From Sphyrna mokarran (lineage: Eukaryota), in the NCBI GenBank assembly GCA_024679065.1, contig JAGIQG010000040.1:3596001-3660000 (forward strand): a stretch of DNA of 64,000 nucleotides. The letters are read 5' to 3'. Shown piece by piece: positions 1-64,000 of this stretch. How positions within the stretch are numbered: the stretch's first letter is position 1; every line of letters begins with the position of its first letter. Both the position numbers and the translations under genes were made by a program. The notes under the pieces were generated by a model that searched no databases, had not been told where the DNA came from, and was given only the letters and a program-made list of their open reading frames with translations.

Positions 1-989
1 CCATATCTGATAAATTAATTTTAAACTAAGATTACAGTATACACACAAATACTGCTGTGCAAAAGGAGGCCATTTCGACCCATTGTGTCTGCACTGACAA
101 CATTACTCCTGACAACATTATTCCCGTAACTCCACATTTTTATACCGCTAATATCTCTAATCTACGCACCTCAGAATACTGACGGACAATAAAGCATGGC
201 CAATTCACCTAACCATCTTTGGAATGTGGGACGAAATTGGAGCACCTGGAGGAAACACAAGGAAAACGTGCAAACTCCACGCAGACAAGAATCGAATCCA
301 GGTCCCTGAAGCTGGGAGGCAGCACTGCGAACCACTTGCTACAGTGCTGGCTTGAGTACCTTAATCTAATACGTCCTTGGTAAAAGTATATTAGACATTG
401 ATGTTGCTTATATTATACAAGGTCTGCCCTAATTACTGCAGCAAGGGACCTTGCATTCATATATAAAACACTAGATTATGTGTTTACTCTGCTTTCTGCG
501 TCAACTAATACTGATTAGACAATGACCTAACCACGCACATATATGATCTTTGCAGTTCAAACGGACTGACGCTCACTTCTTGCTCTTGTTTCTGTCTTTC
601 ACTGAGTCATTTCTGCTGTTTGTTCTGAACAGCGTTTCAGGGTATCATTGGAGTGATCATGTCTCAACGAAACTAAAGTCACTGTACGCACGTGGTCAGG
701 AAGATTTGCACATTAGAGTCTCGAATATAGTGGAAGCATGTTAGAAATGACACCAATTAAATTTCTCGTTGCCTCATTTTTATTCGGTAAATTGGAACAT
801 TTACTTGTTGATATGAATTGTCATTCTGCTCCCTATTTGGTGTAATTCTAAAACGTATTCCTTCCTCTGGTATAAATAATCCACACTTGATAGTTAAATT
901 GTGATTGATTTGCCTCATTTTAAGAAAGCGAGGGGGAAGCTTGTCATCAATAAGGGCGTTACCTGAATGTCTTGCATGTTATTTTGCAG

Positions 990-1293
990 GTAATTTCCAA
1001 GGGAGTTCGGTAACACAGAGTCAACGTGAGTTGAAAGTAGCTGAGGGAACTTATCTGGAATTAAGATGTAATTACAACTCCAGTTCTGTTAATCCGGTTC
1101 GATACTGGTACCGGCTGTACCCGAACCAACTGCTCCAGTTCTTATTGTATCGGGATAACACCAGGCGTAAGGATGCCGAGTTTGCCAAAGGAAAATTCGA
1201 TGCCCGTCATTTCAGTCAATATCAGATTTTCCCTTTATCAACTTCTGCAGTGGAGATTAAAGACAGCGCCCTCTATTTCTGCGGATTGAGGAT
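990..1293 (+). CDS. TCR alpha/delta V segment exon (ORF open; functional leader not found)
   Basis: Acceptor ttttgcag at 982-989. Translates GNFQGSSVTQSQ...LRCNY...WYR...DSALYFCGLR with both Ig cysteines and the tryptophan. Only a degenerate leader candidate (~543-604, no in-frame ATG or GT donor) was seen, so functionality is uncertain. Confidence 0.85.
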
Positions 1294-1331
1294 CACAGTG
1301 CTTCAAACCAGCTATTACCCGTACAAAAACC
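1294..1331 (+). promoter_or_regulatory. RSS with 22-bp spacer (23-type)
   Basis: CACAGTG (1294-1300), 22-nt spacer, ACAAAAACC (1323-1331). Confidence 0.93.
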
Positions 1332-2454
1332 TCGTCAAAACACAACAAAACTAACAAATTAGAAAAGAGATCTTTCACCCAGCGACTCTCGAAAAATAAA
1401 ATCCCTTGTTTATAAAATGGTAAAAAAAACACGTATTTTTCTTCTGACGAAATGCTGTCAGGGATTATAGACACCAGTTAATCGGAGTGAACAGAGAAAC
1501 TAGATTGGTTCCCAAGGAAAAGAGAACTTGAGCTGAATTTTAAATGAGGTGCCTAAATTTTTAAACGGTTTTATATAAAGTATGCGGAAGAATTATTTAC
1601 ATCGGCTGCAGAGAGGACAATTAGAGGATATTGATTAAAGGTAATCAGTAAATAAAAATGATGGAGAAATTTATGGTTATTTTCGAAGTGTGTTTTTATG
1701 ATCTTCAAAACACTGCCTGAAAGAATGGCGGAAGCAGATACAGTAATAAGTGGCTGGCTTCAGATTTGAAATGGACAAAAGTGCAACTCAATGTATAAAG
1801 AATATATAACTAGCCAGAAGGGATAGCTCTTGCAGACTTGAAGTACAAACAACTTGACCAAAGGACTTCATTCTGTGTCGTTTTATCCAGTGATTCCATA
1901 AATCATGTACAATCCTAACTCTGTCATAAACAACCGTTTCTGTTATTGTCTATCGTTTAAAATCTTGAAGAGCCTCCAGAATAACACAGTGGGAGCAACT
2001 GCACCATTCGCATTGGCATAGTTCAGGATGTGATAACAATGTCGTTATGTCCGGTTAGCGATGGACAATAAATGGTGGTCTTGCTATAATCGCCTATATC
2101 TAGAGTATAGATTCAACAAAACAAAAACATATGGCACCTTGTGAGAACCAGCACATAATTTCACCCTCAGTTTGCATCATTCATCCTTTCTGTTTTACTT
2201 GTCTCTTATTTGCTCCCGCAATTTCCCTCTATTTCATGTCTGCTTCCTCTCTCCCAGGTTTTCTCACTCTTCGTTTTCCTTTTTTTTCGACACTTTGAAA
2301 AAAATCTCAATGACTGGATGTTATATTTAATGAGCAAGTTGTGTGTGGAGGGAAGGGATGGGGTGAATTGCCAAATACAACACCACCCAAAGCAGTGACT
2401 CTGTCAGACGGTACAGGTAGAAAAACTAGCTGTTCAATCATTACTCATGTTAAC

Positions 2455-3072
2455 ATGCTGCTACCCAGTTTTCATAATGCTCCTTTGTATTTGGAAAAAA
2501 AGGTCAAAAACCCCTCCTCTCCTTCTGTTTTAGCTTTATGTACAATTTAAAGAATGACAATAGTAAATATATCTCCACACATCTGACTCAAAGAAATTAC
2601 TGGCCAATAAATGATGGAAATCAAGTGGTTTCGTCATCTTGTACTTTGGCTGGTGTTTGGTATGTAAAACTATAACACCTTGTGTGATTGCAGTAGCGAC
2701 ATTTTGAAACATTTTCATGGAATTTTTCACTCAGTGTTGCATTAAATCTTCCCTTATGTTTTATTTCAAGGCTGACTCAAGCAGATTTTGGGTCTCCTCT
2801 ACAGTCTGAATTGCATCTTACTGAAGGAGATAGAGTGAAAATGGACGGCAGTACACAACAAACAACAATAACACCGATTTCTACTGGTACAGGTAGCACA
2901 ACGACAGAAGAGATGCAGATTTTGCCAAGGAAAAGTTCGAAGCTGGTCAGGCTAATGCAGAAAATAAGTTTCTTTCAGCGATTGCTTGAACAGAAATCCA
3001 AGACACTGCTGTCTATTCCTGCGTGTTGAAAGACACAAAGATCTAAAACTCGTCTATCGCTGTACAAAAACC
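2455..3072 (+). pseudogene. TCR V pseudogene, same family as the 990-1293 V
   Basis: Frameshifted leader (ATG CTG CTA CCC.. VFIMLLCIW, ~2455-2511). V exon ~2771-3033 reads FYWYR*HNDRRDADFAKEKF...IA*TEIQDTAVYSCVL, with stops and an FR2 deletion. RSS: CACAAAG (3034-3040), 23 nt, ACAAAAACC (3064-3072). Confidence 0.82.
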
Positions 3073-3420
3073 TCACCAAACGTAACTAGCACAAGTGGTA
3101 TCTCCAGTTCAAATTCTATCCGTGGCCATGTGCTAACTGTTACATTTCTCAATTCTATAAACTAAAATGGTCTTGTGCAGTTATTATTAAGACTAATATA
3201 AACTGAGATGTAGTCTAATTAAGTTGTTGCTCATACAGGGACGAAATTAATAAAAGCTGAGGCAGCTTCTAGTGCACTCATTGGGAGTGAAGAACTTGAC
3301 AGAGTTTAATTGGGTTGCTCTGTGTGCGTGTTTGAGTAGTTGACAGCCTCATTGAGACTGGTTTTATCCGAGATTCTAGACAACTTCAGTAGGCAGGAAC
3401 GGCAGGTTCAATCGGAAGAC

Positions 3421-5149
3421 AGTTTTTGTACAGAGTTGATATTGTTTTCAATCACTGTAAGTCCCAGAGAGAGCACAGTAATATCACTGCAACATTAATT
3501 GGCTGAGACTTTCCATCACAGCATCCCAAGACCGTCTCCTTCGCTGACGGCTGCATGTCCCAATATACAAGACACTTCTCTTCTGTAGTGCGATAGGTGC
3601 ATTTCGTTATCACGGCTTCCCCTTCTCTCCTGCTCTCTGAAGACTGGGACAGAATAACTGAATCTTCATCATTCTGATCGCCTACCACTGAAACAGGTCC
3701 ACAGCAGATGCCATCTACCTAGCCCTGCACTCAACCTTGGAACACCGAGATAACAAGGGCACACTCTTATTTATTGACTACAGTCAGATTTCAACACCAT
3801 TAGCCTGACGAAATTCATCTCCAAACTCCGCGGCCTGAGCCTCGGCTCCAACCTCTGCGACTGGATCCTGCACTTCCGAACTCACAAACCACAATCAGTA
3901 AGGATAGACAACAACATCTCCTTCGTGATTATCCTCAGTATCGGTGCCCCACAAGGCTATGTTCTCAGCCCCTTACTGTACTCCTTATATACCTGTGATA
4001 TGTCAGAACATCCTCCTTCAACTTAATTTTCCAGTTTGCTGACGACACCACTGCAGTGGGTCGGATCTTAAACAATGACGAGGCAGAGTATAGGAATGAA
4101 TTAGAGAGTCTGATGAACTGGTGTGATGACGATAATCTCTCCCTCAGTGTTAGCAAAATGAACGAGATTATTAATCCATTTCAGGAAGCGTTGTGGAGGA
4201 CGTGCCCCGTCTACATTAACGGGAACTAAATAGAAATGGTCTAAAACTTCCAGTTTTTAGGCTTTGAGATCACCTACAACCTTCCTTAGTACCCCCACAG
4301 CGACATTATAGTTAAGAAAGAGCCAGCATCGTTCTCTTTTCCATCTTCTTGCATCAGGAAGAAGATATAAAGGTCTGTGGTCACCAACCAACCGATTCAA
4401 AAACATCTTCTACCCTGCTGCCATCAGATTTTTTAATGGACCTACCTTGCACTAAGTTCTGCACCGTAGATTTGACTGTAACACTACACTCTGTACTGTC
4501 TCAGGTAGTTACTATGAAATCTGCTTGAGTTTCAAGCAACAAACAAAACAAAACTTGCTGGCTAAACTCCGCAGGTCTGGCAGCATCTGGGAAGACAGAA
4601 ATAGACTTATACATTGTCATATGGATCCTTATGAATCTATTCAGATTCTGTACATAGGATATATGGACCCGAAACATTAACCCTTTTCCTCTCTTGGTTG
4701 ACATACTTCAAGCAAAGACTGATTATCAATGAAGAAACATTTAACTTTTTGTATTTGTACACTTTATATAAACAGAGGCATAAAGCCTATATCTTTCTCT
4801 TAAAATTAAAGTTGAACCAACACCCCCAATGTTTTGGAAACACAATGCAATTCTTCTTACCCTTCAATAACCCAAGTTTTAACTACTGCACGTTGCTGTA
4901 AACTTCACTGCAATCAAAGTGAATGGACATTCAAAACGCGCATCGCTCCGTCTATCCTTCGATACGACTGTCTCTCTGTCCATCAATCCATCATCTATCC
5001 TCTCTTATCCCCTATAATGACTGCATAATACCCTTCAGTTTCTAAATACAACCGTCACTCAATTGTTGACACAAATCTTCATTCTAATGCAGACTTAACG
5101 ATTCACCAAACTTCAGGAGAAGAATGAAAACGGTAATCACAAAATTCAT
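3421..5149 (-). pseudogene. TCR V pseudogene (inverted) with intact leader and a LINE in its intron
   Basis: Leader exon 5149-5107 (MNFVITVFILLLKF+G|gtgaat, phase 1) splices in frame to the V exon starting at 3687 (DSVILSQSSESRREGEAVITKCTY..VYW). Internal deletion and a frameshift before YYCAL. RSS: TACAGTG (3459-3453), 23 nt, ACAAAAACT (3429-3421). Confidence 0.82.
3697..4500 (+). mobile_element. 5'-truncated non-LTR retrotransposon RT fragment (Rex1/Babar-like)
   Basis: Degenerate RT motifs: DAIYLALHSTLEH..LFIDYS..FNTI, GAPQGYVLSPLLYSLYT, FADDT. Confidence 0.75.
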
Positions 5150-5987
5150 GGACACTTCTTTCAGAATTGAATTCTTCTCATACTTTGAATTGTTCCAGAA
5201 GGCGAGCTGCAATCGAAGTGTTAGAATTTCCTTAAAGATCCTGCTGCCTTCAAGTAAATATCTATGTCGTGGACCCGTGTACTTGACCCGACTAGCAGTT
5301 ATTTGCCTCTCTTTCATGAGGAGTGTGGACTGAGTTTGCTACTCTGAATAAAAGTAAAATTAGCAGGATGCCCCTCCAGTGAAGTTGCCTTTCTATCTGA
5401 GACAAAGGAGGTGTTTCCAACGTCGCACAATGAGATTCCAATTTGCGGGTCGTTTCATCCATGCTGTAGCAGCCCTGTTTGGTTGGTAGCTCTTGTACAA
5501 GTATTCACTCCTTCCACCAACGATGCACAGTGACAGTCGTGTATACCGTTTGTCCGATGTTCGACGAAAACTCATTAAGCCTCCTTAGGCGCCACATTTC
5601 AAACATAAAGCAGCTGCAATTTGAAAGGCATGTAAATAGTCCTACTATCCAGACTCGGAAATTTCCTCTGTTCTTACACTGTCGCTCGGTTTCGGTAAAT
5701 ATTCTAGAATTCCCTCCTTAATCGCGCTGAGGGTGTACATACACGACAGAGACTGCAACCATTCAAAAAGGCAGTTCACCTCCACCTTATCAAAGGAAAT
5801 TAGAGATTGGTGATTTCTGCTGGCATCGCCTGAATTAAAAACCATAAACAATGTACACGAGGCCAAGTAGAGCATTTCACTAACAACTGTTGGTCACCTG
5901 ATGAATTTTTGGGCTGTCTGTCTGGAATTTCGATTGTAAGTTCAGAACTGGATTCCGCATTACAATTCTTAATTTTATTTTAAATTG

Positions 5988-6099
5988 TGGGCGTGGCCTA
6001 ATTTACCGATGTTCGGAGCTGAAGTATTTCAATTCATCTCTGCGATCCAGTCTACCAGAGCAGTCCAGCACTGCAGTCTCCAGCTCCTCGAGATATAAA
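5988..6099 (+). promoter_or_regulatory. Putative NAR-TCR V promoter
   Basis: GC-box GGGCGTGGC at ~5988 and a TATA-like GATATAAA at ~6092, just upstream of the leader ATG at 6124. Confidence 0.4.
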
Positions 6100-6123
6100 C
6101 CATCAGCTCCAGGCAGCAGAGCG

Positions 6124-6605
6124 ATGAAAATCCTCCTTGTCTTCACTGTGTGTGTCTATTTACCCCGTGAGTACTGATCATATTAAACTACATTGTATGG
6201 GTTGAAAGTAAAGCTGCCCCACTTCAGCCCCTTTATAAACACTGTCTGAGTTTTTAGCCCCGTTCTGTGGTTGAGCTCTGATGGTCTATTAAATGCCCTG
6301 TGTTTAATTTCCAGGATCGTTCAGTCAGTCAGTGACACAGAGTCCGCCAACCGTGACCAGGAAGGAGTGCCAGTCTCTCACCATCACCTGTGTTTTACAT
6401 GGAGTTTATGATTTGGGAACTGGTCATTTTTTCAAACTGGCCCAGACCGGAACAGAGCAGGAACAGATCTCCAATGGAGGGAGATTCGTTGTGTCGGTCA
6501 ATGAAGGAGAGAAGAAATTTTCACTGGAAATTCAGGATCTGAGAATTGAAGACACCGCCACCTACTACTGTAAAGCTCGGTACTGGTACTATACAAGTGG
6601 GACAC
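6124..6605 (+). CDS. NAR-TCR V (IgNAR-like V domain of TCR delta): leader exon 6124-6166 + V exon 6315-6605
   Basis: Leader MKILLVFTVCVYLP+C|gtgagt; acceptor ttccag. Reads QSVTQSPPTVTRKECQSLTITCVL...ISNGGRFVVSVNEGEKKFSLEIQDLRIEDTATYYCKA. It has the VNAR-like architecture (short FR2, no CDR2), the extra FR1 Cys typical of NAR-TCR V, and the FR2 Trp replaced by Phe. Confidence 0.92.
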
Positions 6606-6633
6606 CACAATGGAATGGAGAAGGACAAATACC
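6606..6633 (+). promoter_or_regulatory. 12-bp-spacer RSS on NAR-TCR V
   Basis: CACAATG (6606-6612), GAATGGAGAAGG (12 nt), ACAAATACC (6625-6633). Confidence 0.85.
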
Positions 6634-6959
6634 CAAATATAAAAAAAAACGCAATAATTCTCAGCAATTCCCAATTTCGGTTACTTAACTGTCGGCATGA
6701 TGCCATTCCCACTTCAGTCTGGTTTAATTTCAGTGTAATTTCCTTCGATCAATTATCATTCTTTAACGTTTTTCTCCCTTAATAATAACCTTCCATCTCT
6801 GCTCCTGTTCCATTATCACAGGAGCTCAGAGAATCACAAAGTACAGCGTGAGTCAATTTTTTAAAGCAATCAATGTTCATTATTGGCCCCAATCTTGTGA
6901 GTAATGTAGAAACGCTGAGTGCCCGGTAATGCTGGCTGCTACGAGCTTGAGGCTTCAGT

Positions 6960-6998
6960 CATTTTTGTATTGGGCTGATTGAGAGCGGTGTCACTGTG
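6960..6998 (+). promoter_or_regulatory. 23-bp-spacer RSS of NAR-TCR J
   Basis: CATTTTTGT (6960-6968), 23 nt, CACTGTG (6992-6998). Confidence 0.9.
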
Positions 6999-7051
6999 GG
7001 GAAAATGGAGATTTGCAGATGGGCCTGGGACAGAAGTGATTGTCACAGCCG
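6999..7051 (+). CDS. NAR-TCR J segment
   Basis: GKWRFADGPGTEVIVTA+G|gtaagt: a G-x-G-T J motif with a phase-1 donor that joins in frame to the supporting V exon at 10970. Confidence 0.9.
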
Positions 7052-7389
7052 GTAAGTGACTTCAAATCCTCCGTGTTACAGACTGTCCTGGTTAGTGTTC
7101 ACCATTAGTTTATATTCATTTTTTAATACCACTTCAGAGCTCTGCTTCTAAAGCAGGGTGGTTTCCAGAATAAGATTCTCAATTGCAGATTTAGACTTGG
7201 GAGCAGCGTAAGAAACTGAACTCGAATTTTGGTGTGAGAAAGGATTGAAGCAGTGTGAGACCCAAATGACAATTATCTTACGGGAAATGAAATTCAGCTG
7301 ACCATTATTGGTTTGAAAAAGGTATCGGATGATCTTCACAACAGCCTGCACTCTCATACTCCATATGGGTTTCAATGGGCATACATTAG

Positions 7390-7690
7390 GGAAGGTGGTG
7401 GTCAAACTATTGCTAGACTATTAATTCAAAAACACAGCTAAAGCCCTGAGGATCCCGCCAGGGCAGGTGGTGAAATTTCAATTCAATTAAAGTATCTGGA
7501 ATCAAGAATCTATTTATGACCATGACCACATTTTTAATTGTTCAAAAACCTATCTGCTTCACTAATGTGTGTCAGGGAAGAAAATCTGTGATTATATGGC
7601 CTGGCCTACATATTATTGCAGGGCCACAGCAATGTCGTTGACTCTGGGTAACTTGGGATGGGCATGCGCCCACGTCTAATGAATTAATAA
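7390..7690 (+). mobile_element. Shark tRNA-derived SINE (second family); further copies at ~9180-9495(-), ~26090-26390(-), ~28605-28935(-)
   Basis: Shared internal sequence (gatgaccatga...ttcactaatg...ggcctacat...ccacagcaatgt) occurs in several dispersed copies. Confidence 0.6.
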
Positions 7691-7975
7691 AAAACATATT
7701 GTAGATACTCCAAAAATCTGCGCCCTCCTCTTCACTAGAAGAGAACAGAGTCAAAGAGCGCAGGATTTCTCTCTGCTCCGGGAAATATGGATGAGATACT
7801 GGAGGAGGTAATCCAATATTGCAGTGGCCGGTCAATACCTGCCGCGTCAGGAAAATGAAAACGTGACGCAAATAGCTTCAAGATAAAATTTTATAATTGA
7901 AGTTGGCATTCCATTCTTGCATAATCAGTGGCTAAAATGATTACATTCTACTTGATCTTTATTTTCTTCCTATGA

Positions 7976-8680
7976 ATAATTATAGTGTTGATGAACAGAG
8001 GGATCTTGGTGTATGTGTGCATAGATCCCTGAAAGTTGGCAATCAAGTTGATAAGGTTGTTAAGAAGGCATACGGATTCTTAGCTTTTATTGGTAGGGGG
8101 ATTGAATTTCGGAGCTGCAACGTCATGTTGCAACTGTACAAAACTCTAGAGCGGCCGCACTTGGAGTATTGTGTGCAGTTCTGGTCCCCGCATTATAAGA
8201 AAGATGTGGAGGCATTGGAAAGGGTACAGAGGGGGTTTACCAGGATGTTGCCTGATATGGAAGGCAGGTCTTATGAAGAGAGGCTGAGGGATTTGAGGTT
8301 GTTTTAGTTAGAAGGAAGGCGGCTAAGAGGAGACCTTATTGAAACATATAAGATGATTAGAGGTTTAGATAGGACAGTGATAGTCTTTTTCCTACGATGG
8401 AGATAGCTAGCACGAGGGGACATAGCTTTAAATTAAGGGGTGGTGGTTTTAGGACAGATGTCAGAGGTAGGTTCTTTACCCAGAGAGTGGTAAGGGTATG
8501 GAATGCCCTGCCTGTGTCAGTTGTTGATGCGCCACGTTTGATGGCGTTTAAGAGGTTAGTAGATAAGTTTATGGATGATAAGGGAATGGTTTAGGTTAGA
8601 TGGTCACTGCTAGTTCCTAATTGGTCGGCGCAACATTGAAGGCCGAAGGGCCTGTTCTGCGCTGTAATGTTCTATGTTCT
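7976..8680 (+). mobile_element. CR1/HER1-type LINE 3' end
   Basis: ORF 7972-8307 (RDLGV..LYKTL.RPHLEYCVQFWSP..LERVQR) and a 3' tail ggccgaagggcctg...gttctatgttcta. Confidence 0.9.
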
Positions 8681-8981
8681 AAATAATTATTCCTGCCTCG
8701 ACAAAATTCTGAAAAAGTGTGAATTGCATTCTCTTGCACGTATTGGAAGTCAACGGTAGACGAATCTGTTGGCATTTTTTTTGTCTCGATTTCAAAAACA
8801 CAGGATTGTGCTCATTGAAGCATAATCAATCCCTCAAAGATTGGGTTGTGTCGGGTGCCAAATCGTTTCATAGATTTTATTTTTGCATACTAATAGATTC
8901 AATGGATTTAGGTATAGAGCACACAGTAGGTGAACAGAACTAATCTTCCTAAATTGTGCAGCGGGCCCCAAATTGGTCTAC

Positions 8982-9670
8982 CATGTTTCTATTTTTATGT
9001 ATTTTATTTCTTACAGTCCTGAGAAAATCAGTAATCAATAATGTGTATGGACAGCGAAAGTTTAGAAAAGCATTGCCATTTGTCTCTCGAAGACTGGGAA
9101 GACGTGACAAAACTTTTAACATTATGTTCTGCTTTCAGGGAGGTACATGTGCAGACACCGATCCTCCGGTGAAAGAGGATCGTTTAATTCATTCATGGCC
9201 AGCATTTATTTGTCGCCCATGAAATCAATGTTTGACTAAGCCATTTCGGAAGGCAGTTGAAGTCACACACATTGCTGTGTCTCTGGAGCCACATGTGGGC
9301 CAGACCATGTAAGGACAGCAGATTTACTTCGCTAAAGGAAGGAAATAAGATGGGATTTTCCAACAATCGATAATGGTTTCATGGTCCACAAAAGATTGTT
9401 AATTCCAGTTTTTTGTTGAAAAAAGAACTGAAGTCAAATCCTGCCAGCTGCGAGGCAGGATTCGAACTTGGGTCACCAGAGCAATTACTACCAGAACAGA
9501 CAGAAACATTCGGGTATAATTACACGGAGACACTTTAGAATGTGAAGGTCTGTATTTGGAGAAACAGCGCGATAAATTTATGGCAGAGCTGGAAAAATAT
9601 GGGCGCGCGAGAGGGATATATAGACACACAGCTCGGGATGTAAATGGTTATTTTGTGTTCGAGAGAAGAG
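8982..9670 (+). pseudogene. Highly degenerate V relic split by a SINE
   Basis: Leader-like MFLFLCILFLTVL; acceptor tttcag at ~9138 followed by GGTCADT. After the SINE the sequence reads RDKFMAELEK (compare SDRFSADLDK in the 16.3 kb V) and LFCVRE. No RSS recognisable. Confidence 0.4.
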
Positions 9671-10969
9671 ATGTACAGGAACAAGTTTCATCCAGCTGGG
9701 CCGAATGGCCTGTTCATGATAAGTGGAAAGCGTAAAACGTAAAGCGTAGAGACAATTCTGTTTGGAAAGGACAAAGAACATTCAGCCAATGGATTAAAGA
9801 GATTAATATTCTCGCACATTCTGAAGGCACTGCTTTTACTGCGTGTGTAGCAGTAAAACCACTGCGGAAATTGAACTGGCTGAACAACTGAGAGAAATTA
9901 GGGCAAGTTTTCATAACGGTTAGAAACCATGACGGTTAGAAACCACTAAGAACAGACAAAAAAAAACTCAGATGTAGAAATAATATGAAATCAACTTACA
10001 AATATTTCTAATAGAAGTAAAACAGAAAAATGGGTGAAAACAGACAAGCAGCACAATGGCAGGCAGGAATTAGCTTGCAGTGTTGAACTACACTGTCAGT
10101 CTTTGACCCGCAGATAAATATTGTCAGCTCAAATTAACAGGTATGGACGAACATCTCTGCCCTGTGTTGAACATCGATATGCGCAAGGGGATTAGAAAGA
10201 TTAATTCTCCTTCGGGCAATCAAACCTAGAGAGCAATTGATTCAGTGAGTAGAAGAGTAATCTTTTATGATTTATTCTGCATTGATGTGTTACCAATATA
10301 GTTGTTGGCAGATATTTATTAAAAATGGAATCATACTTCGCATAATATATAATTCGGCCAATAATGACAAATATTTCAACGTGTTACCAATGTACCCATT
10401 CGCCCTTCTTTGGTCCCTTTGCACTGGAGTCTTGTCCTGTGCCAGAAGTTTTTGTTTGATTCTCCATTGTCGTTTGAAAGTTAATGTAGAATCTGCTGCC
10501 TGCACCGCTCCTTCTGCAGTGCACTCTAGGTGCGTGCATTTGAACGAGGAAATAAATCTGAAGGTCTGCTCTGCTTGTTAATTTCCAACGATCAATGCAA
10601 TTTAAAACAAATTCACAGAACCCCAGAACGACAGAAGGAGACCATTCGGCCAATCGAATCTCTATCGTCCACATCCCCACAACCCCAGACATTTACACCG
10701 CTAATTCCGCTAAAAGACTGCGGTCAATTTAGCATGGCGAATCAACATAACCTGCACATCTTTAGATGTGGGACAAAACCGGAGCGCCCGAGGAAACCCA
10801 CACGGACACGAGGCCGGATTAGAACCCGGTTCCCTGGCACTGTGAGACAGAATTGCCAAATGCCAGCCCCAAATTCAATGAAACAAATTGTCGCAGCAGA
10901 CAGGCCCAATTGACAAGCTTTATGGGGCTAAACAGTGGCTAAAAAATTCATTATGTTTCTATCTTGCAG

Positions 10970-11275
10970 ATTCCAGCTCATCTGTGTCACCAAGTTCACT
11001 TGCCCAAACCTCTGCTGCCGGTGACACGGTTACTCTAATCTGTGAATATTCAGGAATCTGTCAGTACACAGTACACTGGTATCGTCAGTCCCCAGGACAG
11101 GCACTGAAATACCTGCTTCAGGCACACACATCAGGAGAGGAGAGTAACGAAAACGCTGGCGGGGGCAGAATTTCTGTTTATATGCATTCTTCAGTCAAAA
11201 TCAGCCGGTTAGAGATCACCAAACTGCAACTGAGCGACTCCGCTGTTTATTATTGTGCACTGACTGGACGCAGAG
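10970..11275 (+). CDS. Leaderless NAR-TCR-supporting TCR delta V segment
   Basis: Acceptor cttgcag at 10963-10969. Reads DSSSSVSPSSLAQTSAAGDTVTLICEYSGICQYTVHWYRQ...DSAVYYCALTGRR, with an extra CDR1 Cys (predicted partner of the NAR-TCR FR1 Cys). Lies downstream of, and in frame with, the NAR-TCR J donor. Confidence 0.92.
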
Positions 11276-11375
11276 CACAGTGACACAGAACACGGAGAGA
11301 GCTGTACAGAAACCTGAACACGGTGAGGATTGCAGACACAGTGATAAAGAGCACTGAGAGAACTGCACAAAAAAT
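11276..11375 (+). promoter_or_regulatory. Two tandem 23-RSSs
   Basis: CACAGTG (11276-11282)-23-ACAGAAACC (11306-11314), and CACAGTG (11337-11343)-23-ACAAAAAAT (11367-11375). Confidence 0.88.
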
Positions 11376-11777
11376 TAAATATGCAAGAGTTACTGATTCT
11401 TGCACTCCTCAACATGATCAGGCATTTCCACATGTCTCTCTCTGGCCCACTTCCTCTCCTCCCCGCCCCCTTCACTCCCCATCCCCAGCCATCTTCACTG
11501 CTTTCCATTTCTCTCTTAGTGCGGACAAATTAATTACCCAAACTCTCTTGCAATGCCACATTTCCTTGCTCAGTGACTCACTGCGTCCCTGACTTAACCC
11601 ATGTGATTTCAAATCAAATTCCGTCCAGCATGAAACTTCCAGGGTCACAGGTACCAGCTTTGTCAAACAGTCCTCTGGATTCGAAATGATAGCTCTTTTC
11701 TTTCCTTATAGATGATGCCAGACTTGCTGAGATTTTCCCATCATTTTCTCTTTCGTCTTTAATTCTCACTATTTTCA

Positions 11778-11932
11778 GGTTTTTGTCCAGATCTCTCCGT
11801 ATTCTTTATCACTGTGTCTGTGACCATTATCATGTTCGGGTTTTTGTACAGCTCTCTCCTGCAAGATGGTATCTGCAATCCTCGCCATATGTAGGCTTTT
11901 GTATAGCCCGCTGCGCGTTCTGTGTCACTGTG
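11778..11932 (-). promoter_or_regulatory. Three tandem RSS units (two complete 23-RSSs, one nonamer-only)
   Basis: Proximal: CACAGTG (11932-11926)-23-ACAAAAGCC (11902-11894). Middle: nonamer ACAAAAACC (11847-11839) with the heptamer lost. Distal: CACAGTG (11816-11810)-23-ACAAAAACC (11786-11778), a perfect consensus. Confidence 0.88.
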
Positions 11933-12219
11933 CTGTGCACCGAAGTCAATGCACTGTAATACATACCAATTGTAGTTTGGAGAACTTTAACTGACTAATT
12001 TTCTCGGCAGAATCGACAGAAGCAGATATTTTCTCTCCGGCAATGTTTTCTTTTTTTGTCCTCTCTTGAAGTGTGTGTCTAAAGCAGATATTTAGGAGCC
12101 TGCCCTCGGTATTGACTGTACTGCCCTGCTGACAGATTCCTGAATATTCACAGCTCTGTGTAACTGCCTGACAGCAGACGTTTGGAGCGCCAGATTCTGA
12201 GACGTGAGGGAGCTGGAAG
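11933..12219 (-). pseudogene. Supporting TCR delta V pseudogene (inverted paralog of 10970-11275)
   Basis: Reverse strand reads ASSSLTSQNLALQTSA..CEYSGICQ..GQAPKYLL*THTS..ENIAGEKISASVDSAEKISQLKFSKLQL..YYSALT. Contains a stop, frameshifts and loss of the second Cys. Confidence 0.88.
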
Positions 12220-12714
12220 CTGGAAGGGAAGGAATGAACATTACTTGTTTGTTTTCCTCAGTGAAATTGACCATTGAGTGAACATCTCTTTTTTTTCTCG
12301 GACTTCAAATCTGATCGAACAAGATTCACTATGATTGAAATATGAAATATGATGAAATAGGGAAAGAAGTGGTATTATCAATTTGCCTGGTGAATGTTTC
12401 TCATCTAGAATACAAGGTCAGAATTGGTTGTGGAAACCGATTCTTTGTAACTTCCAAACCTATTATGGAATGTGTTACAACAGGGAAAATTGCAGGGCTA
12501 TGGATAAAGTGCATGTGCAGTGGGAACTTCTGGCTTGTTCAGTTGAAGGGACAGCAGCTACCAGAGGAGCCGAATATCGGCCTTCCCACATGTCACGTTA
12601 AATCAATAATTGTTCAGACTCTGTCAACCAACGCCAACAGCCATCCTGATCTCCCACGACACCGACCATATTCCATCAGGTGACACACAAGCTTTCCCCT
12701 CAACTGAAAAAAAA

Positions 12715-13165
12715 AACAGAACGGGAAACAGGCCCTTCGGCCCAACGAGCCCGCGCCGCCACCTCGATGTTCCCACTTCTACACGCGATCCCTGTCCATG
12801 TTTTTAGATCTATGGATTAAAAACCAAATTTGAGACAACTTAGGGAGAATTTGTTTTGCCAATTAGCCTAAGAGCACATCTTTGGGATGTGATGAGCTTT
12901 GGGATGAGCTCCCGGAGAAAACGCACGCAAGCACGGGGAGAATGCGCAAACTCCCACAGATACAGTCCCAAATCCATGTATCTGCACAGCACAGCTATAG
13001 TGACTTCGCTGTCGTGTTGCCCATCAGATGGTCCAGGTCAAGCATACACTAACGATGTGAAGCAGTAGGATACTCTCGAAAAAGGTCCAAGAGCAGTCCT
13101 CTCACGACCCATCGCGTGTATGCCCTTCGTTAGACAACAAGGTGGACCAAAGCACCTGCAGGATA
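12715..13165 (-). mobile_element. HE1-like SINE with extended flank; close copy at ~51760-52135, related copy at ~25400-25660
   Basis: About 380 bp of near-identical sequence is shared with 51760-52135, including the SINE core (cacatctttgggatgtg...gcaaactcccacaga). Confidence 0.65.
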
Positions 13166-16100
13166 AAAACCTGTAGGATAAGAAACAGAGCCTTTGTTGT
13201 TTAGAATTACCTGAAACTCGTCAGTGACAGACCAGTTTATGAGTGAAATCACCGAGGTTCTTCTCATTATTCATTCATCCTGTCTCTGGATTTTATCATA
13301 AGAAGGCAGAGATGAAGGTGTCTTTACACAGATGGGTCACTGGGTGGCGCAGTGACTCTTTCATTCAAGGACCTCGAATTCAACCAAATCGCACACACGA
13401 CTGGGGCACATGTCTGTCTAGGAAAGGAGGTGGGGCGGGGGGGGCGGGGGTCCGTATTATAGGAAAAATGAGGCGGGGTTGATGGGTTTTGGAGAACAGA
13501 ATTAAGCCAAGCCGGAGATAATTAAATCTTCATTCAATGTTTATTTTAAAAACTCGGAGAATGTTTTACAGCAATTTTTTTTTAAAGTTAGAAAAGTGAA
13601 CATAGCGATCGAGCTTCACGTTGAGAACAGAACGCATACACATGGAATCCGTCAATATTTGTACATCTGTTACATACATCAGAAAGACGAAACAAGACCA
13701 TAATAGAAAGAGGAATTAACAAATGTGAACAAGAATTGAGAAAGGTTTCTTATTTATATGAAATTTAAACTCGGAGAAACTATTAATGACCATTATTATA
13801 ACAAAAATTACATTTCACACTAAAAACTGAAATAATGCCTACAATTGCCTCAGTTACAGATTCAGACGATAAACTGCGGGAATTTTGTACCAATTGACTA
13901 TCTCGGGACTGTGGCTGCCTGACACCGCGGTCTAGTACTCACAATGATGGGAACAAGTGAATACTTACACAAAACCTGCAGCAGTTTTCTGGGTCACAGC
14001 TGCTGTCTGCTGAAAGCTGTTTCTAACAGCGGGGCACACATTGACACGTCAATACATGCCCGTGAACGCAAACCAGACCACAATTCACACAAACACCATC
14101 TAAAATCGATCGCAGATGCCATCTGATTCACTGTGAGGGCAGTATTAGCTGTTGTTCATTTGAGAATCGCCGGAAACTCGGCACTAACATTGAGAATACA
14201 AAATGCTGCAGGTAGCGTTGAATTAGCTGTACCCTTACATTGATGTTTCAAAGAACACTCAGGACAAAGGACGGAATAATGTTTGGTTTGATATGTCAGT
14301 CAATGATGTAAATTAATGCCCATATGCTAAGGCAACTTCCAATAATGACAGCAGCTGATCAAACATTTCTCAGTATTACATTAATAAATTAAAGATAACT
14401 GGGAATCGAGGGGAAACTCCATTGGAAAGAGTTCAGTAGAATGTGACTCATATTACTACAATGGATACTTGACATATATTAAGACTAAGAATACTTAACA
14501 TTAAAGGTACAAAAGTTTAATTCAATATATGATTAGAATCCGATGAGAATTGATTAATAAATAAATTATCGTTAAGAACAAGTTTAGTGAGCTTCAGAAA
14601 CTGTAACATTAGGCAAGAAAATCGACTGCATGCAAAAACTTAATTAAGAACGTCAAAAGGTTTGTGAAGCACAGCTGGGGATGGGCAATAAATTCCAGCC
14701 TAACAAGTCACGCCCACATTCGGAAAAGGATTTCTTCAAAGGTTTGCTGGAGAAAGTGCTTTGGAAATCTTTATGTTCAAACCAAGATTTGAACATAATC
14801 TCTCTCCTTTCTTGCTCATCACTCCTGCACTTCCCTCAATATTATATAGCTGTTGAAAATTTACATGTTGTGCGACCTCCTTTAACGGCTGGAACACAAT
14901 ATCAAATACTTTTCTCAGCATTTCCATTGTAATCTACAGTGTGGTATAAATTTTCCAGATACTTTTTTATAATACGTTCAGAAAATGTTCCAATTAAATG
15001 GGGCAGAGGAAATTTCCCCCGCTGCTATTCTGTTGCTTTCCTGCCGCTAATAATTTGGGTTTTTTTAAAATCATGGAAATCTACAGATCGTATAGAAAAA
15101 GCAGCTCCCCGCGACATCTGCCTTGAAAACGTCTCTGTAGTTATGGGTGTAGATCAAGAATGTGGGGGGTTTATTCCGGTCCTGAAGGTACAGCTGTAAA
15201 TAATACGAAGCAACAATGGTTGAAGTGCCAAAAAAAGGTAATCGATTCTCTTTCAAACTTTATCACTGCAACCAATTCCTGGTAGACAAATTCTACACCG
15301 CTCACTCTGCAAAAGAACAGATATATGAAATTTAACTATTTTTATTACCACTCTGTAACAAACAATGTGATCAAGCTAATTTTTTAAAAGAAATACTTGG
15401 AAAGGACAGCCAAAGGGAAGATTTCTACTTTAGTATCGCGAGCAAGCTGAAGATTGCGCAATTCGGGAATTTGTCAGTTAAGCTAATTGAAGCTGCGAGA
15501 AATGTGTAAAAAGTAACACACAGCATGTTCACAGAGTTGATGAGGAATCTGAACTCAGTGAGTTGAAGCTCAATTGTTTTATTTCACACTTCAGAAGATG
15601 TTGAGTAATATCCGGCCTCACTGGTGATTGGTTCATTTCTGACAGATCCAGCTGCAGACACACAATCAGCTCACAGCTCCTTTGTCCTATATTTCATCCA
15701 ATCAGCTCCGACTGCCTTTTTTCTCCAATTCATGACGTCAGAGCGAGGAGCAGGAACCATTTGAACCTGTTCTCTGAACAATGAACTGGACGACAGAACA
15801 TCAAAGAATAGGGAATAGGAGCTGCAGTGGACCATTTGCTCCTTCATTAGGGCCTATTCCGTCATTCAGTAAATTCATTGTTAATCTAACGCATACTCAC
15901 CTTCCCGCACTACCTCCATATCGGTTATTTTCCTGAATATCCGCAAACCTATCAACTGCTTCCAAGAAAGCAAACAAATATATGACGGCCACTCTCTTTG
16001 TCACAACAAGTGCACTAAAGCAAATGTGTGTGCACTTTCACTGAGATGACCTTTGAAATACGATGCTGATAGATTTATTTAATGTTGTAATAATAGCACC

Positions 16101-16290
16101 AGATTCAGAGTTGCTCGTAAACCACGGAAACTACGATAAAGGGAGATTTTACATAAACTGACAGGCATTCAGCACCAACAAAGTGATCTTGTGGACTCAT
16201 GGTTTGTATGATATTATTTTATTTATATTAGCCGTTAACTATCCAGCTTACAGACCTGATTCAGCGAGAAGAAGGGAGATTGCCTTTGTT

Positions 16291-16329
16291 GGTTTTTGTA
16301 CGGATTGACTGTGCCTCTGTAACAGTGTG
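16291..16329 (-). promoter_or_regulatory. 23-RSS
   Basis: CACACTG (16329-16323), 23 nt, ACAAAAACC (16299-16291). Confidence 0.9.
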
Positions 16330-16769
16330 AGGTTCAGGGCACAGTAATACATGGCAGAGTCTGAGACACGGGCCCTGGTGATATTTAATGGAGCTGTTTT
16401 CTTGTCTTTGTCCAAATCAGCAGAAAACCGGTCCGAGAAATCGGCAGATGTTTCCCTCTTCGCCTTGCCGTAACTTTTCAATACATATCTGACACCTTCT
16501 CCCGGTCGCAGGATGTACCAGAAGAGAGTTTGTTCAGCGAATTTTGCTTTATAACTGCAGTTCAAAATTACCGTCTGTCCTTCCTGAACAGTTAATTCAG
16601 GCGGCTCCTGGGAAACCGACGTTTGGCCACTGGTTTCTGTAACAACATACAGAATGTGTGTGAGAAGCCTGTGAGTAAATATAACCCATGAAACACACAC
16701 TGAGGATTTGAGCTCAGACTCACCGGGCAGCATGACCATTATTATCAGTAACACGCACAGGGAACACAT
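16330..16769 (-). CDS. Intact TCR alpha/delta V gene: leader 16769-16724, V exon 16636-16330
   Basis: Leader MCSLCVLLIIMVMLP+G|gtgagt; 87-nt intron ending ttacag. V exon reads ETSGQTSVSQEPPELTVQEGQTVILNCSY...LFWY...DSAMYYCALN. Confidence 0.93.
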
Positions 16770-16929
16770 GATTCCTGATTGGACCGCAAACAGGGGCACG
16801 GCTTGAAATATGTTGCTCTTTCTTGTCTAATATCACAGAGTGAACTCAGATCAGAGACAGCTTCAATTATTGGGAAACTGTGGGAGTGGGGTCATGTTTC
16901 AGTGCTGCGATTGGCTAGTCTTCCAAAGA

Positions 16930-16950
16930 TGACGTCAGCTGTAGACCAAT
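16930..16950. promoter_or_regulatory. CRE (TGACGTCA) and CCAAT in V promoter
   Basis: TGACGTCA at 16930-16937, ~160 bp upstream of the leader ATG. CRE-like motifs are known TCR V promoter elements. Confidence 0.55.
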
Positions 16951-17489
16951 CACTGTTAGCGGAGGAGTAAACTCAGTTTCAATCACATCCCACCCCCGGC
17001 TGTGTGCGTCTTTCTCGCTTTCTTTCTCTCTCCATGGAAGATTTATAACATTATCAATTATACTTGCTCTTTGTCCGTTTAACTCTTTTCCGTTCGAACT
17101 CAATGTCCCTGACTTTTTGCATAGATCTTTCTCTCGATCTGAATTTAAAAGTGTAATATTTAACTTACACTCATTTATTCCGCGGGTATTAGTAAGTGCA
17201 TCTATTACAGGAACATAAGTAGTAGTTAACATTAATTACTCTTTTAAGTGTACTGGGAACATGTAGTCATCAGACTCCATTTTGTCAGTGCAGGCTTGGA
17301 AGGCCAAAATGTATATTCTTGTTCTGCCATTTTCTTTTTTCCACATTGAGCTGCGTTGCACTGGAGTTGTTCGTTTTCCGGGAAAGCAATTATTTCAATC
17401 AGTCATTATTTCAATCCAGAAACTGCATAATGTGACAACTCTGCCTTTGATCCTAGATCATATTTGGCTTATAAAGAGTGACAGAGTAA

Positions 17490-17912
17490 ATTGGGACTAC
17501 ACTCACTGGAATTCAGAAGAAGGAGTGGAGATCTTAGAGAAACATATAAGATCATGAAGGGAATAGATTAGGTAGAAACAGGGAAGTTATTTCCACTGTC
17601 AGGTGAACTAGGGGGCATGGTCTCAAAATAAGCGGGATCAGATTCAGAACTGAGTTGGGGAGGAAATTTTTCATCCAAATGGTTGTGAATCTGTGGAATT
17701 CGCTGCCCAGTGAAACAGCTGAGGCTACCTCATCGATTACTTTTTTAAGGCAAGAATGGATACATTTTTGAATAGTAAAGGAATTAAGGATTGTAGTGAG
17801 CGGTGGGTAAGTGGAGCTGAGCCCGCGAAATGATCTTACTGAGTGGTGGAGCAGACTCAAGGGGTCAGATGGCCTACTCCTACTCCTTGGTGTTATGTTT
17901 TTATCTTATGTT
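17490..17912 (+). mobile_element. CR1 LINE 3' fragment
   Basis: Typical CR1 3' sequence and tail (ggcctactcctactcct...ttatgttctta). Confidence 0.75.
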
Positions 17913-18199
17913 CTTACTTCACCGATCTCCGCTAACAGACAGACATCTGATACAGAAAGATTAAAAGTACAGATTGATGGAGTTATTCGCCCGGGCTATG
18001 CGGGTTTTTGTGATTGGCATGGGAAATTATTGGATTTGATTTGGAAGTAATCTGAGCGTCAAGTATCACGTTTACTAACAGTGGTAATCATTGATCTCAA
18101 TGAGATAAATCCACTCAGATGAAGCTGCAATGACGGATTTATTCTGCGAACAGTTTCTCTGTAATTTGTGTGTTTTCCTGACAACAGACTCCTGATTCT

Positions 18200-18508
18200 G
18201 AGTCTCGGTGCAAAGTAAAGCACGGAGCTACCCGTTAGCTTTAAACCTTTCACGGACAAGTGAAAAGTGCTCTGTTTCAGGTTGACATTCCCGCTGAAGT
18301 GTTCAAAGCCTTCATATCGGTAAATTCATAACTATTGGCTCTGAGCAAATACGGAGGAGCTCATTGTAGATACTGGCGATACCAGAACAAGCAATTTTGT
18401 TTTGCAGCTGTACTCGATTCAGAGTAACAGCAGAGAATTCATGATCGTCACCCTCTGCTGCTTGGATTACGGGTACTGACTGAGACACTAAATCACTGTT
18501 AGTCATCC
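18200..18508 (-). pseudogene. TCR V pseudogene
   Basis: Acceptor ttttcag. Reads GMTNSDLVSQSVPVIQAAEG../LCCY..CLFWYRQYLQ*APPYLL../HFSGNVNLKQSTFHLSVKGLKLTGSSVLYFAPR, with frameshifts, a stop, loss of the second Cys and a degraded RSS. A possible leader remnant (SLPLFLAFGLKPWG|gtgaa) lies at ~18903-18945. Confidence 0.82.
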
Positions 18509-18648
18509 CTGAAAATAACGGATGCAAAGAGCCTTAGATGGAACAACAACAATGGAATAATCGTCTGGAGATGGAAATGAGCAATGATTTTGGTGATGGG
18601 CGGATTTCACGCAGGCGTTCAGAATGACTAACCTGTGATCAGGAAAAG

Positions 18649-18867
18649 GCACAAAGATGCCGGCGTTGGACTGGGGTAAACACGTAAGAAGTCTCACAAC
18701 ACCAGGTTTTAGTCCAACCAATTTATTGGCAGTAATCCCATAAGCTTTCGGAAACGGCTTTTATTGGTCAGGTGTGTGGAAGTTCTGGGAACCGTTTTCG
18801 AAAGCTTGTGGGATTACTATCAAATAGATTAGTTGGACTAAAACCTCGTGTTGTCAGACTTCTTACT
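18649..18867. mobile_element. Palindromic non-autonomous Penelope-pLTR-derived element; relatives at ~38134-38285, ~48250-48375, ~63657-63808
   Basis: ~74-bp inverted arms (18684-~18757 / ~18792-18866). Flanked by the 11-bp direct repeat ATCAGGAAAAG (18638-18648, 18868-18878). The arm resembles the 3' end of the Penelope element at ~60030-60112. Confidence 0.72.
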
Positions 18868-19434
18868 ATCAGGAAAAGAACCAGAGTTAGATAGCGTTTC
18901 ACCCCATGGTTTCAGACCGAACGCCAGAAACAGAGGCAGTGATCACTGACTGTACCAGACCTTCAAGAAGGGAAGTTGAAACAGCCAGGGAAATGCAATG
19001 ACGTCGAATGCGATTCCCTCTCTCCGCCCATTTTCACATGTTCAACTGATCGCTTCCTCTAGAAGGGGAATCGTGATGTTTGATAATTGATGAGAGAGCG
19101 CCCTCCCGAGGACAACACTGTCGCATTTTAGAAACATCACTCAGCCACGTGCAAAGGCCAACATACATAGATTTGCAAAACCGTTCAGATATAAGCACAG
19201 CCACAGACATCAATTCCGACATTCCTAGTCATTAAGACAGAAAGCAGATAGTTCTGGAGATATTTAACACATATTAATTTGAGTTGTTGAGAATGAAAGA
19301 ATGTGAATAACTATACCTTTCGTATTCACTGCAGGCCTCCTGTCCTGCATCGAATCGACAGAAGCATTGACAATAAGACAAATAGAAACTGTGAAAGATT
19401 CCTAAACCGATCTACTCAAACATTGAAGTAGGGT

Positions 19435-19702
19435 AACATGGCGACATAGAAGTTAGCGCTGCTGCCTCACAGGACCCGGGATCAATTCCTAACGTATTCT
19501 GTGTAATATCTGCATATTTTCCCCATGTCTGTGTGTGTTTCCTTTGGGTGCACCGTCTGAAGGACGTGCTGGTTAGGTGAATTAGCCATGCTAAATTCTC
19601 CCTCAGAGTACCTGAACTGATGCCGGAGTATGGCTTCCAGGAGATTTTCACTCTCGCTTCATTGCAGTGCTATTGTAAGCTTTGTGTCAGAAATAAATAA
19701 AC
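19435..19702 (+). mobile_element. HE1-like tRNA-derived SINE; other copies at ~55-352(-), ~10615-10850(-), ~28135-28415(+), ~30915-31080(-), ~36295-36580(+), ~38770-39097(-), ~55640-55805(-), ~61880-62160(+)
   Basis: tRNA-like head (ttagcgctgctgcctcacag..acccggg.tcaattcc) and conserved body (gacgtgctggttaggtgaatt.gccatgctaaattctccctcag). Confidence 0.75.
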
Positions 19703-19809
19703 TGAAATAGAGAACATCATTAACGAAGAAAATCAAATAGATTGATACAACGATAGGTAGACAGAACAGAATTGAGAAGAGAAGAGGTAGGACACTGAAG
19801 AGTTTAGTA

Positions 19810-20712
19810 GAACAGAGGGATCTGGGAACAGTTAAAGTGGCATCACAGGTAGATAGGGTCGTAAAGAGTGGTTTTAGAATGTTGGCCTTTATACATCAAA
19901 GTATTGAGTATATGATTTGGAATGTTATGATGAGGTTATATAAGACATTGGTGAGGCCGAATTTAGCATATTGTGTGCAGGTTTGGTCACCTCGTTACAG
20001 GAGGGATATTAATAAGGTTAAAAGAGTGCAGAGAAGGTTTACAAGGATGTTGCCAGGACTTGAGAAACTAGTTACAGAGAAAGGTTGAATAGGTTAGGAC
20101 TTTATTCCCTGGAGCGTAGAAGAATGAGGGGAGATTTGATAGAGGTGTATAAAATTATGATGGGTATAGATAGAATGAATGCAGCAGACTTTTTCCACTG
20201 AGACTAAGGGAGAAGAAAACTAGAGGACATGGGTTAAGGGTGAAGGGGGGAAAGTTTAAAGGGATTATGGAGGAGAGGGGCTTCTTCACACAGTGAATGG
20301 TGGGAGTGTGGCTATCTAGATAAGTCTTAAACGATCCCAGCGTGTCCGCCTCAACCACCTTGCTTGGCAGCACATTCCAGACCTCCACCACTCTCAGTGT
20401 AAAAGAACAAAAAAAGTACAGCACAGGAACAGGCCCTTCGGCCCTCCAAGCCTGCGCCGCTCATTTGCCCAACCAGACCATTCGTTTGTATCCCTTTATT
20501 CCTTGTCTATTCACGTGGAATGAGCTGTCAGATGAAGTGGTAAATGCGGGCTCACTTTTAACGTTTAAGAAAAACTTGGGCAGGTACATGGATGAGAAGG
20601 ATGTGGAGGGATATGGTCCAGGTGCAAGTGAATAGGACTAGGCAGAAAAATGGTTTGGCACAGTCAAGAAAGGCCTCTTTTGTGCTGTAGCATTCTATGG
20701 CTCTATGGTTCT
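19810..20712 (+). mobile_element. CR1 LINE 3' end with an internal inverted CR1 piece (~20310-20512)
   Basis: ORF 19837-20088 (LYKTLVRPNLAYCVQVWSP) and a ttctatgg tail. Confidence 0.85.
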
Positions 20713-21565
20713 AGATGCAATCTTTGACAATGTCAAAAACTTTGGAAGTTCCAGAATAAGCTTTGTGAAAGGGAATTCCGTAAGGTTATGTCAGTGCAGC
20801 AACACAAATACCAGACATGCTAACAAATATAATACAAGACATGTTCATATTGTTCATTATATGCAAACGCACACGTGAAGAACAGGTGGCGCACAACACC
20901 AGGGTAAATTGAGGAATTTACAATGACACCGTATCTTTCTAGTTAGTGTAATGTGTGTAATATTGATTACATTAGTCATACCCTTCAATCTCCCTCAGTT
21001 GACAGTTTGTTGAAACATCACCCCCAGTGTTTTGAACCAACTATTACGTCCTCAAAATCTGCAAAGGTGCTTTACAATCAGCGAATCTGACATCAAGTAC
21101 AGTGACACTGTAATGAAGGAATTATTATTTCTCACAGAGGGAGGTTGGAAAGTTTACTTCTTTAGTAGAAAGTTTTATGAATCTGGCATTAACATGAATA
21201 AAAGAATGGAAGGATTGGGTATTTTCCAGATGATTTCTATTATTTACCATGTGCACCGCCACACGCAGCCAAGAGCCGACCCACCCTCACTCTGTGTTTT
21301 GCCTTCTGTCGGTATGACTCCTCATCTCCATATACTTTCTCCAGGATCGGGAAGTCTCACGTTGGTCAGGGCAACTGTTTATTTTCCTAATACATGCGGT
21401 ATTGAATCTGCGAGTGAGTGATTGGATAATGTAGAGGGAGATTTGTACTGCATCACAACTACACCATACCTGCTCTATAACATGATACAGATTGTAGAGG
21501 GAGTTTTTAATTCTATTTGTGCTTAACCTATTGGACTCAATGACATCTTTGCTGATAACCAATGG

Positions 21566-21610
21566 CGCGCGCGCGCACACACACACACACATACACACAA
21601 ACACACACAC
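21566..21610. repeat. (GC)n(CA)n microsatellite
   Basis: gcgcgcgcgcgcacacacacacac... Confidence 0.9.
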
Positions 21611-21747
21611 ATTTTAGTTGTTATGAGTCTTTATTGGTTAGGACGATGACAAGATTCTATTCATAACAAATTATTCATACAACCTTATAAAAAATGGAAT
21701 TATTAATAGGAATAAAATGAACAATTTGGTGAAACTACCCAAGTGTA

Positions 21748-21835
21748 GACGCTTTTGTCTAGGGGTATGATTCTTGCTATTTGTATTTGAGATGAAATGT
21801 GCATGAAATGCTGAGTTCAACTCTCGGACGTGCCC
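21748..21835 (+). pseudogene. tRNA-Pro pseudogene with ~16-nt insertion in the anticodon loop
   Basis: gtctaggggtatgattcttgct ... gagttcaactctcggacgtgccc matches the two halves of vertebrate tRNA-Pro. Confidence 0.7.
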
Positions 21836-22904
21836 TGTGATGTTGATTCCGATTGCCTAATTCGCACGATTTGTTCATTTCTTCCTGTTACAGATCGGGG
21901 GATTGGCTCGAGAATCTGAGCACAAACTGCAGGAAATCCATGCTCGCTCGAAAAACGGATTTCAAATGGTTTGACTTAGAAGGGGACATTCACTTTTATC
22001 ACCATTCACCTGTTCAAGGGACCCCATGATTGCCCGTTCAGACAGTTGACTGGATGTTTCTTTTTATTCATTGCAGAGATGTGGGTGTCCCTCGCTAAGC
22101 CGGCATTTATTATCCATCACTAATTCCCTTGAGAATGTGGTGGTGAGCTGCCTTCTTGAATTGCTGCAGTCTATCGATATAGGTACATCCATAGTGCTGT
22201 TCGTGGCGGGAGAGCGGTTATTCCAGAGTCATCTCCCAATGACGGTAAAGGCTCAGTCATAAATTTTCAAGGCAACATTGTGATCGACTTGTAGGTGATC
22301 TTCCTCGTGGAAATGCTCTTGGGTTTGGAAAGTGGTGTCTAAGATGTATTTGGTGAGTTCCAACGAAACAAGTGGGGTGTGTATTGACTCACATTCTCGA
22401 GTTGTGCCAAGTAGATTGTGAACAGGTTTTAGGGTGTCAGGTGAGTTATTCGTTGTAGGATTCCCAGCCTCTAACCTGTGCCTGTAGCTACTGCACGAAC
22501 TAATAAAATGTGCGTTGAGTAAAAATAGCAGCATCACTTTTCCTGCTCAGAGTGCAGTGGACTCTTAGCACTTCTTTTTCATTTGTTTCTGAATGCATGT
22601 TGAGGCCTAATGCCATATGCATGTGAAGTATTACATTCAAATAATTTTCAAGTGTTGCTTCCCTGAGGGGAATGGTTAGTGGTTGGGTCGTCTTATAGTT
22701 TTTGGATAGCAGTTTGAATCCCACCACGATAGGTTAACTGAGCCACTCAATTCAAGGGCAATTAAGGATGATTATAAATGAATGAGGACAATCTCAATGA
22801 TGGACATTTTTTTCACAAATAGATACAAACGTTTTGATAAAGTTTCTGCCTGAAACTGTCAAAACGTCGGGTTAATATGTAACAACTGTCCCATTTACGC
22901 ATGT

Positions 22905-22965
22905 GGGCCAGTGGCGCAATGGATTACGGGTCAGAAGATTCCAGGTTCGACTCCTGGTTGGCTCA
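22905..22965 (+). pseudogene. tRNA-Arg(ACG) pseudogene
   Basis: GGGCCAGTGGCGCAATGGAT|TACGGGTCAGAAGATTCCAGGTTCGACTCCTGGTTGGCTC matches Arg-ACG with a ~12-nt deletion across the D and anticodon stems. Confidence 0.85.
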
Positions 22966-23629
22966 GAGCAAAATTTTAAAAGATGTTCACAATTTCCATG
23001 TTAATTTCGATGAAAAATGTTTTCAATAGCTTTACGCTTTTTCAGGTAAATGCTGACGAACAATTTTTTCAGCTTTTCTGGAGAAAGTAATGTTAGGAAA
23101 TTGTTTATGAATAGGAACCGACAATTTTTAAGTTAAATTCTTCGAAATAATTTCATTTAATAAGATTAGGACACTGAATAAATGCTAAACTCAAAAAACA
23201 TTTTGGACAAAATTCAACATGTCGAAGAGAATTTACACAATCTTGTAAAATTTGTGCCATAAAATTCAGCATTTGTGATTTTGGAGAAAGCATTTGAGGC
23301 CAAGGTCAGAGCAAATATAATATGTCTGTTACATCGAGATTCCGATAATATTCAGCACCAAACTGAAATCATACAGACTTCCCTCAACCTAGACATGTTT
23401 CAGATGTTGATTGACAATGTTAGTCTGTACCTAAACACATTAAATTGTGTTGTAGACTGGGCGAATTTCTGATATGTGCACAGTGCCAAATAGGAACGTT
23501 TCTTTCCAGGCACTGCGTCAAAACAATGCAGCATTTTTTATTTGACAAAAAACATTTGAGGCCGAGGCCAGAGCAAAGATAATATGGGTGTAACATCAAC
23601 ATTTGGATAATGTTCAGCAACAAAATGCC

Positions 23630-23900
23630 CCGACCATGCTTTAAGTTGCGAGGGGCAAGGTTTAAATGAGATTTACATGGCAAGTTTTTTGCACAGAGTA
23701 ATGGGTGCCTAGAACTCACTGCGGGGGAAGATAGTAGAAGCGGATACAGTAGTGATTTAACAAGTGCATGAATAGGATGAGAATAGAGCGATATGGTCCG
23801 CGGAAGGGTAGGGGGCTTTGACTAAGTCAGATAGCATGGTCGGTGAAGGCTTGAAGGGCCGAAGGGCCTATTACTGTGCTGTCATTTTCTTTGTTCTTTG
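23630..23900 (+). mobile_element. CR1 LINE 3' fragment
   Basis: CR1 3' sequence with a gggccgaagggcct tail. Confidence 0.7.
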
Positions 23901-26900
23901 TACTGCCTTTTTTTAAACCCAAAACTGAGTTTCATACCCTGTGCCTCTATATTTAACTACTGCATCTCTGATATCTCCTCCAGTCACACAATCCTGTCTG
24001 TACTGATCTTATTGTGGCATCATGAGTGTTCCACATGCAACATGACTTGCATCTATAAATTCTCAATTTGAACAACTCAATTGAAATTTCAAGGCAAGCA
24101 AAGCCTTTTGAACAGAATGATCCCCATTCCCATCACCTTTAATGTGAACAAGTTGTTTCTGAATACACTACAGGGGTTGTCTCTTAAAAAATGACTGAAC
24201 ACAGTAAGAGAATGTGAGAAGCTGGAATTTCCAGTTGAAGAAGCCCCAGTGCATCTGAACTGGAGAAGCCTTTCGGCAGAGACTGTGCTGCTGCTATTTT
24301 CTTTCCAGATCACAAGGGGTCGCTGTAACACGTCCGGGCGCTGCTACACCCAGTGTCACCTCTTGCCCCCTCCGGCTCAGCCGTTGATCGTCGGCGGAAC
24401 ATCTGGGGCCTGTAGAGGAATGGGGCCAGCCGCCATATTTCCATGACGTCACCATCAGCCCCATTCCCAGCCGTTTATTTTTAAACAAAGAGGAAAAAAC
24501 GACAGGTCAGAAATGTAGAAAGTGAGAGAAATTCCCGCCAGGAATTAAAATTAAATAAAATACGTATATTTTATAAAGAGGCAGGTGGCGGAAGCGCGCA
24601 TGTGCTGTAGTATTTCCCTAGAGCACAACGTGCTGGTATGATTGAAAGAAAAGACACAATAACAAAAAGAAACGATGTTCCCGAATTGAGAAGGAACCGA
24701 AAGTCTGACGGGTGAGGTGCGAATATAATGGTCAAGATTCAAAATATTAAAAGATTAAAATGTAACTGCCTGGGCGCATGTAAGGCAGTGGAATTCTCCG
24801 AGAGTGTAGCGTGCGGGACGCCGCCAAGCTGATGCGGTCCCCTCTGGCAACGCAAGATGGCCGCCGCCGTCTCCCAGGCAAAACAAGATGGCCGGCAGCC
24901 GTCTGCATTGGCAACGCAAGACGGCCGCCGCCGGCGATGAGTGATTGGACGCATGGGCAGTGAGGTCTGTCTGCAGCCCATTGTCCAGATTACCCCCAGT
25001 GGATGTGGTGGGGATGGTGCAGCAGATTGAGCAACAATCCCAGTTTCAATAGGAGTAGAGAAGCTGCAATGCTGCTCCCTGTTGTTTATTCTCCCCAATC
25101 ACAGCATTGCACAGCGTTTAAACAAGAGTGCATTGTCACAGCGGCGTCTTGATCTTAATTTGGAGTATCATAATGTCAAAGTGGAAGATAGGTAACACCA
25201 CCGTTTCTGAAACCTCACTGCAACCCCGCCCAATACACCCCCATCCGTTGCGGTGGGATTCGAACCAGGGAACGCAGAATATTAGCCAGTTTTCTGGATT
25301 AGTAGCCGAGTGACAATAACGTTAGCTCATCACCAACACTGAGACAAGCTCATGGGCTGAGGCTCCTTCAACACTACCTCCTGGATTCATCGCCAAGACT
25401 TAGAACAAAGAACAGGGAACAACAAAGCACGGGAAATAGGCCCTTCGGCCCAATGAGGCCACGCCGCCATTTTAACATTGTGAGTGCCCTCTTCTAGCTA
25501 TGACCTTTGTCTACGCCTATTGGACTCCACAAGAATGGAATCATAACCAGATTGAGGGGCGAGTAATTTAGGGACAATTTTTTTTTAGCACCAATCAACC
25601 TAAGAACACGTTTTTGGGAAGTGGGAGCACCTAGAGAAAACCCACGCAAGCACTGGGAGAATCTTGTATTCACACTCTCCTATCCTTGATCACTGACCAA
25701 ATCTGATGTAGTTATTCTCAAGGGTGTGACTGCCTCCAGAAACACAACAACTCACTAATGGTCCCCCTCCCTGATGTGCCGCAGATGAAAGCTCAGACTC
25801 CACCCCATCTGAATTCAGAAATTCAAATTCTGAATTCGACTTTCTCGAAGAACTAACACTTCCTACAGATTTGTTCACAAGCGAACACAAATGGGGCAGA
25901 AAGCTCCCACATCGTGAAACTACAATACATTACCTAGTCCTGCATCTTTATTTCATCTACTTAATTATAGTTTTAAACTTGTTGCTAATTTTCTACTTTG
26001 AGTTATTTTTTCAGTAAACTTGACAGATAGTATCCCACCAGCAAAAATCTAAATCCTCTTTTTATCTGTAAGAATTGGATTTTTTTTTCATTTATTTGTG
26101 GAAAATGACCTCACTGGCTGGCCAGCATTTATTGTCCATTCCTAGTTGACCTTGGAGGGCAGTTGAAAGTTAAATATATTTCTGTGGCTCTGGAGCACAT
26201 GTAAGCCAGACCAGGCAAGGACAGAAGGTTTCTTTCCCTAAATGACATTAGTGAAACAGATGGGTTTTTCTGACAATCGATAATGGTTTTGTGGTCATCA
26301 GACGATTTTTAATTCCAGATTTTTTTTTATTGAATTCAAGTTCCATCCGCTGCAATGACGGGATTTGATCCTGGGTCCCCAGAACATTAAGAACATCGGG
26401 AACACTCCCGGGCTACGGGATCAGCAGGAGCTACTCAGAAAATTCCCCCAGTTTTCCTTCCAAGGAATTACTCACCAATTCCATTGGTCGCATGTCACTT
26501 TCTGAACTGTAATGCCTGGGCGACACCTGCCTGCACTGGACTTGGTCGTAAGGGACCGGATAGTAAGGGACATAAGACACAGCAATACATCTTCACCCTC
26601 TTCTCTAAACTCCCAAACTTGCCCCAACTCTCAGTGCTTCACTCTCTGAAGCTTGCACTCTGTGGAGTTCGCTGAGCGAGCAGATTTCACTGGCCTCATT
26701 TGGTAGTTTATATTTGTGCATGTCAGCTCATGTACCTGCTTGAAGTCATTGCATACCTCCTCCTCTAAGTCGAAGTAACAGCCGAGGGCTGACAGCCTTG
26801 GAAGCCTCTTTTGGAGTTTCAATGCTGGGTTCGGACTCTCCCGCTCAGCCTCGGAAGTGAGTGGGATTCGGCAAACCACAGCTCGCCTCTTCCACCATGG

Positions 26901-29895
26901 GCTTTGTGGCCGAGTTCCCTTTATTGAGTGACAATGTGGTCAAGAGTCTAAGCCTGCTGTGTCCATTTCAGACTCTCAGGTTCCCATTGGCGGAAATGGT
27001 GAGCAGGAGCCAGAATGCCTGTAATTCTTTCTGGAGTATTCTATGTGCTGGGAACTGATTTTTCAGGCATGGCTTGGAGTTTCATAGCTTGTAGATGACA
27101 GAAGAATTCTCATTGGATTGCATCTCCCAAGCGGACTTGATAGGAAACTGGGACTGTCCTGGACTCAACCAGGGCCTCATAACTAAACGGATCATTTGAC
27201 ATGAATCTTTATTAATAATCTATCAACTGCCTTTAAGTGCCTCTCCTGGCTGGAGGGATCAGCACTGGGTGCCTTGATGCTTTGCCAACCTCCTGCCGTC
27301 GGGAATATCAGACTCAACCTTGGGTGGAGCCATCTTCCGATGAACATCTCTGGTGGGGCTAATCGGGTCGTTGAATGGGTGGTGTGTGGGGTGGGGTGGA
27401 GGGGTGTCATCCTGTTTCTGAAGATGAACCTGGATGGTTGGTGTCCAAGGAGGCTGTGGGTTGGTTTTCTGATGTGCAGAGTGACAGCTCTGGCCTTGTT
27501 GACATTACCAACAATGACTTACGGGCAAATATCTAGATTCATACTGGCCACAGACATGGCAACTTGAATGCCATGGTAAAATTCACATGGAATGGTGAAC
27601 GCGGGTCATAGTGACACTCTTGAGCCCCGTTGGATTGTGCCATCTTTCACAGTCAACTGCTCTCTGCCACTCCAATGTGGGTGCAATTCAGGCTGTTACA
27701 GCCTTCTGGTTTCTCCCAGCAGCACTAACTGCTTCAATTCTGCGCCAGCATCTCCACATCATGGCTACCATTGACACCACAAACTGCCAGCACCAAGTGG
27801 AGAGGATGTACAAGAAGATTGCAAATATCGATAGACATCACGCTGGCACCTCCATACCAATTCATTCAGGAATGGGTAATTTTGCCTTCACAACCACTTG
27901 GAATGTTTCAAAAAAGTTCAGGATTACCGTCTCTTCCATTGGGAGTATGACAAGTGTCTGTCAATCATCGCCAACTAAAGGCATCTGCCTCAGCGACTCA
28001 GCTCTTGGAGGGTGTTCCAATCAATAATGTTCGGCGGACAATAATAAAACCCACAGCTGTATATGGGCAGTGTTAAGAGCTGCACCACCATGCAGGTACT
28101 TCTGGAACATCTTTGCCCAACTATCACCATTGACGAGGTGTCACAATGGTTAGCACTGTTGCTTCATTATGCCAGAGACCTGGGTTCAATTCCTGGCTTA
28201 GGTCGCTGTCTTGCAGAGTCTGCACGTTCTCATCATACCTTGCGTGGGGTTCTTTTCTGGTTTCTCTGGTTTCCTCCCACAGTCTGAAAGACATGCTGGT
28301 TAGGTGCATTAGCCATGTTAAATTCCCCCTCAGTGTATCCGAAAAGGCACCAGTGTGTGAAGACTAGCCAATTTTCGCAGTGTTAATGTAAGCCTACATT
28401 TGACACTTTATAAATGTTAAACTTCCTCTGAGTATGTATTGTTGAATATCGCTGAGAATCCTCATCTCGCTGTCAGTGAAGTCCACAAGAACAAGTTCAT
28501 AATCGGAAATAAGAACTCTCCTGCCAGCTTTGAGTTGAAGTCCTCGATCAAAGGGATTGGCTACTTATCCAGCTGTGAGAAACAGTTTATCGTTTGTTTA
28601 AAGTTTAAAAGCTGGCCGGCCAGCAGTTATTGCCCATCCCTCGTTGCCCATGTTCAGAGGATAATTAAGTGTCATCCACATTGCTGTGACCGTGGAGTCA
28701 TATTTAGGATTGACTACGTAAGAACAACAGATTTCCATCCTTGAGATGTTGGTGAAACAGGTGGGATTTTTCCAAAAATCGACAATGGTTTTATGGTCAC
28801 CAGCTGATTCTGAATTTCAAATATATTTGTTCAAATTCCACCATTTACTGTGATAGGATTGCTACCTGGATGGCCAGAACATTAGCTAAGTTTCTGTATT
28901 AATAGTCTACTGATTAAACCACCAGTCCATCACATCCTCACTCTGAGTGTACACACCCTGAGTTCCGGTGACCTAGACACGCCATATTATATACATCTGC
29001 AGGGCTCACAAATTGGACAGCATTAACTGCCCCAATCAGAGAGTTCATATTCCAATAATTCCACCTAATGGTGATCGTTTAAATCATTAAATATATCTCT
29101 CTGCCTCTTTTTTGTCTTTCTGTGCATCTATCTATCTCTCTCTTTCTGCCGTGGTCTCTTGCTTCGTATGTTGCTCTGTGCCTCGACTGCCTTTTACTGT
29201 TGCTCTGCCTCTTCCTCAATCTCCTTTCCTTTACCCTCTTCCTTTGACTCTCCTGCCGCCCCGCAGTCTCATTTCGCTTGTCATGCTCCATCTTCATCTC
29301 CCTCTCCATCACCATAGTGGAACCTCTTCTCGTATCTCTCTCTCTCTCTCTACCTCACTATGTCTTTTGCTTTTGCTGTGTTATTGTATTCATTCAGTCT
29401 GACTCTTTCTCGTTCGCTGATGCTCTCTCTCTTTCACTATAGCTCTGTTTCTCTCTGCCTCTGACTATTCCCCAGTGCCTACTATTCTATCTTCCTTTCC
29501 CTTTTAACCTCCCTCTCCCTTTCTTATTACATCTTCCCATCTGTCTTCCCATGCCTCCGTTTTTCTTTCCATATCCAACTCCCCTGCTATTTTCCCCAAT
29601 CTCTATCGTTATCTCTCTCGCTGTGTGAGATTCTCTTATTGCCCTTTCACTCTGTCTCTCTCTTGGTCTTTCCGTTTCTTTCCATGTATCTGTTAGAAAC
29701 TCTTACAAAATCTGTCAATCTCCATGTGTTTGTATCCTTTCCTCTCTCTGTCAATCACTATGTTTCTATCACTTACACTGTTGATCACACTGCCTGTCCT
29801 CCCTACCTGTCACCTTTTGTGTCTCTGTGAGCTGTTTGTTATTTACAATTTGATGTTCAATAAGAAGTCAGTGGTCCTGTAGTTGTGGTTTCCTC

Positions 29896-32800
29896 TCAGG
29901 ATGTAATGAGTTGACGAATTGCAGTAAGAGGATATTTCAGCAGATCTTTTAGCTGTTGTCTGAATTGAGTCTGTGTCACAGCATAAATGGCAGTGTTTGT
30001 GCAGCAACTTGTGAGTTGCAGCATGAATCCCAATTCCATAACAAAATAATCTATCCATATTGACCGGAAACCCAAATCATACATCCGAAACCATAGAGAA
30101 TAAACCATTAATGTCGACCATAATAAGATGAAATTGGCAGAAATAACAAACAGTAAAATGATGGATTTCCTTCGACTCTCCATCTCTGGGTCTTTGGGAC
30201 TTTCCCCATTGCTTTGAATCCGGAGTCTCCTGCGGGCTCTGCTGCTCACTAAAATGTGCCTGATGGTAAGAGCATTGAGCAGCAGAATCAGAATGAATGG
30301 GACACATGGGGTTAGAATGTGGTGGAGGAACTCGATTGTTACCCAGATTGGAGATGCCACAAAATCATACATGGCCAAACAAAACCAGGGGACATTCCCC
30401 AGCCAATATGCTTCTAATAACATAAAATACCAGAAAATGTTCTTTAAACAGCTCAGCACTGTCACTGTTCCCAGAACCACAGCTGCCGATTTCTCACTGC
30501 AATATTTACTTTTTAGTTTAGGGCAGCAAATGGCCACAAATCGATCAAAGGTGAAAGTGACGGTGAACCAGACAGAAAAGTCAGTGACTGCATAAAGCAG
30601 GACGGCATGGATGTTGCACAAGGGGACTGCTAGCAGGAAACTAAACTGTTCTGGATAAACAATGGGAATGTGTCTCAATATTAGGTCGATGATAATGACC
30701 AGCAGATCCCCCACTGACATGGCCACCAGGTAATAAGTGACACATTTGGACAGACCACAGTTTCTGCTCGTCAGTGTCACAATTGTGATTATATTCACTG
30801 TAAAGAAGAAAATAAAAATTGAAATTAGACATGATTCGTGGAAGAAATTATCATTTAGACCGAGGATAGGTTAAAATTTAAAAAAATGTACACACACAGA
30901 AAAGATTTATTTTTAATCCAGCACATCTTTTGCAGTGTGAGAGGAAAATTGGGCATGTGAAGGAAACGCACTCAGAAACGGGGACAAGGTCCACACTCCA
31001 CACAGACACCGACACAACCTGCAACTGAACTGAGGTCCCTGATGCTGAGAGTCAGCAGTGTTAACCACTATGCCACTTTGCTGCTCCATGGTAGGGACAC
31101 AGCGTACATATTCCAGAGAATCCATAACATTGACCCTCACTCAGCTACAGGTAAATAGTCCCTATAACTTGTGAGGAATTTGGAGCGTAAGAAGGCTGAA
31201 AGAGTAAACCCTGACAGGAAATTCGGAGTGGAGTCTGTAGGTGGTAATCTGTCATGTCTTAGACACCCTATAGGCAAACACTGCAACAGGGCTGATACCA
31301 AACTGCGCTGGTTTCACCTTTTTCTCTGGAGAATATTAACAGTTGGCAAAAGGAGAACCCGATGCCTCAAAATTCAGACTATTATACTTACACAGAACTG
31401 TACCCTGGAGAGGAGACCACCGATTTATGGCCACACTACGCACAACGCAGGAAGAAATAGTAATTTCACACTCGACTGGCACAGAACTCAGGTACCAGGA
31501 TTTGCTTTCAAAAGTCGGAAAAAGCTTTAGGGTTCAGTGAATAGCTACCGTCGATAGTGCCCAATAAAGTTGCTGCTCTCCCATCTTCTTGCCTACTGGA
31601 CCATTGAAACTCAACGCGTCCTCTCTCAGTGGGAAAGTTGCTAATCTATGCATCAGGTAAGAAAAATCCAAATCAAGGCCGCTACAAAATAAAAGTCAAG
31701 CAGGCTGCTTTAATGACTGTCGTCCAGTTACTCCAGTATTCAATATTATGAAATGCATCATAAGTTTCGTCATGGTATAAATCAATTCCAGCAGCCCAGA
31801 TTGCCTGGATCCATTATAGTTCATCTACTCCACAAGTCCATAAATGCCATTTCCCTAGCCATGCAGTCAACCATGTAACTCGTGTTTATCATAGAGTCAT
31901 AGACGTTTACATCTTGGGAACAGGCCCGTTTGCCCAATTTTTCTATGCCATCCATTTTTTAAAACTCTAAACTAATCCTTCTTGCCCACATTTGGCCCAA
32001 ATCCCTCTATACCATCGCACCCATTTAACTATCTAACCACTTTTTAAAAGATAACATTGTACCCGCCTCTGCTACGACCTCTGGCAGATTGTTCCTGACA
32101 CTCACCAACATCTGTGTGAAGAAAAAAATGACTCTCTGGATTCTTTTGAATCTCTCCCCTCTCACCTCAAAACTATGCCCTCTAGTTTTAGACGTCCCTA
32201 CCTTTTGGAAAAGATATTGACTATCTGGCTTGTCTATGTCTCTCATTATTTTATAGACACCGATAAGGTCACCCCTCAACCTCTATGTTCCAGAGAGGAA
32301 AGTCCCTGTCAATTTAGCCTCTCCTTATAACTCAATCCATCAAATCCCCGTAGCATCTTTGCAAATCTTTTCTAGGCTCTTTCTAGTTTAATAATATTCT
32401 TTCTATAATAGAGTGACTAAAATTGCACACAGTATTCCAAGTGTGGTCTTATCAGCGTCTTGTACAACTTCAACAAGACGTCTCAACTTCTGCATTCAAT
32501 GTTCTGACCAATGAAACCAAGCATGCCGAACCCTTTCTTCACCACACTGTCAACTCCACTTTCAAGGAGCTTTGAATATGTACCCCTGGATCACCTTTTT
32601 TAATAAGTCTCTCCAATGCCCTCCCATTAACTCAGTAAGACCTGCCTTGGTTCAATCTACCAAAATGCATTATGTCGCACTTGTCTAAATTAAACTCCAT
32701 CTGCCATTCGTCATCCCATTGGACCAATTGACCAAAATCCTGCTGGAATTGCAGATAATCTTCCCTACTGCCAACCACGACACCAATCTTGTGACATCTG

Positions 32801-35800
32801 CAAACTTATTAACCATGTCTCCGATATTCTCATCCAAATCGTTAATATAACAGACAAATAACAGTGGGCACACCACCGAGCCCTGAGGCACACCACTAGT
32901 CACAGGCCTCCAGTTTGAAAAACAACCCTTTACAATCAACCTCTGGCTTCTGTCGTGAAGCCAATTTTGTATCCATTTACACAACTCAGCCTGGATTCCG
33001 TGAGATTTAATTTTCTGCAACAATCCAACATGCGGTACCTTGTCAAAGGTCTTGCTAAAGTCCATATAGACAAAATCAACTGCACTGCCCTCATTTACCT
33101 TTGTGGTTACCCCTTCAAAAAACTCAATCAAATTTGTGAGACATGATTTTCCACTCATAAAGCCATGCCAACTGTCCCTAGTGAGTCCTTACATCTCTAA
33201 ATGCCTGTCCATCCTGCCTTTCAAAATACCTTACAACAATTTATCCACCTCAAATGTGAGGCTAAATGTCTTTTAGTTCCCAGGTTTTCCCTACAGCCCT
33301 TTTTTAATCAAAGGCACAACATTTGCTAATTTCCATTCTTCAGGCACCTCACCCATGACTATCGATGATTCAAATATCTCTGCTAAGGAGCTCGCAATTT
33401 CCTTCCTAGCCTCCCACAACGTCCTAGGATATACCTCATCAGGCCCCGCAGATCTACCTACTTTGATGCACTTATAGACTTCCACCACCTCCTTCTCTAT
33501 AATATGTACACTCTTGAAGACATCAATATTGAATTCCTCAAGTTCCCTAACATATATGTTTTTCTAAATGGTAAATATTAATAAGAAATATTCATTTAGG
33601 ATCTCACCCATCTCTTGTGAATCTGCACATAAGTGATCTTGTTGATCCTGAAGAGGCCCCACTTTCTCCCTATTTAGTCTTTTGGTCTTTATGTATTTGT
33701 AGAAGCTCTTTGGATTCTCCTTTGACTTGTCAGCCAAAACAGTCTTGTCCCCGATTTCTCTCAGTTCTTTCTCTCCTAAACCCCCTCAACTTTTCAAAAG
33801 ATTCACATGATCCAGCTGTCTTTGCATGTCATATGCCTCTTTCCCTGATCAAAAGTGCAACTTCCCCTCCTCTCTAACCGCTTGTTGTATCTTTCCTATA
33901 ATATCTATACAACATTAAGCTGGAACATTAAATTGCCAATCCTGTCCCTCACTTAACCATGTTTCAGTATTTGCTCTAATATCTCATTCCCACGGACCCA
34001 TCGATCCCCTGAGTTCATCTGTCTTGCTCATCAGACCTCCTGCATTGAAATAAATGCAGTTTAATCTGGACTTCCCTTGCTCTCTATTTTGATTTTGCCT
34101 GAACTGAATGGTATTTGGATTACTGACAGTGCCTTTACTAATTAATATGCTGTCTTTAACTTCAGCGTTGTCCTCAAACTTCTCTTCTATATCCCTATTG
34201 CTTTGGATCCAACATCCTTGCCAAACTAGTTTAACCTCCCAATGGCTCCAGTAAATCTTATCTTCCCCCCAGGATGTTAGTCTCCCTCCAGTTCAAATAT
34301 AACCCATCCCTCATGAACAGCTCAGCCCTCCCCCAGAAACGATCTTAACGATTTAAAAATTTGAATCCCTGTCCCCTGCACGAGCTGTCAAGCCAGACTT
34401 TCATCTGCCAATCCTCCTATTCCTACTCTCATTTGCACGTGGTACCTGTAGTACTCCTGAAATTGCTACGTTCGAGTGCTGCACGTTAGCCTTCTGCCTA
34501 ACACTCTATATTCACATTTCAGGACCACATCCCTTTTCCAACAAATGCCGTTAGTACCATCATGTAGAACGACCTTTGGCTGCTCAGACACTCCCTTAAG
34601 AATGTCCTGCAATCGCTCAGAGTTCTCTTTGACCCTGGCACCTGGGAGGCAACACATCATCCTGGAGTTTTGATTGTGGCCACATAAAACATTTGTCCGT
34701 GCCTCGAACCAGCGAGTTCCCTATTACTACTGCTTGTTTGCTTTTTGTCCGACCCTTTCCCACAGCAGGGCAGCTGTGGTGTCATAGGTCTGGCTACTGC
34801 TGGTATCTCCCGCTAACAGGCTATCCTCCTCGTGAATGAGTTTTGGGTGGATATATGTGGATCCCTTAAGGCAACTAGACAGGTAGATGATGTGGTTGAG
34901 ATAATATGTAGGATACTTGGCTTTAGCAGCTGCAGCATAGAATATAAGAGCTGGGAGGTTATGATGGAAGTGTATAAAATACCAGTTAGACCACAGCAAG
35001 AATACTGTGTGCAGCTCTGGTCATCACACCACAGGAAGAATATAATTGTACTGAAAATGGTAGAGAGGAGATTCACCAGGATGCTGCGTGGGCTGAAGAA
35101 TTTCATGTATGCGAAATATATAGGCTGGTTGGTCTGGGCTTTTTACTTAGAGCAGAGATGGCTGGGGGAAACGGATACAGTGAATGGTAGTGGAGTGCTT
35201 TCAGTTGTGGGTAAGGGATCTCAGTAATATGTATAAAATTATGCTGCACATAGCTGAAAAAATGTTTTTCTCTTTAGTGGAGGTGTCAATAACCAGAGGG
35301 GCGTGGATTGAAGGTAACGGGCAGATTTCTGTGTGGATTTGACGAGAAATGTTCCCGTCCACAGGGTGCTGGAATCTGCATCGTAGGGCCTGAAGGGATG
35401 GTCGAAGCGGGAGCAACCACAAGAGGTATTTAGATCAGCCATTTATACACCAGTGCATACAAGGCTGTGAATCGAGTGCTGGAAAATGGGATTCGATTTT
35501 ATAGGTGTTTGATGATCAGTTCAGACATAATGGGCCAAAAGTGGGCCCATACGCCCCACTACCTTCAGCCCGCCTCCTGTCGACCTTGCCACCTCAGACC
35601 CAGTCCCCAGCACTGTCCAGTCGACAGTGTCCTGTGAGCATCTACATTTACCCTCCACCTTTGTCTCTGTCCTCAGTGGCACTCGGTTCCATTGCAGAAG
35701 CCACCACGACTCATCGTCATATACGAGGCCAGCTGTAGTCCTCACCAGACATAACTTCTCCTGGTGAGGCTGCAAAGGCAAGTATGCCGGACAAATACAT

Positions 35801-37395
35801 CCCAAGATTGTTAAATTTAATTAAGTTTGTTTTAAAATAAATTTCAATAATTTATTCAGCCTCTTGCCAGAAATGGGCAGGAGACTGAACCCGCTGTCTA
35901 TCCGTTGCCGGTGAAGGTTGCAAGAGGCGAGAAAGTAGGCGTGGACCTGAGTTGTAGTCTGCCACGCGGTTTTACGGCTTATCCTGCCACCAATGGCAGG
36001 GAACAGTTTTTATCCTGCTCCCTACCGTGTGTGTGTTCTGTGCGTCTATATTATCTTTGCTAGTACGCATGTGTGTGAGCGTATTCTTGTGTGAGCAACA
36101 GAATACCTGGCGAATGTCCCAAAGTGTGCATTATTTTGGTGTGTTACAACAATTTTGGCTCTTGATTTTGTGTGTGAGTGGGAGTATGTGCATAAATCTG
36201 ATTGCTTGTACCAGTAAATGTGCGTATTAATAGATGTGTGTTTGCGTGTGTCTGTGCGTCTGTGTGTTCCTGTGACTCCAGGAGAGTTTGTGGTGATACA
36301 GGGGATAGTGTTATTGCCTTATAGCACTTGGGGCGTGGATCAATTGCAGGTTTGCCTATTGTCTGTGCAGAGTCTTCACGTTCTCTCTGTGTGTCTGCGT
36401 GGGGTTTCCTCCCACTCTCTGAATGTTGTGTTGGTTAAGTGTACTGGCCATTCTCCCTCAGGATAAATTCTGAGAGTAAATTCTCCCTCAGTTTACCAGA
36501 ACAGGCGTTGAAGTGTGGCAACTTGGTGATTTTCACAGTAACTTAATTGCAATGTTGATGTTCATGTATTTGTAACACTGGTGAATTAATTTCAAATTTT
36601 ATGAAATATGGTCCCTTTCTGTGAGATCCTGCTGTGCATATATGCAATAAAATTGATTCTGCAGCCTGGTGATTGGGTGGGTGAGCTCGTGTTTTATGCA
36701 GAAGGGAAAAGGGGTTCTGTCTCAATCATTTGCTCACGATGGAAGAGCATTTGAGGTCACATGTCTATGGAAAGTCACAGTACAAAGAAGATATCCTAGA
36801 CCATAGGCCCCGACACAATTGTCAATGGCTGAAAGAATTAATAACTGAATAGAGGGGTTGAATAGAAACAACAACAGCAGCAAAGTACAGTAAATTCCAA
36901 AGAAATCAATAGAGTTAAATACTCTCCCCTAGAATTGGGAACTGGATACAGGGGACAGTACTTTACAGCCTCACTCTTTCACAAAATGCAAAATCCTGCC
37001 CGTCTTCAACAGACCTTCCCATTCTCCATACCTCGCTTCCTACGATTCCTGTGTGGTCGTGCCAGTAAAATTCCAGCCAGGGACTTACCTAGAACACCAA
37101 CAACAGCCAGAAGGGGATAGTAAAAACATTGAATCGCCTTCAGTAGATATTCAATCCGATCAGCTAATTTTATCCACGAAGCATCTGCAGTAAACTGAGA
37201 TACCCAATACAATAAAGTCCTATCCTCAGTTGAAATATTCTGATTCATTGTTACAACATTCCAGTTCATTGTACTCAGATTCTGATCCATTGTTGGAACA
37301 TTCCAGTTCATTGTTCCCAGATTCTGATCTATTGTTGTAACATTCTGGTACATTGCACTCAGATTCTGGTCCATTGCTGAGAGGTTCCAATCCAT
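29896..37395 (-). CDS. Class A GPCR, GPR139/GPR142-like, copy 1: exon 1 37395-37089, exon 2 30797-29896 (~402 aa)
   Basis: Exon 1 ends YYPLLAVVGVL+G|gtaagt (phase 1); acceptor ctttacag. Seven-TM features: TM1 GVLVN, TM2 MSVGDL, TM3 SVWFTVTFTFDRFVAIC, TM7 CTNTAIY. ORF intact. Confidence 0.9.
31890..34815 (-). mobile_element. Degenerate CR1 LINE (ORF2 RT plus ORF1 esterase-like remnants) in the GPCR intron
   Basis: ORFs 32685-33158 (SCLTNL.EFFE..YMDFSK.FD.VPH..GVPQGSV..FAD), 33291-33488 and 34466-34660 (CLPGARV..VVLHDGTN). Confidence 0.88.
34835..35530 (+). mobile_element. CR1 LINE 3' fragment
   Basis: ORF 34832-35227 (VRPQQEYCVQLWS..RRFTRML). Confidence 0.75.
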
Positions 37396-37414
37396 TGTGC
37401 CCAGATTCTGGTCC
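37228..37414 (-). repeat. 21-bp coding tandem repeat (GPCR N-terminus)
   Basis: Consensus ATGGATCAGAATCTGAGTACA; encodes M-[DN]-[QW]-N-[LV]-x-[TA], 8 coding units. Confidence 0.9.
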
Positions 37415-37764
37415 CTCTCTCTCCCTCTCTTCCTCTGTCACCACAGCCGCTGGTCTCTGTTACTGTCAGAGTTGCCGTTCCCGATGACTCAATGGGATAA
37501 CACATTGAACGGAATCCCTTATTAATAGAAAAGGGAAAACCGCCCAGACACACTAATCAGATCCATAGAGGCTCACATCAATTACAGTCACTAAACAAAC
37601 AGTTTCACTTAACCCCGTTCAATCCAACACTTTTTATACCCAAAGTAGAACATTTACAGCTTAGATAAGTAGTTGAGGGTTAGGGACGTATGAATAGTTG
37701 ATAATAATGGAGGGTCGGACTGTAAATCTGTCAATATTTATTCGATATAATAAAAGTCACTCAG

Positions 37765-38550
37765 CGTTCATTTCCAGAGGGCTAGAATACAAAAGCAGAG
37801 ATGTACTGCTGATGTTTTATTGCACTCTGCTCAGACCACAAACAAAATATTGTCAGCAATTTTGAGCCCCGTTTCTGAGGAAAGATGTGCAGGCCTTGGT
37901 AAGGGTCCAGACAAGGTTCACAAAAATGAAGCGGCGAATGAATGACGTAACAGATGAGGAGCGGCTGAGGACTCTTGGCCAGTGATCGATGGAGTTTAGA
38001 AGGACATGGAGGTGGGATATTATTGAAACTTACACAATAATGAACGGCCTGGAGAGAGTGTACTAAGGAAAGACATTGAAAATGGTAGGAGAGACTAGGA
38101 GCTGAGGGCAGAGCCTCAAATGAAAGGGAACTGTGATGTGGAGAAGGTGGTGTTGGACTGAGTGGGCACAGTGAGGAGTCTCACAATACCAGTCATCCAC
38201 TCACCTGATGAAGGAGCAGCGTTCTGAAAGCTCATGATTCTAAATAACCCCATGGGACTTTAACCTGCTGTTGTGAGACTTCTTCCATTAGAAATGTGAT
38301 GAGGAAGAATTTCTTCAGCCAGGGTGGGGTGAAGCTGTGGAATTCATTGAGCACGCAAAGTTGTGGAGGCCGGACCATTGAGGGAATTTAAGAAAGTGGT
38401 AGATCAATTCTTGACTGGTAAACGGATCAAGGGTTATAGGGGAAAAGCAGGAGAATGGGTTTGAGAAACTTATCAGCCATAATTGAATGGTGGACCCGGC
38501 CAGGTGGGCCTAATGGCCCATTTCTATTCCCACATGTTACTGTCTAATTG
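37765..38550 (+). mobile_element. CR1 LINE 3' fragment interrupted by a Penelope-pLTR-derived element (~38134-38285)
   Basis: CR1 3' coding remnant and tail. The counterpart in copy 2 is at ~63300-63808. Confidence 0.7.
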
Positions 38551-39295
38551 TTATCATAGTTGTGGGATTTAGATGAAGATATCATTAATGTGGATTGATA
38601 TAGTTTGCTAAATTCAAGCTGTAACCGATCTTATGTACAGCTTATTTACAGAACAACCTTAGTAAGGGACTTCACACAAATCAATCTTTAAGCATTAGGT
38701 ACACTACAGTCTTAGTTAGAGTCATCAGGTAAAACTATCTCTATATTATATTCTGGACAGTCTTAGCTCATAGAACCCTACAGTGCAGAAAGAGGTTCTT
38801 CGGCCCGTTAAGTGAGCACTGAAAAGAATCCCATCCAGGCTCTAACCCATATCCCACATATTATATCAATAATCCCACTGATCTATGCATCCCTCAGGGG
38901 CAATTTCTTAGCATGGCCAGTCAACCTAACCCGGACATCTTTGGGCTGTGGGAGGAAGCCGAAGTGCCCGGAGGAAACCCACACAGACACGAGGAGAATG
39001 TGCAAACTCCACACAGATAGTGACCCGAGCCAGTGATTGAACCCAGGACCCTGGAATTGTGAAGCAGCAGTGCTAACCACTGTGCTACCACACCACCCGA
39101 GCTGGAGTCATCAGCACCATCTCTCAGTGTACAGTGCAATTTGAGCAAGAGACTTCACATAGAACTATCACACAGAACAGACTGATGAAAAGACTTCACA
39201 TCAAACTTTCTCAGCATTTTCTATTGTGAGGTTGTAAGAAGGCAAGGCTGAGTCGAGGACAGTGCTGGGAATGGACATCGGGAAACCTAAACAGA

Positions 39296-39812
39296 GTCAG
39301 CAGCACCTTGAAGCGAGTGTCAGAGCAGGACAGTGGGACACCGGACAGTCATTACCTTGAGGAGTGTATGAGAGCAAACACTGGGACACAGGGACAGATA
39401 AGCAGCTTCTTGAGGAAGTGTGAGAGGGGGATAGTGGGACATCGGGACAGATAGTCAGCAACTTGGGAAAAGTGTGAGAGGGAGACCGAATATCGGATAC
39501 TGGAACAAACAAGCAGCATCTTGAGGAGAGTGTGAGAGGGGGACAGTGGGATAGCGGGACAGGCAGGTAGCACCGTGAGGAGAATGTGAGTGAGAGACAC
39601 TGGGAAAGCGGGGCAGGTCAGCAGCTCCTTGAGGGAAGTGTGAGTGGTGGGCACTGGGATAGTGGGGTAGAAGTTTGCACCTTGAGGAAAGTGTTAGAGG
39701 GGGACACTGAGACATCGGGACAGGCAAGCAGCTGCTTGCGGAAAGTGTGAGGGAGGACACTGGGACACCAGGACAGAAAAGCAGCACATTGAAAAGAGTG
39801 CGAGAGGCGGGC
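39296..39812. repeat. ~53-bp minisatellite, ~10 degenerate units
   Basis: Unit ~agcagcaccttgaggagagtgtgagagggggacagtgggacaccgggacaggca. Confidence 0.85.
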
Positions 39813-41754
39813 ATAGACGATTCAAGCTACTGGTAGAGTAGTGCAGCACTGGGCCACGACCATTTGCTAATGTCTTGTGATGCTGAGGATTCTCTTCAAT
39901 GTGTGACCCCTTGAACAAATGCATTAAGCCATGACATCACAGCGCAAGTCTCGCCATCACAATGTGTATCGGTGTGAAATCAGACATCACAATAGCTTTG
40001 TAAGCATTTCAGTTTGAGTCAAGAGGCTGAATAAAGAGTTGATGTGAAGGGAATGGAGCTGCACTGATTGGCTGATCTACCTTAGAGTCAATGTGGTAAG
40101 TTGGAAGATCTGAATAAGTGAAAGGAGCATGACCAATCCTAATATCAGGTAGATTCAATGTGACATTGAAGGGTTTGTCTCACGTTAACGGTACTTTAAT
40201 TTTAATTTTCTAAAAGACCAAACAGATTCTGTTAAACTGCTGCAAGGTGAAATAATTGTGTTTTATTGTCTCGAGTAATTTTTTCATGTCATTCCTCTTA
40301 GGAAGTCGGGTACCCAAAACCTCATATTCTGATGGTTATTCACCGCACAGTCCAGATCTTGTTTGGAGACCTTGACTGACCATCTCGCTTCCAATGTGAG
40401 TTTAATGCTCACACCTTGTTCTGTATTGGATTCAGCTTCCTAACATCATCTCTAATAGAATTGGCTGTGAGTTTTATAGAACTTGGCAGAAACGTTCAAT
40501 GTTTGCTAGATTGCCTTTACAGTTCCAGGTCGATATCTGTCCCCTGCTGGCAATATCTACACAGTGGAGCTCAATGAAAATGATTCACCTACCATCGCAT
40601 TTCTCTCAGTTCAAGTTTTTCGGGAATCCTTCGTTACAACAACATATATATTCGAGCAAGGTTTTGGTTCAGCTTTTCCCAACTGCACTGATTAGCTCCT
40701 CTGTCTCTGGTGCCGAGCCAGCACCAACGAACCACGATCAATGTCAGTTGGCACCACTGATTATTCTGAGTATCCTGCCCGACAATTCTCCAAATTCCAA
40801 ATACCCCAAATATTCAAAGATATTGAAGCAATTTTAGACATTATTTCCCCAAAATGAGGAAATGAAGAAGACAATCAATCCCAACACCATTGCCGACTTA
40901 CCATGTCCACTGAGTTAGATCCATACGAAAATTCTTTATTTTAGTTGATATGAACGCATAAATTAGGAGTAGAAATGGGACATTCGAATCCTTGAGCGTG
41001 TTCCGCCACCATTCAGTCAGATCATGTGTGATCTGAATGTTCCTCGTCTCTGCCCACCTCTGAGAATCATTGACTTCCTTGTTAGTCAGAAAGTCTACCC
41101 ACTTATGCCTCGAAAATGTTCATTGACCCTGTCCTCCACCACTTTCTAGAGAAGAGAGTTCCAAATATTTCACATTTTTAAAGAGAAAAAAAAATCTCAC
41201 TCTGATTGTGACCCAAGTGAACTGCAAGGGTATTTGTCCATCAAACCAAGGCCCTTGATTGTTTGATATTCCATCATATCAGAGAGTAAGTCTCGCCCTC
41301 GCACTAAGGATCACCTTGAGATTAAACATTCAGTAGGTTCATCAGCACAACCAGTTGCAGTGGAATTCACAACCTCTTACTTACTGCTTCATCTATCTAG
41401 GAATGAAGGTGGTCGGCTAGGAAGAACTGAACAGCTTTACTTTTTGAAATGGGCAGGATCAATAGGAATGGCATCAGCAATAGGTGAAAAAGAAAGCTGG
41501 AGCTATTGAATGGTTTGTCTCGGCACCATTACTTTGTAACCTAATTTCTGAACATGATAATGAGGATCGTGATGATTTTAACAGGGCCATTAATGTAGAT
41601 GCAGAGTAGGATGGATTAGCTGAAGTTATGGTTGCTAATAATTCTTCAATATTGTTGCTCATAGATAGTCTGGGTCCTGGAATTTGGGTAATGATGGTCA
41701 CACAGCCCAACTCTCAGGTATGTCTCCCACTTACTGGCTGCTGTCTGGCTTGAG

Positions 41755-43970
41755 AATGGAGCTGGGAACAGGGATTCAGATTTTTGGATCACTGGGATCT
41801 TTTCTGGTAAATGGGTAACCTGTTTAAGAGGAATGGGTTACACTTGAACTGGAGCGGGGCTAACATCCAGTAGGAAATATTTGTCATAGTCACTCGGGAG
41901 GTTTAGGCTAGTTTGGCAGTGAGGCAGAAGGGAAGTTTGAGAACAGCACAGAAGTTAAACATAGCGTATTAAATACTAAAGCAGTGTCATAATCCTAGTA
42001 CCAAGCAGATCAGGCAGAGAGCAAGGGAAGTCCAGATTAAACTGCATTAATTTCAATGCAAGAGTACTGATGGGCACGGCAGAAGAACTCAGGGCATGGA
42101 TGGATACAAGGGATTGGGGTATTTTAGCAATTACTGAAACATGGATAAGGGTGCGACAGGACTAGCCGCTCAAAGTTCCAGCGTACAGATGCTATAGGAA
42201 AGATAGAACAGGAGATAGGAGAGGAGGGAGAGTTGCACTTTTCATTCATGAAAACATCACCGTAGCACTGAGAGAGGATATATCCCAGTGTTCGGCCACT
42301 GAGTCTACATGGATAGAACTGAGAATTAAGAAAGTGGATATCAGTTTGATGGTGTTGTACAATCGGCCTCCAAATTGACAGTGGGAAATTGAGGAGCAAG
42401 CATATAAAGAGATTACAGGTCTTTATAACTCCAAGAAAAATAGAGTGTTAATAGTAGGGAATTTTAACTTTCCAAACATTCACTGGGACAGCCATAGTAT
42501 TAGAGGATTGGATGGAGAAAAATTTGTGAAGAGTATTCGGGAGAAATTTCTCATTCAGTGTATAGATAGTACGACGAGAGAGGGGGCAAAACTTGACCTC
42601 CTCTTGGGAAATAAGCAAGGTCAGCTGACAGAATTTAATGAGCTATCACTTTGGGACCAGTTTTAAGATGAGTATAGAGAACGATAGCTCTGGACAAAAA
42701 GTTAAAATTTTAAATTGGGACCTTGGCAATTTTGACAGTAGTAGGCAGTAACAGTCAAAAGTTAATTGGGTGTGTCTATGGGAAGGCAAATGTACGTCTG
42801 GTAAGTAGCAGGCTTTCAAAATGTGTTAACCAAGCTTCAGGGTAAAAACATAGAGTGATGGGCAAGGCTGGCAGAAGTAGTGAACCCTGGATGACTCAGG
42901 TTATTGAAGACTGGGTCAAGAAGAAAAAAGAGACACATGACGTACATAGGCAGCTGGAATCGAGTGAATCTCTTGAAGAGTAGAGGGAGTTCAGAAGAAG
43001 AGATAAAGGAAAGATCAGGACACCAAAAGGGGACATTGCATTGTTTTGGCAGATAAGGCAAAGGAGAATCCAAAGATCTTCTATAAAAATATAAAGGCCA
43101 AAAGTGTAACTAGGGAGAGAATAGAGCCTCTTAAGGATCAACAAGATCATCTGTGTGTGGATTCACAAGAAATCTGTGTCTGGGTGAGGCCCTAAATTAA
43201 TATTTCTTATCAGAATTTACTGTTGCAAAAAGGAAGGATGTTAGGGAACTTGGGGAAATAAACAGTGATGTCCTGAGGAGTGTACATATTACAGAGAAGG
43301 AGTTGCCAGACGTCTTAAACTGCATCAAGGCAGATAAGTCCCCGGGACCTAATGAAGTGTATCCCAAAACATTGTGAGAGGCTAGACAAGGAAATTCCGA
43401 GTCCCCTTGTCAAGATATCCAAATCGTCAATTGTCATGGGTGTGGTGCCTGAAGATTGGAAAGTGGCAAATATTGTGCCTTTGTTTAAAAAGAGCTGCAG
43501 AGGAAAGGCTGGGAATTACATGCCAGTGAGCCTTACACCTGTTGTTAGTAGATATTTTGAGAGACATGATCTGCAGGCATGTAGAGATGCAAGAACTGAT
43601 GAGGACAATTAGCATGGTTTTGCGAGTGGAAAATCATGTCTCACAAATTTGATTGCGTTTTTTGAAGAGTTAACCAAGAAGGTAGACGAAAGGCAGAGCC
43701 ATTGATAATGTCAACATGGATTTTAGCAAAGCTTTTGATCAGGTACTTCATAGCAGGTTGTTGCATAAGGTTAGGTCACATAGATTCCAGGATGAAGTGT
43801 CGAAATGATATAAAATTGGCTTCTTAACAGAAGCCAGGGGATTGTTGCAAAGAGTTATTTTTCAAACTGGAGACTTGTGATTAGCGGTGTGCCTCAAGAT
43901 CATTTTTAGGTCCACTTTTATTTTCATTTATGTTATTTATTTGGATGAAAATCTCGGAGGCAAGTTTGGC
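41755..43970 (+). mobile_element. Degenerate CR1 LINE (APE endonuclease + RT remnants)
   Basis: ILAITETW, VGNFNFPNIHW..TREGAKLDLLL, VPEDWKVANIVPLFKK, KSCLTNL and DFSKAFD motifs, with many stops. Confidence 0.85.
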
Positions 43971-45952
43971 ATGTTAGAAAATAGAACATAGAACATAGAA
44001 CATGTTTGCAAATGATTATTATCTGGAACAAAGAAAATCGACGGTGAGGTTAAATACTTCCACAGACTTTTCATGTGTATCTTTCAATTTTCAAAACTGA
44101 CCAATCACGTCATTGCTGATCCTCTGAAACTTACGAGGTAACACACAGCAGATATTCATCACTTCAAACTATCTGCCTTCCATCTCAGCATTTTGCAGTT
44201 TTAAAAGCACTGTTTAAAAGTTCAAATCTATCCACATTCCTGACTTGGTATGTGTTTTATATGGTGATAAAACCTGCATTTGCAATATAAACAGCAGATG
44301 GTAGACATTCTCTGCTGGTTTGGCGACATTGTGGGCACATAAATTCTAATCACTTTCATGAGTTAGTGTTTCTGAATTTTAGCGATTGTTGCGTTTGTAA
44401 AGTGGCAAAGTATTTTCAAAACAACTGACTCATTGCAAGATGTTTTTTGTTGAATATTAAAGAATTGCATTATCTCACACCCATTTACACTTCACCATAT
44501 CTTGAATAATATTGTACAATGCAATCATAGAGAAAGAGATAAAAATGAAGGCAAATGTTATTTTCTGAATGTTTTGTTAGATCAATGCCACATGGCTAAG
44601 GTTTTCAGCCGAATTAGAATTCGATAAAACAAGGTTCTATGTTCCAATCAGACTGCAGGCATTGATATTCTAGGCCGGTCACATTGATTATGAGCAGAGT
44701 TTCTAAAATGTAAGGGTTATCATACAGGATAGGCTTTCCTATTTGAAACGGGTTGAACATGATTGTAATTTACTGCTTCAGAGTTTCCAGATTATATTTT
44801 GTTGTTGAATGCGAACTGAATATGGATCCAACAAAAAGTTAATTCGTTCTTTGAAAAAAAACATTAAAATTGCCGCGGTCATATTGATGCATTTCTGCTT
44901 TCAGTGCCTCATTCACGGTGCAGTTGTTGGAGGTAATGTAGGTTAGATGGATTAGTCATGGCAAATGTTTGAGGGTAAGTGGGCTTGGATGGCTCGGCCA
45001 GGCACTCGAGGCTTATATTCTCTGGATCATGTGTCAGCCATTTATGACTGAGTTAAGCAGACTTTTCTTCTCCCAAAGGCTTGTGTATCTTTAGAACCCT
45101 GCAGCCACCCAGAAGTTCGTAGATCCTCAGTCGATGAGGATATTGAAGGTTGAATTGGAGTAATTTTTAGAATATCAGGTAAAGAAGATCTATTGGGATA
45201 TTCTGGAAAATTGGGATGAGCTTGCGGATTTGTCTTGCTTCAGTCGTGAAGAGGTTCAATGGGATATGTGGCGCAGCTCTACTCTTTGATTCTGTTCACT
45301 GTCAATTCCAGGTGCTGATAGTATTGAAGCCTCAGGCATTGAATGAAGGGTAATGGCATTAGTTACGACATACGATCAAAACCCATCACTGCTGAATATT
45401 TAATTAATTAAGGTCATAGAGTACATTTGATTTATTATTATCACATTCAATAGTATGCAGTTAAAATATTTTTTCTTGCTCATTACACAGGCAAAGCATA
45501 TTGTTCATCGAGAAGGAAACGAAAGGGTGCAGAATGTAAACTTAGATCTCATGGAACCCAGGGTGAGGTATCCAAATGATACAAAATTGGCTTCTTAACA
45601 GAAGCCAGTGGGTTGCTGTAAAGAGTTGTTTGTCAAACTGGAGGCTTGTGATTAGCGGTGTGCCTCAAAGATCAGTTTTAGGTCCACTGTTATTTGTCAT
45701 TTATATTATTGATTTCGATGAGAACAATGTTTGGCATGTTTGCAAACGATTGTTATTTAGTCATAGCTAGGGTATATAGAACAGTCAACTTAACACAAGG
45801 TAGGCCATGCATGTTATCACACGAATTCCATGCAGTAGAATATATCGTTAAACATTTTAACAGGAGATACCAGTAGGCACAATGCAAATATAAATTGATG
45901 TGGACAATTGAGGTGTTGTGTTGCCAGTTTACTTACACCGTTGCATCGCATT

Positions 45953-46016
45953 GTTTCTGGAGTTATCACGTTCGCCGTACATACACAAGTTTCCTGTTTC
46001 AATCTTGGGCAGGAAG
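45953..46016 (+). pseudogene. Degenerate tRNA-Val; a second 5' fragment at 48070-48094
   Basis: gtttctg..gttatcacgttcgccgtacatac resembles GTTTCCGTAGTGTAGTGGTTATCACGTTCGCC. 48070-48094 reads gtttatgtagtgcggtggttatcac. Confidence 0.55.
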
Positions 46017-46983
46017 GTGTTTAACAGGAATAGAAAATACTGGAAAATCTCAGCAGGATTGAGGCATCTGTGGGGAATTCAACGTTTTAAATCTTGGGGC
46101 CCTTCAGAAGATTTTCTGATTTCACACCCTGACTCTGCTCTCTCTTCACAGATGCTGCTAGATTTGCTGAGATTTTCCAATTTTTGTTCCTGCGTTTTAG
46201 GTTCCAACATCAGTAGGATTTCACCCTTACAGAAACATTTCCAAATGTTTTCAATTTCAGGCTAATTCAGCTTTCAGAAATAATCATGCATTTGCCATGA
46301 AATATGAACTACCAAGCATTTCCACAGTTTTCTGATGGTAACGTCATGAATTAGCCGGTGAAAAGAATAAAAGGGGTTAGTCCGTGATAGAAAGCAAGGG
46401 AGGATCATTAAATGAAACAAGGAGTGATGGGTTACATTTAGCTGGTGATAGTGGAGGCCAGGTGACCAAGTCGTTCAGAGTCAATCCTTTCACTGCCAAG
46501 CCCGGGATTGATGATAAACTGTCAACTGAACAAAACATTTTATTTTGCATGCAATCATTTTCCGGAAACGAAAGTATCTGAAAACAAAGGAAGATAGCAC
46601 GATGTGCGACTATGTCTGTAGTGACAGTGATCTGGAATGAAGCAATGGAGACCGTAATCATGATCAATGAGGGACAAATCTCTAATATCATAGCATGCTG
46701 TGATAAGCTAATGTTGTTCAGCAGATTTCCCAGAAGAAGCTATAGAAGAGGCAGAGCCTACGAATCATCTTTGAATGTGGTGAGCCACAGTGAAATTTAA
46801 TAGAGTAGAATATAACATTATTCATTTTGACAGCAGAAAGCAGCAAGGGGAATGCAAATATAAATTTCCAGGATTGTGCCAATAGGTTTGTTTTGTTTCT
46901 CCAATGATCACTACTGTTTTCAATCAAAAAGTAATTTCAGCCCCCTTTAAATCTTGTACTGGTCGGCAGCTATAAAATTTATA

Positions 46984-47055
46984 TTCCCTGACCGTGAATC
47001 GAACCTGGGCCGCAGCGATGAAAACGCCGAATCCTAACCACGAGACCACCAGGGA
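46984..47055 (-). tRNA. tRNA-Glu(TTC), probably pseudogenised
   Basis: TCCCTGGTGGTCTCGTGGTTAGGATTCGGCGTTTTCATCGCTGCGGCCCAGGTTCGATTCACGGTCAGGGAA, 72 nt. A14>C and T-stem mismatches. Confidence 0.85.
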
Positions 47056-48559
47056 AGATGCGAGCAAGTCTTAATCTGACCGATACATTGCAGCGTTTTT
47101 CAAATTCTCGAGAAAGATTTGTCGAGGAATAAAATCTCGTGTAAATAGAACAGAATGACTCCATCAGCCAACAGCAAATTACTGCAGAAGCTGGAGCTTA
47201 AAAGAAAAACTTAAAATGTTGGAGAGTCTCAACAGGCATGACGGCATCTCTGGAGAAAGTATAAATACAACATTTCAAATCTGTGTGGCCAGCCTTCAAA
47301 GCCGAAGACAGGAAAAGACGACGAGACTTATAGTTTAAGTGTGGGAAATGCGGGAGCTGAGAGTGGGAGCCGTGGGTGAGAGTTGACAAAGTTGTGATAG
47401 AACAAAAAAAACAATTAGAATCTAAATGGTGGCGGTAAAAGCAAAATACTGCGGATGCTGGAATCTGGAACAAAAATAGACAATGCTGGAACATCTCGTC
47501 AGGTCCGGCAGCATCTATGAAGAGAGAATAGAGCCAACGGTTTTGAGTCTGGATTACCCATCACCAGTGGTCTACCGATCCTCAGTTAATGAGGATACTG
47601 AAGGTTCAGTGGGAGATATTTTTGGAATCTAAGGGAATGATGGGTCAACGGGATATGCTTGGAAATTGATGCTGAGTCCTGGAATTCGTTATGCTGTCCT
47701 TAAATTAAGGACGAGACTCCATGGGGCATTTGAGTCAATCCGACTCCATTAATGCATTTCCCTGCAGCACCAGATCTGATAGGGATCACCTCTGTTAAAA
47801 GCGTAGCTGAGTGTTCTGAGCAGTTGAATTTCAGGTCGTAGCATTTATCGGGGGAGCTGATCAAACGTGCGCAAATTTTCAGGTGTTCAGTTGATTTGTT
47901 TTAAACGTCATGAATACTTTAATGCAGTAAGAAGTATCATTATCCATTTTGACAGGAGAAATCAGCAGAAACAATGTAATATCAAAGCTGATACAAAAAT
48001 GGGCTTCGTGGGAACCAATCAAGTATTTTCCCATTAAGCCTGATGTGCTTGCATTGAGATCATCACCGTGTTTATGTAGTGCGGTGGTTATCACCGGAGT
48101 CAGGTTAATTCTGAAAATATCAGGTTAGAACGAGGAATGATGGGAAGTGCACATGATAGATTTGAACTTCAGTTAGAAAATTCAAACCCATCACCTTAAT
48201 TCCTGGGCAAGGAATACACTTTCATTCTTTGTAATCTTGTTGTTTATATCATGATGTGGAGATCTGGGCGTTGGGCTGCAGTGGGTATAGTAAGAATTCT
48301 CTCAACACCAAGTTAAAGTAAAACAGGCTTATTTGGAATTAGGAGCTTTTGGAGCGCTGTTTCTTCACCAGGGTGATTAACTCGCCAGTCAGAAATTCAT
48401 TCTGCGCGTGTGCTGACTAAAGGAGCCACTTATACACATTTCTTTACCTCAACAAGTTTTTAAGTTGCTAATGCTCCTGCTCATTGTTCTTGACCAAAAC
48501 GACATCGCACATGCTCCGACATTTAATCTGAGCTGTTCGACCAAAACTTAAACCCGTTG

Positions 48560-48641
48560 TGGCAGCGGTGGGATTCGAACCCACGCCTCCGAAGAGACTG
48601 GAGCCTTAATCCAGCGCCTTGGACCGCCCGGCCATGCTACC
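48560..48641 (-). tRNA. tRNA-Leu(AAG), near-intact
   Basis: GGTAGCATGGCCGGGCGGTCCAAGGCGCTGGATTAAGGCTCCAGTCTCTTCGGAGGCGTGGGTTCGAATCCCACCGCTGCCA, 82 nt. Three substitutions against the vertebrate consensus (including G7>A and A14>G). Confidence 0.9.
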
Positions 48642-51600
48642 ATATTAACAAACATCGCAATCATGTCATTTAATGACAGTGTTACTGAAATCCATTAAAA
48701 GCAATGGAGCTTGGAAAGGCGATTAGGAGGCTTGAACCTGCTCCTTCACTGATTCAGGTAAATCTGAGCGGTGTAACAAACTGAAAACATCTCACGTCAG
48801 AAACATAATGAGCTGCACAGAAGGGACGGTATCATTTAAACGTCCTTAAGCAAGTCTCTTCCCAATTTCCTACCAGAGATGACAAGAGAAACTCCTGTTG
48901 AGTTTGCACAAGGTCTGCACTTCAGGACACGAGGCGAGATTATGTTTTATATGTTCATCCAGGTAACAATTCTCATTTGTTTTCAGAGTTTTGGTGAGAG
49001 CAATAAACCTTCAGTTCTAGAACAGTAATCGAAACAGCAGCGAAAAAGTCAAATTCTAACTACCAGCTTAACCACCAGCATGTTTTAGAATTTACTTTAT
49101 CCGAGCTGCTTTTGTTACTTTAATTTTCAGGCCAGATCACGTTCACCACAAACAGCTTTCTCCTGCAAAATGGCAGCTTCCGATTCTACTCTGGTGTGTT
49201 CAGCCAATGACAACAATCCATGGACAATCGAATATAATTGTCACTTTCGCCTCCGACAGTTTGAAACCGAACAGAAATAGTTTTCAATGCAGAGGGAAAA
49301 GTTTCATCATTCAGTATCAATATAAACGATGAAATCTGCCCCACTGTACGTTGCAACAACATTTCAATCGTTAGTATTTTCCAGCCTATCACTGTCATTT
49401 CCTTTCTGTGCTTGTTCTTGAACTGTTGCACACGTGAAATTTCCAGATTTGATATAAACTTACAAGCCTCACTTGACTGATTCTTGTAGATCTGCTTTCG
49501 ATCGGAGAGTAAATCAGATGATTATTAATGGTTTGCTGAGAGCAAATAATCCTATTTTCCTCAGCGGGGACTGAAAATGGATATCACTGGGGAAGTGCTG
49601 AACACAAACCATTAGACTGCCAGGCAACCCGGTGAACTGCGCTTTTCAAACTAACTCAACATTATATCCCTTTGCTTACTATTTTTATCTCAAATCTTTT
49701 TCATTTGTGATACATTTTTCCTTCAAAATATCCTGTTTGGATGGAACATAACTGCTTCTTTTACTCAATGACAACACGTATTGAGCTGGGTCATTGAACT
49801 GACAGCGAGGTGATATGGTCCCACAAGCTGCTGATGTTTAGAAGTATGAGGGGGCATCTGATGGAGGTGTATAACAATATAAATTGATTGATAAAGTGAA
49901 GGTAGACCATGGGGCAATCCAGGCCAAGAGGTAGAATGGGTAGATTTTAAACTGAGATGAGGAAGAACTAGTTCTCGCAAAGGGTGATGAATTGGTGGAA
50001 CTTCTTGACCTATGACGTAGCGGATTCTGAATCATTGCATGATTTCAAAAGGGATAGATATATTTCTGATAAAGAAAATACATTAAAGGGATATGAGGAA
50101 CAAGTGGGAAGGGTATTTCAGATCAAGGAAATGTCAACCATTTTCTGATTGAATACTAGAGCAGGACCAATTGAATGAACTTGCTTATATCTGCTCTCAA
50201 TTCCTGTGTTTCTACGTGTAAATTTCAATTTTCAAGCCTACCAACCTCATCACTGTGGTTCTGGTGAAATATAGTGGTTCACGTGGTTGAGCGACCTTTG
50301 CAGCTGGTGACTATGTTGCTGGTTCTGTGACGTGGAATCTGAATGCAGTGATCGGATTTCTGAACTCGGTGAAAGATTGTTCTGTTTTGCTCAAGCCGCT
50401 GATGGATTTGCTGAAGAGAATTCTGAGAATTTTAAATCCTCAGAAAATGGAAATCTAAACATTGAGGAAATTTCAGCAAATTTCACAACAATCACTTTGC
50501 AGATGTTGCAGTGAGTTAGTCTCCTGGCGTCATTGCATGAGCCCCAGAGAAGGATTGATCAAAGCGCTGAGAGGCAGCGAAGTTGCAATGGTTATTGTGT
50601 CTTCCTTGAAGTGTAATTCACTCTGTTATCTGTCTAATTTTAACAAGATTTAGGAGGCGAGAGGCCAGAGTGCGAAACGTCATCCATGGAATCAACAGTG
50701 CCCTGAAGGAACACTTTTACTCCAACACACACATAAAAAACACAATAAATGCCAGACTCCAGTCGAATTGTTATTGTGTGATACCAACGGTTTCTTTTTT
50801 TTCCAACAGAGGACTTAAAGAACAAGCATTGAATTTACTATCCTTCGGCCAGATTTTCCCTGTGAATATTCTGACAGAGATATTAATGCCGTTGCTTTAA
50901 TAGTTGTTTCCTTTCTGGGAAAACAGGGAAATAAATTTTCCCCAAATATCTCCTCAAACCTGCTTCACTAACTTGGGACTAAAGTGATACAACACCACCA
51001 TCTGTTGGCGCCGATAGCAACTACAGATACAACGACAGAATACAACTGCATTCACATTTTTTCCCCTTCCGACCTGCTTTCATTGTCTCTCGTTTTCTGA
51101 GAGTCAATACATAACTTATCGTGTGTTTCTGTGTCTACTATTAGCCGACGTTGGTTTATTGAAAATACCTCCAACATATTATTTATAAAAAAGTATTTCA
51201 AATATTATTAAATTCGGAAATTTAACTCATATTTGATCTTGGGTTTCCATTTTCCTGCAGATTCACTTCTTTCTCAGATAGATCAGAAATCTGTCTGCCC
51301 AAACTTGAAATGTATTCAACAAGGAAATTACACAGCAAGCCGGCAAAGATCAGTGGAATGAGGACTGAGTTAAACTTTCATCAGAATATTGCTTTTATAA
51401 TTGCAAAGTCCTGAGATTAACAGCAGATAATACACATTTCAGGCGTTTCAATTCTTTGAGAGATGAATGTCTGCTGTGTTTTACAAGGTGAATGTCACCA
51501 GATCAACAATGATGACATTGGTGGGGTTTAGAAATTCAAAGTTACACGTGAACAGCTTGTGGGTTTATTTAATTTATTATTGCCATCTTGCGGTGTGTTT

Positions 51601-54600
51601 TATGTTTTGATAAAGCGTGTATTTATATTACAAGCATTAGATGGTGGAAATTGACAGAATTTGTGGACGCACATCACATTCCAAACACTTCCATGTGTCA
51701 CCTGTGTTCCTGAAGTATATTGATAATCTTGTCCAAAAAACTGACAAAACTTTCTTTTTCCCTGTCTATGTTTATAGATCTATGGATTAAAAACCAAATT
51801 TGAGACAATTTAGGGAGAATTTGTTTTGCCAATTAGCCTAAGAGCACATCTTTGGGATGTGGGAGGAAACCGGAGCACCCGGAGACAACTCACGCAAGCA
51901 TGGGAAGAATGCGCAAACTCCCACAGACGCAGGCCCAAATCCATGTATCTGCACAGAACAGCGATAGTCACTGAGCTATCGTGTTGCCCATCAAATGGTC
52001 CAGGTCAAGCGTACACTAAAGACGTGAAGCACTAGTTTATTCTCAAAAAAAAAATCCAAGAGCAGCCTCTCACGACCCATCGCGTGTATGCCCCTTGTTA
52101 GACAACAAGGTGAACAAAAGCACCAGTTGGATAAAAACAAGTACATCAATATCATTAGCTATTTACACACTTCCCAGGGACTCCCAAGGCTTATGATCTC
52201 TATTTTAAAACAGTTTGCTGTATCCCTCCATTCCCATTCTGTTCATGGGCCCATCTAAGCATTTCTTAAATAATTCCACAGTGCCTGCCCCCTCCACTTT
52301 CCTTGGCAATTTACTAATGTGATTAAGGAATCACATTATCTCATGTGGCATTTACACTTCCTATGCTTGAATACTATTCTGCAACTGCAGTCTTGGAGAA
52401 AGAAGTAAAATTCGGAACAAATGTTATTTTCTGAATCTTATGTTAGATCAATGAATTGGCATATGGCCAAGATTATATAATATATATAAGGCAAGAAAGG
52501 GTAAACAGTTGGAAGCTTTTCCTTAGGTCGGAAATGACAAACACACGGAGTCACAAATTCAAGGTAAAGGCGCTGGGTTCAACACAGATGTGCATGGAAC
52601 ACATTTCTCACAGACAGTGGTGGGGCCAAAAATGCACTCATAAGCAAAGTGGTTGAAACAGGCATTCCAGGATCATTTAAGAGTTGTCAACACATGAGCA
52701 GTTTGGGAATAGAGGGATACAAACAGATGGTCTAGTTAGGAACACATGATCGGACCGAAGGGCCTGTTCCTGTACCGTATTGTTTTTTGTTCTCAATTTC
52801 TATCTTGGACTGACAATGTTGACGTTTTTTTACAGGCTATTAAAAGGTCAGTGTTAAAAATCAAACAAAAGAATGGTTTGGAACCTGGCGGATTCATTGA
52901 ATTCATCAGAACCTGAATGTCATTATGTCATGAAGAGATCTGAAATTAAGAATGGAAATTATAAACTGATTTTCTCTTTAACCAGAACTTGTGTAGGTAA
53001 GTGAGCACAGGAATTCAGATATATTCAAATTTATCTTGGGTGGAATGTGGGAGGCTCAAGGAAATAAAGGAATGAATGAAAGTTTCAGAAACAGGGCAGG
53101 TCATGTCGAGTGATGTTACTGGGATATGTTTGGAACTGGACGGGAGATCATTGAAATCACATTGGTTTTTCCTATCACAGGTTCTCCGTGAACAGAAAGA
53201 TGTTTTTGGTTTCACTGTTCCTGTATAAGTGGGGCATATTTCCCAACCCCTTGAAACAGGGTGGACTCAAAGGATTTGTCCATTTACACGCAATGAAAAT
53301 GCAGCAAGAGGCTCTCAACATGAACCATTTATTCATAGACAAATGTTGGACAGAGAAAGTAAAGATTTACAGAGATCACTGAAAATAATTGTGTTACATA
53401 TGTTTCCACAGTCCAGAATTACAATGTCTCTTCAGAGATAATGAAGTGTGTGTTTCTTGCCCTTGCCAGATAATTTCCCTTTGTTCAGACATCACAGACA
53501 GACATAAACTCAGGATTTTAGAAAGCGTTTTGCCTCAATCAGAGAGCTCATATTCCAATAATTCCATCTAATGGTTATCGTTTAAATCATTAAATATATC
53601 TCTCCGCCTCATGTCTTCCCATGTCTCCGTTTTTCTTTCCATATCCATCTCCCTCGCCATTTTCCCCAATCTCTATCGTTATCTCTCTCACTCTGTGAGA
53701 TTCTCTCATTGCTCGTTCACTCTGCGTCTCTCTTGGTCTCTCTGTTTCTTTCCATGTATCTGTCAGAAATTCTTACAAAATCTGTCAATCTCCATGCCTT
53801 TGTGTCCTTTCCTGTCTCTGTCAATCACTGTGTTTCTATCACTTTCACTGTTGCTCACACTGCCTGTCTCTCTCTCTCTTTCTGCCTTACTCTCTTGTTT
53901 TGTATGTTGCTCTGTGTCTTTTACTGTCTGTAACTGTCGCTCTGCCTTTCCCTCAATCTCCACCTCTTTATCCTCTTCCTTTGAGTCTCCTGCTGCCCCT
54001 CAGTCTCATTTCGCTTGTCATGCTCCATCTCCATCTCCCTCTCCATCACCATAGCTGAACACCTTCTCGTATCTCTCTCTCTACCTCACTATGTTTTTTG
54101 CTTTTGCTATGTTATTGTATTCGATCAGTTCACTCTTTCTCATTCGCTGATGCTCTCTCTCTTTCCCTATACCTCTGTTTCTCTCTGCCTCTGACTACTA
54201 TTCTATCTGCCTTTCCCTTTCAACCTTCCTCTCCCTTTCTTATTACATCTTCCCATCTGTCTTCCCATGTCACCGTTTTTCTTTCCATAGCCATCTCCCT
54301 CGCCATTTTCCCCAATCTCTATCGTTATCTCTCTCACTCTGAGATTCTCTTATTGCTCTTTCACTCTGCCTCTCTCTTGGTCTCTCTGTTTCCTTCCATG
54401 TATCTGTCAGAAACTCGTACAAAATCTGTCAATCTCCATGTCCTTGTGTTCTTTCCTCTCTCTGTCAATCACCGTGTTTCTATCACTTTCACTGTTGCTC
54501 ACACTGCCTGTCCTCTTTACCTGTCACTTTTTCTGCCTCAGCACATTTTAGTGAGCTGTTTGTTATTTAAAATTTGAATGTTCAATAGGAAGAGTCAGTG

Positions 54601-54622
54601 GTCTTGTAGTTGTGGTTTCCTC

Positions 54623-57600
54623 TCAGGATGTAATGAGTTGACGAATTGCAGTAAGAGGATATTTCAGCAGATCTTTTAGCTGTTGTCTGAATTGAGTCTG
54701 TGTCACAGCATAAATGGCAGTGTTTGTGCAGCAACTTGTGAGTTGCAGCATGAATCCCAATTCCATAACAAAATAATCTATCCATATTGACCGGAAACCC
54801 AAATCATACATCCGAAACCATAGAGAATAAACCATTAATGTCGACCATAATAAGATGAAATTGGCAGAAATAACAAACAGTAAAATGATGGATTTCCTTC
54901 GACTCTCCATCTCTGGGTCTTTGGGACTTTCCCCATTGCTTTGAATCCGGAGTCTCCTGCGGGCTCTGCTGCTCACTAAAATGTGCCTGATGGTAAGAGC
55001 ATTGAGCAGCAGAATCAGAATGAATGGGACACATGGGGTTAGAATGTGGTGGAGGAACTCGATTGTTACCCAGATTGGAGATGCCACAAAATCATACATG
55101 GCCAAACAAAACCAGGGGACATTCCCCAGCCAATATGCTTCTAATAACATAAAATACCAGAAAATGTTCTTTAAACAGCTCAGCACTGTCACTGTTCCCA
55201 GAACCACAGCTGCCGATTTCTCACTACAATATTTACTTTTTAGTTTAGGGCAGCAAATGGCCACAAATCGATCAAAGGTGAAGGTGACGGTGAACCAGAC
55301 AGAAAAGTCAGTGACTGCATAAAGCAGGACGGCATGGATGTTACACAAGGGGACTGCTAGCAGGAAACTAAACTGTTCTGGATAAACAATGGGAATGTGT
55401 CTCAATATCAGGTCGATGATAATGACCAGCAGATCCCCCACTGACATGGCCACCAGGTAATAAGTAACACATTTGGACAGACCACAGTTTCTGCTCGTCA
55501 GTGTCACAATTGTGATTATATTCACTGTAAGGAAGAAAATAAAAATTGAAAATAGACATGGTTTGCGACAGAAATGACCATTTAGACTGAGGATGGGTTA
55601 AAATTTTAAAAAATGTACACACATATAAATGATTTATTTTTAATCCAGCACGATTTTTGCAGTGTGAGAGGAAAATTGGGCATTTGGAGGAAACGCACGC
55701 AGCAAGGGGGACAAGGTCCAAACTCCACACAGACACCGATCCAAGCCTGGAACTGAACTGAGGTCCCTGATGCTGACAGTCAGCTGAGTTAACCACTATG
55801 CCACTTTGCTGCTCCATGGTAGGGACACAACGTACATATTCCAGAGAATCCATAACATTGACCCTCATTCAGCTACAGATAAATAGTCCCTATACCTTGT
55901 GAGGAATTTGGAGCATAAGAAGACTGAAAGAGTAAACCCTGACAGGAAATTCGGAGTGGAGTCTGTAGGTGGTAATCTGTCATATCTTAGACACCCTATA
56001 GGCAAACGCTGCAACAGGGCTGATACCAAACTGTGCTGGTTTCACCTTTTTCTCTGGAGAATATTAACAGTTGGCAGAAGGAGAATTTGATGCCTCAAAA
56101 TTCAGATTCTTATACTTACACAGAATTGTACCCTGGAGAGGAGACCACCGATTTGTGGCCACACTTTGCACAACACAGGAAGAAATAGTAATCTCACACT
56201 CGACTGGAACAGAACTCAGGTGCCACGATTTGCTTTCAAAAGTAGAAAAAAAGTTTCAGGGTTCAGTGAATAGCTACTGTCGATAGTGCCCAGTGAGGTT
56301 GCTGCTCTCCCACTTTGGCCTACTGGACCACTGAAGCTCAAAAAGTCTTCTCTCAGTGGGAAAGTTGCTAATCTATGCATCAGGTATGAAAAATCCAAAC
56401 CAAGGCCGCTACAAAATAAAAGTCAAGCAGACTGCCTTAATGACTATCGTCCGATTCCTCTAATATTCAATATTATGAAACGCTTCATTAGTTTCATCAT
56501 GGTATGAATCAATTTCAGTAGCCCAGATTGACTGGATCCATTATAGTTCATCTGCTCCACAAGTCCACAAATACTATTTCCATAGCCATACAGTCAACCA
56601 CGTAACTCGCGTTTATTATAGAGTCATAGAGTCATAGACGTTTACAGCTTGGGAACACGTCCGTCTGCCCAATTTGGCCATGCCACCCATTTTTTAAAAC
56701 TCTAAACTAATCCCTCTTGCCCGCATTTGGCCCAAATGCCTCTATACCATCGCATCCATTTAACTATCTCACCACTTTTTAAAAGATAACATTGTACACG
56801 CCTCTGCTACTACCTCTGGCAGATTGTTCCTGACACTCACCAACATCAATGTGAAGGAAAAAATAGCTGTCTGGATACGTCTGAATCTCTCCCCTCTCAC
56901 CTTAAAACTATGCTCTCTAGTTTTAACCTTCCCTACCCTTTGGAAAAGATATTGACTATCAACATTGTCTATGCCCCTCATTATTTTATAGACACCCATA
57001 AGGTCACCCCTCAACCTCCATGTTCCAGAGAAGAAAGTCCCAGTCTATTCAGCCTCTCCTTATAACTCAATCCATCAAATCCCAGTAGCATCTTTGCAAA
57101 TCTTTTCTCAGCTCTTTCCAGTTTAATAATATTCTTTCTATAATACGGTGACTAAAATTGCACACAGTATTCCGAGTGTCGCCTTATCAGTGTCTTGTAC
57201 AACTTCAACAAGACGTCTCAACTTCTGTATTCAATGTTCTGACCAATGAAACCAAGCATGCCAAATCCTTTCTTCACCACAGTGTCCATCTGTGACTACA
57301 CTTTCAAGGAGCTTTGAATAGGTACCCCTGATCACCTTTTTTAATAATCGAGAACATATAACACTACAGCACAGAACAGGCCCTTCGGCCTTCGATGTTG
57401 TGCCGACCAAAATAAAAAGCAATGCCCCTCCAAACTAAACCATTCCCTTCTCTTCAATATACTTATCAATTAACCTCTTAAACGCCACCAAACTTGGCGC
57501 ATCTACAACTGCTGCAGGCAGGGCATTCCACTCCCGAACCACCATTTGGGTAAAGAACCTACCTCTGATATCCGTCCTATAACTATCACCCCTTAATTTT

Positions 57601-60600
57601 AAAGCTGTGTCCCCTCGTGCTAGCTTTCTCCATCCTCGGAAAAAGGCTATTACGGTCCACCCTATCTGAACCTCTAATCATCTTATATGCTTCGATAACA
57701 TCCCCTCCTTTCTAACGAAATCAACCTCAAATCCTTCAGCCTCTCTTCATAGGACCTGCCCTCCATACCAGGCAACATCCTGGTAAACCTCCTCGGTACC
57801 CTCTCCAGTGCCTCCACATCTTTCTTATAATGTGGGGACCAGAACTGCACACAATACTCCAAGTGCGGCCGCACTAGAGTTTTGTACAGTTGCAACATGA
57901 CGTTGCGGCTCCTAAATTCAATCCCCCTACCAATAAAAGCTAAGACTCCATATGCCTTCTTAACAACCTTATCTACTTGACTGCCTACTTTCAGGGATCT
58001 ATGCACATATACACCAAGATCCCTCTGTTCCTCAACACTATTAAGAATCCTACCATTAGCCCTATACTCTACACATTTATTATTCCAGCCAAAGTGCATT
58101 ACCTCACACTTTTCCACATTAAACTCCATTTGCCACCTCTTGGCCCAGCTCTGCAACTTGTCCAAGTCTCTCTGCAAACTATAACACACCTCTTCACTAT
58201 CTACCACTCCACCGACTTTAGTGTCATCTGCAATGCAATCTCTCCAATGCCCTCCCATTAACTCAGTAAGACCTGCCTAGGTTCAATCTACCAAAATGCA
58301 TTATGTCGCATTTGTCTAAATTAAACTCCATCTGCCATTCGTCATCCCACTGGGCCAGTTGACCAAAATCCTGCTGGAACTGGAGATAATCTTCCCCACT
58401 GTCAACCATGCCACCAATCTTGGTGACATCTGCAACTTATTAACCATGTCTCCGATATTCTCATCCAAATCGTTCATATAACAGACAAATAACAGTGGGC
58501 ACAGCACCGAGTCCTGAGGCACACCACGAGTCACAGGCCTCCAGTTTGAAAAACAACCCTTTACAATCAACCTCTGGCTTTTGTCATGAAGCCAATTTTG
58601 TATCCATTTACACACCTCAGGCTGGATTCCGTGAGACTTAATTTTCTGCAACAACCCACCATGCGGTATCTTGTCAAAGGCCTTGCTAAAGTCCATATAG
58701 ACGACATCAACTGCACTGCCCTCATTTACCTTTGTGGTTACTCCTTCAAAAAACTCAACCAAATTTGTGAGACATGATTTTCCACTCATAAAGCCATGTC
58801 GACTGTCCCTAGTCAGTCCTTACATCTCTAAATGCCTTTCAAAATACTTTTGAAAGGCACTTTGCCCTGGATGCCCTGTTCTCACGAGGGCATCCTTCAG
58901 TGTCTGGAGGTGTCTGTCACGATCCTCCTCATCTGAGCAAATTCTGTGTATACGGAGGGCTTGTGCATAGGGAATGGCTTCTTTAACGTGTCCAGGGTGG
59001 AAGCTGGAGAAGTGGAGCATTGTGAGGTTGTCTGTCGGTTTGCTGTACAGTGAGGTGCTGAGGTGACCGTCCTTGAACAGGATATGGCGCTCGACTCATC
59101 GATCGACAGTTCCGACGTGCCACAATGATAAACCGCACTGAACTCCTCAGAAGACGAACGCGGGACACGGTGGACAGAGTACCCTTTGTTGTCCAGTACT
59201 TCCCCGGAGCGGAGAAGCTACGACATCTTCTCCGGAGTCTTCAACATATCATTGATGACGATGAACATCGCGCTAGGGCCATCCCCACCCCCCCACTTCT
59301 TGCTTTCAGACAACCGCACAACCTCAAACAGATCATTGTTCGCAGCAAACTACCCAACCTTCAGGAGAACAGTGACCACAATACCACACAACACTGCCAC
59401 AGCAACCTCTGCAAGACATGCCAGATCATAGACATGGACGACATCATCAAACATGAGGATACCATTCACCAGGTACACGGTACATACTTTTGCAACTCGG
59501 CCAACGTTGTCTACCTAATACGTTGCAAGAAAGGATGTCCCGAAGCGTGGTACATTGGGGAGACCATGCAGACACTACGACAGCGGATGAATGGACATCG
59601 CTCAACAATCACCAGGCAAAACAGTTCCCTTCCTGTGGGCGAACACTTCAGCAGTCATGGGCTTTCGGCCTCCGACCTGCGGGTAAATGTTCTTCAAGGG
59701 GGCTTTCGTGATACACGACAGCGCAGAGTCGCTGAACAGAGACTGATAGCCAAGCTCCGCACACATGAGGACGGTCTTAACAGGGATCTTGGCTTCATGA
59801 CAACTATCTGTAACCCCCGTAACTTGCCTGGGTTAGCAAAAAACCTCACTTACTGTGCTGTCTGGAGAAAATACACAACTCTCTAACAATGCTCAGGATC
59901 CCCTTCACACACATTGTTAGCCACTTTAACACTTGAATAGCCGGTTAGATGTAAGGATTCGCATTCTAATCAGCAATCTCTGACTGTCTGTGCTGATGTG
60001 TGCTATTGCAGACCAGAACACTGCATTTGCCTGAGGAAGACACGGAGTATTGAAAGCTCGCAATTTTACTATCAAATAAATCAGTTGGATTAAAAATTGG
60101 TGTTGCTAAACTTTTTACTTCGAGCAGAGATGGCTGGGGGAAACGGATATTGTGAATGGTGGTTGGACTGCTTTCAGTTGGGGGGGGAACCTCAGTAATA
60201 TGTATAAAATTACACTACGCATAGATAAAAAAATGTATTTCTCTTTAGTGGAGGTGTCAATAACCAGAGGGGCGTGGATTGAAGGTAACGGGCAGGTTTC
60301 TGTGTGGATTTGACGAGAAATATTCCCGTCCACAGGGTCGAAAGGACTCATTTTGTGCTGTTAATAAACGATGGTTACTAGATCACCCTCAGCAGCTCAC
60401 TTGGAGCTCTCACCGCGCTAACTGGGATACGAACCACAGACAAAACCCATGCATTTGCAAATGCGCAATCGCAGCGAGCAGTGAGATGCCTATTCTGAGA
60501 AAGACATCGGTCAGCTTTCTGCTACTCCAGCTAGCTTCAACGCAGTCGGTGCCCTCAGATAGTCGTGGGGTGTGGGCAGCAGCTCTTAATGAGGAGCCTC

Positions 60601-62915
60601 GCCTGAATATGTTCAAACCAATCACTCCCCTTCCCCAAACAAACTGATGCAGAAAAGTAGTGATACCCTCTCTCTACCCCACTGAGCATGCAGAGGGGCA
60701 TCAAGACCTCTTCCTTAACTCGCTGTGCATGTAGGGAGCAGCGAGGTCCCTCGCTATCCCACTGTCCATGCAGCGAGGCAGTGACGCCTCTCCCTATCCC
60801 ACTGTCCATGCAGAGAGGCAGTGAGGCCACCTCCCTATTTCACGTTGCATGTAGACAGGCAGCGAAGACCCCTCTCTATCCCATTGTGCATGCAGAGAGG
60901 CAAAAAGACCCATCCCTGTCTCACGGATCATGTGCAGAGTGGCTGTAGGACACACAACCCTCACCAATTTCATGCATAGCGGCAGCAGGGCTGCACTCTC
61001 TCATCCGCCAATCGGATACAACATGGCACTGGGCCATTTTCCTGATTGCAACGGTTCACTCCGCAAAGACCCATCTGCCTTCAGGCCTTGCCTCTTTCGT
61101 TCCCGGCCCTGCAGATCCCACTTCTGCATGCAAAGGCCCATATGCCCCACTACCTTCAGCCCTCCTCCTGTCGACCTTGCCACATCAGGTCCAATCCCCA
61201 GCACTGTCCAGTTGACAGTGTCCTGTGAGCACATACCTTTACCCTCCACCTTGCTCACTGTCCTCAGTGGCATTCGGTTCTGTTGCCGAAGCCACCACGA
61301 CTCGTCCTCATACATGAGGTTTTCACCAGACATAACTTCTCCTGGTGAGGCTGCAAAGGCAAGTATGCCGGACAAATACATCCCAAGATTGTTAATTTTA
61401 ATTAAACTTGTTTTAAAATTAATTTCAATAATTCATTCAGCTTCTTGCCAGAAATGGGCAGGAGACTGAATCCACTGTCTATCCGTTGCCGGTGAAGGTT
61501 GCAAGAGGCGAGAAATCAGGCGTGGACCTGAGTTCTAGTCTTCCACGCGGTTTTCCGGCTCACGCTGCCACCAATGGCAGGGAGCAGTTTTTATCCTGCG
61601 TCCCTACCGTGTGTATGTTGTGTGCATCTATATTGTCTGTACCAGTGTGCATGTGTGTGTGCGCATTCTGGTGTGAGCAACAGAGTGCCTGGCGAGTGTC
61701 CCAAAGTGTGCATTATTTTAGTCTGTTACAACAATTTTGATTCTTGATTTTGTGTGTGAGTGGGAGTATGTGTATAAACCTGATTGCTTCTACCAGTAAA
61801 TGTGCGTATTAATATATGTGTGTTTGCGTGTGTCTGTGTGTCTGTGTTCCTGTGACTCACGGAGAGCTTGTGGTGATACAGGGGATAGTGTTGCTACATT
61901 ATAGCACTTGGAGCCTGGATCAATTGCAGGTTTGCCAACTGTCTGTGCAGAGTCTTCATGTTCTCTCTGTGTGTCTGCGTGGGTTTCCTCCCACTCTCTG
62001 AAATTTGTGTTGGTTAGGTGTACTGGCCATTCCCCCTCAGGATAAATTCTGAGTGTAAATTCTCCCTCAGTGTACCAAAACAGGCGTTGAAGTGTGGCAA
62101 CTTGGGGATTTTCACAGTAACTTAATTGCAATGTTGATGTTCGTGTATTTGTAACACTGGTGAATTAATTTCAAATTTTATGAAATATGTTCCCTTTCTG
62201 TGAGATCCTGCTGTGCATAATGCAATAAAATTGATTCTGCAGCCTGGTGATTGGGTGGGTGAGCTGGTGTTTTATGCAGAAGGGAAAAGGGGTTCTATCT
62301 CAATCATTTGCTCACGATGGAAGAGCATTTGAGGTCACATGTCTATGCGAAGTCACAGCACACAGAAGATATCGCAGCCCATAGACCTCAAGACAATTGT
62401 CAATGGCTGAAAGAATTAATAACTGAATACAGGGATTCAACAGAAAAAACAAGAGTAGCACACAGAGTCCAGTAAATTCCAAGGAAATCAATACAATTAA
62501 ATAGACTTTCTTAGAATTGGGAACTGGACACAGGGGACAGGACTTTACAGCCTCACTCTTGCACAAAATGCAAAATCCTGCCTGTCATCAACAGACCTTA
62601 CTATTCTCCACATCTCGTTTGCTACGATTCCTGTGGTGGTCGGGCCGGTACAATTCCAGCCAGAGACTTACCTAGAACACCAACAATAGCCAAAAGGGGA
62701 TAGTAAACACATTGAATCGCCTTCAGTAGATATTCAATCCGATCAGCTGATTTTATCCACGAAGCATCTGCAGTAAACTGAGATACCCAATACAATAAAG
62801 TTCTATCCTCGCTCGAAATATTCTGATTCCTTGTTATAACATTCCAGTTCATTGTACTCAGATTCTGATCCATTGTTGTAACATTCCGGTACATTGCCCT
62901 CAGATTCTGGTCCAT
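54623..62915 (-). CDS. Class A GPCR, GPR139/GPR142-like, copy 2: exon 1 62915-62672, exon 2 55524-54623 (~381 aa)
   Basis: Same exon structure as copy 1, and the exon 2 protein is identical. First in-frame ATG at 62915 (the copy 1 start ATG is GTG here). Confidence 0.9.
56625..58845 (-). mobile_element. Degenerate CR1 LINE (paralog of 31890-33230)
   Basis: ORF 58316-58789 matches ORF 32685-33158. Confidence 0.85.
57349..58232 (-). mobile_element. Younger CR1 LINE 3' end nested in the older CR1, specific to copy 2
   Basis: 191-aa open frame (IADDTKVGG...RPHLEYCVQFWSP). Absent at the paralogous site (~32605). Near-identical 3' end at 63819-64000. Confidence 0.88.
58870..60120 (+). mobile_element. 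Penelope-like retroelement, 5'-truncated with an inverted 5' piece (~58870-59075 on minus strand)
   Basis: ORF 59125-59886 with a Cys-rich linker and GIY-YIG endonuclease (NVVYLIRC..WYIGET..LRQRMNGH). Minus-strand RT-thumb fragment (HFSSFHP.HVKEAIPYAQALRIHRICSD). pLTR tail with AATAAA. Confidence 0.9.
60027..60063 (+). ncRNA. Minimal hammerhead-ribozyme motif in Penelope pLTR; similar motifs at 38202-38236 and 63726-63760
   Basis: TTGC-CTGAGGA-(stem II)-GAAA-GC-TC-GCAA. The other copies read CAC-CTGATGA-AGGAGCAGCGTTCT-GAAA-GC-TC-ATG. Confidence 0.6.
60660..60995. repeat. ~40-bp minisatellite, ~8 units
   Basis: Unit ~ccctctctatcccactgtgcatgcagagaggcagtgagac. Confidence 0.75.
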
Positions 62916-63818
62916 TGTTGGGAGGTTCCAATCCACTGTGCCCAGATTCTGGTCCCTCTCTCTCTCTCTCTCTTCCTCTGTCACCAGAGCCGCTGGTCTC
63001 TGTTGGTGTCAGAGTTGCCGCTCCCGCTGACTCAATGGGGATAACACAATGAACGGAATCCCTTATTAATAGAAAAGGGAAAACTGTCCAGGCACACTAA
63101 TCAGATCCATGGAGGCTCACATCAATTACAGTCACTAAACAAACAGCTTCACTTCACCCCCTTCAATCCAACACTTTTTATACCCAAAATAGAACATTTA
63201 CAGCTTAGATAAGTATTTGAAGGTCAGGGACGTATGGATAGTTGATAATAATGGAGGGTCGGACTGTAAATCTGTCAATATTTATTCGATATGACAGAAA
63301 TCACTCTGTTAGCGTTCATTTCCAGAGAGCCAGAATGCAAAAGCAGAGATGTACTGCTGACTTTTATTACACTCTGTCAGCAATTTTGAGCCCCGTTTCT
63401 GAGGAAAGATGTGCAGGGCTTGGTAAGGGTCCAGACGAGGTTCACAAAAATGAACCGGCGAGTGTAAGATGTAACACATGAGGAGCGGCTGAGGACTCTT
63501 GGCCAGTGATCGATGGAGTTTGGAAGGACGAGGAGGGGAGATATCATTTAAACTTACAGAATAATGAACGGCCTGGATAGAGTGTACTTCGCAAAAACAT
63601 TCAAAATAGTAGGAGAGACTAGGAGCTGAGGGCAGAGCCTCAGAGGAAAAGGAGCTGTGATGTGGAGAAGCTGGTGTTGAACTGAGTGGGCACAGTAAGA
63701 GGTCTCACAATATCAGTTATCCACTCACCTGATGAAGGAGCAGCGTTCTGAAAGCTCATGATTCTAAATAACCCCATGGGACTTTAACCTGCTGTTGTGA
63801 GACTTCTTTGCATTAGAC

Positions 63819-64000
63819 CATAGAACATAGAACAATACAGCACAGAACACGCCCTTCGGCCTTCGATGTTGTGCCGACCAAAATAAAAAGCAATGCCCCT
63901 CCAAACTAAACCATTCCCTTCTCTTCCATATACTTATCAAGTAACCTCTTAAACGCCACCAAACTTGGCGCATCTACAACAGCTGCAGGCAGGGCATTCC
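63819..64000 (-). mobile_element. Young CR1 LINE 3' end (runs off the window)
   Basis: Near-identical to 57350-57530. Confidence 0.8.

What the first reader, a model, noticed from the sequence alone, without database searches (positions are those of the whole stretch)
11276..11932. Tandem arrays of extra 23-RSSs behind both NAR-TCR-supporting V-delta genes
Seen: the functional supporting V has a second complete 23-RSS 61 bp behind the first. The inverted paralog has three units (periods ~55 and 61 bp), and its distal one is a perfect CACAGTG-23-ACAAAAACC. Inter-RSS linkers are related (aggattgcaga). Heptamers, nonamers and exact 23-bp spacing are kept while the spacers and linkers have drifted. 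None of the conventional V genes in the window show this. Seen: the V frame stops inside the proximal heptamer (GCA CAG TGA), so a join at a distal RSS would be non-productive yet would leave the proximal RSS intact. Inference: the array could allow serial rearrangement or editing of the supporting V, concentrate RAG at the cassette to coordinate its two rearrangements, or act as a delta-Rec-like deleting element. I do not know of a description of this, but cannot check the literature.
Basis: partly seen in the sequence, partly recalled or inferred. Interest (0 to 1): 0.85.

Follow-up and report, generated by a model that had tools for sequence, protein, structure and literature searches.

The report
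Repeated recombination signals behind shark V gene
Behind a shark T-cell-receptor V gene of the doubly rearranging NAR-TCR type, the DNA signal that tells the RAG enzyme where to cut is repeated head to tail; the repeats are real and occur in other copies, but nothing yet shows that the extra signals are used.

Summary
The intact supporting V-delta exon (10970-11275) is followed by two complete 23-RSSs, 61 bp apart. The inverted copy (about 11933-12220, minus strand) is a frameshifted pseudogene with no NAR V partner in the window. It has two complete 23-RSSs, the distal one a perfect consensus. Its middle unit is only a remnant: heptamer 3 of 7, spacer 6 nt short.

All five units belong to one 61-bp repeat, a 39-bp RSS plus a 22-bp linker. 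None of the four conventional V segments in the window has it. The array is older than the V inversion-duplication (74% V identity).

Contigs of four public runs under four organism labels show more such units, including arrays with extra units. The scan also noted the same kind of array at two other places in this genome (unchecked).

Selection on the extra RSSs is not shown. Heptamers are invariant in 4 of 5 units, but nonamers are no better kept than spacers, and other copies carry damaged units. No RNA or thymus data were available, so use by RAG is untested.

My best reading (0.55) is an RSS-bearing minisatellite inherited with the supporting-V family and probably RAG-competent by sequence. 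A selected function is not excluded (about 0.2). I found no description of it in print.

The parts
10970..11275 (+). Supporting V-delta exon of the NAR-TCR cassette. It has an open frame, no leader, a splice acceptor directly in front, and an extra Cys in CDR1 (CEYSGIC).
   Evidence: ORF 10888-11283 reads through the acceptor into the V and stops at 11281-11283; the NAR J donor at 7051/7052 has phase 1, which fits; 62% identity to P0001 and 48% to a Callorhinchus Ig-like protein.
11276..11314 (+). Unit A1, the proximal 23-RSS: heptamer CACAGTG, 23-nt spacer, nonamer ACAGAAACC.
   Evidence: In most other copies in three other runs the G at 11309 reads A, the consensus nonamer base (table 3).
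11315..11336 (+). 22-bp linker between A1 and A2.
   Evidence: Related to the linkers of the inverted copy: 17/22 identical to LB1.
11337..11375 (+). Unit A2, the distal complete 23-RSS: CACAGTG, 23-nt spacer, ACAAAAAAT.
   Evidence: (D2: 81% over 37 nt, spacing 61).
11933..12220 (-). Inverted paralog of the supporting V. It is a pseudogene and has no NAR V partner in the window.
   Evidence: stops; 208 of 282 aligned V positions identical, 24 gap positions. Cys codon is AGT; only one NAR V in the window.
11894..11932 (-). Unit B1, the proximal 23-RSS of the pseudogene: CACAGTG, 23-nt spacer, ACAAAAGCC.
   Evidence: Against A1: heptamer 7/7, spacer 18/23, nonamer 7/9.
11872..11893 (-). 22-bp linker after B1.
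11817..11871 (-). Unit B2, a 55-bp remnant: heptamer lost (TACCATC), spacer 6 nt short, nonamer ACAAAAACC intact, followed by its 22-bp linker.
   Evidence: nhmmer E = 1.1e-10.
11778..11816 (-). Unit B3, the distal 23-RSS with a perfect consensus. Its spacer shares the ATAAAGA start with A2 (18/23).
   Evidence: 0 mismatches.
11756..11777 (-). 22-bp tail after B3, homologous to the linkers. The repeat unit is therefore RSS plus 22 bp.
   Evidence: TB3 against LA1 scores 10, reached by 0 of 5000 shuffles.
6313..7051 (+). Context, the upstream half of the cassette: NAR-TCR V (about 6313-6605) with a 12-RSS (6606-6633), then a 23-RSS (6960-6998, -) and the NAR J (6999-7051) with a splice donor.

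Best explanation
This is a minisatellite whose repeat unit is a whole 23-RSS plus 22 bp of flank (period 61 bp, with shortened 55-bp variants).

Origin and history (inferred): it arose by tandem duplication behind an ancestral NAR-TCR supporting V-delta. It has since travelled with that V family as cassettes were duplicated. Unit number then changed by in-register unequal exchange or slippage.

That process explains three things without selection:
- the exact 23-bp spacing is kept;
- only supporting V genes carry the array (common descent);
- sequence from the proximal RSS, which is under selection, can spread into distal units.

Consequence for recombination (inferred): distal units with an intact heptamer and an A-rich nonamer should be cut by RAG. 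A join at such a unit would keep the proximal RSS plus linker behind the V, read into a TGA, and be non-productive. A later cut at the retained proximal RSS could still rescue the allele.

What is shown: the units, their homology, their age relative to the V duplication, variation in unit number, and decay of some units.

What is inferred: RAG competence, occasional use, and the near-neutral status of the array.
For: - Five homologous units are found, and only behind the two supporting-V copies.
- The tail after the last unit of the inverted copy is homologous to the linkers, so the unit is RSS plus 22 bp.
- A1 resembles B1 and A2 resembles B3 (spacers 18/23 each), while the V exons are only 208/282 identical. 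The array therefore predates the inversion-duplication.
- Unit number differs (2 against 3), and unit relationships are mosaic. A1 shares its first 16 nt and its linker end with B1, but its distal spacer and nonamer with B2.
- Some units have decayed. B2 has lost its heptamer and 6 nt. A paralog in X1 has heptamer CACAGCG and a 16-nt linker, and a unit in X8 has a nonamer 2 nt short (table 5c).
- Contigs of X6 and X8 'go back' 61, 54 and 85 nt, which means arrays with more or different units (table 5).
- At linker position 11321 the variant letter is carried by 8, 9, 14 and 30 contigs (X1, X2, X6, X8). At the listed V-end positions (11253-11273) the counts are 4-6, 2, 3-5 and 3-6 (table 3).
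- Nonamers are no better kept than spacers (p = 0.5-0.7).
- Two earlier scan notes report the same arrays at other supporting V genes of this genome (unchecked).
Against: - Heptamers are perfect in 4 of 5 units, although identity elsewhere is about 50-80%. Among the four intact units 7 of 7 heptamer columns are invariant against 20 of 54 other columns (p = 0.002). A crude star-tree neutral estimate gives P = 0.006 for at least 4 of 5 perfect, and 0.039 for at least 2 of 3 distal units perfect. Both figures depend on dropping B2 or on a consensus biased towards A1.
- The distal unit of a long-dead pseudogene (B3) is a perfect consensus RSS. That is unexpected if everything there drifts freely.
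- Arrays persist in both old paralogs and in related species.
- Concerted evolution is an inference, not a demonstrated process here.
Confidence: 0.55

Rival explanations
1. The array is kept by selection as a multi-shot or RAG-recruiting device. Several adjacent 23-RSSs would raise RAG occupancy at the leaderless supporting V. That V must rearrange on the same chromosome as its NAR V. Alternatively, a first sterile join at a distal unit could be followed by a second join at the retained proximal RSS (serial rearrangement or editing).
For: - Perfect heptamers in 4 of 5 units, and exact 23-bp spacing in those four.
- A perfect consensus RSS at the distal end of the pseudogene's array.
- Arrays behind supporting V copies only: 0 of 4 conventional V segments in the window have one.
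- Arrays recur in other copies and in related organisms.
- A distal join would keep the proximal RSS intact.
Against: - Every join at a distal unit is non-productive (TGA; 61 is not a multiple of 3), so extra RSSs compete with the productive one.
- Nonamers are not better kept than spacers.
- One of three distal units is dead, and damaged units occur in other copies.
- Restriction to supporting V genes is explained by descent alone.
- No data on use are available.
Confidence: 0.2
2. The array is a decoy or attenuator. Distal RSSs would divert RAG into sterile joins and so lower the rate at which the supporting V is productively rearranged. They could also act as a deleting element that removes downstream D-J DNA, as delta-Rec does.
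For: Only the geometry supports this. Distal units lie on the side away from the V, and their use gives a sterile join that deletes the intervening DNA.
Against: - The position of D-J-C relative to this window is unknown.
- The units are attached to a V, not isolated as delta-Rec is.
- No conservation signal goes beyond that discussed above.
- The same array sits behind a dead V.
Confidence: 0.07
3. Assembly artefact or chance resemblance.
For: Tandem Repeats Finder reports no array here at a minimum score of 30. X1 may be the sample that was assembled, so its perfect contigs are not independent support.
Against: - 10 hits against 0.83 expected.
- Unit homology at E = 1e-10 to 1e-16 (the model was built from these same units, so they match by construction).
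- Zero-difference contigs bridge V to A1, A1 to A2 and beyond, and the whole B array (records 3, 6 and 8).
- Similar units appear in three other runs.
Confidence: 0.02

Closest known systems
Alternative (cryptic) RSSs next to canonical RSSs, with germline retention in coding joints (mouse TRBJ1-7 at -40 and TRBJ1-2 at -31; Mika et al. 2019, PMC6857471; I read the abstract and section 10, part 1)
   Same: A second heptamer/nonamer lies a few tens of bp beyond the canonical RSS on the non-coding side. Its use leaves the canonical RSS inside the coding joint.
   Different: The mouse sites are weak, unrelated sequences used in under 0.1% of joins (TRBJ1-2). Here the extra sites are homologous tandem copies of the canonical RSS, near or at consensus, and shared by a V family. 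Their use is untested here.
Minisatellites (tandem repeats of 10-100 bp units whose number changes by unequal exchange or slippage); general knowledge, recalled
   Same: Head-to-tail units of 55-61 bp; unit number differs between paralogs and in contigs of other runs; mosaic unit relationships; decayed units.
   Different: The unit is a complete recombination signal that sits exactly where a functional RSS is needed, so each copy is a potential RAG target.
delta-Rec / kappa-deleting-element type isolated RSSs (recalled)
   Same: An RSS whose use gives a sterile, deleting rearrangement.
   Different: Those are single RSSs not attached to a functional V, with dedicated partners. Here the RSSs follow a V and are repeated, and no partner is known.
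NAR-TCR supporting V-delta genes (Criscitiello et al. 2006, not held, recalled; features as restated in Venkatesh et al. 2007, PMC1845163, passages read)
   Same: No leader, a conserved Cys in CDR1, and a position 3' of a rearranging NAR-TCR V.
   Different: The passages I could read say nothing about RSS number. RSS does not occur in the main text of PMC1845163.

Membership tests
Canonical 23-RSS | Heptamer CACAGTG, with CAC next to the coding flank | tested here: met
   7/7 in A1, A2, B1 and B3. Not met in B2 (TACCATC).
Canonical 23-RSS | Spacer of 23 +/- 1 bp | tested here: met
   Exactly 23 in A1, A2, B1 and B3. B2 has 17.
Canonical 23-RSS | A-rich nonamer close to ACAAAAACC | tested here: met
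   8/9, 7/9, 8/9, 9/9 and 9/9 for A1, A2, B1, B2 and B3.
Canonical 23-RSS | Cut by RAG and joined to a 12-RSS partner | not testable with these tools
   No RNA or raw-read runs were available; all 24 listed runs are contigs.
NAR-TCR supporting V-delta | No leader exon; V exon begins at a splice acceptor | tested here: met
   A ...ttgcag acceptor precedes 10970, in phase 1, which matches the NAR J donor at 7051/7052. The feature is as stated in PMC1845163.
NAR-TCR supporting V-delta | Conserved extra Cys in CDR1 | tested here: met
   CEYSGICQ in the + copy, in P0001 and at DNA level in the - copy; P0002 reads CQYSGFC at the same place.
NAR-TCR supporting V-delta | Lies 3' of a rearranging NAR-TCR V/J on the same strand | tested here: met
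   Met for the + copy (NAR V 6332-6604, J 6999-7051). Not met for the - copy: no NAR V on its side.
Minisatellite | Head-to-tail homologous units of 10-100 bp | tested here: met
   Tandem Repeats Finder missed it because there are few copies and they are about 75% alike.
Minisatellite | Unit number varies between copies or individuals | tested here: met
   2 against 3 units in the window. Joints that go back 61, 54 and 85 nt, and extra units in tables 5 and 5c.
delta-Rec-like deleting element | Isolated RSS with a dedicated downstream partner; sterile deletion of the delta locus | tested here: not met
   The RSSs are not isolated but directly follow a V. Partner and use could not be tested.
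Functional alternative RSS (as in Mika et al. 2019) | Coding joints that retain the canonical RSS, and matching signal joints | not testable with these tools
   No thymus DNA or RNA reads were available.

The most novel reading that the evidence does not exclude
The RSS arrays are a selected feature of the doubly rearranging NAR-TCR. In this reading, a row of RAG-competent 23-RSSs behind the leaderless supporting V makes it a preferred RAG target, or one that can be tried again. That would help its rearrangement keep pace with that of the NAR V on the same chromosome. Joins at distal units would then be regular intermediates that are resolved at the retained proximal RSS.
Probability: 0.2. Interest if true: 0.8.

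Novelty: new variant of a known kind. Interest (0 to 1): 0.52.

Why it matters
RSSs are normally single. How RAG chooses between adjacent signals has been studied on artificial substrates and on weak cryptic sites.

A V family that naturally carries rows of near-consensus RSSs would be a natural competition substrate. It sits in the oldest vertebrate lineage with V(D)J recombination, at the one receptor chain that needs two rearrangements.

If the extra signals are used, that would show serial rearrangement at a V end. If they are not, they show how far a functional signal can be copied and tolerated. They also warn annotators, because the first RSS found by a scan need not be the one next to the V.

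Tried and rejected
Attempts to fetch the 3' flanks of other supporting V genes all failed.
- A protein-pattern scan of metagenome contigs matched 62 stretches, none of them a relative.
- A DNA pattern for two tandem 23-RSSs in metagenome contigs gave 4 loci. Three are an unrelated 57-bp satellite from a marine metagenome, and one is a chance hit on a contig with 54% G+C.
- The reverse strand of the array is open in all three frames, so I used one reverse ORF as a protein query. The word search found no candidate, and exhaustive phmmer over 1.84 billion representatives found 0 hits.

Ideas tested and dropped.
- The 22-bp linker as a copy of the V coding end: the best p was 0.016, but conventional V ends used as controls give similar values (0.0115), so this is inconclusive.
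- The linker as a D-like element: rejected, because it has no 12-RSS on its 5' side.
- The second tail-to-tail V pair at about 2770-3780 as a palindrome like the A/B pair: no inverted repeat was found.
- A RAG hairpin as the origin of the A/B palindrome: no heptamer lies at the ends of the arms, so I did not pursue it.

Literature. Eight searches were run. None found a paper describing repeated RSSs behind shark supporting V genes. The phrases 'tandem RSS(s)', 'duplicated RSS', 'RSS duplication' and 'additional 23-RSS' occur in no immunology paper of the held library. Criscitiello 2006 (PMC1458790) and Ott 2021 (PMC7909615) are not held, so I cannot exclude that a figure there shows it. Supplements were closed and not consulted; table S1 of PMC12227049 lists locus coordinates and might bear on annotation. 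The library lacks most subscription journals.

The read-laying table of other letters showed only 40 of 254 places, so a per-position conservation profile across copies could not be made.

Full report
**What is there**

The window carries a NAR-TCR cassette on the + strand.
- A NAR-type V lies at about 6313-6605 and ends in a 12-RSS (6606-6633).
- A 23-RSS (6960-6998, - strand) precedes a J (6999-7051), which ends at a gtaagt donor.
- A leaderless V exon starts at a splice acceptor at 10970, in the phase left by the J. It has the CDR1 cysteine (CEYSGIC) that marks supporting V-delta genes. These features are as restated in PMC1845163, of which I read passages.
- Its open frame ends in TGA at 11281-11283, across the end of the first heptamer.

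**The observation**

A consensus 23-RSS search allowing 3 mismatches gives 10 hits in the window against 0.83 expected. None of 100 shuffles reaches 10. Four hits are in the finding:
- A1, 11276-11314 (nonamer ACAGAAACC);
- A2, 11337-11375 (nonamer ACAAAAAAT), 61 bp further on;
- B1, 11932-11894 on the minus strand (nonamer ACAAAAGCC);
- B3, 11816-11778 on the minus strand, a perfect consensus.

Between B1 and B3 lies a 55-bp unit, B2. Its nonamer is perfect, but its heptamer is TACCATC and its spacer is 6 nt short. The inverted copy therefore has two complete RSSs and a remnant, not three.

The five units align as one 61-bp repeat of RSS plus a 22-bp linker. The 22 bp after B3 are homologous to the linkers; none of 5000 shuffles reaches the observed score against the A1 linker.

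A profile of the units finds only these five in 64 kb. The next hit has E = 0.85, though the units match their own model by construction. Tandem Repeats Finder did not report the array.

Four conventional V-like segments each have one RSS: 1294-1331, 3034-3072, 3421-3459 and 16291-16329.

**The inverted copy**

It is a pseudogene.
- Frame 1 has two stops.
- It differs from the + copy by 24 gap positions, with 208 of 282 aligned V positions identical.
- Its Cys codon reads AGT.
- tblastn finds only one NAR V in the window, on the other side.
- An intact relative of this copy exists elsewhere. P0001, from a jgi/ena contig, is 78% identical over its first 37 residues.

**Age and dynamics**

A1 pairs with B1: heptamer 7/7, spacer 18/23, nonamer 7/9, linker 17/22. 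A2 pairs with B3: spacer 18/23, with a shared ATAAAGA start. The array therefore existed before the inversion-duplication that left the V exons 74% identical.

Unit number has changed since then, and unit relationships are mosaic. This fits in-register unequal exchange, which keeps the 23-bp spacing automatically.

**Other copies**

No RNA run was found, and all 24 listed runs are contigs. I laid four runs on 10700-12500 at 80% likeness.
- X1 holds 0.94 of the sampled words and may be the assembled sample. It tiles the stretch with zero-difference contigs, so the arrays are not an assembly slip.
- Contigs of X6 go back 61 and 54 nt, and one contig of X8 goes back 85 nt. These are arrays with extra or different units.
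- The letters between joints show further units. A paralog in X1 has heptamer CACAGCG, a 23-nt spacer and a 16-nt linker. A unit in X8 has a nonamer 2 nt short, followed by a normal linker and heptamer.
- At linker place 11321 the variant letter is carried by 8, 9, 14 and 30 contigs (X1, X2, X6, X8). The listed V-end places carry 2 to 6. This suggests several units per V in the other organisms, but contig counts are not copy numbers.
- Single-copy flank in X8 differs at 30 of 305 places, so these are fairly close relatives and not deep conservation.
- Only 40 of 254 variant places were shown, so I could not build a per-position profile.

Two earlier notes of this scan report the same kind of array behind other supporting V genes of this genome (s1-887384 and s1-887583). 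Two more report other tandem RSS-like arrays. All four are unchecked.

**Is there selection on the extra signals?**

The evidence is mixed.
- Among the four intact units, pairwise identity is 42/42 for heptamers, 42/54 for nonamers, 96/138 for spacers and 69/132 for linkers.
- In those four, 7 of 7 heptamer columns are invariant against 20 of 54 others (p = 0.002). Dropping B2 to obtain this figure is circular, however. With all five units p = 0.34.
- For the distal pair A2/B3, p = 0.029, which leans on a doubtful tail alignment.
- Nonamer against spacer is never significant (p = 0.18-0.7).
- A crude neutral estimate gives P = 0.039 for at least 2 of 3 distal heptamers perfect.
- The perfect RSS behind a dead V is the oddest point. 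Spread of sequence from the selected proximal RSS by unequal exchange could explain it, but that is inference.

**Mechanism**

By sequence, A2 and B3 should be RAG substrates (inference). A cut at 11336/11337 would leave the V, A1 and the linker as the coding end. The join would carry an in-frame TGA and 61 extra nt, and A1 would remain available for a second cut.

This resembles the alternative RSSs near mouse TRBJ genes, whose use retains the canonical RSS (PMC6857471; abstract and section 10 part 1 read). There the sites are weak and unrelated in sequence to the canonical RSS.

**Novelty**

I found no description in eight searches of the held library. The original NAR-TCR paper and a 2021 review are not held, and supplements were closed.

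**Verdict**

The feature is real and apparently undescribed. It is best read as an RSS-bearing minisatellite inherited with the supporting-V family (0.55). A selected role is not excluded (about 0.2) and could be tested directly with thymus DNA.

Noticed in passing
window 6313-7051: The NAR-TCR V ends in a 12-RSS after a long tail (…YYCKARYWYYTSGT) and faces a J with a 23-RSS. No free D lies between them, so this looks like a germline V-D join. The scan already noted it as s1-886819.
   Followed up: partly
window 11309: The proximal RSS of the intact supporting V has G at nonamer position 4. Most other copies in three other runs read A, the consensus base: 13 of 13 contigs' worth of depth in X2 and the majority in X6 and X8.
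   Followed up: no
window 11367-11397 against 11740-11777: The 3' end of the A2 nonamer seems to result from a deletion of about 13 nt relative to B3 plus its tail (inverted repeat I7). This would explain why the A2 tail aligns poorly with the linkers.
   Followed up: partly
window 10963-11397 and 11740-12226: The two supporting-V copies form a 1.3-kb imperfect palindrome, tail to tail, around about 340 bp of unique sequence. That central part contains a piece of a high-copy interspersed repeat (11676-11738; summed contig depth 1e4-1e5).
   Followed up: partly
window 2770-3072 (+) and 3421-3780 (-): A second tail-to-tail pair of V-like segments has RSSs facing each other about 350 bp apart. 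Both have off-consensus heptamers (CACAAAG, TACAGTG), the minus one has a broken frame, and they are not an inverted duplicate of each other.
   Followed up: partly
window 29896-30798 (-) and 54623-55525 (-): Two identical 300-aa GPCR-like ORFs lie in what looks like a segmental duplication. The scan already noted this as s1-886941.
   Followed up: no
window 10700-10880: A very high-copy interspersed repeat just upstream of the supporting V exon; summed contig depth is up to 1e6 in all four runs.
   Followed up: no
L001 1-2519, L002 643-2041, L003 2687-3010: ENA marine-metagenome contigs (33-36% G+C) carry a 57-bp satellite in both orientations. Its unit holds CACAGTG, 23 nt and a nonamer-like word, with a few units matching the RSS consensus exactly. 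It is unrelated in sequence to the shark unit, and its source organism is unknown.
   Followed up: partly
P0001 (jgi/ena contig of 1197 bp): An intact open reading frame of the type of the inverted pseudogene, including its upstream intron-derived residues. That lineage of supporting V is therefore alive in some genome.
   Followed up: no
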